From positions 361,956,001-362,020,000 of the forward strand of contig OZ024740.1 of NCBI GenBank assembly GCA_964016885.1: a stretch of DNA of 64,000 bases, read 5' to 3'. A program made the translations under genes and the position numbers. This document shows, in pieces, positions 1-64,000 of this stretch (positions are counted from its first letter, which is position 1; each line of letters opens with the position of its first letter). Below the pieces are notes generated by a model, which saw only the letters and a program-made list of their open reading frames with translations, was not told the DNA's origin and ran no database searches. The DNA is from Eledone cirrhosa. Taxonomy: Eukaryota.

Positions 1-404
1 TGTAAAATGCCATAGTGATACTTGGTGATTGTTTCAAATTAAACCCTAGAATGTTCACAGGGTCAACTAGATATGATGATATCAGGGCATGTGAACAAGC
101 AGTAAGTCATGAGAGGCACTTAAAAAAAGGACCTTTTTGATAAGTGAGAATATCTCCTAACAACAAGAATTGGAGCTGGACTACTTTAACAAAAAAACTT
201 ACGAAAGGGATATGCCCATGTCTATTGTAGGCATGCTAGGATATGCAAAATTAAGGCTTGCCAAAAACATAAACTAGAACAAGATGATGTATTGATCTGA
301 AAATATAAGAATAGAGCTGATGTACATTGTTATCAAAGAAAACGGTTGGATAAGCAAAAAACTCCATATATGTGTATATGAGTTTTTGTGTGAAGACACC
401 TGAC

Positions 405-1250
405 TTTGTGGTTAGGGTGTTTGGCTCATACTGTGTCCTTAAGCATGGCACTTTATTTTTCACTGCTCCACTCCCACTCAGCTGGAAAAAATGAATTGTA
501 CCTGTAATTCAACGAGTCAGCTTTGTAAGATATTGTGTCATGCTGCAACTCTCTGAGAACTATTTAAGGGAGCATATGTTTGTGGAATGCTTAGTCAATG
601 TGTTTTCATTGCTGTTTAGCACTAGGCCAACTTTGATTGAGCAGCCTTTTAGTCAATGTGTTTCATTGCTGTTTAGCACTAGGCCAACTTTGATTGAGCA
701 GCCTTTTAGTCAATGTGTTTCATTGCTGTTTAGCACTAGGCCAACTTTGATTGAGCAGCCTTTTAGTCAATGTGTTTTCATTGCTGTTTAGCACTAGGCC
801 AACTTTGATTGAGCAGCCTTTTAGTCAATGTGTTTTCATTGCTGTTTAGCACTAGGCCAACTTTGATTGAGCAGCCTTTTAGTCAATGTGTTTCATTGCT
901 GTTTAGCACTAGGCCAACTTTGATTGAGCAGCCTTTTAGTCAATGTGTTTCATTGCTGTTTAGCACTAGGCCAACTTTGATTGAGCAGCCTTTTAGTCAA
1001 TGTGTTTCATTGCTGTTTAGCACTAGGCCAACTTTGATTGAGCAGCCTTTTAGTCAATGTGTTTCATTGCTGTTTAGCACTAGGCCAACTTTGATTGAGC
1101 AGCCTTTTAGTCAATGTGTTTCATTGCTGTTTAGCACTAGGCCAACTTTGATTGAGCAGCCTTTTAGTCAATGTGTTTCATTGCTGTTTAGCACTAGGCC
1201 AACTTTGATTGAGCAGCCTTATGAAAGGTATTCCAGTTGAGACTATTTTG
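405..1250 (+). mobile_element. SINE-like element (family B) hosting the 57-bp array
   Basis: gtggttagggtgtttggctcata head and tgtgtccttaagcatggcactttatt..ctgctcca body, shared with copies at 3228, 18470, 26505(-), 55720(-) and 60440(-). Confidence 0.6.
591..1219. repeat. 57-58 bp tandem repeat, about 11 near-identical copies, inside a SINE-like element
   Basis: Unit ttagtcaatgtgtttcattgctgtttagcactaggccaactttgattgagcagcctt; copies differ only by an occasional extra T. Confidence 0.95.
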
Positions 1251-1303
1251 TCCCTTTGTATATTAGTGTCTATACTGTCCAATGTAGACTGTTTTTTATT
1301 TAA

Positions 1304-1554
1304 CCCTTTTGATAGCAAGCTACCTGAAACTGCCCTTGGTTCTACAAAACAAAACTATTTTCAATAAAATGTTTATATTTATCTAAAAATTTCCTATCAT
1401 AATTTTATCTAAAAAGTTTTGTTAAGTTATGTTTCCAACACTAGATAAATAATGAGAATGTTAGTTGCTATATCCTTCCTAATTCTTGATTATTTTCAAA
1501 ATTATTTGAAAATCACTGACAGTATCTTTTATCAAAAATATGGTAATAAAAGGG
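1304..1554 (+). mobile_element. piggyBac-like non-autonomous DNA transposon (MITE family 1)
   Basis: TTAA|CCCTTTT ... AAAAGGG|TTAA termini. Related, more decayed copies at about 1875-2312, 7760-7947, 9050-9430, 10010-10340, 11245-12354, 14575-14820, 40660-41180, 44060-44255, 48410-48545, 59790-59987 and 63085-63330. Confidence 0.7.
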
Positions 1555-2048
1555 TTAAGATGGTAGAAAATGATTTGAGGGAAATCTTGTTACTATTTAT
1601 AGCAGAAAGAGCAATACCATAGATGATTGCCATTAACACAAAATTTACATGATGATGGTGCAGGCAGAGCTAAATACTTAAGAATCTCGTGTCATGAGGA
1701 CAAGGTTTTAGATTTGATCTCACAGCAATTTGCGTGTCTAACTCCCTACACTGTTCAAACAAAACTTAATAGAACTAAAGTGAATGGATTTATAGCAAAT
1801 AATTAGATTAGGAATGTCATCTATTATGAAAGAATTTATAACCTTGCCACAGTCAGAAAACAATATACCATTTAGCCCTTTTGATACCAAACTACTTGAA
1901 ACAATGCTGGATTTATAATGCAAAACTGTTTATTTTGAAATGTTTATACTTATATTAAATTCTTCCATCATAATTTTATTTTAAAATGTTTTCTTAAGTA
2001 ATGTTCTAAATATCAGCTTTCCCAAGAAAAAGTTAGTTATGTTATTAA

Positions 2049-2230
2049 GTGAATTGGCAGTATTGGTAGAGGGTTGGACGCCATGCTTTCTAGCATAGTT
2101 GTGTCCCTTTACAGTCTGAGTTCAAATCCCGCCGAGGTTAACTTTGCCTTTCATCCTTACGGGGTCGATAAAATAAAGTACCAGTAATGTACTGGGTAAT
2201 TGCTGGCCTTGTGCCTAAAGTAGAAACAAT
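2049..2230 (+). mobile_element. tRNA-derived SINE (family A) nested in a MITE-1 copy
   Basis: A-box-like ttggcagtattggtagag, B-box-like gagttcaaatccc, body gcctttcatccttacggggtcgataaaataaagtaccag. Confidence 0.8.
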
Positions 2231-3056
2231 TATTAAATCCTTCCAAATATGTTCAAAATTAATCAAAACACATAGGCAGTGTCTTTTATCAGAAATATGT
2301 TAATGAAAGGGCTAGATTAAATGATAATGTACAGCGGTGGCTCTTAAACCAGAAGCAATTAGCTCACAGAGAAGGCATTTCAGCTAAGGAAGAAATTAGA
2401 GGAAATGTTAGTCAGATTGGGAAAGAATAGTGTACATTGTGTATTTTATATAAAATGGAATAGCAATATACCCAACTGCAGTGTAAATTGTTATTATCAT
2501 CATCATTTTATGTCCATTTTCTACACTGGCATGAGTTGGATGAGCTGTCATGGTCGAAGACCAGACAGGCTTGAGTGACCAATCTTGCATGTTATATTCA
2601 ATATGTGGCATTTCTATGTGCTAGGTATGTTTTTTTTTGTGACACAGGCATGGTGTGTTTTTCATGACACCGGGACTACCATTATACAGAGTGGACTGGG
2701 TGCATTTGATCATGGCATTAGCATTTGAAGTTATTACATTCTAAGCTAGATTAAAGAAGGCTTTCCAATCTTACATAATCTCCATTTAATTATGATTACC
2801 AAATGCTGTAGCCTCTGGTATTGCACCACATTTACTTTTAGTGTCACAGTGCTTGTATTAGTGATCATGTCTTTTGTATCATGGCATTTTGTCACCCAGC
2901 TTAGTCTTGTGCCATTTCCTTCATGATGATTGGTTTCTTGAGGTCATTTTTCACAACTTCATCCTATGTCTTCCTTGTTCTTCCTTTTCCATAGGTCCCA
3001 TCCACCTCAAGATCTTGGCACTTTTAAAAATTCAATTCTCACTCTCTTTGCATATA

Positions 3057-4058
3057 TATCAAATGAAATCCTGATATACCCAACTTTAGCGAATATTGTG
3101 TTTATACCAAATGAAATGCCAATATACTAAACTATAGTGTACATTGTGCATATATTTAAAAAATACCAATATACTCAATTATAGTGTACATTGCACACAT
3201 CCAACTATAATGTATGTTATGTATACATGGAGGCACATGGCTTAGTGGTTAGAGCATTGGCCTTGCAATCGAAAGGTTGTGAGTTCAATTCTCAGACCGG
3301 GTGATGTGTTGTTTCCTTGAGCAAGACACTTTATTTCTCATTGCTCCAGTTTACTCAGCTGTAGAAATGAGATGATAGGGACTGGGGTCCATATCATTCC
3401 ACTGCAAAGTGGTCGTGGAGGTGCCACGGCAAAAATAGCACCCAGCACTCACTGTAAATGAGGTTGGTGTTAGGAAGGGCATCCAGCTGTAGAAATCAAG
3501 CCAGAATCAGTTCCCGTCCCACCCTTGCAAGCAGGGAAAAGCAGACGTAAAATGGTGATGATGATGATGATGATATATATATATTGAGTACTCTTTTGAG
3601 TAATGGTCTAGCCAGTTTCAAATTGATTCCATTCTGATTTAAACGCAAATGAAATATGAATATATCCATGGAAGCATGGAAAATAGATGTAAAACAGTAA
3701 TGATAGTGTATATTGTGTATACATCAAATAAAATACCTAACTATAGTGTAATTTGTGTATATATATAAATCCGATGAAATACCAATATACCTAACTATAG
3801 TGTACATTGCGTATGTATATATCAAATGAAATACCAATATACACAACTATAGTGTACATTGTGTGTGTATATATATATCAAACGAAATACCAACATACCT
3901 AACTATTGTGTACATTGTGTATATAAATAAATAAATAAAATACTGATCTATCCAAGTATAGCGTACCTAGTTTGTATATCAAATGAAATAGCAATATGCC
4001 CAACTATAGTGTACACCATTGTTATGTATTAAATGATATACCAATATACTCAACTATA
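3057..4058. repeat. Degenerate ~55-60 bp minisatellite interrupted by a SINE
   Basis: Recurrent atcaaatgaaataccaatatacccaactatagtgtacattgtg units at about 3057-3215 and 3715-4058, with an isolated unit near 2430-2490. Confidence 0.8.
3228..3574 (+). mobile_element. SINE (family B head) with RTE-like 3' tail
   Basis: tRNA-like head gcacatggcttagtggttagagc..gagttcaattc, then ttccttgagcaagacacttt and ggttggtgttaggaagggcatccagc. The tail acccttgcaagcagggaaaagcagacgtaaaatg(gat)n matches the RTE 3' end at 21496-21550(-). Confidence 0.8.
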
Positions 4059-4624
4059 TGAGTGACCACAAATTAATATTTTACAGAATAAAAAAAAAAA
4101 TTAATAAATTGTTTTAATAATTAACAAAGTAAAAGTATAATGGAGAAAAAATTACTAGATGACAATTAAAAATGGGAGAGGAATTGAGGAAACATCAGAT
4201 TGGAAGGGGAGGAATGTGATCCAGGTTTCTGAAAACCACTGCTGAGGAGCTTATTATTTTTCAGCTATGAATTTGAACAAAACGGTTTTCTAATTTAAAA
4301 TTTATTGACTAACATATATTTGAGTTACATGAAAAACTAGACTGTATTTTATGCATTGTCTAGTGATAAACACAATTCTTCTTCCCTCATTGACCCAGGG
4401 GAACATCCAAAATTTGACAGCTAGAAGAAAAGAGGGCTGCACCAGTGCTCTAACAACTGTCAAATCAACTGCCTTGCAAATTATGTGCCAAGTGTAACTA
4501 ATGTTACTTAATATTTTTTGTGTATAATGTAATAATGTGATTACTGTTTCATGATTATATTAGACTAACAAAGGTTTTTAATTCTTTTCAGTTTCCAACG
4601 GCTAGTGGATCTTAAACTTCCAAG

Positions 4625-4937
4625 ATGGGTGTCGGGGATGATGTAGCACCCCGCTTTACGCAAAAGCCCACACTGAAACAAGAAGATGGGGGAAAGAAAC
4701 TTGTGTTCTTATGTGTTTTGGAAGCATCTCCAGAACCAGAAATAAAATGGTTTCTTGGAACTACACCTTTAAACCCTTCAGACAAGCTGAAGATGCGTTT
4801 GGAAGCTAAAGGAGGCCCTACATATAATGTCATCATGGATCTATTTAATGTAAACAAAGATGATGCTGGGACGTACAAAGTGGTAGCAAAGAACAAACTG
4901 GGAGAGGTATCAGCAACAATCAATCTGAATCTTGGTG
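4625..4937 (+). CDS. unc-22: First coding exon (Ig1); acceptor at 4590-4591, short 5' UTR 4592-4624
   Basis: ttcttttcAG acceptor; in-frame TAA at 4613 upstream of the ATG; encodes [11 protein letters not shown]...SATINLNLG; donor G|GTAAGT at 4938 (phase 1). Confidence 0.92.
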
Positions 4938-6751
4938 GTAAGTAAAATATATATATTTTTTTCATTTATATATCTAAAGTCTGTCCTAAGCCAGGAGACT
5001 CATCAGGCCAGTGCTTATCCTGGTTTCATGGCGTTAGGTGACTGAGAGTTCAAGACTCCCATCATGGATGGGACACCAGTCCATTGCAGGCTTAAACTCT
5101 CAGCTACTGCTGAATCTCATTTTCAGCTGAGTATACTGGAGTAACATGAAATGAAGAGTTTTGCTCAAGAACACAGCACACAACCTCGTCCAGGAATCAA
5201 AATCACAACATTATGATCATAAATCCAACACCCTTACCACTAGACCACATACCTCCACCATTCATATATAGAGTTTTGAAACTATTATCATTAATCAAAT
5301 ATATAAGGGATTTGTGAAGGCATGTTACATAATAATTAGGGCATTGGGATAAAAATGTTATGGTTATGAATTCAATTCCTGGACCAGGCAGCACATTATG
5401 CTTTTGAACAAGAAACTTTATTTCACTTTGCTCCAGTTTACTCTGCTAGAAAAAGTGAGTTCCAATGACACAGGTGTTAAGCTGTATCAGTCTGTGCTTT
5501 TCTCTTGGACAACATCATATAGTGTGTATACATAGTGTATATATAGTGTATATATGAGATGCAATGACACTAATGCTATGCTGTATCAGCCTTTGCTTTT
5601 TCCTTGGACAACATCAGTGATGTGGAGAGGGGAAATTTGCTCACATAGGTGACTGCTAGTCTTCCTCAAAACACCTTGGAGAAGAACTTTCCAGATGCAA
5701 ACCCATTGTCAGTTATGACAAACTGAATTAAGGAAGCAGGGTTTTATAGTAACTTCTTAGCTTGTCATTTGACAAGATTGGATGATAGATAGTGTAGGAA
5801 AGGAAAGAACCAGTCATTAGGTAGGACAACAAAATAAACTGTTTCCATTGGTGATAATATCTGCCACTTGCAACTCCTGACAGAAGGAGCAATGTGAAAT
5901 AAAATATTATGTTCAAGAACAAAATATGCCTCTTGAACAAGGAGTCAAACCCACAACCTTATGATCATCTGTCCAACACCCTAACCCCTAATATGATATG
6001 TCTGTGTATCCATTCAGTGAATGCGAACTTATGTATAAGATAATTTTCATGTGGAAGATCTAGTCACAAGAGATTTTGACAGTACTGGTTTTGTCCCTAA
6101 AGATATAATTTTCAAGAATTTTTGGAACTCCTCTCTACTGTGATATTTTGAAGACTTGTTGTTACAGCTCAAGCCTTTGTAGCTGACTTCTCATAGGAGC
6201 TTTCTTGGGAATGTTTATAATAGGGATCCAGTCCTATCATTACTTCTGAACATTAGCCAATAAAATGTAAATTTAGTGACATGGAAGGCTGAAATTGAAT
6301 GTCCTTGCATAGAAATTAATGACACTTTGTGAAAAGATAGGAAACCAGTTTTGTTAGGTATGTATGTAGAGGCTATAAATAACAACACAAACTAATCAAA
6401 GAAAGGTTATGTCCTTTTGCTTTTGTGTTCTGTCTCTCTGAAGTGCAAAACCTCAGGTGGAAGTTGCCTCATGGTCCCACTGAATAGAATTGAAAATGCA
6501 TTACCTCTGAGTTGTTTCACATGTTCATTTCCTTTATTCTGCAATGTCATTGAAGACAAATGATCTCCAATCAGGTACTGACAGACATTAAGTACCCAAC
6601 TTTCAGTTCTTAAACAACTTACTTTACTGTAATAATAGGTTTTGGATGTTCAGATATATTTTATCTTATGACACTTCTACAGTTCAATTTGAAAATACTA
6701 CCAAGTATAGTATTAAAAATCAATATGACATTTTAAATGTTTATTTATAAA

Positions 6752-6790
<39 letters not shown>

Positions 6791-8410
6791 ATATATGTAT
6801 ATATATATACGTATGTATGTATATGTATATATGTATATATATATATACATATGTATGTATGTATATATACATATGTATATATAAATCACACAACTGTTGA
6901 GGATTAAAAAAATAATTTTTGGCATTGCTACTACTACCGTCGCCACCACCAGCACTAACACCACTCTCTCTCTCAAACACAAATGCGTATCCTCACACAT
7001 ACACTCTTACTACTCCCTTTCAAGAATGACAGATGTTTTAAACAAAATTTCTAGATACGTATTTTGAGATACCATTGGATTTTTAATGTTATTTACTTGG
7101 AAACAGTAAATGTTAATATCATATCAACAAATTACTGGAAAAAGATAAGTATAAATGTAATGTATACTGAAATACATTCTCCTGCTGGATTGCTAATTAA
7201 CAGTTTTCCTCTCCGAGTTAATTTAATGGAACATTTTCATAAGCTGTTTATTTCAATAAACACTATAATTGTTTCTACTTTTGGCACAAGGCCAGCTATT
7301 CCCCAGTGTATTACTGGTACTTTATTTTATCGACCCCGTAAGGATGAAAGGCAAAGTTACCTCGGCGGGATTTGAACTCAAGATGGCAAGGGCCGTAACT
7401 CAATGCGTCAAAGCATGGCGTCTGACCCTCTACCGATACTGCCAATCCACCGGCCTTTAATAAACACTATAATATCTGTCAGTCAGTATTCCCTTCATCA
7501 TTAAGCAGGGAATTGGCAGAGTTGTTAGAATGTCAGATAGAATGCTTTTTGGTATTCATTTCAGCTTTACATTCTGAGTTCAAATCTTGCAGAGATTAAC
7601 ATCAATTCAATGTTGCTAAATAAAGTGTCTAACTGGGACAGAGGTAGAGTTATCTCTATATTTCTTTCTTACTTCCACTCTCTTTCTCTGGAAGTAATTG
7701 GTTGTGTTCAGACCTGGAAAGGAATGGGCTTTGGCAGGGTTAAAATGCCCCAGGCATATCCTTAAATATTTATCTAAAAATATTTCTATCATAATTTTAT
7801 GTAAGAATCTTTGTTAAGTTATGATCCAAACATCAAATTAATTATGAGAAAGTTATTTTATGAAATACTGCAAAATGTGTGATTATTTTCAAAATATATA
7901 ATCATAGGTAATATCTTTCATTAGAAATATTGTAATGAAAGGGTTAAATAGCCTTTGACATAAGAGCCAAGAATTAAATGTTTGAATTATTAGGCCAACC
8001 TATATTTCAGTGTTTGATTCTCCATTCTATATAAGTTGTAGGAGTGAAAAAGTAATTTCCCTGTTTTTTTTTTTACTATTTTAGTTAATTTTGCACCTTT
8101 TTACATCAACCTATTATTTCAGTATTTTTTTTTTCTAATAAATTAGTGTCCAGTTTTATATAACAATAAGAATTTTAGATATAATCTTAAAAGGACAGTT
8201 TTTAAAATGAGAAAAACAGTAGAACTGTGCCTCCTTTTTATAGTAGGTTACTATAAACTAAAATTTCTTATTATAACAACCCATAAGTTGTTGCTACACA
8301 CAGTTCTTTTGAGTCATCCATTTGAATATGTATACAGAAATTGTGCAAGCGTCTTCTATAGCCTCAGGTTGATTAATTCATTCAGAGTGGAATTTAGTTG
8401 ATGGAATCAA

Positions 8411-8441
<31 letters not shown>

Positions 8442-8604
8442 CATCATCATCATCATTTTTACTTTTCCACATTGGACGGGTCCTTCACAGCATGGCATCT
8501 CTCCACACGTTGCGATCCTTTGTCATCACCTCTGTGAGTCTCAGTGATTTGAGGTCAGCTCTCACAACCTTTCTTGGTCAACTTCTACTGTGGCTTCCTT
8601 CCAC

Positions 8605-8662
<58 letters not shown>

Positions 8663-11600
8663 TACATGTGTTTGTGTTTATATCCTGGGAATGATATGAT
8701 TGACTAAATCCCATTTAGATAGTGCTGCAGCATGGCCATAGTCTGAGTGAAACTAGTAAAAAATTAAAGATTTTAGGTTTGCTCTAATTCATAGAAATGA
8801 AATAAATAAGATAAACTGAAAGAATGCAGCAAAAGTATGCAATTATTACTATGTAATTTTATAAATTTCACATGGTTAAAAAGTTCATATCACAATCATT
8901 AGGCTTTATGTGGCATATTGAGTACATGTCAGTTACCATGACTTTAGGTTGTCCTAAGCCTTTTGTGTAAAATTAGGCAAATGGAAACTGTTTGGAAGCC
9001 CATCGGATGAATGTGCCAATATTGTCACAGACACTTCTGTTATGATATGTTTAATGACAGACACTGCCTATAATTTCCAAATAATTTTGAAAATAAGAAT
9101 TTGTAAAGATTTAGTAATATAATTAACTTTCTCTTTATTAGAAATAGCAAAGATTTTTATACAAAATTAGAACGGGACGTTTTAGATAAATATAAACAGT
9201 TTTGTGTCTCTGTATGAGAGCCAGTTTTAGGCAATTTGGTATCAAATAGCTAATCTAATATTTGGAGCATACCTTAACAAAGGTTCTTACATAAAATTAG
9301 GATAGAGGGCATTAGATAAATATAAACACTTTAAAATAAGCAGTTCTAAGCAGTTCTAAGCAGTTCTAAGCAGTTCTAAGCAGTTCTAAGCCAGATGCTG
9401 TTTCAGGTGATTTGGTATTAAAAGGGTTAAGGACATTAGTGACACAAGTGAACTATTAATGTTCTTCCATATGACCTATTATCCTTTTCACGTAATAATA
9501 TTGGTTCCCATTTGCAAACTATTCCACTTCATTAAAAAGGGCATGTAAATCCACAATCTCACTCAATCTTGCTTCTCCTCCACCTCTAGAAAAGTAATGT
9601 GTAAGAATTCCCTTTGTAAGAATTCCCTGTTTCATATAACTAGAACATATCTTATTACCCTTACAAAAGGGAATTAGACCGAGAAAACCTGTGAGACTTA
9701 GTTGGAGCTGCCTCTATAAAAGGTAATGAACATTAAATTAGGTAAGAAAAATGAGAAGGCCTTTAACACAAGCATACATTAATTTCTAGGGTATGGGAGA
9801 CTGTAGCAGAGAAAGGTAGGTAGGTAATCAGCCCACATTTGTGAGGGGTTCCCCTCATCCATCATAGCTGTTGATTGTTGCAGCATCAGCAGCAGCAGCA
9901 CAGGGGACAGTAGTGTAGCACAATCTGTTTATTTAAAACATGTTATAGTTTTATGAAGTGTTAGATCTTCTTGTTCAGTAGAAATGTAATGAAACTAACT
10001 ACTATTTATTTAACCCATTTGATACGAATCTGCCTGAATCTGCCTCTCTTTATTTTAAATTATTTATATTTATCTAAAATCCTCCCATCATAATTTTATG
10101 TAAGAACCTTTCTTAAGTTATATTCCAAAAAATGAGAAAGTTAGTTATATTACTAAATCCCTCAAAACTTTTAATTATTTGAAAACCATAGACTGTCTTT
10201 TATTAGATATATGGTAAAGAAAGTGTTAATAATAAGAAAGTTAGTTATATTACTAAATACCTTCAAATTATAAATTATTTTCAAAATCACTTGAAAACTA
10301 TAAGCAATGTCTTTTATTAAAAAATATGGTAATGAATGAGTTAGACATAAAATATAATGGTAAATGAAATATCAAAAGTAAAAGAAAATGAATGGATTTA
10401 ATAAAATTTACATAAATATTTTTATTCTGTTATTTTCTATTAAAAGCAACATATTACCTATTTTACTGTAATCTGTAAGTGTTGCATCTTTTTAGAAGGG
10501 GAAGGGGTATTGAGGGGTGAAATTATAATTCTTCTATCTTTCTCACATATAAAGTATAGTTACTGATAAACAGTTAAGTTGGTATCAAATATCAGTGAAG
10601 CAAGAGATATATAGCTGTGAACAAGTCATTAATCTACTTAACACTCTGTATGTAGGAACACTCATTCAAACAGTTAATTCCTGAATCATGAAGACATTTA
10701 GTTTATTCTAAATAAGGAAATCATTATTTCATTATTATTTGAAAATAGAATAAACCTAGTGGAAACATTGCATGAAAATTTATTTTGTTTGGATGGCCTG
10801 TCCCTCTTCATAGCAGTGCCATCCAGTCCCAGTCCCAGGCCCCCAAACTATGGCTATTCTGTGAGGGGGGTTAGGTTCTTCATAAAGTGCCATCCAGTAC
10901 TGGGCTTCAAAACTATAGTTCTGCTGTGAGATTGGTTGGGCTCCAAAACTATGGTTCCACTGTGAGAAGGGTCCAGTGAGTCAACTGACCTGTCGCTCCT
11001 CATAATGGAGCCATCCAGTTCCACACTGCAAGTGAGGTTGGTATTAGGAAGGGCATCCAGCTGTAAAACGCCTGGTCAAATTTACAGTCCTTATCGGAAC
11101 AAGGTAGGGCATGGCTAACTATGGCCAGATTTGCCTCTCAGCGTGGATGACCTGTCTAACCAATGCAAGCATGGGAAAAAGGAACGCTAAATGGTGATAA
11201 TGATGATGATGATTATGATTCTCCTAATAATGTTCATGTCATCCTTAACTCTTTTATTTAATGAAAGACATGGTCTATGATTTTCAAATCATTTAAAAAA
11301 TAATCAAGAATTTGAAAGGGTTTAGTAATATTACTTATAATTAAGCTGGTGTTTGGAACATAACTTAACAAAGCTTCTTATAAACAGAATATTGGTGTAC
11401 AGAGAGAAATTTCTCCTGTAGATCGATTTGCCATCTGATAATCCCTCAATGCTTAAGCATTGAAATTACTCAAGTAGAGGGCACACATAGTTATTGTTAG
11501 TGGTACAACAAAAATACACGAGAGACATGGAGAGTAAATAACATGCCAGAACAATAGAATATCACTTAATATTAGTAATAATATAAAACTGAAAAGGAAT

Positions 11601-14600
11601 TTCTTCAGAGCTGCTGTGGAATCTGTGCTTGTTTATGGCTCTATCACTTGGACGCTAACGTCGAAACTGGAGAAAAAGCTAGACGGGGCATACACACGCA
11701 TGCTCCATGCTGCTTTAAACGTGTGTTGGAGGGAACACCCAACAAATAAGGATCTCTATGGCAATATACCACCTATCAGCAGGTCAATACGTGGACAGAG
11801 ACTCAGATTTGCTGGCCACTGTTGGCGCAGCAAGGAAGAAATAGCAGGTGATGTGTTGTTATGGAGTCCATCTCATGGAGCAAGAAATGCTGGTCGTCCC
11901 AAGAAGACATACGTCAAGCAACTTGAGGACGATACTGGATGCACTGCGGAAGAATTGGCAAACGCTATGAGAGACAGAGATGGATGGAGGAAACGTGTCG
12001 TAGAAAGCCGAGCAAGCTCGACCTGATGATGATGATGTTAGTAATAATTTGAGGGCAGTGGATTGGCAGTATCAGTGGAGTGTCGGACAACATGCTTTAT
12101 GGCCTAGAGTTACAGCCCTTTGCTGAGGTTAGCTTTGCCTTTCATCCTTACAGGGTCAATAAAATAAAGTACCAGTAATGCACTGGGGTCGATTTAATCG
12201 ACTTTCCCTTTCCCAAAATTGTTGGACTTGTGCTAAAATCAGAAACCAATATTAGTAATAATTTGGCTGAAATTAAGATGAAAGTTTTTAGATAAGTATG
12301 AACTATATCATAGAACCATGATCAGTTTCAGGTTATTTGTATCCAAAGGGTTAAAATGGAATAAAACAAACAGAAACAGTACATAAAAATTGACCTAGTT
12401 CAAATATTGTCCTAGTTATGTCAGTGTTAGTTTTAAGTATCATCTTTGAAATAGATATAGTCTTTTGATATGTTTTCAAAGTGGTTATTAAAATGTAGTT
12501 CTTTTATTGATTCAACATTTCATATTCAGTATTTACAAACTGGAAGAGAGAAAAGAGGGAGAAGTTAAGGGACCATGGCAGTGTATTACTGGTACTTATT
12601 TTATTGCTCACTCTGAAGTATATGCATTAAACATAATACCGGCAATATTAGATGCCTCTTTTTCACTCCATGTAAACTCCATTGCTTTTATTAAAATACA
12701 ATGATGCTTTGGGAAGGTTTATTTTTACACTGTACATGGCATATTTGGTTAGAAAATAAGTAGTGCATTCTGTTTACAAATTCATATGAAACTAACTGAC
12801 CCTGTCAAAATTCCGTGGTTTAATTACAAACAACCACCAAGTATTAAAGATCAATATAAATAAATAAACAAATGTTTTATTCATAAGTTACATATAGAAA
12901 CATAAATGATATAATCGGCAGGGATTAAAAATACATTTTCGTGTTTTCGCTATCACCACATCCCCCACCACTCTCTCTTTCACTTTTTTTTCACACACAC
13001 ATGCACTCTCTTACCATTCTCTTTTCACATAGGATTTTAAAAGGATTTTTTTGTGTTGCTGCTACCCCACCCTCTCTCTCTCTCTCTCTCACACACATAC
13101 AGTCTTACCAGCATAGTCAACGTTTTACATGAAATATACCGGCTAACTCTTTAGCATTTGAACCAGCTATATCCAGCCAGAATTCTCTTACCCCTTTCTG
13201 TTCAAACTGGCCATAACTAGCCACTCATACTGATGTTAAGGTATTGTTCTCAAAATAAATAATATCAAGATCTCATAGATTCCATATTATGTGAGATAAT
13301 GATGTGAGGTAAAGCCTTTACCATGAAAATATAATAGTAAATATAGCGTAATGTAAATGCTAAAGAGTTAATATAATAGATAGATAGATAGATCTGAATG
13401 CGAAATATAAAGATTCACACCTATTTTATAATGATGTCCTGCTTTTGTGAAGTAATGCAGACTGCAATGAGATTCTAGATGATAACCTGGTAACCAGGAG
13501 CATAGGATTTTGTTTATCCAGTCATTTAAAGAATAAATGGAATTTGTTTATATAAACAGTCTAATTTGGTTGAACACCATAAAAAAGCAAAAACAAAGTA
13601 AAACACAGAAACATTTATTTAAGTTACTACATCTGCTTTTCAGCTCTTGCTACTTAGAACCATGATATGCTTCTCTTTATTTATTTTATAGCAGTGCTCA
13701 AGCATGGACTCAGCCTCTTGGCTAGAACATGTACTAGAGTAATAGCCAACTTTCTTCTGAATATATAACTCACTAAACATTTAAAATCTACATTAATCCC
13801 TTTCTACATTTTCAAGGGCAAGCTATCACAGAATATAAGAAATTCAATGATCAAAACTATTAAAAGCATAAAAACATTATGTACTCCACTACAAATATAA
13901 TGCATTAAATTCTATTTATCTATCCATGAGATCTATGTGTCCTAAACTCTCGATGGAGGTTTCTGCAAAAGAAAGACAAAGGGAGAGAAAGAGATAGTAA
14001 GAAAGTGATATGGAGAAAGAATCAACTTCAGTATTGGACTGGAATTTTACTTAAAATCCTCAAAAGGATAAAAGTTGGCTTGAGTAGGATTTGGACTCAG
14101 AAAGAACAAAGCTGAAACAAATACTGCCAAGCACTCCTATACAATTCTGCCAATTTGCTCCATTGAATTTTATATATACTGTCACAAAATATCACAAAAC
14201 ATAATTGCTAGCTAGTGATACCAAAGTAAAAAGCAAAGAAACTAAACTTACCATATATTGTCTTATTTGTGTCATGGATCAAAAATATATAAATTAGTTC
14301 TAATATAAATTGGTGTTGGACCTTTAGATTGTTTACATCAATATATAAATCACGCACGCAGCATGTATATTCATTTCTACTATTTTATACACTCACATAG
14401 AATAAAATATGTCTCTAAATAATATCTGAAATACCAGAGGAAACCACAAATGATTGTAACAGACATGCGCAGATACTTCACACTGTAATGTCACTTAATG
14501 AAAAGCAGAATATTTTCTGCCTTCTTGACACTATATTTAATGCATTATGAAACTTCATTCACTGTACACTGATTTAATAGTTTTGATAACAACCCACCTG

Positions 14601-15679
14601 AAACATTTTCTGTTTTATGATACGTAGTCACTCGATTTTAAGCGTTTCGATTTAAATTGAAACTTTCCATCATAATTTACTGTAAGAAACTTTTGTTACA
14701 TTTCAAAAACCAATTAAATACTGAGAAAGTTAGTTATATATTACTAAACTCCTCCAAATCTTTGATTATTTTCAAAATTATAGGCAGTGTCTTTTGTTAG
14801 AAATATGGTAACTAAAGAAATAATAGTATTATATCTTATATATTTACTAATGTGGAAAGATATGGAGGTGCATGGTCTTTGACTTATGATCATAATGTTG
14901 TGGGTTCAATTCCTGGACTGGCTTGTGTGTTGTGTTCTTAAGCAAAACACTTCATTTCACATTGCTCCTGTGTGCCAGCAATAGTACAATATTAATTAGT
15001 GAATAAAAGAAATTATAATTTACAACTTATTATAGATTTAACTATTAACATCGTGTAATGATTTAGCAGTAAATATTAAAAAAATAGTTTAATTCAAATG
15101 TTTTTAGAGTCTTTATGAGAGGACAGATCATTGAGAAAATTTCCAGTAAATTAAAGACTTTACTTTTTAAAGTAACATTCTCGATGCTGTTTTGTAATTT
15201 TCAAGTATATCTTGATAATGTGGGTGTTAAACAAGAACAATTTCTCCATACTTTTCTAAAATCTAAAGTCTGTTTCAAGACCAGAGGCTCATCAGGCTGG
15301 TGCTGATCCCAGTTTCCATGGCATGAAGCAACTGAGAGTTCATGATTTCCCCTGGACAGGATACTAGTCCATCGCAGGTTTAAACTGTTGGGAGACCCAT
15401 CAGATAGACTGCACCTGCAATTTGAAGGGCTACTCTAGTTACACACTGTGTCATGCTGAATCTCCTGGAGAAATATATTAAGGGTACACATGCTTGTGGA
15501 AAGTAAAGCCATTTATATGTTAATTTCTGTTGATTGAACATCTGGAACACACATCATAGAAACTGACAGAGGTCCATCAATTCAGTTTATACTTGGCTAT
15601 TATACTATTTCAACATTGCTATATATGTGTATATGGGAAATGGGCATAAAATGATGTACATTTTCACCCTGTTCTTTAT

Positions 15680-15755
<76 letters not shown>

Positions 15756-18700
15756 GTATGTGTGTACATATATATATTTAAAATGTATGCATTCGAATAT
15801 AAATGACCATAATAATAACAGTCAATCACTGTAAATAATAGGTGAGAAAATTGGGTAAAATAAATAGCAGTGTTGGGATGCATACATTTCAAATTTTCCA
15901 AATGTTTCCAGAGTTAACTGTTATAAATAATCTAGATACCACCCTCCAAATATTAATATACCAGTCATAGACCTCCTAGTAGCTGTTATCACCATAGTAC
16001 CTCCCACTGCCAGATCTACCCCAAATCCTATTCACCACCCCTCACCAAATCTCCTCACAGCAACACCACACCCATTGATAATTGAGTCAATGATGATAAT
16101 CTCTTTAGTGATGATGTAACTATATGGTGGTTGGCAATAGGAAGGATTGAAATCTTGCTTAAAGAGTTAAGAGGAATCTTAGGTGTCTCAGTATTTATTT
16201 ATTGTATCTATATGCAGTATCTGTTTGTTATTGGTATGTCAGTTGACTCATTATCCAAATGTTAGAGTAATTTAGTTTCATTGTATGATTATTATATATA
16301 TATAATTTATGTTAGGTTGTTTACCAATGGGTTGAACTGGTGATTCTGGTTGGTAAACGATGATGCAACAAATTAATTAAAGCACTCAACATTATTCAAA
16401 TCATCCATCACAGATGTGGTATCCAGTGGTTGGTGCAGTGACAGAGTAAAGTATTCATTAAAACAAGAACAGAAGGCCGAACTGAAAAATTTGCTTTAGA
16501 ATTATATATATATGTGTGTGTTTACTGTTTGATAAACAGATTGAATAATGAAATCAAATATTGCTTTTCCATTAATGAAACAAAGGTTTATATATCCTAA
16601 TAATAATGAATCCAAAACTATTTCAATATAGCTGAAAAATATAACATACCTTTTTCTTAATTTTGGTTAATAAATCCATACTTTTATTTCACAACAGTGA
16701 AACTATAACAGTATAGAATCTATCCTCTTTCTAGGTTTAATAGATTGCTTGATATTTTGTTTCATAAGTCTTTTGTTAGGTATCTGTTAGGTAGGAATGT
16801 GTTTGGTTTAAGGGTGTCAGATCACATAACCTCTGGTTCTTCACATGTTTACAGATGCAGGACCTTGGATATATCATCTGTCCTGGAGTCACTGAATGCT
16901 ACAGGTCTAACACTATGCAATTTCATCCAGGTGACCGAACTTCAGGATACACGATCAGTGTTGTATCCTGGAGTCACTGGACATTTAAGTGAGTCTTAAA
17001 ACATACACCCTCACATCTGGGTGACTCAACTGAAATTGATTAAGCCTCAGCCTCTGTTCAAATGACATAGGCACTGCTGACTCCACTGGTCGCTTCACTT
17101 CAGCCATACCCACCTTGATGCCTTCTCTGCTGCTTTCAAATTGTTTTTGGTGGCTCTCCTCATAATTTTGACATGAAATTGAAAAGTCTTTGTTTTTATT
17201 AATTCAAATCATTCATTCTCAAAGGAGGTGCTACTGTTTGCCTGGGCATGCTGAGAGCCTCAAAAGAGGCACTAGAAGTCAAGATGTCATTGGGTGGTTG
17301 GAAGGATTAACATTTGTTCTAAGGCAGAAATTCTCAAACTTTTCACTTGTAACAAAATTTAATTTCTATTCACACCTAAGCAAATTATTTGAATATAAAA
17401 TTACAAAACAACTAATTTACTAGAGTTTAATACAGCTTACATGATAAAAAGGTTAGTAAAACATAAATACAAATGTATTTTTAACATTTGAATTATTTTT
17501 AATGGGAAGGATGGGTTTGGTGGGCACAAAGAAAATCGTTAATATTATGTTGTAGGTTTGTGAGACTGAAACATATATATATCGCCATGTTCTATGAGAA
17601 GCACTTTGAATGAACATGGCTAAACCAAGATTCCACTGTATCTGAACTTGGAAAAGCTATTAGAATACTTCCACAGGCTCCTAAGCTTTAATTTACCCCC
17701 CAAAACATTTCATTCCTCCGAATATCTTTAAAAGTCTGTTGTGAAGGCTTAAATGTAATTTTATAATAATTTCTCATTTCTAAACCTGTGAATGATGATA
17801 TTTTTTGGCAGTTCATTGGTTATTTATCTAGTTGATTGGTTGGAGATCTCATCCACACTATCGAGATTCCTCTGTCATATAATGAATGCAGTTTTCTATA
17901 CTGGCTTTCAATAGGTGCAAATGAGGTGTCTCTGGTTTAAAATAACATTGAATTTCTTTTATGGTTCATTAATTTGTTCTGGGCATCACTCTTAAAATCT
18001 CAATTTTTTCATCAATTTAGTTTCAGAAATAAATTTCTTCAATACAACAAGGAAAACCACTCTTCTTTGATACACAGAATTGAATAGGCCACTCTGCATT
18101 ATAAAATGATTGACACTGATTATTAAATCAATTCTTTACATAAAAAATATACAGACTTATTTCTCAAAAATCGTTTAACGTCTATCTTCCACGCTAGCAT
18201 GGTTTAAACTTATTCCTCAAAAATATATGATTTATAATGAAATCATGGTTTAAGCCTCTTACTAGTTCTATTTAATGGCAATATATTTATAGATTAGCAG
18301 CTGTTATTTTATATCATAAATATTTTGATGAAATTCTTGTATTTAAGATCTCTGAGTAATATCAACAAAACAAAACAAATTGGTGAGAGAATTCCTTCAC
18401 AATTTAGTGGTGGCCACAAACTTTTCAACCTCGTTAGATTCTCACATTAATATACATATTTTTGTGAATATGCATGGTTTAGTGGTTAGGATGTTTGGCC
18501 TACGAGCATAAGGCCATGACTTCAAGTTCCAGTGAGTCAAAACACTTTGTTCTAGTTCACTTAGTTGGCAAAAATGAGTTTTAACTTTAATTCCAAGGAC
18601 AAGACTTGTGTCACTAACTTAAGGATGCACAATTCGTAGAATGCTCTGTCATCTGCACATTAATTTCAAGAGTAAACTACCTTATTGATGAAACAACTGA

Positions 18701-19380
18701 AACACTCATCATTGGAAATGACAGATGTCCAACAACAAAAACAAATTCCTCCTTCCTCTCTCTATAGTAAATGTTAACTTATTTTTAGATCATTATTGAT
18801 GTTAAAAACTTTTAGAGGCTTAGAAATCAGATGTGTTGTTTATAATTTTAGGACTTCTCTTCATTTTTGAAAGTAGTACCTTAATGTTACTTGGTAAATA
18901 TTTAGTTAAATGAGAAAGGTTTATAATCAGTTTATGGAAACTTTGAGGAAAAACATAATGGATTTTTTTACCAAGCATTTATTTATTTTTTTTATATCCT
19001 ACTAGCTAACCACATGGAAATTTCATGGTTTAATTATAAACAACTATCAAGTATGGTATTTTAAATATTTTATCTAGAAATTATATATATATATATATCT
19101 AGGGAGTGTAACTTGGAGTTACTGCAGGTTCACCCGGGTGAGCACTCGATGTTTAGGTTCACTTCTGTGTTGAGGTGTAGAGCTAGACAGAGTGTATTAT
19201 ATTGAAAGGATAACAAGGACGATTGGTTACTCATTCATTGCATTTATTGGTAGGTGATGTGCGTTTCGCCACTGATCAGCTCAGGGTTCGATCTGAATCA
19301 ATCTTACCCGACTCAATAATCGGTAGCTCGACGGACTCTTTAAAATGCTATAAGAAAATAACATTAATCAGTATACACTG

Positions 19381-19427
<47 letters not shown>

Positions 19428-22367
19428 AAGATTAAAATTAATAGGTGAAATATATTTCTTACTTAAAGAAATATATACAAAGGAGATTAATCACTTTAAA
19501 AGGTATCTATATTTGAAGTTCTAGTCAAACTTTAATTAGTTACCTACCTAGCTATGTGTGCTTACATTCTTTACAAATTATTCCCTGTGATTGTTTCATG
19601 TATTTATTTTATATATATGTCAATCTATTTCTAGTTGATATATATATATAAAAAAAATTTTATATTAAAGAAATTTTATATTAAAAAATAATCATTATAT
19701 AATTTAGAAAATAATTACAATTATAAATTTAAAATTAGAATGCCCTTAAGTATCCAAAGGCCATATAAGTATACTTAAAAAGGATATTATTAAACTAGAT
19801 ATATGCATTTGTCTAAATTTATACAAAGAGTACATTATTTAAGAGTACAATGTTTAAGAGTATATTTTTTTAAATATAATTTAATTTGAATTACCTTCGG
19901 GATGAAGAAAATCTTAAGTCTTTCTTTCTCATGTTTGCAAATACTTTAAATATGATATTATACTATAATATAAATCCTTATAAATTTTATAGTCAGAAAT
20001 ATTATGCCTTTAGATTAATTCACTATTTCGAACTAACATAAAGATTCAAAATTTAACGGTCATCCGGATGCGCGGGGATATATATATTTGATTAATTGAC
20101 TATTTCTAATTAACTTAAGGATTCGAAAATAAACCGTCATATAACTACACCCAGATATATATTTGATATTTTGATTGATTGATTATTTCTAGATAATTTA
20201 ACGATTCAAATTTATTCATTCACAAAGCTATGCACAAATATATATTTATATATATATTTTTGCATCATCTAATTATATGGTATTTATCCACGACAATACA
20301 AATCTCCCTCCCTATGTCTTATACTATAAAAATTATTTTCTCCTCCTCTCTCTATCCTTAATCAATTTTCTGCATAAGATAATTCTATACTTCTAGTCAC
20401 TCTCTTTTTCCTCATCTGTTTCTCTCTCTGTCTTTCACTTCTTCTTTCTTCAATAATTTAAATTATTTAAATTTCTAACAGTTATGTAGGTTTATATTAT
20501 ATTAGTAGTTGTTTATTATTATGTATCTTTATAAGCTTTCTCACACGCACCCTCAGTATTATATGTAATTTTTTCATGTCTCAATCTTAAGGTATATAAA
20601 TATTGAGTTTTGTTCTATCTTATTCACTGCCATGACTGAATTTTAACCATCTACTTAGTCAAGGTATGTCATGCATCATCTTATTTTATCTGATGAGGAC
20701 GTACTGTTGAAGATAGCTCAGTACCTCTGAAATATGTGTAATAAAATATACTTGATCACACGAATGTCTATAATTTGTTAATATTTTAAATTAATATTAA
20801 TAACTCCGGAAAACCATTTCTGTGGAGTGCTTCTAATCTATTGTAAAACTTTATTCATTGAACCTTGTTTAACCTTTAAATATATATATATATATATATA
20901 TATTTATACAGTGTATACTGATTAATGTTCAGGACATGGCAGCAATGATGAGGGACAGAGACTGGTGGAGAGAACTCGTCCTTGGATCTTGGGAATTTTA
21001 CCCGCTCTAGATAGATATTTATACAGAAAAACGATCTATTTTTAGAATAATTGAGCAATAGGAAGTTAGTAAATTTAAAAAAGCATTAACGTTTGACTAT
21101 GAAAAATGGTCTTATAAGTTGGGCATATAAACCCTGAAGATGGAAAAAAAAATTGTATAGCTCTACCTATGGGACTTGAGTCCACACCTGCAATATATCA
21201 TTAAGCTGTGCTTACCATTTACATCAAAGTGGCACCAACCCATTTTCCCATTATTAAACCTTATATTACAGGCAGTAAATGTAAACAATCTATTTTTAGA
21301 ATTGTTGAGCAATGGTATTTTAAGACTATATATATATATTTGGTTTGGAACTAGCTGTTGAAATGACAAGAGCTCGGCTGTCAAGATACTGACTCTTTAT
21401 AATATAACCATACACTACTACCCCAAGTATTAAGAACTCTTGTGAGAAATGGTCTAACCAATTTCAAACTGAATCCTTCCTGATTTATATATATATCATC
21501 ATCATCATCATCATCATTTTACGTCCGCTTTTCCCTGCTTGCAAGGGTGGGACGGGTCTTATTCAGCACAGCATCTCTCCACTCGTCACGGTCCTTCGTC
21601 ATCTCCACCGTGAGCTTCAATGATCTGAGGTCTGTTCTCACCACCTCCGCCCATGTTTTTCGTGGTCTACCTCTACCACGTCTTCCTTCAACTGGCAATT
21701 CCTGGCACTTCTTCACCCATCGGTCATCCTCCATGCGCATCACATGTCCATACCACCTTAGTCTCCTCTCCCGTACACTACATTCTATCCCTCTCAGACA
21801 CAGTTTCTCTCTCAACACATTTATGCTGGGTTGTTCACGCACATTTACACTGCACAACGGAGCATGCTTGCCTCATTTCTCTCCAGCCGTCACATATCCT
21901 CTGCAGTTGCTGCCCATGTCTCACTACCATGCAGCATCGTGCTCCTCACACAGGCATCATACAACCGGCCTTTCGTACGCATATATATATATATATTGAA
22001 ACGATAAAAAGGACGATTAGTTACTCCTTCATTACATTTATTGGTAGGTGACGTGCGTTTCGCCACTGATCAGCTCAAGGTTCGATCTGTATCGATCTTA
22101 CCCGACTCAATAATCGGCAGCTCGACGGATCCTTTAAAATGCTTATTATTTATTATTGAGTCGGGTAAGATCGATACAGATCGAACCTTGAGCGGATCAG
22201 TGGTGAAACGCATGTCACCTACCAATAAATGTAATGAAGAAGTAACCAATTGTCCTTGTTATCCTTTCAATATATTACACTCTGTATAGCTCTACACCTC
22301 AACACAGAAGTGAACTTAAACATCGAGTGCTCACCCGGGTGAACCTGCAGTAACTCCAAGTTACACT

Positions 22368-22408
<41 letters not shown>

Positions 22409-25400
22409 AACGAGTAGAACCCCGACGGCTGAGCTCAAGCCGTTTCGACGGCTAATTCTGGACTCCAGAATTAGCCATCGAATCGGCTTGAGCTCAGCCG
22501 TCTGGGTCCTACTCATTCCTATTACCCACTCTTCTACCCTACGTATTGAGTACTTTGGTGCGTTATGGTTCATCTGGTTCCTTACCACATTTCCTTCGTT
22601 ATATATATATATATATATATATAAATTCATAAATAGGAGAAGTCAGCAAGATAAATTCATAAGAATTAACTGTACCTACTTCTTATATTGTGACTGCAGT
22701 TTCATAGTGTAAGATCAATATTTGACATCCTAACAAGCCAAGACATCCAGCATCAGGAGAACATGACTCTTCAAGGGACTTTCTCACAAAGAGGAAAATC
22801 TTCAATGTTTATATATATATTTAGAAGGTAATTGAAGCCATAGGAATTACATTCATTATGGCCCCAGTTGCTCTCATTACACACTCAATGAGACAAGATT
22901 TGAACGTGGGACCATGCAAACCTGTACGTTATTCGTAATGGGGGCAGTTGCACATGGATTATGGTAAATAAATACCATATGTACTCACACATAACATAGT
23001 TGTCTGGGATTTAAAAAACATAAAATTTTGCTTTACCACTGACACACACACACTCTCTATTTCACATATACACACTCTTACCATTCCCTTTCCAGTCTGG
23101 CCAACATTTTGCAAGAAGTATACAATTATTTTAATATAACAAATAGACAGATATTTACATTCTTATACATAATTGTTTCTACTTTAGGCACAGGGCCAGC
23201 AATTATCCAGTGTATTACTGGTACTTTATTTTATTGACTCCGTAAGGATGAAACGCAAAGTCAACCTCGGCGGGATTTGAACTCAGATCGTAAAGGGACG
23301 TAACTATGCTGGAAAGCATGGCGTCCGACCCTCTACCGATACTGCCAATCCACCGCCCTTATTCTACATTCTTATACATAATGCATTGCTATCTATCTAT
23401 TATATTAAAGCTGGTGATTCTTATGTGGAGAAAATTTAACACATGGCCGGGATATTTTAATGTACATTAACTGAAAACGTTTATCCATTTAGTATCTCAA
23501 TTTTATCTGCTATCTATATATTTTTTGTATTTTCTTTAAATACAAATTTGTAAAGCTGTAAACATGTTAGCTCTTATCCTAACATTTACTCTAATATTAT
23601 AATTTATTTTTTGTGATACCCTTGGCATTCATGTGAAGTGTAACATTTGCATTTTTCTCTTTACTATCATTATCCCTTGTGCAAATTGTCTAGAGGGTCG
23701 GACGCCATGCTTTGCAGCAAAAGGTTATGGCCCTTTATGGTCTGAGTTCAAATCCCGCCGAGGTTAACTTTGCCTTTCATCCTTACGGAGTCGATAAAAT
23801 AAAGTACCAGTCGATAAAATAAAGTACCAGTCGATAAAATAAAGTACCACTGGGATAATTGCTGGCCTTGTGCCAATAGTGGCAACAATTATAATCATGA
23901 CAAATATAAATCTTGATATTTATTCAGTTGCAGTTTATTATATTATATACAGAGTTCAGTCTTAACTGCTGTTGACAAGGTTCTCTTTTATTCTCTTACT
24001 AGATTCAGTCATAAGATTTTTACCATGTTGGGGCACTGTTTTGATTTAGTCAATCATATTAACCTCAATACTTATTTTTTTCAAGTCTAGTACTTATTTT
24101 ATTGATCAGCTTTTTGTGAAACTGCCACACACCCAAAAATCCACATACAAAAACACATGTTCAGATACATTAGCAAACATATATACTACTTATTAGCAGT
24201 AACGCTAGCACAGTGTATTTCAAGCTTCCACTGTATGCAAATAAGTATTTGCACAAGCTATTAACTTACCCTTTATCACTGTCAAGTGAAAACATACTTG
24301 TATTTAGCATTTTCACACATTGTTGAGATACCTTTAACATGATTCCATCATAAAATGTCCACAGCAAGACTTATGTATATTTATTATACATATCCAAAAG
24401 TTTAATATGTTAAATTGCTTTTCTGAGATTGATAATTATGAGTTGTCTAAGTATTAGACACAAATAACTTTTTAATTGATAGATAGATAGATCAGATTGG
24501 AGGTGATAAAAACCAGTTAGACCGTTACTCACCAGAGTACTCGATACTTGGAGTAGTAGAGTAGGTAATATAAAAAAAATTCAGGACATCAATGGCTGAG
24601 CTCCGGCCGTTTCAACAGCTAGATCTGAACTCAGTTTGGATCTAGCTGTTGAAACGGCCGGAGCTCAGCTTTGGGTGTCCTGAATATTTTCACACACGCA
24701 CGTGTGTGTGTGTGCGTGTGTGTGTTCTTTATTATGGCTAGGTTGCGAGTTTTGTTACTCTGGGGTTTCACTTGATGATCCTATGTGTACACATGTGAAA
24801 CTCTAGAATAACAAGACTCACCATTTAGCTATAAAATATTTAAACTCTACTTCAGCATTGAATACTCATTCTCACATTCGTCAATAACATAGTGATATAT
24901 ATATATATATCAATAATTTACATTGGTTATGATACTGACATGTTGCCTACTGTACTACCGATATATATCCATGCAATGCATAGACACATACTTGAATGAG
25001 GAGACATATATGTATGAATGTATGTATATATATATATATACACATGAAGTAAAAGTCAACAGGTTATAAGATAAGTCACTTCGTTTATTCATAATCATTA
25101 TGCAACAGTTAAAACGTCATAAGACAGCTAGAAGTTGAACAGAAAAAAAACAGGAAAACATAAAGATGAAGCTTATTTCTGTTGTTTTGATTCATTGATA
25201 AGCTCCAGGCTGGTATTTAGTGTTGGCCTCTTAAAATCACCAGTAGCATATCAACTATATATATATATGTGTGTGTGTGTTTTTGGTATGATAAAATGCA
25301 GTGGATGGGTATAGGAAGGGCATCCTGGCATAGACAACTTACCAGGCAAAGGGTAGAAAGGACTCTTTAACTGTATCAAGGACATGATGACTATGCTAGT

Positions 25401-26109
25401 GCTGGTGCTATGATAAAATGAATGGTACACCCTGTAGAATATGGGAATATAAGTACAAGATGAGGTCCCAGTCCATACTGTATAAAAGGGAACAATAAAA
25501 ACTACCCACATACATAAAAACCACACCCAAATATATTTGCATGTAAAACAATAATATAATCCACCATAATTACAGGTATACAGGCAAGGAACATCAGGCT
25601 ACAGTCATGCTATTACATGGTTTCTGTTCATATATATCCATAGGTTAAAACCAGCACTCACTAGCTAATTCAATGTCAGTGCTAAAACAAAATAGAGGTA
25701 ATGAATACCTCCGCAATAATCTGTGCTGACATACAGTTTCAGGAAGACAAACAAGGAAATGTTTTTCACTGTAGAGGTGGGGACCTGTGATATATATATA
25801 TATAAAGAATATCAGGTTTAACAAAAGAATAGCTAATTATAAAACTCATCTGCATTGCTTTTCTGTGATGGATGTGTAGCTAAAAATAAAGAGAAATATC
25901 TTTAAATAATGTTAGTAGGTACACAAACATACACATATATAGATTATGTTCCAATATAAATAGGTTGCAATAATCAGAAATGAGCTAAAACAAGTGCTAA
26001 ATACTGAAACACTTCAGGTAATGGATAGAGAAAAATAAGAACAAATGCCAAAACTGACATTCATACATACAATACTATATGTGTGTGCATGTAAATACAC
26101 GCACAAATA

Positions 26110-26177
<68 letters not shown>

Positions 26178-26868
26178 CATATCCATGTGATGTTGATGGA
26201 TTTGAAAATGAGTACTCAATCCTGAAATAGTGTTTAAATATTCTGGCTAAGTGATGAATCTTGCTACTCTGGAGTTTCACCTGTGTACTCACAGATCTTG
26301 TGAGTAACAAGGTTCATCACTAAGCCATAATAAAGAATATATATATATATATATGAACCTTGAGACTATTTTCTTGTTATTTCAAGCGTTAAACATATAT
26401 TTCGTCAATGTACTGTGTCGTTTGCTTTGTTAATTCTGTTTACTTTTTACCCCCCACCCATATATAGTAGTAGTAGTAGAAGTAGTAGTAGTGACACTAT
26501 ATCAGTTTTGTTGATAAGTGTTCCAGTTGATACGATCAACAGAACAGCCTGCTCATGAAATTAATGTGCAAGTGGCTGTGCATTCATCAGACATGCATAC
26601 TTTTAACATAGTTTTAATGGAGATTCAGCGTGACACAGAATGTGACAAGGGTGGCCCTTCGAATTATAGGTACAACTCATTTTTGTCAACTGATCTTGAC
26701 TGGAGTAATCTGAAATAAAGTGTCTTGCTCAAGGACACAACACACCACATAGAATCAAACTCATGATTGCGAGCCAAATACTCAAACTACAAAGTCACAC
26801 ACTTTCACAGTGTGTATATATATATATCAACACCGTTTTACATCCATTTTCCACACTAGCATGGGTAT

Positions 26869-26907
<39 letters not shown>

Positions 26908-29900
26908 GTTTAACATTCATTTTCCACGCTAGCATGAGCCTGGACAGGAATTGTCCCACTTGAGGCAAGATTGGTTGTCTTGCTCAGGACTGTCTGGCGG
27001 GTTTTCTACGGCTGGATGCCCTTCCTAACACCAACCACGTTTACAGTGTGGACTGGGAGGTTTTTACCGTGTTACCTACACGGCCACATTACAGCGTGGA
27101 CTGTGTGTTTTTTTTGTCGTGACACCTACACGACCTCATTTATTTAGGACTGGATGTTGTGGTACCAACATAGCTTTACATCGAAAGGGGTGGTGTAGAT
27201 GGCGGTGGGGGTAAGGTTAGTGGGACGGGGGTGTATTTTGGTTAAGAGGTGAATACTGACTGTAGGTTTCACTTTGTACTTAGGCAAGGCGGGTCTTCTG
27301 TATTACTACGTAGCGCCAAAGATCTCGGTCCAGTGACATTGTCTTGGAGAGGTGAAAGAGTGTGAGGTCGGATTTTATCAAGTCGTCCCAGGTTTTTCTG
27401 GGTCTGCCTACTCCGTAGCTACCATCTATTTTGATCGCCCTGCACTTTTTTATACAGCTGTCATCTTTCATGCGCATTATGTGACCATACCAACGTAGTC
27501 TTCTCTCGAGTAAACAGCATCTGATCCCTCTTATTCCTAATTTCTCACTTAGTTCATTTATGCTTTGCCGTTCATGTATATTACTATTACACATCCAACG
27601 GAGCATGCAAGCTTCGTTCCTCTCCAGTCTGTGTAGATCCTCTGCACACAAGGCCCATATCTCACTGCCATGTAACATCGCTGTTCGTATGCAGGCATCA
27701 TACAGCCTGCCTTTTATTTTTAGAGAGAAACCTTTAGTGGCCAATAGTGGTATAAGCTCTCTGAACTTTTTCCATCCCGTTCTGACTCTAGCTACAGTAC
27801 TTCGGAGCACCCTCCACCACTGCTGATTTTGTCACCCAGATAATGGAAGGTGTCCACTATTTCTATAGAACCATCTGGGCAATGGAATGAGCTAGTATTC
27901 TGTGGGCATTTGCTGCTACTTATTGCACCAAAGCACTGGCCACATATAAAATCTTTATTCTTAGTTAGCTTACCTGTGATCCCACTACATCTTTTATGCA
28001 CCTATACTTTGCATTTGGGACATAAAATGGAGTTTCTGCCTACTCCTTTCCTACACACTGAGCATGGCCATTTCCCAGATGGGACCAGTGCCCTATTCTT
28101 CTTCCTACATATTAGAACTTTAGTCTTAGACAAGTTAACTTTAAGGCCTTTTGATTCTAGGCCATGCTTCCATGTTTGGAATTTCTTCTCTAGCTCAGCC
28201 ATTGATTCGGCTATGAGCATTAGATCATCTGCATATAGAAGTTCCCATGGGCAGCCGGTCTTGAACTCCTCCGTTATAGCTTGGAGGGCGATAATAAATA
28301 GGAGGGGGATAAGGACGGAGCCCTGATGAACACCAACTTTTACGCTTAAACTCTTCACTATATTCGTTGTTAATTCTAACCTTGTTGACTGTTTCTTTAT
28401 ACATGGATTGTATAGCTCTCACAAGCTATTCATCTGCACCTAGTTTTCTAAGAGCCCACCAGATAATGGAGCAGGAGACTCTGTCAAAGGCTTTCTCCAG
28501 GTCGACAAAAGCTAAGTAGAGGCATTTACTTTTAGCTAGGTACTTCTCCTGCAGTTGTTGTAGAATGAAAAGAGAGTCTATATATATATATGTATATATG
28601 TTTATGTATCATGACACAATGCACACAGCCTACACTGTAAAGTGGTCTTGTAGGTGTCATGACAAAAAGCACCCAACCCACCCTGTAAAGTGGTCATGTA
28701 GGTGTCACGACAAAAATCTCTCAGCACACACTGTAAATGTGGTTGGTGTTAGGAAAGGCAACTAGCCATAGAAACCAAGCCAGAAACAGTTCTGAATGAG
28801 CAAGACACGGTCACCTGAACCGACTTGCCTCAAATAGGACAACCCATCTAACCGATGCTAACATGGAAAATGGATGTTAAACGATGATGATGTATATGAG
28901 TGTATGTAGGTGTGTGTATGTGTAGATGTGTGTTGTCTATGTTTTGGACCTCCATTGATTTTAATAATGAGTGTTCCAATTTGACCATTAGAACAACCAG
29001 CTCATCAAATCAACATGCTAGTAGCTGAGCATTTCATATATACATATGCCCTTAACTAATTTCTTTTGGCGATTCAGCATGACACAGTGAGTGCAAGGCT
29101 GGTTTTTGAACTGCAGCTACCTGTTTTTTCCAGCTGAATGGACTGGAGAATCATGAAATAAAGTATCTTACTCAAGGACACTACATGTTACTGTGAATCA
29201 AATCCCAGATCATGAATCAAACACTCTAACCATTAGGTCATACACCTTCACACACACTTACATATACATATTAGCATAGCACCCATCAGGAATAATGGGG
29301 TTTATAGTAACAAATATTTAATTTAATAATTCCTTGATAATAACATTCTATATAAAATTGGTTGAATACTCGATTTTACAAATCCTTCTTTCTCTTGTCA
29401 CTCCAGATATTGCAGTGTTTCATTTTACATTCATTTAAATAAATTATAAGTGTCTTCTATATTTTCTTTAATCATTATCAAACATATATCAACAAAATTC
29501 TGATGACTTTGTTCTATATATCTATTTATCTATCTATCTTCGGATTGCTATTGGGATTTGTGCTTTGTTGTTGTTGTTCTTGTCTGAAGATCAATCCATT
29601 GGTAAATATACATGACAACTATAGATTAATAGTCAGACATAAATAGATAGAGAGGTATGGTAGGTAGATATATAGACATATATATCTACATTTAGGTATA
29701 AAGATAGATAGATAAAAATTGACAGACAGAGATCGATAGATATTCTCTGAAGATACATAGGTTGGTAGCTACAGATAGCTGTTGTTCCCATTGGTGGCTA
29801 CATTGTGAAAGATGAAAGGATGAAGATATAAAATTTTGCCATGACAAAAAGTCCCCAAACTACCCAGTAAAATGGTTGTGCTACTACCACAACAAAAAAA

Positions 29901-30421
29901 ACCCCACCCAGTTGGTCCAGTAAATTGGTAGTGCTACGAAAATGGCTCCTGGTACACGCCGTGTTGTGTTTGGTGTTAGGAAGCATATCCAGCAGTAGAA
30001 AATCAAGCCAAAAGCAGATCTGTTTGAGCAAGACATGGTCATTTGACCTGGCTAATCTCATAACATGACAACCCATCTAAACCATGCAAGCATGGAAATA
30101 GATGTTAAATTGTACTTATTTTGAAATTACTATGTTATTTCAGCTATGTTATTTTCTGTTCATTTTCTTATCCTCTCTCTCTCTATTCAAATTTTGTCTA
30201 CTCTTCATTCCTGTTCATCATCTTTTAAAGTACTCCAGCATAGTGTTTAACTATCTTACTAAGCATTGTGACCACTACAGGGGTTGAAACTGTGTAAGTT
30301 CATTCTGACAGCTGAAGACTATGGTGCTTTCATGTATATATCAATTTATGTCCTTTATTCATTTAACCATTTCTGTTCTTGTATTGTTATCTGTATTTTA
30401 CCTTATCTGTACCAATTTTGG

Positions 30422-30491
<70 letters not shown>

Positions 30492-30656
30492 GGTGTTTAG
30501 TCATAAGCCTTTAAAAATATTTTCATATATATACACACACACACACATTGAAAGGTGGTGATCAGGTGGTACATGACAGGCATATAAAATATGATAATGT
30601 AATGTGCCATCCTAACCAGAAAGGACATGAAAATATTTTTAAAGGCTTACGACTAA

Positions 30657-30702
<46 letters not shown>

Positions 30703-33700
30703 TGAGATGTTACTAGTTAAGACCAGTAAGACCATCATTTAAGTTAGTATTCTATACTTAGGGAAAGTATTATTATAAGGATTCTTTGCCCAACAACTAA
30801 GCTTAAACTCTTACAATAGTAAATGAGAAATTATTCATTTGAGTGTATCTCTTCAGAGGTAGAGCTATACATTGATTGACAGGTGGAGAAGTAGAAGCAA
30901 AATCTACAATGAAACCCAAGTAAAAAACAAAAAGATCAAAATTAAAGATTTGACTAGAATGAAATGGAATCAGAACTCTCACTAGGTTATTGAATATTAT
31001 GGTTTGACTATCTAGATCAGGGGTCTCAAGTACACAATCACAGGGTGCATACAGCAGAACCATTTTCATGATTAATATTTTCATAAAACTTGGTAATTTA
31101 TCTTTCACATCTTCCATATTCTTGCAATTTACCAATGAAATATAATAAAATGGAAAAAAAAACAATTTATCAAAAGTGAAAACAAAAATAAAGGAATTTA
31201 CCAAAATTTGAAACAGAAAATTTGTCCTCCTACTTACTATCATATGAGTATTCAACACCTATCAGCTGTATTACTGATTAGTATTATAACTGGTGGAAAT
31301 CACATCTCCACCTCCTGATATAACTTTGGCCTGCTGTGACTCTTCCCCAGACCATATTGCCCTTTTCAGCCTTTGAATTTGAGACTTCTGATCTAGATAG
31401 ATGTTATTTCCATGTTCTCCTATCTTGGTTATTTTCTATTTTTTATGGCTCTGGTTATTAAAGTAGATCTGTCTCTGACTTTGTGTCTCTGTGTCCAAAT
31501 TAATGCATCAAGTTCTACTATTACTTTCTTTTGATTAATGCTGGGGAAGAAAGGAAGGAATGGATTATGTTAGAATCACATTTTTGTGGGTGTTATTCAA
31601 TATGGGTGTTATATGTGTATTGTGTAATAAAGTAGTTCCGTAAATGGTAGATAATTTGGATAATTTGAATTGGTGTTGTTGGTATAGTAATTGTTGGTTA
31701 TGTAATTTTGTTGACTGTTCCTGAATGTTGTATATGTTGGTGACTAGCTATGTGGTATTGTTATACTTATGGTTATGTTTGCTTTATTCTATAAAAGAAA
31801 GTTTTGGCATATAGAGGGCTTCTAAGAGTTATTGGATTTGTATTGTGGATGTCATGTGTATGCATAATTTCTTTCACTATTGTTGAAGCATGTAATTATT
31901 GGTGTCTTGTTATGTGGTATTGGTGTACTTGTCTTTATATATGTGTTAGTCAACAAAAAATCTTTTAACACAGTGGTTGGTTTAATTTTATGTAGGGGTG
32001 CCTGTGTTCTTTCCTGTATGTGGGAGTTATTATATTTGGTGGCTTTCACTCAGGTGTTGTTCATGATTTTGGGTGTGTGTTTGATATGTTTTGATTGGTG
32101 TGTGTATTGTAACCAGTATATTTTATTGGTTTTGAGTGGGTAAAGGTTAGTTGTGTGTATGTGTGTGTGCATAAGAGTAACAAATAATCTCACACTCCAC
32201 GATCATAGACAGATGTGTAGTGGGGGTATGTTTTATATGTATCCTGTGTCTACATGATGTAATGAGTTTGGTTTTTTCTTCCATAAGGATTTATGGCTAG
32301 CAATATCTTTATAGTCTCCTCAAAGCACAGGTTGCATGGATGGTGTCCTTTGATTATATGGTTTGGCTTTCGTCAGGAGACTCCATTGGAACTTGAAAGG
32401 TGTATTTATTTTGTGTTGCTTGGGAGTGTTGAAACATGTTTTACCCTTAACACCCTGTAATGTTTTAGCAGAAAATATCTAAAAACAGTGTCTGTTACTT
32501 CAAGTGTTTATAGTATCTTTACTAATTGACTGACTATTGTGAACATTTTCAGTATTAAAATAAAACATATAATGCTGAATGTGGTACAGTCTTAGTAATG
32601 TTTCATACTTTTCAAGAATGTCTTGCTAATGCAATTTCATATGGTACAGAACATTAAAAGTTAAATTATTGTAAGAAACCGTTTATAATATATAAAATAT
32701 CCATTTTGGTAATATTAGTTTCTTCTTTATATTTTGGTGGTGTAAAGAAACTATCTGTTAATTACTATAATGAATATCATCAAAATAAGTATATTTTTAC
32801 ATGTTAGCCAAGAAATTGTTTACTTAATGATCCATAAAGAATATAAGAAACTTTGCAAACTATAAAAGCTGTCAAAATATAATTAAGAAAAATAAATAAA
32901 CAGTCAGATTAGACTAAGGAAACAATATTTCTATTGCTTATTCCATCGCTGAGTCTATCTGCTAGGCACAACTTCCGGCAGAATCAGCAATGTAAAATAG
33001 TATGCTGAAGAACACAACACACTACCTGCCAGTCCAATAATTTAACTCACAACCCTATGATCATAAATCAAACACCCTAACTACCAAGTCACTAAGTATT
33101 ATAAAAATCCATTCTTATTTAACATATAAAAACAGTTTGGTAATAATATTTCTTTTAGTTATTTTTCAGGTGTATTAAAGAAATTATATACAATCTGTTA
33201 ATTACTATAAGTATGATAAAAATAAATATAGTTTTATAGCCAAGAGAATTGTGTATTTTATGCATTTTTTCTTCTACTTAACGATCATATAGAATATAAG
33301 AAATTTTGAAAACTAGAAAAGCTGTCAAAATATAATTGTACATTAAATAAATAAACATTAAAACCCTATCACAAACATCTCTGTAATCCCATTTTCATCT
33401 ACTTAAATTACTATATGTCAACAAATACTTTGTGAGTCATATAAAAATGCTCTCAAATTTGTATTTACATGTTAAACTTCTTTACACAACATGTATATTT
33501 ACATAAAATAATGATGTGCTGAATAAATACTTACATAGTTTTCTATTTCTGTTTAAAGTACCAAAATGCATTTTTTCCTGTTCACACTTCTGAAATATAT
33601 GTGCTTGTGTTATTCTTCTTTTGTTATTATATAATTAACCACTTATTTATTTATCTTTTGCAGGAGGAGCCCAAAATCAGTGAGTATATTTGATAGAAGA

Positions 33701-36700
33701 CACCAGCTTCCTTTTCTATTATATTTAACATAATTGAGGGCAGGAGGGTGGCAGAAGTTTTGGTGTGTCAGATGAAATGCATTGCAGTATTTCATTTTTG
33801 TATATATTGTATGGTCAAGTAACTCCTGATAGTGTCATAGGGATGCCGTATTGACATACAGCATTTCTTGGGCCTTTTAAGCCTGGCAGAGACCATCCCT
33901 CTCCAGGCCTGAGTACAGCAGATTTCTTCTAGAGAGCGGAAGAATCAATTCCAGTACTAGACTAGTAATTTTTTATCGACCTCGAAAGTATGAAAGGCAA
34001 AGTTGACCTCAGCAGGATTAGAACTCAGAGAGCAGAGAGCCAGAACAAATACCATAAAGCATTCTATCCAACATTCTAATGACTCTGCCAATTCACTACC
34101 TAGTATTTCATTACAGCCTTCTATATTCTGGTTCCAAATCCTGTTGAGATCAACTCTGCCGTTCATCCTCTGGTACAAATGAAATAAAAGTAATGAACAG
34201 GAGTCAGTATAATTGACTTTCTATTTCACCCCAAATTATTGGCCTTCTACCTAAATTAAAAATTATTATATATAACATTGACCAAATGGATGTGTTACTT
34301 AACCCTGGTATAAACATTATACTAACATCTGATTGTAGACTATTTTGAAAGCATGCGTTTTTGTTTGTTTGTTTGTTTTTTAGAAGTATTAAGTTGAACT
34401 GAGTTTTTACTATTTGGGAACCACACTAACTGCTACATTCAGTCCCACTTCCACAGAATGTCTGCTTCTGGAATTCCTTGCCTGCTCATGTTTTTCATGG
34501 AGTTGCCAAATTGCAACTCTTCAAGAGGAATATTAATCATGTTGGTCCTCCCAATATCAAAGGATGTGTAAAGGCATTGACATGGCTCATTATTTCACAC
34601 TGACTCAAGGAAGATATTTTTAAAAAATAAGGAAAACCAGTCATAATATTTATTATCACTTTGAGTTAACTATCTCTGAAATTTATTCAGGTTGATATGG
34701 CCTTTAATTCTTGACTTATAGTTTTAAAAATATTTGTTTCTGTTGATTTACAAAAGGTCCTATATTTTTTCAGAGTCAATATAAGATTTGTTGATTTTTA
34801 CACATTTTTACACATTTCTTAAGGGCGTTAATGAGGTTATTGAAGTGAAAAGATTTCAACCAGGAAATGAAGCCCTGACATAGACTTGACTCATCAGTTT
34901 CAACAAACCAGTAAAAAACTATTTCCATAAAAAGTTAAAGAAGTTAATGAAGTCTCAACACAATTGGCTGATATCTCTTTATTTGTCCATAAATATATTG
35001 TATATACATACAATGTACTTACATCTGTCTATACATACTTTCTCTTATTCAGTTCCTTTTGTTGCCTATGGAACATTGAGAAACAAATCTTGACATTGAA
35101 GATATTACTTGTCAGAAGCTGAGCATCCTATCGGCTCTGGTTTGATCCCCTCATAGATGTGCAATCACCTTGCTGCTTTGTTAATGAATGATTGGATCTG
35201 TTTACCATTTCTGTAGCAATTTTGATTAATAGAGGTAAGGTAGCTAGCCTTGTGCTCCATCCTTCCTCCCTTCTCAACACCAGCTGAAAACTTATCTAAT
35301 ATTTTGAAGTCAAGGAGTGAGGTTTCATAACCCTAGATAGGAGTCAATTCTATGAACTATAAGCTAGAGCCAGTAATGCCTGAAGTCCCTACACACTACC
35401 CACATACAGTGTTGGCTAAAAATATTACCAATCACTTGATAAATGTTTAAAGCTACTGTATATTTAAGAATGACAAACTCTGGAATTATTATTTTGAAAT
35501 AGTTTGGAAGGAGGGGAAACTGCATGATATATTAAAAAAAAAAAATACAAAGTTAGGATGTTAATTTCTAATGATTGAACACACCACCAAAATAATAAAA
35601 TCTGATTTATTAAAATAAGTATACTAAATATACATTGATCCCATTAGAACTACATGTTGATAAAGTAAAGAAGATTATATATAACAATTCTTAATGCCAT
35701 GTACCACATAAAGTAGTATTAGCAAAGCATACTTTAAAATTGCAAATTTTTAGAGTTCAATAACAAAGATACTATAAACTTTTGAATTAACAAATCTCCT
35801 AAATCCTTACAGGATGTTAAGAATTAATGCAATGACATTTTTGTAACAGCTGCATCTCACACTTCTAAGAAACTACTGAAAAGAAAAAAAAAGAGAAATT
35901 TATTGATAAAACAATTGTCAAAATATACCTAAAATATATGAAATGTTGCAATTGAGAAGTCTAATCTGAGAAAAAAGCAAAGGGTTAGGTGTCAAATTAA
36001 AATGTATGAGTGGTGTTTCTTAGTGGTATGAGTTTGAGATAATAGTTTTAAATGTAAAAATTATTATCTTCATAAATTGAAAATATTAGCTACACTGAAG
36101 CATTCACTTTCACTAGCCATACTTTCTAATAACATAGTGTGTGTATATATATGTATATATATATATATATATATCCTAACACCTACCCACCCACATCTGT
36201 CCATACCACCCTTACACTGTAAAGTTATGTTGGTATCACAACAAAAAAGCATCCAGCCCATACTGTAAAGAGGTCATGGCTATCTGATTTGTGCATCCTG
36301 TTTTTTGTGGTCTTAAACTTCTACACCATCTTTTTTTGTTTTGTTTTGTGGTGCATTTTTCATCATCATCATCATTTTACGTCCGCTTTTCCCTGCTTGT
36401 GAGGGTTGGATGGGACCTATTCAGCACAGCATCTCTCCACTTGTCACGGTCCTTCGTCATCTCCTCGGTGAGTTTCAGCAATCTAAGGTCTGCTCTCACC
36501 ACCTCTGCCCATGTTTTTCGTGGTCTACCTCTACTGTGTCTTCCTTCTACTGGGATTTCTTGGCACTTCTTTACCCAGCGGTCATCCTCCATGCGCATCA
36601 CATGTCCATACCATCTCAGCCTTCTCTCCTGCACACCACAACTTATCCCTCTTATACCCAGTTTCTTTATCAACTCGTCTATGCTTGGTTGTTCACGCAC

Positions 36701-39700
36701 ATTGACATTGAACAACTAATGGAGCATACTTGCTTCACTTCTCTCCAGCCATCGCATATCTTCTGCAGTTGCTGCCCATGTCTCACTACCATGCAGCATC
36801 ACGCATCTCACACAGGCATCATATAACCGTCCTTTCGTATGCAGGGAGAAACCCTTCTTTGTCAACAGAGGAGCAGCTCCCAAAACTTCTTTCAACCCGT
36901 CCTTATTCTAGATACTATAGCCTCGAAACACACCCCCTCCCATGCTAATCTGATCACTTAGGTACCGCAAGCTATCAACCACTTCTATAGAAGCTGGATT
37001 CTTATAGAATTCCAGTAATATTTAAGAGCTGATTAAACAGAGTGATTGCCAGTCCAGCTCTGTTTATTAAATATTACTAGAATTCTATAAGAATCCACTT
37101 TCTACAATTTCGGCAAAGGCAGGGGAGTATGTGGTCTTGATAAACGTTAATAAGCAAGAAACAGACTGTCAATCACTCTCCCTTTGTTTTTGCTGAAAAT
37201 AAGTAAGTGACACAGTCACTACTTTAAAACTCATAGCGAATGGGCTTCAAAATGTTTTTAAGTAAACATACAGTATATTGCCAGATTTACTATACATACA
37301 TTCATGTATACATCGCTATTCCAGAGCTCTAATACTAAAATATATATATATATATATGTGTGTAGATAAGTGCTTGTAGATATATGTATGAACATATCAT
37401 CATCATCATCATCATCCTCATCATTTTACGTCCACTTTTACCTGCTTGCAAGGGTGGGACGGGTCTTATTCAGCACAGCATCTCTCCACTCGTCACAGTC
37501 CTTCGTCATCTCCACTGTGAGCTTCAATGATCTGAGGTCTGTTCTCACCACCTCCGCCCATGTTTTTCGTGGTCTACCTCTACCACGTCTTCCTTCAACT
37601 GGCATTTCCTGGCACTTCTTCACCCATCGGTCATCCTCTATGCGCATCACATGTCCATACCACCTCAGTCTCCCGTACACTACATTCTATCCCTCTCAGA
37701 CACAGTTTCTCTCTCAACACATTTATGCTGGGTTGTTCACGCACATTTACACTGCACATCCAACGGAGCATACTTGCCTTATTTCTCTCCAACCGTTGCA
37801 TATCCTCTGCAGTTGCTGCCCATGTCTCACTACCATGCAGCATCGCGCTCCTTACAGGCATCATACAACCGGCCTTTCGTACGCAGGGAGAAACACTTCT
37901 TCGTCAACAGAGGAAGCAGCTCCCTAAACTTCTTCCAACCTGTCCTTATTCTAGATACTATGGCCTCGGAACACCCTCCTCCCATGCTAATCTGATCTCC
38001 TAGGTACCAGAAGCTATCCACCACTTCTATAGCGCCCTCCTGCATTTGAAAAATGTGTCTATCAATGTGACTTCTACTGTCTAATTTCCCTGTACATCTA
38101 CTGCATACATATTTCTCCCTACCTGTTAGTTTGCCTGCTATCCCGCTACATCTCTTGTGTACCCAGGATCTGCATTGTGTGCATTTTATAGAATTTATGC
38201 CAGTTCCTTTTCTGCATATCGAACATGGCCATTTCCCTGACGGAATCAGAGTTTTGTCCTCTTTTCTACTCATCAACACTTTTGTCTTAGCTAGGTTCAC
38301 TCTCAGTCCTCTTGCTTCCAACTGCTGTTTCCATAGCCAGAATTTATTCTCTAGCTCCTCTACTGATTCTGCTATAAGAACCAGATCGTCAGCATAGAGA
38401 AGTTCCCATGGACAGCCAGTCTTAAACTCTTCTGTTATGGCTTGGAGGACTATAATGAACAAGAGCGGGCTGAGGACCGAACCTTGATGTACTCCTACTT
38501 GTATCTGGAATTCCTCAGTAAACTCCATTCCTACCCTGACTTTACTGAGAGTACCTCTGTACAAAGTTTGCACTGTCCTCACAAGCCATTCCTCAACATC
38601 TAGCTTCCTTAGGGACCACCAGATGACAGATCGGGATACCCTATCAAAGGCCTTCTCTAGGTCAACAAAGGCTAAGTATAGTGGCTTATTTTTCTCTAAG
38701 AACCTCTCTTGCGATTGTCTCACCAAGAAGAGGGCATCTGTTGTACTCTTCCCAGGCACAAAACCAAACTGCATCTGATCTAGTTTGACCCTTTCTCTAA
38801 TTAGTTGTGCTAATATCCTTTCTGTCACTTTCATAACCTGATCTATCAAATTTATACCCCTATAATTGCTCCTCTCCAGAGCATCCCCTTTACCTTTGTA
38901 GCAATTTATGAGAATACTGCTGCACCAGTCTTTGGGTATGACACCACCATATATAGCCTGATTGATGATGCGTGCAACCAGTTTAGTGCCTACGTCCCCT
39001 GATGCCTTCAGCATCTCAGCAACTATTCCCGATGGTCCAGCAGCCTTACCATTTTTCATTTCCCTAATCGCCTCTTGGACCCTATATTCGTCAATCTCAT
39101 ATATATATTTATAATTATATGTATGTATATATATATATATATATATGTATATTTATGTGTGATGTATATACATATATGAATGTATGTATGTGTGTGTATG
39201 TATATATATATATGTGTGTATATATATATATGTGTGTGTGTGTGTATATATATATGTGTGTGTGTGTATGTATATATATATGAATGTGTGTATGTATATA
39301 TATATGAACGTGTGTATGCATATATATATGCATATATATATATGTATGCATATATGCATATATATGTATGCATATATGCATATATATGTATGCATATATG
39401 CATATATATATATATATATGTATGTATGCATATATATATATATATATATATGTATTTATATTTGTATATATATATATATGTATATATGTTTTTGTATATA
39501 TATATATATATATAAGCATGTGTATATATGTATGTCATCATCATTTAATGTCCATTTTACAATGCTTGCTTGGGTTCAATGACTTATCACATTATGAGAC
39601 AAATCATGTCTTGCTCATACGGATCTCTATTTTGGTTTTGCTTCTACTGCTAGATTGTGTTCCTAATGCCAACCACATTACCATCTGAACTGGGTGCTTT

Positions 39701-41410
39701 TTGATCATGGCAAAAACGACTAGGTGCTTTTCGTCTTGTCACCAGCACAACAACCTGATGGAGTGAACTGGGCACTTTTTGTCATGTCACCAGTACAACC
39801 TGGGTTGACTGGGTGCTTTTTATTGTGTCACCATCACTTCTACCTTACAGGATAGACTTGGTCCTTTTGTTGTGGCATTGGATCAGCATACAAGGTGGAA
39901 TTAGTGTTTTTTGTTGTCATGTCAACAGCAATGTGGGAGATTAGATGTAGAGCATGTCCAGCTTTCATGCTTGTATGTGTGGATGGGCAGAAGTGTGGCA
40001 AGAGTGAGGGTTTGGAGTGTATGCAAGTGAGCAAGTTCAACATGGATGAGATACGTAGAATATTTAGCTGGTGAGGACAGGGTTTTAAGATTGTCGAATG
40101 AATGGGAGTGGAGAGAAGATTGGTGCAGACTAGTGTGTCTTCTACATGTTTTTTTTTATTTTGTGCACATGGGAAAGGCAGGTCTTCTGCAGTACAGTAT
40201 GATGACACAGATCTTGATCCTGTGTTATCTTCTTTGTGAGATTTAATTGGGCCAGGTCAGCTTCTGTAGTTTCCAGCACCTTTTTATACAGCAGTCATCC
40301 TCTATATGTATCACATGTCCATATCATCAGTCTCCTCTTCTGCACACCACAACTGACCCCGCTTATGTTTAGTTCCCTCTCAGTTTTTCAACACTTTGTC
40401 ATTCATACACACTATTATTACACATCCATGCAAGCTTCATTTCTTTCCATACAATGCCCTGGTCTCTTTCCGTGCAACATTGCTGCTCATACTCAAGAGT
40501 CATACAATCTGCCATTCATTTTGAGGGAAAAACCTTTTGTAGCTCGCAGAGATAATAGCTCCCTAAACTTTTTCCATCCTGTAGTTACTCTGGCTATTGT
40601 ACTTTCAGAACATGCACTTCCATTGCTAATTTGGTAACATACATGTTGATAAACACAGATTCACTCACCAGTTTCACCCTTTTATTACTATATATCTAAC
40701 AAAAATCACTGCCTATGTATTTCAACCAATTATGAAAATAATAAAGAAACTAGAGGGAATCAGCTATATAGCTAACTCATTATTAAGCCGGTGTTTGAAA
40801 AATAACAAAGATTCATACATAAAACTATGATGATTGGCTCTCAGGCAAATACAAAAACATTAAAAGAAACAGTTTTGTAATTTTGGTCAAGTTGAGGTTA
40901 ATTTTTTTTTATACCAAACATCCTGAAACCATTCTTGGTTCTGTGATACAAAACTGATTTAAAATGTTTACCTTCATCAACCACCCCACCACATCACAAC
41001 TTTATAAGGACAAGGACCTTTGTTAAATCATATTCCAAACACCAGTCTATATATACTATAGACTCTATAGATAATGAAATAAGTTATATTACCAAATCCC
41101 TTCAAATACCTAAGCACCTTCAAAACTAATCGAAAATCATAGGCAACATCTCTCATCAGAAATAAGGTAAAGAAAGGCTAAGAAGGAAGCAGATAGATTG
41201 AAGTTGTAGGCCAATTCCCTCATAGACCAGAGATGTGGGCCAATTCTATCATAGATCAGTGAACTAGTGGGCTAATTCCCTCACAGATCAGTGAAGAAGT
41301 GGGCCAATGCCATTATAGATATCAGTGAAGATGTGGGTGAATTCCCTCATCGATACCAGTGAAAATATAGATATCAGATGAATGTATACATGTACGTATG
41401 TATGTATGTA

Positions 41411-41479
<69 letters not shown>

Positions 41480-41665
41480 CTGTTCTATATTGTTAAAAAG
41501 CAAGCTACTAACCTCAAGATTCCGAGTACAATTCTAGGCAGTGACCTGAACAAACGTTAATAATAACATCACTAGGACACCTGATGAAGGCTGGAGAGTA
41601 CATCAGCCGAAACATTGTGTTAACAAAACCAGATGAGGACACCTATCCGTCCAATATATATAATG

Positions 41666-41721
<56 letters not shown>

Positions 41722-44583
41722 TGTGTGTGTGTGTTTATATATATGTATGTGTGTATGTAATAATAATAATAATAAAGAGCCGGATCATTTTATCATGTGC
41801 ATTTTGTCCAGGCACCAGCAATAGAGAGATTGTCATATCTTTGACACAACTGGAGGCTCTTCCCAAACTTTTGTCTGGCAAGCTTTCTATGGCTGGATGT
41901 TCTTCCTATTACCAACCACTATACAGCATGTACTGGGTGTGTTTATCATGTAGATCACCAACACTAGGGAGGCTGTCATGTCCTTGACACAACTGAAGGG
42001 TCCTCCCAACCATTTGTTTAGGAAGCTTTCTATGGCTGGGTGCCCTTTTAATCCCCAACCACTTTACAGTGTGTACTGGATGTGTTTATTGAGTAGATCA
42101 CCACTAGAGAGGTTGCTGTGTCATTGACACAATTGGAAAGCCCTCTTAACCTTTCTAGTCATGGTTTCACAGCCAGGTGCCCTTACTGTTGTCAACCACC
42201 TTATAACATGTACCAGGTGCAACATCGCTAGAGAAGTTGTTGCTCATAGTCTCAACTGAAGAGCCCTCTTTTCTCTTTGGGGTGGGCAATAGGGGAGTAA
42301 GATAGGTATGAGGTTATAAGTGTATGTGGTGATTTGGTTGGATGATGAGTAAAGGGAAAGGGTGGCTGATAGTGTATTGGGAAAAGGGATCTAGTGGTGC
42401 AGGTGTGTGTGTGGATGGTGTGGTAATTAGAAGGCAAGAGGGGGCAGAGATGGAGACATATGTATGAAGTGGTAGTGGGGGGGGGGATGCACAGGTGGTA
42501 GAAAAAGTAGCTATTAAGGTGCAATAGTGAGCTTATATAATGGCTATAGAGGGGGAAGTAGCTAACGAGTGGTAACCAAGAGGCATGGGTGGTAGGTGCA
42601 ATGGTAGTGAGGATAGCAGCTGGGGAGTTCAAGTGAAAGGGCGATTGACATGGATGGGTCAGGTCACATTGTATGCCCGTGGTTGCTTTATCACAGCATA
42701 GCACCAGCCCTTTTGATCCTTTGTCATCTCAGTTGTGAGGCTTAGTTTCTTAAGGTCACTTTTCACTACCTCATCCTAAATCTTCCTGGGTGTGCCTTTT
42801 CCACAGGTTCCATCCATTGGGATTTCTCTGCATTTCTTTATGCAGCTGCTACCCTCCATACACATCACATGTCCTTACCAACACAGTCTTTCTTGCACAC
42901 TACATTCAATTACTCTTATGCTGAGTTTTCCTTTCTGTTCACTCATGCTATGTTATTTAACATTACACAGCTGTCAGAGCATACTCGCTTTATTTATTTC
43001 CAGCTTTTGCAGGTCTTCTGCAGTTATGCCCCATGTTTCACATTTCAGTTTGCATGCATGCATCATGCAGTCTAATCTTCACTCAGAGAGAAGCCCTTTG
43101 TTGCCAGTAGAGGTATCAGCTCTCTAACCTTCTTCCAGCTAGGTCTGACCCTGGCTATCTTACATTCAGTACATTCTCTCCCACTGCTAACTTGATTGCC
43201 TAAGTAACAAAAGCTGCCAACAACTTCTAAAGAGCTTCCCTATTAACTGCCTGCAATCCTGCTGCATCTCTTGTGTATCCTTAGATTACACTGTGTACAC
43301 CTTATAGAATTTCTGCCCACCTCTTTCTGACATATTGAACAAGGCCATTTCCTTGATGATATCACCCCTATCCTCTTTCCTACTTAATAACACTTTGGTC
43401 TTTGCTAAGTTTACATTTGGGCCTTTCAACTCTAGTTTCTTCTTCCTTGCTTGAACTTACTCTTAGCTAAGTACCTCTCCTGTAGTTGTCTCATCAGAAA
43501 GAGGGCATTGGTAGTAGTACTCCTGCCTGACATAAATCCAAACTGTATCTCAGTCTCAAATTAGTTGTGCTATAACCCTTTCAGTAACTTTCATGACCTG
43601 GTTCATCAACTTGATACCTCTGTAGTTACTTCGCTCTAGTGCATCCTTTTTCTGTGCCACTCATTAGGTATGACCCCATTCTGTACTACTTGATTAACTA
43701 TGTGTCTGACTAGCATATATCCTAACATGCCAGATGCTTTTAGCATCTTACCAACTATACCAGATGGTCCAGCTGCCTTCATGTCTTGAATTGCTTTATC
43801 TACCACACTTTTGTCAACTTTTATAGCTGGTCTCTCAGTTAGGTCTACATGGAGTAGGCCCTCAGTGTCCCATTTATTCATCAGTCTCTCATCGTCTTCC
43901 ATGCTGCCTTCTTTTCAGCATCAGACAGGTCAAGTGCTCCACTATCATTTCAAATACACTTTTCCCCAACCACACCACAATTTTCTCTAGCACACAGTCT
44001 CACAATCAAAAATACTTCACACCTCTGATCATTATGATGCAAAAGACAAAGAAACTAATGTTTTTCCCATTACCATATTTTTAATGAAAGACGCTGTCCT
44101 CTATGGTTTTCAAATATTTTTTTAAATAATAAAATATTTGGGAGGGATTTAGTGTAATATAACTAAGTTTCTCATTATTAAGTTGGTGTTTGGAACATAA
44201 CTTAACAAAAGTTCTTACATAAAATTATGATGGAAGGTTTTAGATAAATATACACCAATACCATCACCAACAACACCATCACTACCACCACCATCACCAT
44301 CAGAACCAACACCATCACCACCATCAACAACTCTATCACCACCATCTCCATCAAAACCATCAACACCAACCACCTACAACACCATCACTACCACCACTAC
44401 CACCAACACTACCACTGTAAACCAGTTCCACAATCATTTTGACACCAAGAAATAAATGATAAATATAAAGTGAACTTAATAGCTTTAGTTGTTTGTGTGT
44501 GTGTGTTGTGTTTTATTTTTAAAAATAAATTATGTTAATGAGCATGTGTGCAGTTTAAGTAGAAGAAAGAAGCAAGTGAAACA

Positions 44584-44642
<59 letters not shown>

Positions 44643-47600
44643 AATTTTAGTACAGCATCAACGAAGCTTTTCGTAGCAGCCAAGCTAATGAATGCAGTTT
44701 TGGTGGGCAGCTAAGCACTCAATGGAGAATAAGAGTTATAACATTACGTTTAAACAGCTTTGCAAATCAAATACAGCGACCGATAAACGGGCCACAGTGA
44801 CCATAGCGACGAAAAAAAACTGAACTCAGGAAAAATTCTTGACTGACCTGGACCATCGCGTAGACATTACATGCAACACATAATGTATACCATACAATAT
44901 ACATCACATGCAACATACAACATCTCCGCTAGGTTTCTGTAAATCTAAAATCGACAAAATCCACTTGCAGGGGTTGTAAGTTAATGGCTTTTGACGACAG
45001 AACAAAGGAATTTACTTCGTCAACAAGTTTCTCGTTCTATTCCTCACGGGTGTGTGTTCTAACAGTAAACACCGCAGAGGCACATGATTTTCCCAAAGGG
45101 AGGTAACCCCCGTTTTGGCGGTCAATTCGAAATTTGGAACAAAGGAATAAAATTCCCTTAGACAAACCGAATTAAGCACTCAACTAGAAGTTATCAAACA
45201 AACATAAACAATTATCAATCAATAGAATTGTCTAATTAAATTAATCAATTAATCGTTAATTCTAGGAGTTAATATATATATATATATATATATTGTCTAA
45301 AATGTAAAGACACTTTTTGCTACTATAGCAAACTGATATGGTTTTTTTTATTGTACTGTGTTATTTGTTTTGTTATTTCTGTTTACTTTTTGCATACACA
45401 CACACACTCACACACATATCGTCATCATCATCATTGCTTTTACATCCGTTTTTCCATGCTTGCATGGGTTGGATGGGTCTTTCTCAGTACATCATCTCTC
45501 CACTAGCCATGTTTATTTGTCATCTCTTCTGTGCGCCTCAGTGATTTGAGATCAGCTCTCACCTGCCATGTCTTCAGCCATTAGTCATCATTCATACTCA
45601 TCACATGTTTGTAATAATGTAGTCTTCTCTCTTGCTGACTACCTTGGATTCCTCTGAAACCCAGTTTCTCCTTCAGTTCATCCAAGCTCCGCCTTTCTCT
45701 TATGTTTATATCTTCTTCTTCACCCACTTATTCCTGAGAGGGTCATGAAGGCAGAGTGCTCAAACACTCCTTCCAGTTGGTCCTGTCAGCTGCAACTGTC
45801 TCCAACTGATCCAGTTAGACCCCCAAGCAAGAACAGTCAAGCTCATGGATGTTATCCAACCATCTTGCTTGGGGTCTACCCCTGGGTCTCCCGCTGGCTG
45901 GTTTTGCCCATAAAATCTATCTAGCGATTCTTTCCTGAGAGATTCTAACCACATGCCCATAGTATTGGAACTGTGATTTCTCAATTTGGAGAAGTAGCGG
46001 CTCTACCTGGAGTGACTCTCTGATCTCTGAGTTACACAATCTATCAAGTAACGTTACTCCAAATACCCTGGTCGTGCTACTGCGTGTTCATACCCATGCA
46101 TGCATACGTGTGTACCCTTATCTGTGCATGTCATTGTGTGTGTGTGTATGTGTGTGTGTGCATGTGTCAATGTGTACTAATAATTTGCTATCACAAAGTT
46201 CAACTCATGTTAGCAGTAAAAAAGAATGACCCTCCATGTGTGCATATGAAAGGAAATGCATACCCACACACACGCCCCCCCTTCATGCATTCACATACAC
46301 GTGCAAATACATCCACATTAAATGTTCATGGGTATATTTATGGATATATATTCCACATCATACTGGATGTCTTTATATTCAGGTTTTGGTAATTTTTTTG
46401 TGAAGTGAATAAATCATCTGTCTTTCTTTTTTTTTTTTTTTTACAAAATGAAAAATAAAACTCCTGAACATAGTCTGTGTATTATGTTTTCCAAAATAAA
46501 ACCCTTTATTTACAATTATGTTGTGATTTGGTGAGATGGGGAAAGTATATCAAAGTTTTGATTACAATAGCAAACAACAGTTTTGTTGAATTTTAAATGG
46601 TTACTTTATATTATTATGAGAATAAATGAGTTAATCTTTATTTTTCTATTTGGAGATTGCCATTTTACCAATAAAAACACATGCACTATTTGATTTTTAC
46701 TTCATCTTTATTATTAGTTATTTGTTAGATCGTCAAAGCTCTTTTGTCACATGTTTAACTTCCTCAATGACATTTGTACTTCTCCATGTTTCCTCTTCGT
46801 TTTTGTTTTAATCCAAAAAATACATCTTTATTTTTCATTTTGGTTGTCATGTACTACTAATATTTAGCAATAGAAAACTTTTTTCCATAAAAAGGTGTAC
46901 TAATACTAAAGAGAAGTAATCCAGTATAAATCAAATTAATATTTTTAAGTTCAGTAAACATTTCTAAAAATGTGTACTCATATAATATATAACTCTATTA
47001 ATTTTGCTCTTAATCTTTTCAAAACTTCTCATATAATACATGAGAAAATATGGTAAATACAGTTAGATTTATATCTGTGAAAATATAAATTATTATTGTA
47101 CTTAATGTTTTTTAAATTTTAATTTCTATCTCTAGACAAGAAGGCTTGGCACCAAATTTCACTACAAAACCAGCAACTCGCCAAGTTGGTAAAAATCTTG
47201 TGATGGAATGTCAACTCAGTGCAGATCCAAAGCCTACAATTGAATGGTTCCGTGATGACACAAAATTAGCACCAGGAGGTAAGTAACAAAACAATATCTA
47301 AATATTAACTATTTATTTTATTTTATCATGACACTAAATTATGACATATATCTAACACTAAAATATCTCTTTTAGGAGATATACTTTTGAATTTATACCC
47401 TTAACCTCACCATACCCTTCTACAAATATTATCTGCTGCCTGAGTCTATTTGGAAACAGACATGCTGCAGCAAAATACAGTTTAGTTGTATTAACCACAA
47501 AATCTAATGGATCAAACAATTTTCAGTTTAGAGTTATGAAAAGAATTACTAAAAAGTAATACATTCACTATTTGACATGGTGTCTATGGCTGGAATCTCT

Positions 47601-49759
47601 TCATAATGTCAACCCAGTTACAGAGTGTACTGGGTATACTTTATTGGGTGCATTTTATCATTGCACCACTACTCACATTTTACAGAGTGTGGTGGGTGCA
47701 TTTTATCATAGCAGCAGCACTCAAATAGTTGTCATGTTCAGCCAGCTGTCAAGTCCTCTTAAACCCCATATTGTCTCTGCTTGATTGTCAAACATTTACA
47801 GAGTGTACTAGGTGCATTTTATCATGGTACCAGCAGTAGAAAGTTTAACATATGCTCGATTAGGCTGGAGCTTTCTCATAAGCTCTACATTATCTCCATT
47901 CAATTGCTGTCCACTTTATAGAGTTTAGTATTTACAGGGAGCATTTTATCATGACACTAGCACTAGTATAATAATTCAAAATTGAAATGGATTTCAAGAG
48001 GTACTTTTGTGAATAAAATTATTGATGCTAAGAAAAATATCATTTTAAAAAATTGTTTTATTTTCAGGCAACATTACGATGAAAATGGACCCAAAAGGTC
48101 CCAAGGCTTACTCCCTAACATTGGAAATTAAAAATGTTGGCAATGCTGATGCAGGGTCTTATAAAATTGTGGCTAAGAATGATCTTGGAGAGAGCAATGC
48201 TACCATTAAGTTGAACTTTGATAGTAAGTATTTGTTTTCTTCTCAAAACTCACATTTTCATTTTATAATTTTAGTTTTAATTAAGTTAATTAAAATTAAC
48301 TTTCCATGAACTAATTCTGAGTAGGCAATGCATATGTTTTGCATTGAGAAGTCTCATAATCAATTGCAAAGTAGTTATTGCTAAATGCTAAGATGCTCAA
48401 GAAGAGCATAATTTTATATAAGAACTATATGTTAAGTTATTATCTTAGTCATGAAATAATTGATAATTTCTGTAAATCCCCCAAAATTCTTAATTAATTG
48501 AAATAGAGTGTATTTGATTAGAAATATAGTTATTGAAGGGTTAAGAAACAAAACTCATTAAACCATATTATATATACTTACTTTTAACACAGGGGTGATA
48601 TAGTCAATATAATGATCATCAATATTTGACTTATTGACCCCACAAGGATAAATGACAAAGTTGATCTTACCAGGATTTAAACTCAGAACATAAAGAGACA
48701 GAAATAAATACCACAAAGCATATAGCTTGCCACTAACACACTAATACAATATAATGTAATAAAAATCAACTGATTTATGATAATCATTCTCATCTTCTTA
48801 GTTGGACTTTATTTAGCAGTATGACCACAACTCAATGGCTGGAACTAGTAGAGTGATAAAAGAAATGTCTTTATAAATAACACATGAAAACATGTATAAA
48901 GTTGAGTTTTATATAATTAATGCATTAATCATAAATATTTTAACAAGCCTTTTAAGATAAATTGTCCCTGCTTCATGCTCATCATGGAGTCCTTTTTGAA
49001 GTAATGTAATTTAGAATGGATGAAGTTCTTTAACCAAATTTCCACATATATGTATGTTTGTGTGGATGCAGCATGGTCGAATGGTTTGGAGGTCCACTTC
49101 CCGATCATGATGTCCCAGGTTTGGTCCCACTGGATTGCATCTTGGACAAATGTCACTTATCATAGCCACAGGATGACCCATCTCTTGTGAATTGGGGAGA
49201 TGGTAACTGCTTGGAAGCCCATCGAGTGGACTGTACATGTAATTCAAAAGACTAACTTTGTCATGCTAAATCTCTTTGAGAATTAAGTTAAAGGTACACA
49301 TTTCCGTTGGATACACAGCCACTTGAATGTTAATTTCTTGAGCAGGCTGTACTATAGATTGAACAACTGGAACACTCATTTTTGAAACTGATTGAAATCC
49401 ATTGATCAATGTATGTAATGGGTAACAGTAATATCATGAATCAACTAATGAAAGGTTGTCAGATTCTGTTTTTTTTGTAATTTAGATGTATTGTATTTTA
49501 TGAAAATAATTTAGAAATTTACAAGATGTTGCTGCAACATTTAAAAATCATTGTAAAACACAAACTGACTTTTCAATTGAAATGAGACTTCTGCATTATT
49601 ACCATTTTCATTAAATGTTATTTTTATATAATCATGCATCAATCATTATTTATAATTATTTACTATTTCTTAAGATATTTTTATGTTTTTCCTTCACTCA
49701 TTGGTAACACCCCCCCCACCACCACACATACATACATATAATGTTTATATATATATATG

Positions 49760-49801
<42 letters not shown>

Positions 49802-50421
49802 CGTGTTTATATATATATTTGTATAAGTAGAGGACAGTATTTCTTCACACATTATATTGAAAATGTAAATGTGTCTAGTTTGATTACTTTTATAAAGGAT
49901 TTTTCGTATATACTTATTAGTTCATGTTTAATTTGGAACAATGATATTCCTAAATCTGTGTATAAATGTCTCAAAACCCTCATGGCTCCATTTTCAAAAT
50001 CAGAATAGTCATACTAGTGGTGTATTTGTCATGTTGAAAAATCTAAAATCAGACAAACATGATTACCTACTACTATTAATACATGAATGGGCAGTGAATT
50101 GGCAGTATCGGTAGAGGGTTGGACATGCTTTCCAGCATACTTACGTCCCTTTACGATCTGAGTTCAAATCCCACCGAGGTTAGCTTTGCCTTTCATCCTT
50201 ACGGGGTCAATAAAATAAAGTACCAGTAATGTACTGGAATAATTGCTAGCCTTGTGCCAAAAGTAGAAACAACTATTAATACATGACTTATTAAAACATT
50301 AATACATGCATAGATTTAGGAATGCTACTGTTCCAAACTAAGTATAAAGAACCAATAAGAAAATACAAAATATATCAACTGGACCATAGTAATGTTTTCA
50401 ATATAACACACATATATATAC

Positions 50422-50461
<40 letters not shown>

Positions 50462-52267
50462 TAAAAATATCCATTGTGCAGTAGTATGAATGTAATTATA
50501 TATATATTTGAATGAGTATATATATGTATATATTCATTTATGTTCAAATATCTGCATACTTGTCCATCTATATATTATTCTCCTCGTGATGGTTCAATAT
50601 CAGTATAGAAATAATACATGCTGAAACTTAACTATTATTAGGAATTATTTGAATAAAAGTGTGACAGAAAGGGTGATATTTTATATAATTCCAGAGTGAT
50701 GGATTAACTTTAGTATGCATGCTATATACCAACTAAATTTTGGGGAATATATCATATACATGGAATCATATAATTTGTCATTATATTTCATTTCATTCTG
50801 CAACATTAAAAGTGTGCAGTGTTATGACTATAACTTGATATGGTGGATTTAATGAAGGGATTTCTAGAATCAGTTAAAAATGTACTATATATGAATGAAA
50901 TATATTTTTTATTGATTCTTTTCACCACATTCTTTATCTATAAAATATTCCTCTGATGTTCATATTTTAAATAAATGAATTAAATTAATAAAATTGATTA
51001 TGGAGACTACTTCAAAATGAATTTAATTTAAATTTGCTTTTAATAAATGCTTTTCATAAATGTTTGATGTGACTTTAAAAGTTGAAAACCAAGGATATAT
51101 GCATATATCAGGATTTTACCAGTTTTAAACTAGTATGACCATTATTTAACAGGGTACTCATTACTTGGGATAATAGAGTGTGAATATATTAGAGAGGTGG
51201 GGTTTGGTGGCTGAGCTCATGCCATTTCGACAGCAAGCTGTCAAAACGACAAGAGCTCCAACTCTCTAATATATATACATATTTATATATATTATTTACA
51301 TCTTTGACAATATTTTGGAGAAGCAGAAAATGTAACTAGTTTTGTAAGAATCATGTCTTTTTGAAAAAGAATAGTCACTCAGTATTACTGCATTAATGCA
51401 TTGAGCATCTTCTGTTAAATTGTAGTTCACCTCATTAACAGATTAGAAAGGATTATAATGCATTGTGTGAATGTGAATATAGTGGAATATCATTTTCTTT
51501 AGCACTTTAGCATCTACATTACTCTATATTTACTATTATATTTTTATAGTAAAAGGCTTTACCTCACATAATCTCACATAATATTGAATCTATGTGATTT
51601 TGATGTTATTTATTTTGAAAAAAATGCCTTAATATCAGTATGAGCAGCCAGTTATGACCAGTTTGAACAGAAAGAATTAGAGAATTCTGGTCGGATATGG
51701 CCAGTTTAAATGCTAAAGAGTTAAAAAACTTTTAGAAGTAACACAAACATTGCAAATAAAGCTATTCATTTATGAAGTCTCAATGATCAATTTAATTTTG
51801 TTTTATGTAGTTATGTTTTCAATTGGTCATGTAACTATTGATTAATTGATTATTTATTAAAATGGCACATTTCCTTTTTGGCACATTAGTTTCATTTATG
51901 CCAAATCTAAAAATCAAAACCTTCTAAGGTGAGACAAATAATTCAATAACATGGCCAATTGATTTTTATATATTTTTATTAATTTTATTTCATATTTTAG
52001 TATTATGTTGTATATTTTTATATTCTATTTTTATTTATTATTTAATTTCTCATTCCTTAAGTTCAATGCATTTTTAAAGTTTAATTTCAAGTTGATTGCA
52101 TTTTTTTTAGAATGAATTATAAAGTTCTATTAACAATTTTAACATTAGAAAAATTTTGAAAGATTTTTCTTATGTGAATTGTGTTTGTCTAGTCTTTATT
52201 GTTGTCTGTATTGCTGCTTTGATAATGAAGCTGCAACACCTTTAGTATTGCTGAAATAGAGATTTAT

Positions 52268-52346
<79 letters not shown>

Positions 52347-55300
52347 GGTGTTGGATGCTTAGAATATCCGTCGTATGTGGTAGGCTGTTTGAGCACTCGA
52401 TGCTCTCATAGAGCAGAGTATGATATCACTGAAAAAAAGAGAATCAGTGTTGCGACGAATGGACAATCGTTTCTCTGACGACCAGCTCGAAGCACGATCG
52501 ATGTGATGATCGAACGATTGTAATATGTCCAATAAATTCCATTCGTCGCAACACTGATTCTTTTTTTTTTGTGATATATATTCTTCCTTACATAACCCTA
52601 CTTAACAAAATAAATTACACTCCACCATATACAATTACTCAATAACTACAACCAAAATCATCCAGCAATTATATAATACCTTGCCAACAAAAATCTAAAA
52701 CTTATAACCAAGTAAAATACCTACAAAAAATCATAAATGTAACACCTAAAAAAGGCATTAACATAATAAAATGAAAATGAAAACCAATCCACTCTACTAG
52801 TTCTAAAAGGATGAACTTCATCAGGCTGCAAGTACCGTAACATCTCTGGTTTCTGTCGAATTGGGCTACCAGAAAATTAAGAATTATGTATTCTGTAGTG
52901 CACTAAGTACTTAATTATACTAACTACCAGACCAATATATATAAGAGCAGCACTGGCTGTTCTTATGAATTTCTTAAGCCAGAGGTTGGGAACCCTAGAA
53001 ATTAACTGACATTCAATGAGGCTACATTTTAAAAGTAATATTGCCTCACAAAGCCTCAAAGTCTAATTAGAAATGTAAAGAAAGAAATATAGGTAGGGTT
53101 TTCTAGGAGTCATAATTACTTGAAAACTTAGATGTTAAATAAAATGAAATCAACAAAATATACTCCAATGTAAAGATTTGCCTTCAAATGTTGTACTTTT
53201 TTCAGAAGGCCATAAGTTCTCTACCCATCTGTGCTATCAAACAATGGATTTATTGAAACTCACTCATCTGATTATATGTAGTTCCTTAAATATTATATAA
53301 AACTATCACTTAGAAGGTAAGATATGAGTAATCAGTGTCCTGATTCTTGTGTAGAAAAAGGATGGGATTTCTATGTATATTCTGTAAAATGGTTGCTGTT
53401 AGGAAGGGCATCTCAATAGAGAGTTAAGAGAACTTATATATCTTTAAAAATGTGGGAATACATATATACATATCTTCTTTAAATACATCTAAATAAATTT
53501 TTGAAAATTGCAATTCACAAACTGCAATTCCTTAAGACATTGTATCTCAGATTTGTGGAGCACAGTGAATAGGAGTGATCCTGTTGCTCTCTTAGGGGCA
53601 TAAATGAAATGATTTTAAAGAGAAAACTAAGACTAGATAAAATAAAATTTATAAAGAACATAGGCCCGTACCACAGCAACTCTCAAATTTCAAGACAATT
53701 TTGTAATTTCGGTATTTTTCTTTGGACATGGTCAGAATTCAAATAATTAAAAAAATACATAAAGGGAAAAATGACGACTTAAACTAATATAAAAATGCCC
53801 AGCGACTATTATTGTTATTATCAACCCTTCAATATTTCGCAATCTAAAGGTTTTGCAGCTTCCTGGATAGTTTCTTGACATCTACACAAGCAGTCCTTAC
53901 TGCAGATGTTCAATTGAAAAGTATCCTGCTTGATGTATCAGTCTATGTTTGTAATTTGTGTTTTAGGTTTGGGCGCAGAAGCGAAAGGCAAACCTATGTT
54001 CACCAGTAAACCTGCTATCCGACAACTCGGAGAAAAACTAATCATAGAGTGTAAACTAACAGCTGATCCTAAGCCAGATATAACTTGGCAACTCAACGAC
54101 AAAACTTTATCTCAAAATCAGCGGATTAAAATGTTAATCAGATCTCTTGGTAAAAACCATACTATCTCTTTAGAAATCAATAAGGTAGGCAGTGCTGATG
54201 GTGGTGAATATAAGGCTATTGCTAAAAACACTGCTGGTGAATCTACAGCCACCATCAATTTAAACTTTGAAGGTAAGTTTTATTCAGATCAAACAAAAAA
54301 ATCAATCCTATTTTTCTGATCACCACTTTTTATCCTTCTCTCACTAAAGTGCACTTTCTGGCCAGATAAAGCTTTCCTATGGCACAACACTTCACTTTCA
54401 CCTTGATTGATACATTTCTGTGGCACCTCTTTTCTTTATTTCTTTTTTTTTCTAAATAGATATTAAGGCAACAGAAAACAAGTATATTCTTCAACTCTAA
54501 CTCTAAACTTATTTAACTCTCAATCTCTCTATCCCTGTCAATTTTTCAATAAAACTATTAACCTATTTAAATTATTTAAACATCTCTCTTACTTAAATAT
54601 CTTTCAATTTAATGATCTATATATTTATAGATCTGCTTTTATCTCACTGCTTATCTAAATATCTTTATCTATCTACTTAAATATCTATCTATCTATCTAC
54701 CTACCTACCTATCTATTTATCTATCTATCTGACTCTATTTAAATATCTATTTATTTATCTATCTCTATCTATCCATCTTACTATCTATCTACCTACACAC
54801 TTGTACATATGTACACAGACACATACAAATAGTTTTAGGGCTTCATTTTATTACTGGAAAGAGATCAAGGTAATCAGAATTTGAATTTTATTAGTATTTG
54901 GAACCAACACTAAAACATTTTATTGATTTGCTGCTGAAATTTTGAGAATTGGAAAAAGCAATTGAGGTCTGAAAAAACATAGTTGAGATCTCTGAAAAGC
55001 AAATTCTATTGCACTCCATGATTGAGGTCTAAAGAGAGGATCCTATTACACACCAAAATCTGAGTCTGGAAACTTCCAAAGACAATTTAAAGAAATTGTT
55101 CTGTTCATTAAAACAATGATAAATAAAATAAAAATGAAATGTACAGCTTGCACAAATGCAAGTTTAACTGACCTACTAGAAGGTTTTTCAAGTGAAAAGC
55201 AACATGAAATGAAGCTTCTTGCTCAAGAACACCATGTACCACCTGATCCAAGAATCAAATTTACGGTCTAACACTCTAACCACTGCGCCAATCATGTAGT

Positions 55301-57865
55301 TTGTAAAAAGCGATATCAAAAACAGTGAAATTTACACTGATAATATGTACAAAATTTCAATGTTACTTATTTTGTCCATTGTAACATTTATTTTAACTGT
55401 TATTGATGTCCTCAAGATTTGTCTGCTTTAAATATCGAATTATATGAATGTAATTCATTGTCTGCTTCTGTGAATATATATGTGTTTGTCAACATGTGTA
55501 TTTATGAAGTTTCAAGCAAAATGCTTGATTGATGGAGCAATGATTTTTATAATAAATATACTCTGTAACAACCCATGATGATTCAACGATTATCAAGTTA
55601 TATAGTTGTATTAGAAGACCAAGATAAAAAGGAAGAAAGTTCTTTAGATATTTATCTTATACAAAATGTAGGTTAACACTTCATGGAACATATATAGGTT
55701 TTGAACCATTGATGGTTCTGAGAATGAGTGTTCCAGTTGTTTGAACTACAGAAAAATCCTGCTCCTGAAATAAATATGCTAGTGACTAAGTATTCCAGAC
55801 ATGTGCAACTTTATTGTAGCTCTCTGAAAGACACAGTGTAACACAGTGTGTGGGAAGGCTGGTCTTTTTGAATTTACAGGTACAACTCATTTTTGCTAGC
55901 TGAGTAAACAGGAAACATAAAATATAGTGTCTTGCTCAAGGACAACAACATACAACCGGAAATCAAAATCAAATGACCTTATGTACAAGAGTCAAACACC
56001 CTAACCAATAAGCCACACACCCGAAGGAAAATATTTACTGTTAAAAATAAACTATTTTATAATTATCTAAAAATTAAATAAAAATATCTTAAGAAACAGA
56101 AGAGTTTCTAAAGATTATGTACTATAAAATCAATTGAATTGAATGATACCACATATAATGGTGAATGAAAAGAACATATGTTCTTAACTGAGAACTGATA
56201 TTAAAATTAGACAACTTTAGATTATAAGTGTGATGAAAATAATTTTTAAAATTCATACCACTGCATTATTGTCTATGCTGGTATTTCCATTAGTAATCTT
56301 TTGTAATCGTTTGTAAAATATAAACTTATTACATAAACATTGCACAAAAAGCAACATTTGTTATAGGTAGTATATCAAAACAGTATATGAGAATATTTAA
56401 GATAAATTTAATGTTGATATAACTATAGTTATTTTAACTAGAAACCTTACTCTAAAAAGAATGAACTGTAAACACATTTTCCCTCTCCCCTCTGTACACA
56501 GAAAAACATAAAAAATATGTTTTTGTTCAGAGAGGGAATAGTAGAAAGTGTGTTTAAATCTAATATATGTGTGTTTAAATCTAAAATATATTTAAGTATA
56601 TTTTGAATTTTATTTGCTTGCTTTTTTTTGTGTGCAATAGTCTATATTGTTTTTAAAACAAAACTGGTATACAGGTACACATCATATTTTAAAAAGAAAT
56701 ACTAACCTATGCTTTATATAGTTTGATTGAAGAAATTTATTTGCATTAAGTTACAATCAGCTTAAATAGTGTATATATCATTTTGGTAAGATAATTCCAT
56801 TTAATTCATAATGCAGCCATTCAGCATATGCCAGATGCAAGTTTGTTACCTGCAGGTAACTCTGCCCACAGTTTTCCATCTCTAGGTTTTATATATCCAA
56901 CTTGTTCAACTATTCTATAGTCAGGCATGCATTACAATAAGCTAACATACTTTCAAAATAAGTTAAATATAAAAAATATGTATCTATAAAATAAAATAGA
57001 AGCACTCAGAGCATGTAGTTTATTCTGATAGTTTTCATTATATCTCTATTTATTTCCTTTTCATATAATTTCTCTCTCGTACAAGAGCCATTTAAAAATA
57101 TTTCATATATAATTCTTTATATGTTATTGAAATAAAGAATTCTTAATATAATTCTTTTATCTACATTTTAAAATTACAAATTTTTCTACTACAAGCACAC
57201 TAATATTTTCCATTTTTAAGAAAGTTATTATTTTAACAAAAAATTAAAATATACTAAGACTACTCCATTAACATTAGGAGTATCAATTTATAGTTTAAAA
57301 AGTATCATTAGAAATATTTTATTAGGAAGCATTTTAAAGCTGATGTTTAATTCACAATGTATAATTCCGAATGAAAAGAAATACATGTTAACATGCTGCA
57401 ATAACTGACAAGGAAATATTTAAAAATAGGTTTGTTAATTCAAATATTTATACTATCTTTACTTATGGACAGTTTATTGAGACAATTTTCAGTATTAGAT
57501 TAAAGACTTTCGTTTTTAAATTGATATAGTCATAGTGCTGCTTCATACTTTTCAAGAATGTCTTGTTACTATGGTTTTATCTGGTACAGGTTGCTAAGAG
57601 GTAATGGACAGACATTTTACAAAAGTATGAATATATTATCTTCTTTCATCGATATGTATATATTTTGCTCAGTTAGTTTATTAATATCAGATTATTGATG
57701 TGATATATTTTAATCATGGTCATCTACTAAAATACTGTAGTTTAAATCTAAAGAAATATATTTCATATATTCTATTTATGGCAATGTTTTTCTCAAGGTA
57801 AACAAGATTTATGTTGAATGATATTGTAGTTTACACATGCTATGTTTGCCTCTTTCTGAGTTCTG

Positions 57866-57904
<39 letters not shown>

Positions 57905-58029
57905 ATATATATATATATATATATGTTTGTGTGTGTGTATGTGAATCTGGGTATATATATGTATAATTGTCATCAACATCATTTAATGTCCATTCTCCTT
58001 ATGTTAAATGATGATGATAATTATATGTG

Positions 58030-58077
<48 letters not shown>

Positions 58078-58168
58078 ATGTAATATTTTTATAATTTGTA
58101 ATATATATTTTAGATATTATACATATAATACAGATGTGTGTGAGTGTATGTATATATATATATATGTA

Positions 58169-58243
<75 letters not shown>

Positions 58244-59662
58244 GTGTTTCAAAGAGAGGAGGATGAGATTTTAAAAGTAAGAAAATATTGTGGTTCTTAA
58301 TCTAGTTAACAATCTACTTTATTGCATTAAATTAACTTGTAAATAACTTTCTGTAATTTCCTTAATATTATTATATGCACAAATATAATTATACTGAAAA
58401 TAATTATTTTATTGAATATCAAGAAATGTTTAAACATAGTTCATACGAGTTTGAATTGTAATAAATATTTATAACTTTATGTTAAGACATTTGAAGTGTA
58501 TATTTAAATATATATGTATATTTTATCACGATAGAATATATATGTTTTAGTTTTTGAATTGCCTAATTCTATAATATACTTTAATATTTGTTTTGCTTTT
58601 CTATTTTCATAAAACAGGTAAAAAAGAAGCGTAAGTATTGTTTTATTTTATTTTTTATAAGAATTAGACATTTCCTTATATTTTAACTTTTAATGAAATG
58701 TCAGAAATAAAGATGAAATTTGATTTGATAAAATGGAGTTGAAAATAGTTAAAATTTATAAATAACTTGAAATGAAATTTATAAAATATGTTGTGTATAT
58801 ATTCATGTAAAAGTCAACATATTTAGATTACTTTCTGGCTTAAATGTATGCAGTCCTCTTGTACATAGGTGCTACTTTGAAGGGGCTGAAGTTCATATAA
58901 AATCAAAAATATTGTATCACCAGAACCATCAAACAATGAATTATAGTAAAAACACTGATGTTCCTATTTATCAAAATGTTCTTCCTATTATCTATAAAGA
59001 CAAATATGGCCACGCAGCTCTTATAAATATTTACACTTACATATAGCAGAACACTAAAACATTGAAAAATTAATTTCCTTATTGTAACATTTATGTTCAG
59101 AGTATTACCTTGATTCACAAATGTTGATTTGTTGTCCATGAAGAATTAGGGTCAACGTTTACATGAGATGCATGGGCAAATCCAAATTTTGGAGCAAATA
59201 ATGGGGGGGGGGGGTTTACTTTTACATGAATATATATGGTAATTGCTTTTTGTTGAACTCCTTAATCATGTTTTTGTTATGTCCTCTCCAACAGAGAAAC
59301 TGGCAAGGCTCCACATTTTACTCAAAAGCCTATCATAAAACAGCCTCAGAAAAATCAGCTTACTATGACATGCAATCTTGAATCAACCTCCCAACCAATT
59401 ATCAAATGGTTTCGAGAAGCTACAGAAATCAAGCAGGGTGGACGCTATACTATACAAACAACCAAGGATCCTAAAGGTCCTAATATGTATATTATTGTAC
59501 TGACAATCAAAGTAAGTTACATTTGGAGAAACTCTTTTATTCTTTTACTGATTTTGGGCATTAGAATCTTGATACATCGTGGCACCACCTTGATTTAGTC
59601 GATCATACTCAATACTTTTTTTTTTAACCTGTTACTTATTTTATCAATCTTTCTCTCTTTCT

Positions 59663-59729
<67 letters not shown>

Positions 59730-62336
59730 GCACACACAAAAGGCTTCAGCAGTTTCCATTTACTAAATTTCATTCACAATGCATGGTCAAACCTCAAGCC
59801 ATTTTGAAAATAATCAAGAATTTGAAGGAATGTAACATTAAGTCGATGTTTGGAACATATATTAACAAAAATTCTTACATAAGAATATGGTGGAAGGTTT
59901 TTTTATAAATATAGACACTTTAAAATAAACAGCTATATATCAGAGAACTAGGGATTATTTCAGATAATAGGGTATGGAAAGGGTCAAATGTTAGTTAAAA
60001 TTACATTTAAAGTTCAGCCAAATGAAAGCTAATTGTTGCATTGTAATTTATTAGAGAACATCATAATCTATTATAACATGAATAATTTGTGGTATCTAAG
60101 ATTTTTGAAAAAGTATTATACTTTATTCCTTGATTTATTTGTGTTATTCTTTTCCACTCTCATATTTCTTGTTTTGCTCCTCTATCTTACTATAGACTAT
60201 TTCTAAGTTCTGAACTCTCAATTGCAGGATCCAGCCCCAGCTGATGGTGGTGTATACAAATGTGTTGCTTCAAATGAGAATGGCGAATCTAATGCAAATA
60301 TAACATTGAATTTCCAAGGTAAAAGAAATAAAAATCCAAAAATATCTGTGGTTTACATCAGTGTAATATAGCAATTGGTATGCTGGCCATAATATTTCCT
60401 GATTAATACATCACCAGTGACTATGTGCAATACCTCTGTCGGTTCCAACATCAAGTGTCCTGGTTGTTTGAACGATGGAACAGCCTACTCATAGAATTAA
60501 TGTGCAAGTGGTTGAATATTTCACAGAGACATATACCTGTCATGTAATTCTCAGGGAGATTCAGTTCAGCATAGTGTGTGACAAAACTGATCTTTTGAGT
60601 AGCATGTGCAATTCATTTTTCTGGTTAAGTGTTCTGAAGCAATGGAAATAAAATTTTTCCTCAGGTTCACTCTGTGGTGCTGAGAATTACAGTGATGACC
60701 TTACAATTGTTAGCCAAACACCCTAACCACTAAGCCACGTGCCTCACACCCTTGAATATTTATATACAAATATATAAATACTCTAGATTGTGGCCTTGAA
60801 GAAATTTAAATTGACTGAAGGAAACTACCAAAGACACACAAAAAATTGCTATAATTTTATTCAGAACTTTTAAAATATACTTATATTTCTTTTTAAATAT
60901 TGAATGGTTGTTTGTAGTTTATTCATTCGCAAATAACATGGATCCATTTGGCCTGCACTTATCTCCTGTTTTGAGTTTAAAATGTAAAAGAAACACCTCC
61001 CCTGGATAGAAACAAAATAAAATGAAATTTACAGTACACCTATGTAGGTTTAGCTGACTTTCTATGGGATTATATCTCATAGGAAGTTTGTTTGGTGTTA
61101 TAATGATAGGGGCCCCAGTCCTATCATATAGATGTTGTTACTGCTCTCACCTTTGTAAGTTTAGCTGGCCTCCTACAAGGTTGTATCTTATAGGAAGTTT
61201 CTTGGATGTTTTAATGATGGAGGTTTCAGTCCTATAATGTAGTTGTTATTATTGCTGAAACTTATGTTGGTTTAGCTGACCCCTACAAGTTTGCAACTTA
61301 TAGGAAGGAAGCAACTTACATGTGCAAAAAGCCTCCAGGATATGGAAAAGATGATGCAGCAAGTATTGCTGGCTGTTCTCTGCAGCAATGCTTTTGCCAT
61401 TTTATCTGCAGGGCACAGCTGAAACGTAGCACCCAGCCAAGGTTGTAATTTCCACACTCCCTCACTTTTTCTTTTAAACTTATTTCATTAACCCTTCCCC
61501 TTCTTTTTTTTCTGTTTTCTTTTTTTTTGTAAATACTCCACAGTACTGTTGTTGTTTACAGCAAGTAATTATAATTCCATGGTATCTGAACTTGTTTATT
61601 GAAAATAAAGTCTGGGCAAGGGACACAATATGGTATATGAATTGTTCACCTCTCAGTTAAGAGTCCGGTTGCCTTTTATCTTAAAATAGAGTATACAGAT
61701 GGTACTTTTTATTTTTAAATAGCATGATTTATTATTGAAATATGTTATGATAATTTCATAAAATCATTTGATGCTACAGTTAGGTTAGTGCTGACATATT
61801 TAATGAGCAGTAGAATGCAAATTGAAATTAGTTATGCAGTGAAGAAGAGAGTATATTATTTTGGCAAATACAGAAGATGGCTCAAGACAGTGTTAACATA
61901 ATTATTGCAGTGAGCAGTAAAATGCTAATTAGAAATATTTATACAGTGAAGAAAAGATTATTCTAGTTACAGAAGAGAGCTTGAGATATGTTTTATGCAC
62001 ATTAGACCGCCTTGGAAAAGTATAAGCTTCATTGTACTTACTGAAGTAGTGATGTGAGATTACATTATTTCAAGACATTTTAACAACAATTTTAATACTC
62101 CTCCAGATACAGAAAAAACTGAACAGCCTGCTGGAAAAGGGCCAACTTTCAATGATAAACCTAAAATCTCGCAAGATGCATCAGGGAAAAACATTCATAT
62201 TGAATGTGCATGTACAGCTGATCCAAAGCCTACAATTACTTGGTATAAAGGCAGTACCATCATAAGGGAAAGTACTAGATTGAAACTGAAAACAACTCAA
62301 GATAAAGACAAGTATTCATTCATGCTGGATATATTG
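4625..62336 (+). CDS. unc-22: Twitchin/projectin-like giant muscle protein gene, N-terminal part (9 coding exons, Ig-I domains 1-5; 3' partial)
   Basis: Join 4625-4937, 33664-33679, 47136-47278, 48068-48223, 53967-54272, 58618-58630, 59295-59511, 60228-60318, 62107-62336. All introns are GT-AG with consistent phases, giving one open frame. The N-terminus [15 protein letters not shown] and repeated xPxFxxKP...C...P.P.I.W...D.G.YK..A.N..GES.A.I.LNF domains match what I recall of the N-terminal Ig array of insect projectin and nematode UNC-22. Orthology is inferred from recall. Confidence 0.85.
7270..7458 (-). mobile_element. SINE family A with 15-bp TSD
   Basis: Reverse complement of 2049-2230; aataaacactataat repeated at 7255-7269 and 7459-7473. 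Confidence 0.85.
9338..9390. repeat. (AAGCAGTTCT)5 tandem within a MITE-1 copy
   Basis: Direct reading of the sequence. Confidence 0.9.
11583..12037 (+). mobile_element. 5'-truncated RTE-clade LINE, 3' end
   Basis: ORF 11616-12026 ([11 protein letters not shown]...[10 protein letters not shown]...GRPKKTY...RDRDGWR), (GAT)n tail, ttagtaataat duplicated at 11572-11582 and 12038-12048. Confidence 0.85.
12052..12251 (+). mobile_element. SINE family A with 14-bp TSD
   Basis: Same body as 2049-2230; ttagtaataatttg at 12038-12051 and 12252-12265. Confidence 0.8.
12791..13393 (-). mobile_element. Possible non-autonomous Helitron-like element with nested MITE
   Basis: The left end resembles 19000-19055, which reads on the minus strand as a short hairpin (ccatgaaatttccatgtgg) followed by CTAG|T. 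The right end reads ATCTATC on the minus strand. Internal pieces recur at about 6900-7060 and 23005-23150. Confidence 0.4.
13147..13367 (+). mobile_element. piggyBac-like MITE family 2
   Basis: ctaa|CTCTTTAGCATTT ... AAATGCTAAAGAG|TTAA, a 13-bp TIR; second copy in opposite orientation at about 51500-51720. Confidence 0.75.
16860..17163 (-). mobile_element. Remnant 3' end of a HERO-like (RLE-type) non-LTR retrotransposon
   Basis: Minus strand translates [26 protein letters not shown], similar to the [13 protein letters not shown] C-terminus I recall for HERO elements, followed by a partly duplicated 3' UTR (gtgactccaggatacaacactgat). Confidence 0.55.
17325..18060 (-). mobile_element. Decayed hAT-type transposase fragment (boundaries approximate)
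   Basis: 17613-17666(-) translates [18 protein letters not shown], like the C-terminal FPSSYxVExGFS motif of hAT/Charlie-type transposases; cag..ttctcaaacttt TIR-like end near 17325. Confidence 0.4.
19101..19349 (-). mobile_element. (TA)n-adjacent short element, probable Penelope-like terminal repeat fragment
   Basis: Near-identical to 22152-22370 in reverse orientation; carries gagcactcgatg at 19140 and gcgtttcgcc. Confidence 0.6.
20684..20746 (+). ncRNA. Type I hammerhead ribozyme motif (Penelope-associated type)
   Basis: Stem I UUUUAU/AUAAAA; core CUGAUGA 20690-20696; stem II ggacgtactg/cagtacctct (9 of 10 pairs including G-U); GAAA 20729-20732; very short stem III; cleavage triplet GUA 20738-20740. 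Confidence 0.7.
21496..21980 (-). mobile_element. RTE LINE 3' fragment
   Basis: ORF 21519-21857 ([12 protein letters not shown]...GRGRPRKTW), (GAT)n tail; almost identical to 37396-37880. Confidence 0.9.
21991..22370. mobile_element. Fold-back element between (TA)n tracts (~124-bp inverted arms)
   Basis: Arms 21991-22114 and 22152-22275; same family as 19101-19349. Confidence 0.8.
22405..22600. mobile_element. Fold-back element between (TA)n tracts (~58-bp arms, 1-nt centre)
   Basis: Arms 22405-22462 and 22464-22521, then attgagtactt at 22545. Confidence 0.8.
23174..23364 (-). mobile_element. SINE family A with 18-bp TSD
   Basis: tacattcttatacataat at 23156-23173 and 23365-23382. Confidence 0.85.
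23691..23890 (+). mobile_element. SINE family A with internal 20-bp triplication
   Basis: gtcgataaaataaagtacca repeated three times at about 23790-23849. Confidence 0.8.
24491..24690. mobile_element. Fold-back element (31-bp perfect arms) between (ATAG)n and (CA/TG)n
   Basis: 24595-24625 is the exact reverse complement of 24639-24669; gagtactcgat at 24535. Relatives at 21335-21486, 22405-22600, 51105-51275 and 3583-3640. Confidence 0.8.
24728..24895. mobile_element. Fold-back element, second family; reversed copy at 26185-26340
   Basis: Imperfect arms 24728-24771 and 24795-24838; attgaatactc at 24857; the 26185-26340 copy has gagtactcaat at 26210. Confidence 0.7.
26870..27170 (-). mobile_element. 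RTE-tailed SINE-like element
   Basis: (CAT)n tail plus ggctggatgcccttcctaacaccaacc; related copies at 11020-11220(+), 28610-28892(+), 29940-30110(+) and 39535-39700(-). Confidence 0.7.
27279..28560 (-). mobile_element. Frameshifted RTE LINE (RT C-half to 3' end)
   Basis: ORFs 28002-28358 (GVHQGS, LYADD), 27792-28001 and 27280-27810 ([11 protein letters not shown]). Confidence 0.9.
30490..30663. mobile_element. Small inverted-repeat element flanked by (TA)n
   Basis: atggtgtttagtcataagcctttaaaaatattttcat (30490-30526) versus atgaaaatatttttaaaggcttacgactaaatgccat (30627-30663). Confidence 0.75.
31790..32400 (-). mobile_element. Penelope-like retroelement GIY-YIG C-terminal remnants
   Basis: Minus strand 32400-32225 gives [13 protein letters not shown] / [12 protein letters not shown] / [12 protein letters not shown] (frameshifted), matching the W..KA.PY...C.LC..EK...LN...EL...CRH end of PLE endonucleases. 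LLEALY at about 31810-31828 is probably a second fragment. Confidence 0.65.
32447..32657 (+). mobile_element. Old TTAA-flanked MITE-like repeat (family 3); second copy about 57388-57597
   Basis: Ungapped similarity on one diagonal (offset 24940) with an identical 24-bp core ttcatacttttcaagaatgtcttg; ends ttaa|caccctgta ... tacaggttg|ctaa. Confidence 0.55.
32690..33357. repeat. Diverged ~210-230 bp direct duplication
   Basis: About 32690-32902 and 33120-33357 share atctgttaattactataa, tagccaaga, agaatataagaaa and aaaagctgtcaaaatataatt. Confidence 0.8.
33664..33679 (+). CDS. unc-22: 16-nt microexon, Ig1-Ig2 linker (G-G-A-Q-N-Q)
   Basis: tttatcttttgCAG|gaggagcccaaaatca|GTGAGT. Converts the phase 1 donor at 4937 to the phase 2 needed at acceptor 47136. 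Confidence 0.75.
36361..36990 (-). mobile_element. RTE LINE 3' fragment
   Basis: ORF 36377-36715, (GAT)n tail; sister subfamily of 37396-39098. Confidence 0.9.
37396..39098 (-). mobile_element. 5'-truncated RTE LINE with complete RT domain (frameshifted near 3' end)
   Basis: ORF 37830-39059: [43 protein letters not shown], Cys-rich insert; continues in 37631-37864 and 37438-37680. Confidence 0.95.
39099..39535. repeat. Compound (TA)/(TG)/(TATG)/(TGCA) microsatellite
   Basis: Direct reading; explains the YI/HT/VC-rich spurious ORFs. Confidence 0.95.
40270..40637 (-). mobile_element. Decayed RTE fragment
   Basis: Similar to 27450-27840 and 37630-37990. Confidence 0.75.
41200..41365. repeat. 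Degenerate ~31-bp tandem repeat (5-6 copies)
   Basis: Recurrent gtgggccaattccctcatagatcagtgaa units. Confidence 0.8.
41577..41620 (+). ncRNA. Minimal hammerhead-like motif in a (TA)n-flanked Penelope-like end fragment (41478-41668)
   Basis: Stem I ACAC/GUGU; CUGAUGA plus an extra A; stem II GGCUG/CAGCC; GAAAC; stem III reduced to AACAUU (AACGUU palindrome expected), so possibly inactivated. Confidence 0.55.
42715..44040 (-). mobile_element. Heavily deleted RTE LINE
   Basis: ORF 43636-43902 ([17 protein letters not shown]) plus patches similar to 37500-39060. Confidence 0.8.
44255..44416. repeat. Imperfect (CAC/CAA/CAT)n trinucleotide repeat
   Basis: Direct reading of the sequence. Confidence 0.9.
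44641..45272 (-). mobile_element. CpG-retaining ~630-bp insert between (TA)n tracts, unclassified
   Basis: (TA)n on both sides; aagcactcaatg at 44713; direct repeat gaacaaaggaat near 45000 and 45137. Confidence 0.5.
45420..46070 (-). mobile_element. Two adjacent RTE 3' fragments of different families
   Basis: 45420-45700 has a (GAT)n tail; 45712-46070 has a (GAA)n tail and minus-strand [15 protein letters not shown]. Confidence 0.7.
47136..47278 (+). CDS. unc-22: Coding exon, first half of Ig2 (not in ORF track)
   Basis: ttctatctcTAG acceptor; encodes [47 protein letters not shown]; donor G|GTAAGT. Confidence 0.92.
48068..48223 (+). CDS. unc-22: Coding exon, second half of Ig2
   Basis: ttttCAG acceptor, phase 1; encodes [52 protein letters not shown]; donor A|GTAAGT. 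Confidence 0.92.
50087..50271 (+). mobile_element. SINE family A with 15-bp TSD
   Basis: actattaatacatga at 50072-50086 and 50272-50286. Confidence 0.85.
52343..52580. mobile_element. Fold-back element next to (TA)n (23-bp perfect arms)
   Basis: 52441-52463 is the reverse complement of 52538-52560; inner arm caatcgtt/aacgattg; gagcactcgatg at 52391. Confidence 0.75.
53967..54272 (+). CDS. unc-22: Coding exon, Ig3
   Basis: tttTAG acceptor, phase 1; encodes [16 protein letters not shown]...[12 protein letters not shown]; donor G|GTAAGT. Confidence 0.92.
58618..58630 (+). CDS. unc-22: 13-nt microexon, Ig3-Ig4 linker (G-K-K-E-A)
   Basis: Pyrimidine tract then aaaaCAG|gtaaaaaagaagc|GTAAGT. Converts phase 1 (54272) to the phase 2 needed at the CAG acceptor before 59295. 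Confidence 0.72.
59295..59511 (+). CDS. unc-22: Coding exon, first part of Ig4
   Basis: ctctccaaCAG acceptor; encodes [42 protein letters not shown]...IIVLTIK; donor GTAAGT, phase 0. Confidence 0.92.
60228..60318 (+). CDS. unc-22: Coding exon, end of Ig4 (not in ORF track)
   Basis: ttgCAG acceptor, phase 0; encodes [30 protein letters not shown]; donor G|GTAAAA. Confidence 0.9.
62107..62336 (+). CDS. unc-22: Coding exon, first part of Ig5
   Basis: ctcCAG acceptor, phase 1; encodes [49 protein letters not shown]...FMLDIL; donor GTAAAT, phase 0. No further exon seen before 64000. Confidence 0.9.
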
Positions 62337-62414
62337 GTAAATGAATTTATTCTTCTTCTAATTATTTTTGCACTTAACTTCTTGTTCACTCTCTTTATTC
62401 CTGTGTTATTTAAT

Positions 62415-63050
62415 GTTTTCCAATTCCAGAAAGGCTCAATACAAATTGTTTGTAGCTTCCATTATATCGGTGATAAAATTAATGGTTGGAGAGAATATAA
62501 TAGTTAGAGTAAGAAGATGAAAACATTTCAGAGAGCAGATAACTCTGTTGACAGCAAAGGGTTTCTCTCTATGAAAGAAAGACCAGATGTATGAGGCATG
62601 TGTATGAAGTGTGTGATGTTGCATGGTAACGAAACATGGCAGCAAATTCAGAAGATATGTATAGGCTGGAGAGAGATGAAGCAAGTGTACTTTGATGTAT
62701 GTGCAATATTAATATATGTGAAAGGCAAAGCGTAGATGAGCTGTGAGAGAGGCTGGGTATAAGAGGAACTAGATGTAATGTGCAAGAGAGAAGACTGCAT
62801 TGGGATGGTCATGTGATGCATATAGATGGTGATGAAGTTTCAAGAAACCCCAACAGAATGTAGCTGTGATAGAGGGAGACCAAGGAAGACCTGGAAAGAG
62901 GTTGTCAGAGCTGATCTTAAATCACTGAATTTGACAGAGGAGATGAAGGACCAAGATAATTGGAGAGATGTTGTGCTCGAAAGAAACCATCCAGCCCATG
63001 CAAGCATTTAAAAGCAGATGTAAAACAATGATGATAATCATAATGGTGAT
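62415..63050 (+). mobile_element. Decayed RTE 3' fragment in sense orientation
   Basis: FQFQKGSIQIVCSFHYIGDKI ... [19 protein letters not shown], (GAT)-like tail. Confidence 0.8.
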
Positions 63051-64000
63051 GAAGATTGACATTTTTATAGAACTACAAGTAACTCTTAGCCATTTTTATA
63101 CAAACCTACAAAAAACTGCCCCTGGTTTTGTGAAAAACCATGTTTATTTTAAAGTGTTCATATTTAAATTAAAAACTTTCATCATAATTTTATGGGAGAA
63201 TATTTTTTACATACTAAATATGAACTTTACAAAAAATTTATTTTACTAGAATCTTTAAAACCTTGATTAAAAAAAATTAAATGAAATGCTTCCAATTTAT
63301 TTCATTGGAAACATGGTTATGAAAGTGTTAAATTTATAACCAAGTGAATTATAATGAAATCATTGTAATTCAACACAACGGTCGAAGCATATGTTTTTAT
63401 TATTTTAGTGAGCATGAGTGCACCACCTTTAAATCTTTAGTTAGTAATGTTGACACTTATCTTACTCTGAAATTTATTTTATCAGATTCCTTTTGTTGAA
63501 TTGCTACTACACGAGTTTTTAGGCTGTAAACATAAACATGCATATGCATATATATACAATGGGCTTCAGCATAATTTCTGTATATCAAATTCAACTTCTA
63601 ATTTATTGGTTTGTCCAAAGTTGTATTAGAAGATATGCACCATAAGTGCTACACTGAGAGGTCGAACATTGAACCATATAATCTGGTACTTATTTTATCA
63701 AATCACTAGACTATGGGGCATAACCACTCAGCTGTGCTTGCATCTATATAAAGCCATTTTTATTACAAGTATATCATTTTTAAACTCAATATATACTACA
63801 AAATATACTACATTTATAGGAAACAAAATCATCTTTCATTTGCTATAACTATTTTCTTTTATCTTGTTTGTTTTAACACTTTGATGTCCAGAAAACAATT
63901 TATAATTTACAATTTTCACCATAAAATAAACTAAATGGACCAAATATTGAAAAGCTGTATTTCTTTAAATTTCTTATATTTTCTTTTCCATGTGAAACGG

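What the first reader, a model, noticed from the sequence alone, without database searches (positions are those of the whole stretch)
21335..26340. Several unrelated microsatellite-embedded fold-back mini-elements share a half-hammerhead plus ATYGAGTRCTY layout
Seen: at least four sequence families of 150-380 bp elements sit in microsatellites, mostly (TA)n: 19101/21991; 21335/22405/24491/51105/3583; 24728/26185; 52343. Their sequences differ, but most are long hairpins. On one strand the arm reads GAAAC-short self-complementary stem-GUH. Examples are GAAACGGCUUGAGCUCAGCCGUC (about 22424-22446 minus, palindromic loop), GAAACUCCAGAGUA (about 26265-26278 minus), GAAACGCAUGUC (22205-22216) and GAAACGAUUGUC (52462-52473 minus). 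An ATYGAGTRCTY-like motif follows (19140, 22321, 22545, 24535, 24857, 26210, 52391), and the microsatellite lies a few tens of bases further. In most copies the CUGANGA half of the core is absent and the fold-back point lies upstream of GAAAC. The complete hammerhead at 20684 has a similar downstream gtggagtgctt. Established: Penelope-like elements carry minimal hammerheads with palindromic stem III in their terminal repeats and often show inverted partial repeats. Inference: these are a recurrent class of tiny PLE-derived insertion products, or non-autonomous elements, whose inversion point is set by the ribozyme structure, with a cis motif conserved across families.
Basis: partly seen in the sequence, partly recalled or inferred. 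Interest (0 to 1): 0.75.

Follow-up and report, generated by a model that had tools for sequence, protein, structure and literature searches.

The report
Twin-primed stubs of Penelope retrotransposons
These short mirror-image inserts in TA repeats are cut-down ends of Penelope-like jumping genes, shown to run into coding elements for three families and likely so for two more; they end just before small folded signals that likely tell the element's enzyme where to start copying on each DNA strand.

Summary
The repeats are real and abundant: family B alone has roughly 55,000 copies. They are not a new class. B is the terminal repeat plus 80-nt 'tail' of a young 3.55-kb Penelope-like element with Hydra-clade motifs and intact ~790-codon frames. 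A and the 20684 element also run into Hydra-type ORFs; C and D were not linked to an ORF. The 'half hammerheads' are truncated (B), decayed (A) or whole in sister copies (C, D). Fold points differ per family (about -18, -83, -103 from GAAAC) and are not the cleavage site, so the ribozyme does not set them. The shared motif is the 3' side of a covarying bulged hairpin. Full-length B carries two, 78 nt apart, each 4-6 nt past one of the two insertion ends. In 18 of 18 ORF-bearing insertions with both ends classifiable, exactly one end has the tail. This fits priming from both target strands on one RNA. The scan already noted these stubs, the tail asymmetry and the twin hairpins elsewhere in this genome; I re-tested them here.

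The parts
21991..22372 (+). Family A fold-back stub: inverted arm 21991-22143, direct arm 22152-22275, tail 22276-22372; GAAAC at 22205
22280..22331 (+). Bulged tail hairpin of family A (outer helix ACTC/GAGT, 2-nt bulge, trailing RCT)
22405..22601 (+). Family B fold-back stub: inverted arm 22405-22463, apex about 22463, direct arm to end site 1 (about 22521), tail to end site 2 (22601); terminal part of the 3.55-kb Hydra-type element
22528..22554 (+). First tail hairpin of family B (inner stem mutated in this copy)
19099..19359 (-). Family A stub, direct only, tailed; 5' end at -92 from GAAAC; hairpin 19141-19192
19360..19386 (.). 27-bp inverted duplicate of flanking DNA at 20903-20929, joined to the 5' end of the 19099 stub
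19645..20880 (+). Family H: 3' part of another Hydra-type PLE, with a complete type I hammerhead (20684-20746) and a tail hairpin (20803-20831)
21340..21487 (+). Older B-related stub, direct only (no fold-back)
24495..24690 (-). B-related fold-back stub (arms 24574-24690), tail hairpin 24536-24562
24726..24897 (+). Family C stub with partial fold-back (24732-24834) and a near-complete core (UUGAUGA at 24772, GAAAC at 24797)
26184..26340 (-). Family C fold-back stub (arms 26239-26332), folded inside stem II; many sister copies carry the whole hammerhead
51108..51272 (-). Decayed B-related fold-back stub
   Evidence: weak hit; by eye
52344..52584 (-). Family D fold-back stub with an internal deletion; sister copies hold a complete hammerhead (CUGAGGA core); homologous to family A
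3582..3641 (+). Tail-only stub of the older B-related subfamily

Best explanation
The elements are the terminal repeats and tails of several Penelope-like retrotransposon families, likely all of the Hydra clade, left as head-to-head pairs of very short cDNAs that were likely primed from both cut strands of a (TA)n target on one RNA. Shown: identity with the ends of ORF-bearing elements (B, A, H); two fixed outer ends, each followed by TA; the tail on exactly one end; arms of the same subfamily; a covarying bulged hairpin 4-6 nt past each end. Inferred: a dimeric RT-endonuclease binds the two hairpins, starts one cDNA at site 1 and one at site 2, and displaces the first cDNA where they overlap. 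Both cDNAs stop at a family-specific 5' limit, most likely the RNA's 5' end, and are joined head to head. The hammerhead half is a passenger cut by that limit. The stubs lack hairpin 2 and are likely dead ends.
For: Full-length B copies (frames of 720-819 codons) are bounded by the B sequence as direct repeats, plus an inverted copy; 88,536 first-look candidates. Hydra-type ORF remnants lie in sense upstream of A in 4 of 6 extended A loci (L282-L285 yes; L288, L289 no) and of H in 4 of 5. ORF-selected B insertions: 12 have an untailed inverted end and a tailed direct end, 6 the reverse, none has the same on both; of 30 rows, 11 had no inverted end in view and 1 was truncated. Pairs not picked by a whole-element or tail query: 40 of 43 classifiable are mixed, and 9 more were unclassifiable. 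In 6 of the 18 the long ORF arm is the untailed one, so neither arm is simply a copy of the other. Subfamily sites agree between arms: A 39 of 39; B 57 of 57, 56 of 57, 54 of 54 and 53 of 55. Public contigs run into TA at both sites, and summed contig depth steps about 15-fold at the B hot spot. Hairpin: 16 of 31 structure-blind clusters pass against 1.3% of control positions. The outer pair is ACTC/GAGT in 207, GCTC/GAGC in 24, GCTC/GAGT in 9 and ACTC/GAGC in 2 copies. Two hairpins precede the ORF in 14 of 20 long B copies and both form in the MFE fold. Precedent: two internal RT start sites, extension of both strands and a predicted dimer in Anolis PAc (PMC11167929).
Against: No biochemistry and no raw RNA reads: the RNA 5' end, hairpin binding and cleavage are untested. 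C and D were not joined to an ORF. Pfam and PDB searches found nothing for the B protein; its assignment rests on motifs, a weak tblastn hit to a Neptune-type RT-GIY-YIG protein (E 4e-4) and by-eye likeness to Hydra-1_Obim. Two two-tailed pairs and one pair with two untailed ends exist. Concordant arms would also arise from two RNAs of one active subfamily. Later deletions in palindromes can mimic non-overlapping inversions. Hairpin counts are copies, not independent events.
Confidence: 0.8

Rival explanations
1. Self-priming (snap-back): one cDNA or an antisense template folds on itself and the second arm is copied from the first, as proposed for head-to-head Penelope palindromes.
For: Arms are concordant and closer within a copy than between copies (0.034 vs 0.066 in B, 0.050 vs 0.065 in A). 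Several apexes are perfect palindromes. Proposed in PMC3846280 (passages).
Against: In 6 of 18 ORF-bearing insertions the short arm has the tail and the long arm does not, and in 12 it is the reverse, so each arm holds sequence the other lacks. A copied arm would not stop at one fixed site beside a hairpin among many TA dinucleotides.
Confidence: 0.1
2. The stubs are self-propagating non-autonomous elements (SINE- or retrozyme-like), transcribed from their own promoter and moved in trans.
For: Huge excess of stubs over long copies. 18 of 35 seed B copies share one apex junction. Non-autonomous PLE derivatives are described (PMC8557442 passages; bioRxiv 10.64898/2026.07.22.740005).
Against: The shared apex is the query's own (ascertainment). 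Unselected apexes are private: 13 of 13 in A, 14 classes in 15 B rows with the repeat being one insertion. Stubs occur in several subfamily types that also have long copies. Stubs lack hairpin 2 and are not tandem arrays.
Confidence: 0.12
3. The ribozyme fold or its cleavage sets the fold-back point.
For: One B copy folds exactly at the cleavage site (L205, +23), two A copies stop 4-5 nt past it, and several C copies fold inside stem II.
Against: The main hot spots lie in different places relative to the fold in A, B and D, all upstream of the cleavage site, which the stubs retain.
Confidence: 0.08
4. They are MITEs or other TIR DNA-transposon derivatives.
For: Short, high-copy inverted repeats in TA.
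Against: The inverted repeat is one-sided, with a unique tail and a variable centre; the sequence continues into RT-type ORFs.
Confidence: 0.02

Closest known systems
Hydra clade of C-terminal EN+ Penelope-like elements, including Hydra-1_Obim (Craig et al. 2021, PMC8557442)
   Same: Single ORF with C-terminal GIY-YIG-type domain, DKT, CxCx5C, CxxC and CxH motifs, no CCHH; (TA)n target; type I hammerhead near the 3' end; inverted 5'-truncated copy; one-sided tail.
   Different: Unit 3.55 kb with a 3' UTR of about 1.1 kb (described: generally under 3 kb). RWR instead of RWK. Tails of 80-100 nt rather than 30-40. U3-A8 or C3-A8 core in B. The bulged hairpin and the extreme stub excess are not mentioned in the passages read.
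PAc (Poseidon, Anolis carolinensis) in vitro system (Frangieh et al. 2024, PMC11167929)
   Same: Two internal RT start sites that bound the tail, near the pLTR-ORF junction; both target strands extended; predicted dimer; ribozyme dispensable for insertion.
   Different: Other clade; AC-rich stem-loop instead of two bulged hairpins; that paper does not explain the inverted copies.
Minimal PLE hammerheads, U3-A8 variant (Cervera and de la Pena 2014, PMC4209133)
   Same: Short helix I, long helix II, unpaired base at the start of stem II, U3-A8 core, single motifs from truncated PLEs, pairs on opposite strands.
   Different: B has a 6-bp stem III and a stem II loop of about 30 nt; A has a decayed core.
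Non-LTR retrozymes (bioRxiv 10.64898/2026.07.22.740005)
   Same: Small, PLE-derived, type I hammerhead sequences.
   Different: Retrozymes are tandem units with complete ribozymes; these are solitary head-to-head stubs, often with half a ribozyme.
L1 twin priming (recalled, no call)
   Same: Two target ends prime on one RNA and give a 5' inversion.
   Different: Here both sites are fixed by the element, and the arms usually overlap as a duplication.

Membership tests
EN+ Penelope-like elements | Single ORF with RT and GIY-YIG endonuclease | tested here: inconclusive
   B parent has frames of about 790 codons with RT-like DIES and YRDD and a VIY..YIG motif, but no Pfam or PDB hit; weak tblastn hit to a Pfam-positive Neptune-type protein.
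EN+ Penelope-like elements | Pseudo-LTRs from partial tandems plus an inverted 5'-truncated copy | tested here: met
   (family B); L089 and L297 for H.
EN+ Penelope-like elements | Optional tail on one end | tested here: met
   18 of 18 classifiable ORF-bearing B insertions; 17 of 17 tail-selected A pairs; longer than the described 30-40 bp.
Hydra clade | DKT, CxCx5C linker, CxxC and CxH around E and N, no CCHH | tested here: met
   Regex over 30 frames: DKT in 20 of the 21 frames reaching it (one DKA), CxCx5C in 21 of 30, CxxC and CxH in 28 of 30; criteria.
Hydra clade | N-terminal RWK motif | tested here: not met
   The position reads RWR in the four printed full frames; RWK in 0 of 30. Conservative change.
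Hydra clade | Insertion into (TA)n | tested here: met
Hydra clade | Canonical hammerhead near the 3' end | tested here: inconclusive
   Complete in C, D and H; U3-A8 in young B with the expected MFE fold; C3-A8 in older B; decayed in A.
Hydra clade | Placement inside the clade in an RT phylogeny | not testable with these tools
   Reference proteins were readable only as paper text; compared by eye.
Hydra clade (families C and D) | Physical link to a Hydra ORF | tested here: inconclusive
   No ORF found within reach; D is homologous to A; both carry the hairpin.
Type I hammerhead ribozyme | Self-cleavage | not testable with these tools
   Rfam gave no hit at gathering score; no raw reads.
Non-LTR retrozymes | Tandem units, each with a complete hammerhead | tested here: not met
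   Solitary head-to-head stubs; no such arrays in the window.
MITE / TIR elements | Inverted repeats at both termini, fixed interior | tested here: not met
   One-sided tail and private apexes.

The most novel reading that the evidence does not exclude
The stubs are the Penelope equivalent of retroviral strong-stop DNA. Both hairpins exist together only at the pLTR-to-ORF junction, so the enzyme would normally prime near the 5' end of its own mRNA and run 60-140 nt to the transcription start (the B and A limits fall on the A of a TCATTT, at -22 and -92). Long insertions would then need a continuous template upstream: a tandem read-through RNA, a jump to the 3' repeat, or a circle made when the 3' repeat's core half completes the 5' half-hammerhead. 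This would explain pseudo-LTRs, inverted copies, the tail and the stub excess in one scheme.
Probability: 0.3. Interest if true: 0.75.

Novelty: new member of a known kind. Interest (0 to 1): 0.48.

Why it matters
How Penelope-like elements make pseudo-LTRs, inverted copies and a one-sided tail is an open question (PMC8557442 calls an in vitro system the next task). A young, intact, very abundant family with two mapped insertion ends, a covarying hairpin beside each and a sharp 5' limit gives concrete mutants to test. It also shows that on the order of 100,000 short 'MITE- or SINE-like' repeats in this genome (61,000-154,000 hairpin-bearing ends by extrapolation) are retroelement stubs, which matters for annotation.

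Tried and rejected
Rfam found nothing in the window. The first 40 GIY-YIG loci were mostly Neptune-type and were not the parents, because Pfam misses the Hydra-type domain. They served as a control: none of 13 Neptune-type 3' ends printed shows the hairpin motif. A tail-only genome search for B returned nothing, most likely because its words are too common, so unselected B copies were taken from flanks and evenly spaced stretches. The parents of C and D were not found; a GIY-YIG-like look of D's upstream DNA got no support from tblastn. No raw RNA reads exist for the element; the one RNA run had a single contig piece, so expression, start site and editing are open. The protein atlas gave no answer. 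The cluster of B 5' ends at +36 is an alignment artefact of a variable segment and was not counted as a hot spot. Non-overlapping inversions were not used as proof, since later deletion gives the same picture. A 3' splice-site reading of the hot spots (YAG at all three) was considered; ends include intron-side bases and no common leader is seen at apexes, so it is not favoured but not excluded. An excess of one CpG mismatch between B arms (8 vs 1) is likely due to the query. No complex or structure prediction was run.
Full report
Setting. The window lies in a 3.0-Gb animal genome, likely an octopod cephalopod; this is an inference from genome size and by-eye likeness of the element to Hydra-1_Obim. 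I use the names A (19101, 21991), B (22405 and relatives 21335, 24491, 51105, 3583), C (24728, 26185), D (52343) and H (hammerhead at 20684). Positions are given from the G of GAAAC.

Observation. Six of ten listed copies have significant self-inversions, one is a decayed fold-back and three are not hairpins. The motif is enriched: 8 in the window against 0.17 expected, and 13 in 600 kb of evenly spaced stretches against 0-4; 7 of those 13 are family B. The GAAAC-stem-GUH string alone is common. Each family is a dispersed repeat: 30 A and 30 B top hits all show (TA)n, inverted arm, direct arm, unique tail, (TA)n. B occurs 11 times in 600 kb, about 55,000 copies (27,000-98,000).

Parents. Walking upstream from long B copies led to an ORF. 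A protein search gave 88,536 first-look candidates and many frames near 800 codons. Twenty long loci show a 3.55-kb unit bounded by the B sequence as direct repeats, usually with an inverted copy upstream. The protein has DKT, CxCx5C, CxxC and CxH and lacks CCHH, which are the Hydra-clade criteria in Craig et al. 2021 (PMC8557442, passage); it has RWR instead of RWK. Pfam and PDB gave no hit. Remnants of the same protein type lie in sense upstream of A in 4 of 6 and of H in 4 of 5 extended loci. C and D could not be joined to an ORF, but D aligns with A across the ribozyme region (z 4.5).

Hammerheads. C, D and H sister copies hold complete type I motifs. In B the 5' half lies about 65 nt upstream of GAAAC, beyond the usual apex. 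It reads UUGAGAA in 48 and CUGAGAA in 60 of 111 matches (selected copies). The first is the U3-A8 variant of Cervera and de la Pena 2014 (PMC4209133, part 1 read), and the young copy folds into the expected three stems at minimum energy; older B, A and D do not give the full fold. In A the aligned core is CCGUCGA, likely dead. No cleavage was tested.

Two fixed outer ends. Inverted arms end at +70 in 16 of 20 A inversions and at +42/+44 in 17 of 27 B inversions; most other B cases break in a variable segment, and 2 rows are one two-tailed insertion. Tailed ends lie at about +170 (A) and +122 (B). Among 30 ORF-selected B rows, 18 had both ends classifiable: 12 inverted-untailed/direct-tailed, 6 the reverse, none alike. 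Over all sets not chosen with a whole-element or tail query, 40 of 43 classifiable pairs are mixed. Public contigs of the coded runs run into TA at both sites. Subfamily-diagnostic sites agree between arms almost without exception. Each arm can hold sequence that the other lacks, which argues against the self-priming idea of Arkhipova et al. 2013 (PMC3846280, passages). It fits the PAc results of Frangieh et al. 2024 (PMC11167929, main text read): two internal start sites bounding the tail, both strands extended, predicted dimer, ribozyme dispensable.

The shared motif. It is the 3' side of a hairpin: RCTC, inner stem, loop, inner stem, 2-nt bulge TN, GAGY, then RCT. The descriptor finds 20 sites in 600 kb against 0-4 in controls, in 20 sequence clusters with unrelated inner stems. 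Chosen blind to structure, 16 of 31 clusters pair as predicted against 1.3% of control positions, including 10 of the 11 clusters with five or more members; C fails only the loop-length rule. The outer pair covaries. None of 13 Neptune-type 3' ends shows it. By eye the same layout, with GCTC/GAGC, is present in the published Hydra-2_Amil, Hydra-1_Ajap (twice, at its 5' end) and Hydra-2_Ajap consensi; it is weak or unclear in Hydra-1_Amil, Hydra-1_Crog and Hydra-1_Obim (supplement parts 52-53). Earlier notes of this scan pointed to a second hairpin, which I tested: 14 of 20 long B copies have two, 78 nt apart, in front of the ORF, starting 6 nt after site 1 and 4 nt after site 2, and both form in the MFE fold. 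The second is absent after solitary 3' ends, so the stubs lack it.

The fold point. In unselected B copies, 26 of 47 direct arms start between -27 and -10, and 23 of 27 inverted arms stop between -23 and -12. In A, 11 of 33 start between -92 and -74, and 10 of 20 inverted arms stop between -99 and -82. In D about 9 of 21 copies start near -103 (by eye). Summed contig depth rises about 15-fold in the matching bin (not a copy number). These places lie in the stem II loop (B) or upstream of stem I (A, D), and only 1 of 47 B copies ends at the cleavage site, so the ribozyme does not set them. The far edge coincides with the A of TCATTT in both A (-92) and B (-22), which resembles the insect initiator consensus (recalled, noted after the fact). 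Penelope has an internal TATA-less promoter (PMC2377424, abstract and one section). I put the RNA 5' end at about even odds. Apex junctions are nearly all private, so stubs arise one by one. None of the 18 ORF-bearing insertions has an inverted arm stopping at the hot spot, so the two arms stop or continue together, which points to two kinds of template.

Mechanism (0.8 for the outline). Shown: parentage of A, B and H, two ends, tail asymmetry, arm concordance, hairpins. Inferred: dimer binding, twin priming, strand displacement, stop at the RNA end, end joining.

Literature. Searches listed no paper that describes the bulged hairpin or twin priming for these elements; the library lacks most subscription papers. 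The retrozyme preprint (parts 1-2 of 5; supplements closed) concerns tandem units. The Octopus vulgaris repeat paper (PMC13282606, passages) has no mention of hairpins, hammerheads or Hydra. The scan itself has noted these stubs many times, including tail asymmetry and twin hairpins; those are unchecked notes, not support.

Verdict. New families of a known kind with a known insertion layout, plus an undescribed, testable cis signal. Interest 0.48.

Noticed in passing
window 19360-19386 and 20903-20929: The 5' end of the A stub is joined to an inverted 27-bp copy of the flanking DNA that lies beyond the TA tract, as if the target end had folded back on its own TA repeat; later insertions separate the two.
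   Followed up: partly
G000; L121-L140: At least four Neptune-type PLE families with long open frames (RT plus C-terminal GIY-YIG) also end in (TA)n, some as head-to-head pairs (L126, L137); 10,596 first-look candidates.
   Followed up: partly
L126:1685, L129:8645, L132:6266, L133:4777: Another abundant short family with a complete type I hammerhead (CUGAUGA core, long stem III), also seen as a fold-back in the flank of L030.
   Followed up: no
L252-L279, upstream of family A: The 3' UTR of the A parent carries a C/A-rich tandem repeat of roughly 90-nt units.
   Followed up: no
L321 and L325 (G000:C1, about 91.47-91.49 Mb): Head-to-tail tandem of at least three near-identical full-length B units with open frames; a candidate source locus.
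   Followed up: partly
L268, L266: Rare insertions with the tail on both arms (one B, one A).
   Followed up: no
window 16389 and 44723, minus strand: Two further motif-bearing sites, likely ends of other families; not traced.
   Followed up: no
window 591-1220: Near-perfect tandem array of 11 copies of a 57-bp unit.
   Followed up: no
window 23180-23360 and 23690-23880: Two copies, in opposite orientation, of a common short interspersed repeat with a tRNA-like look; one has a triple 20-bp duplication.
   Followed up: no
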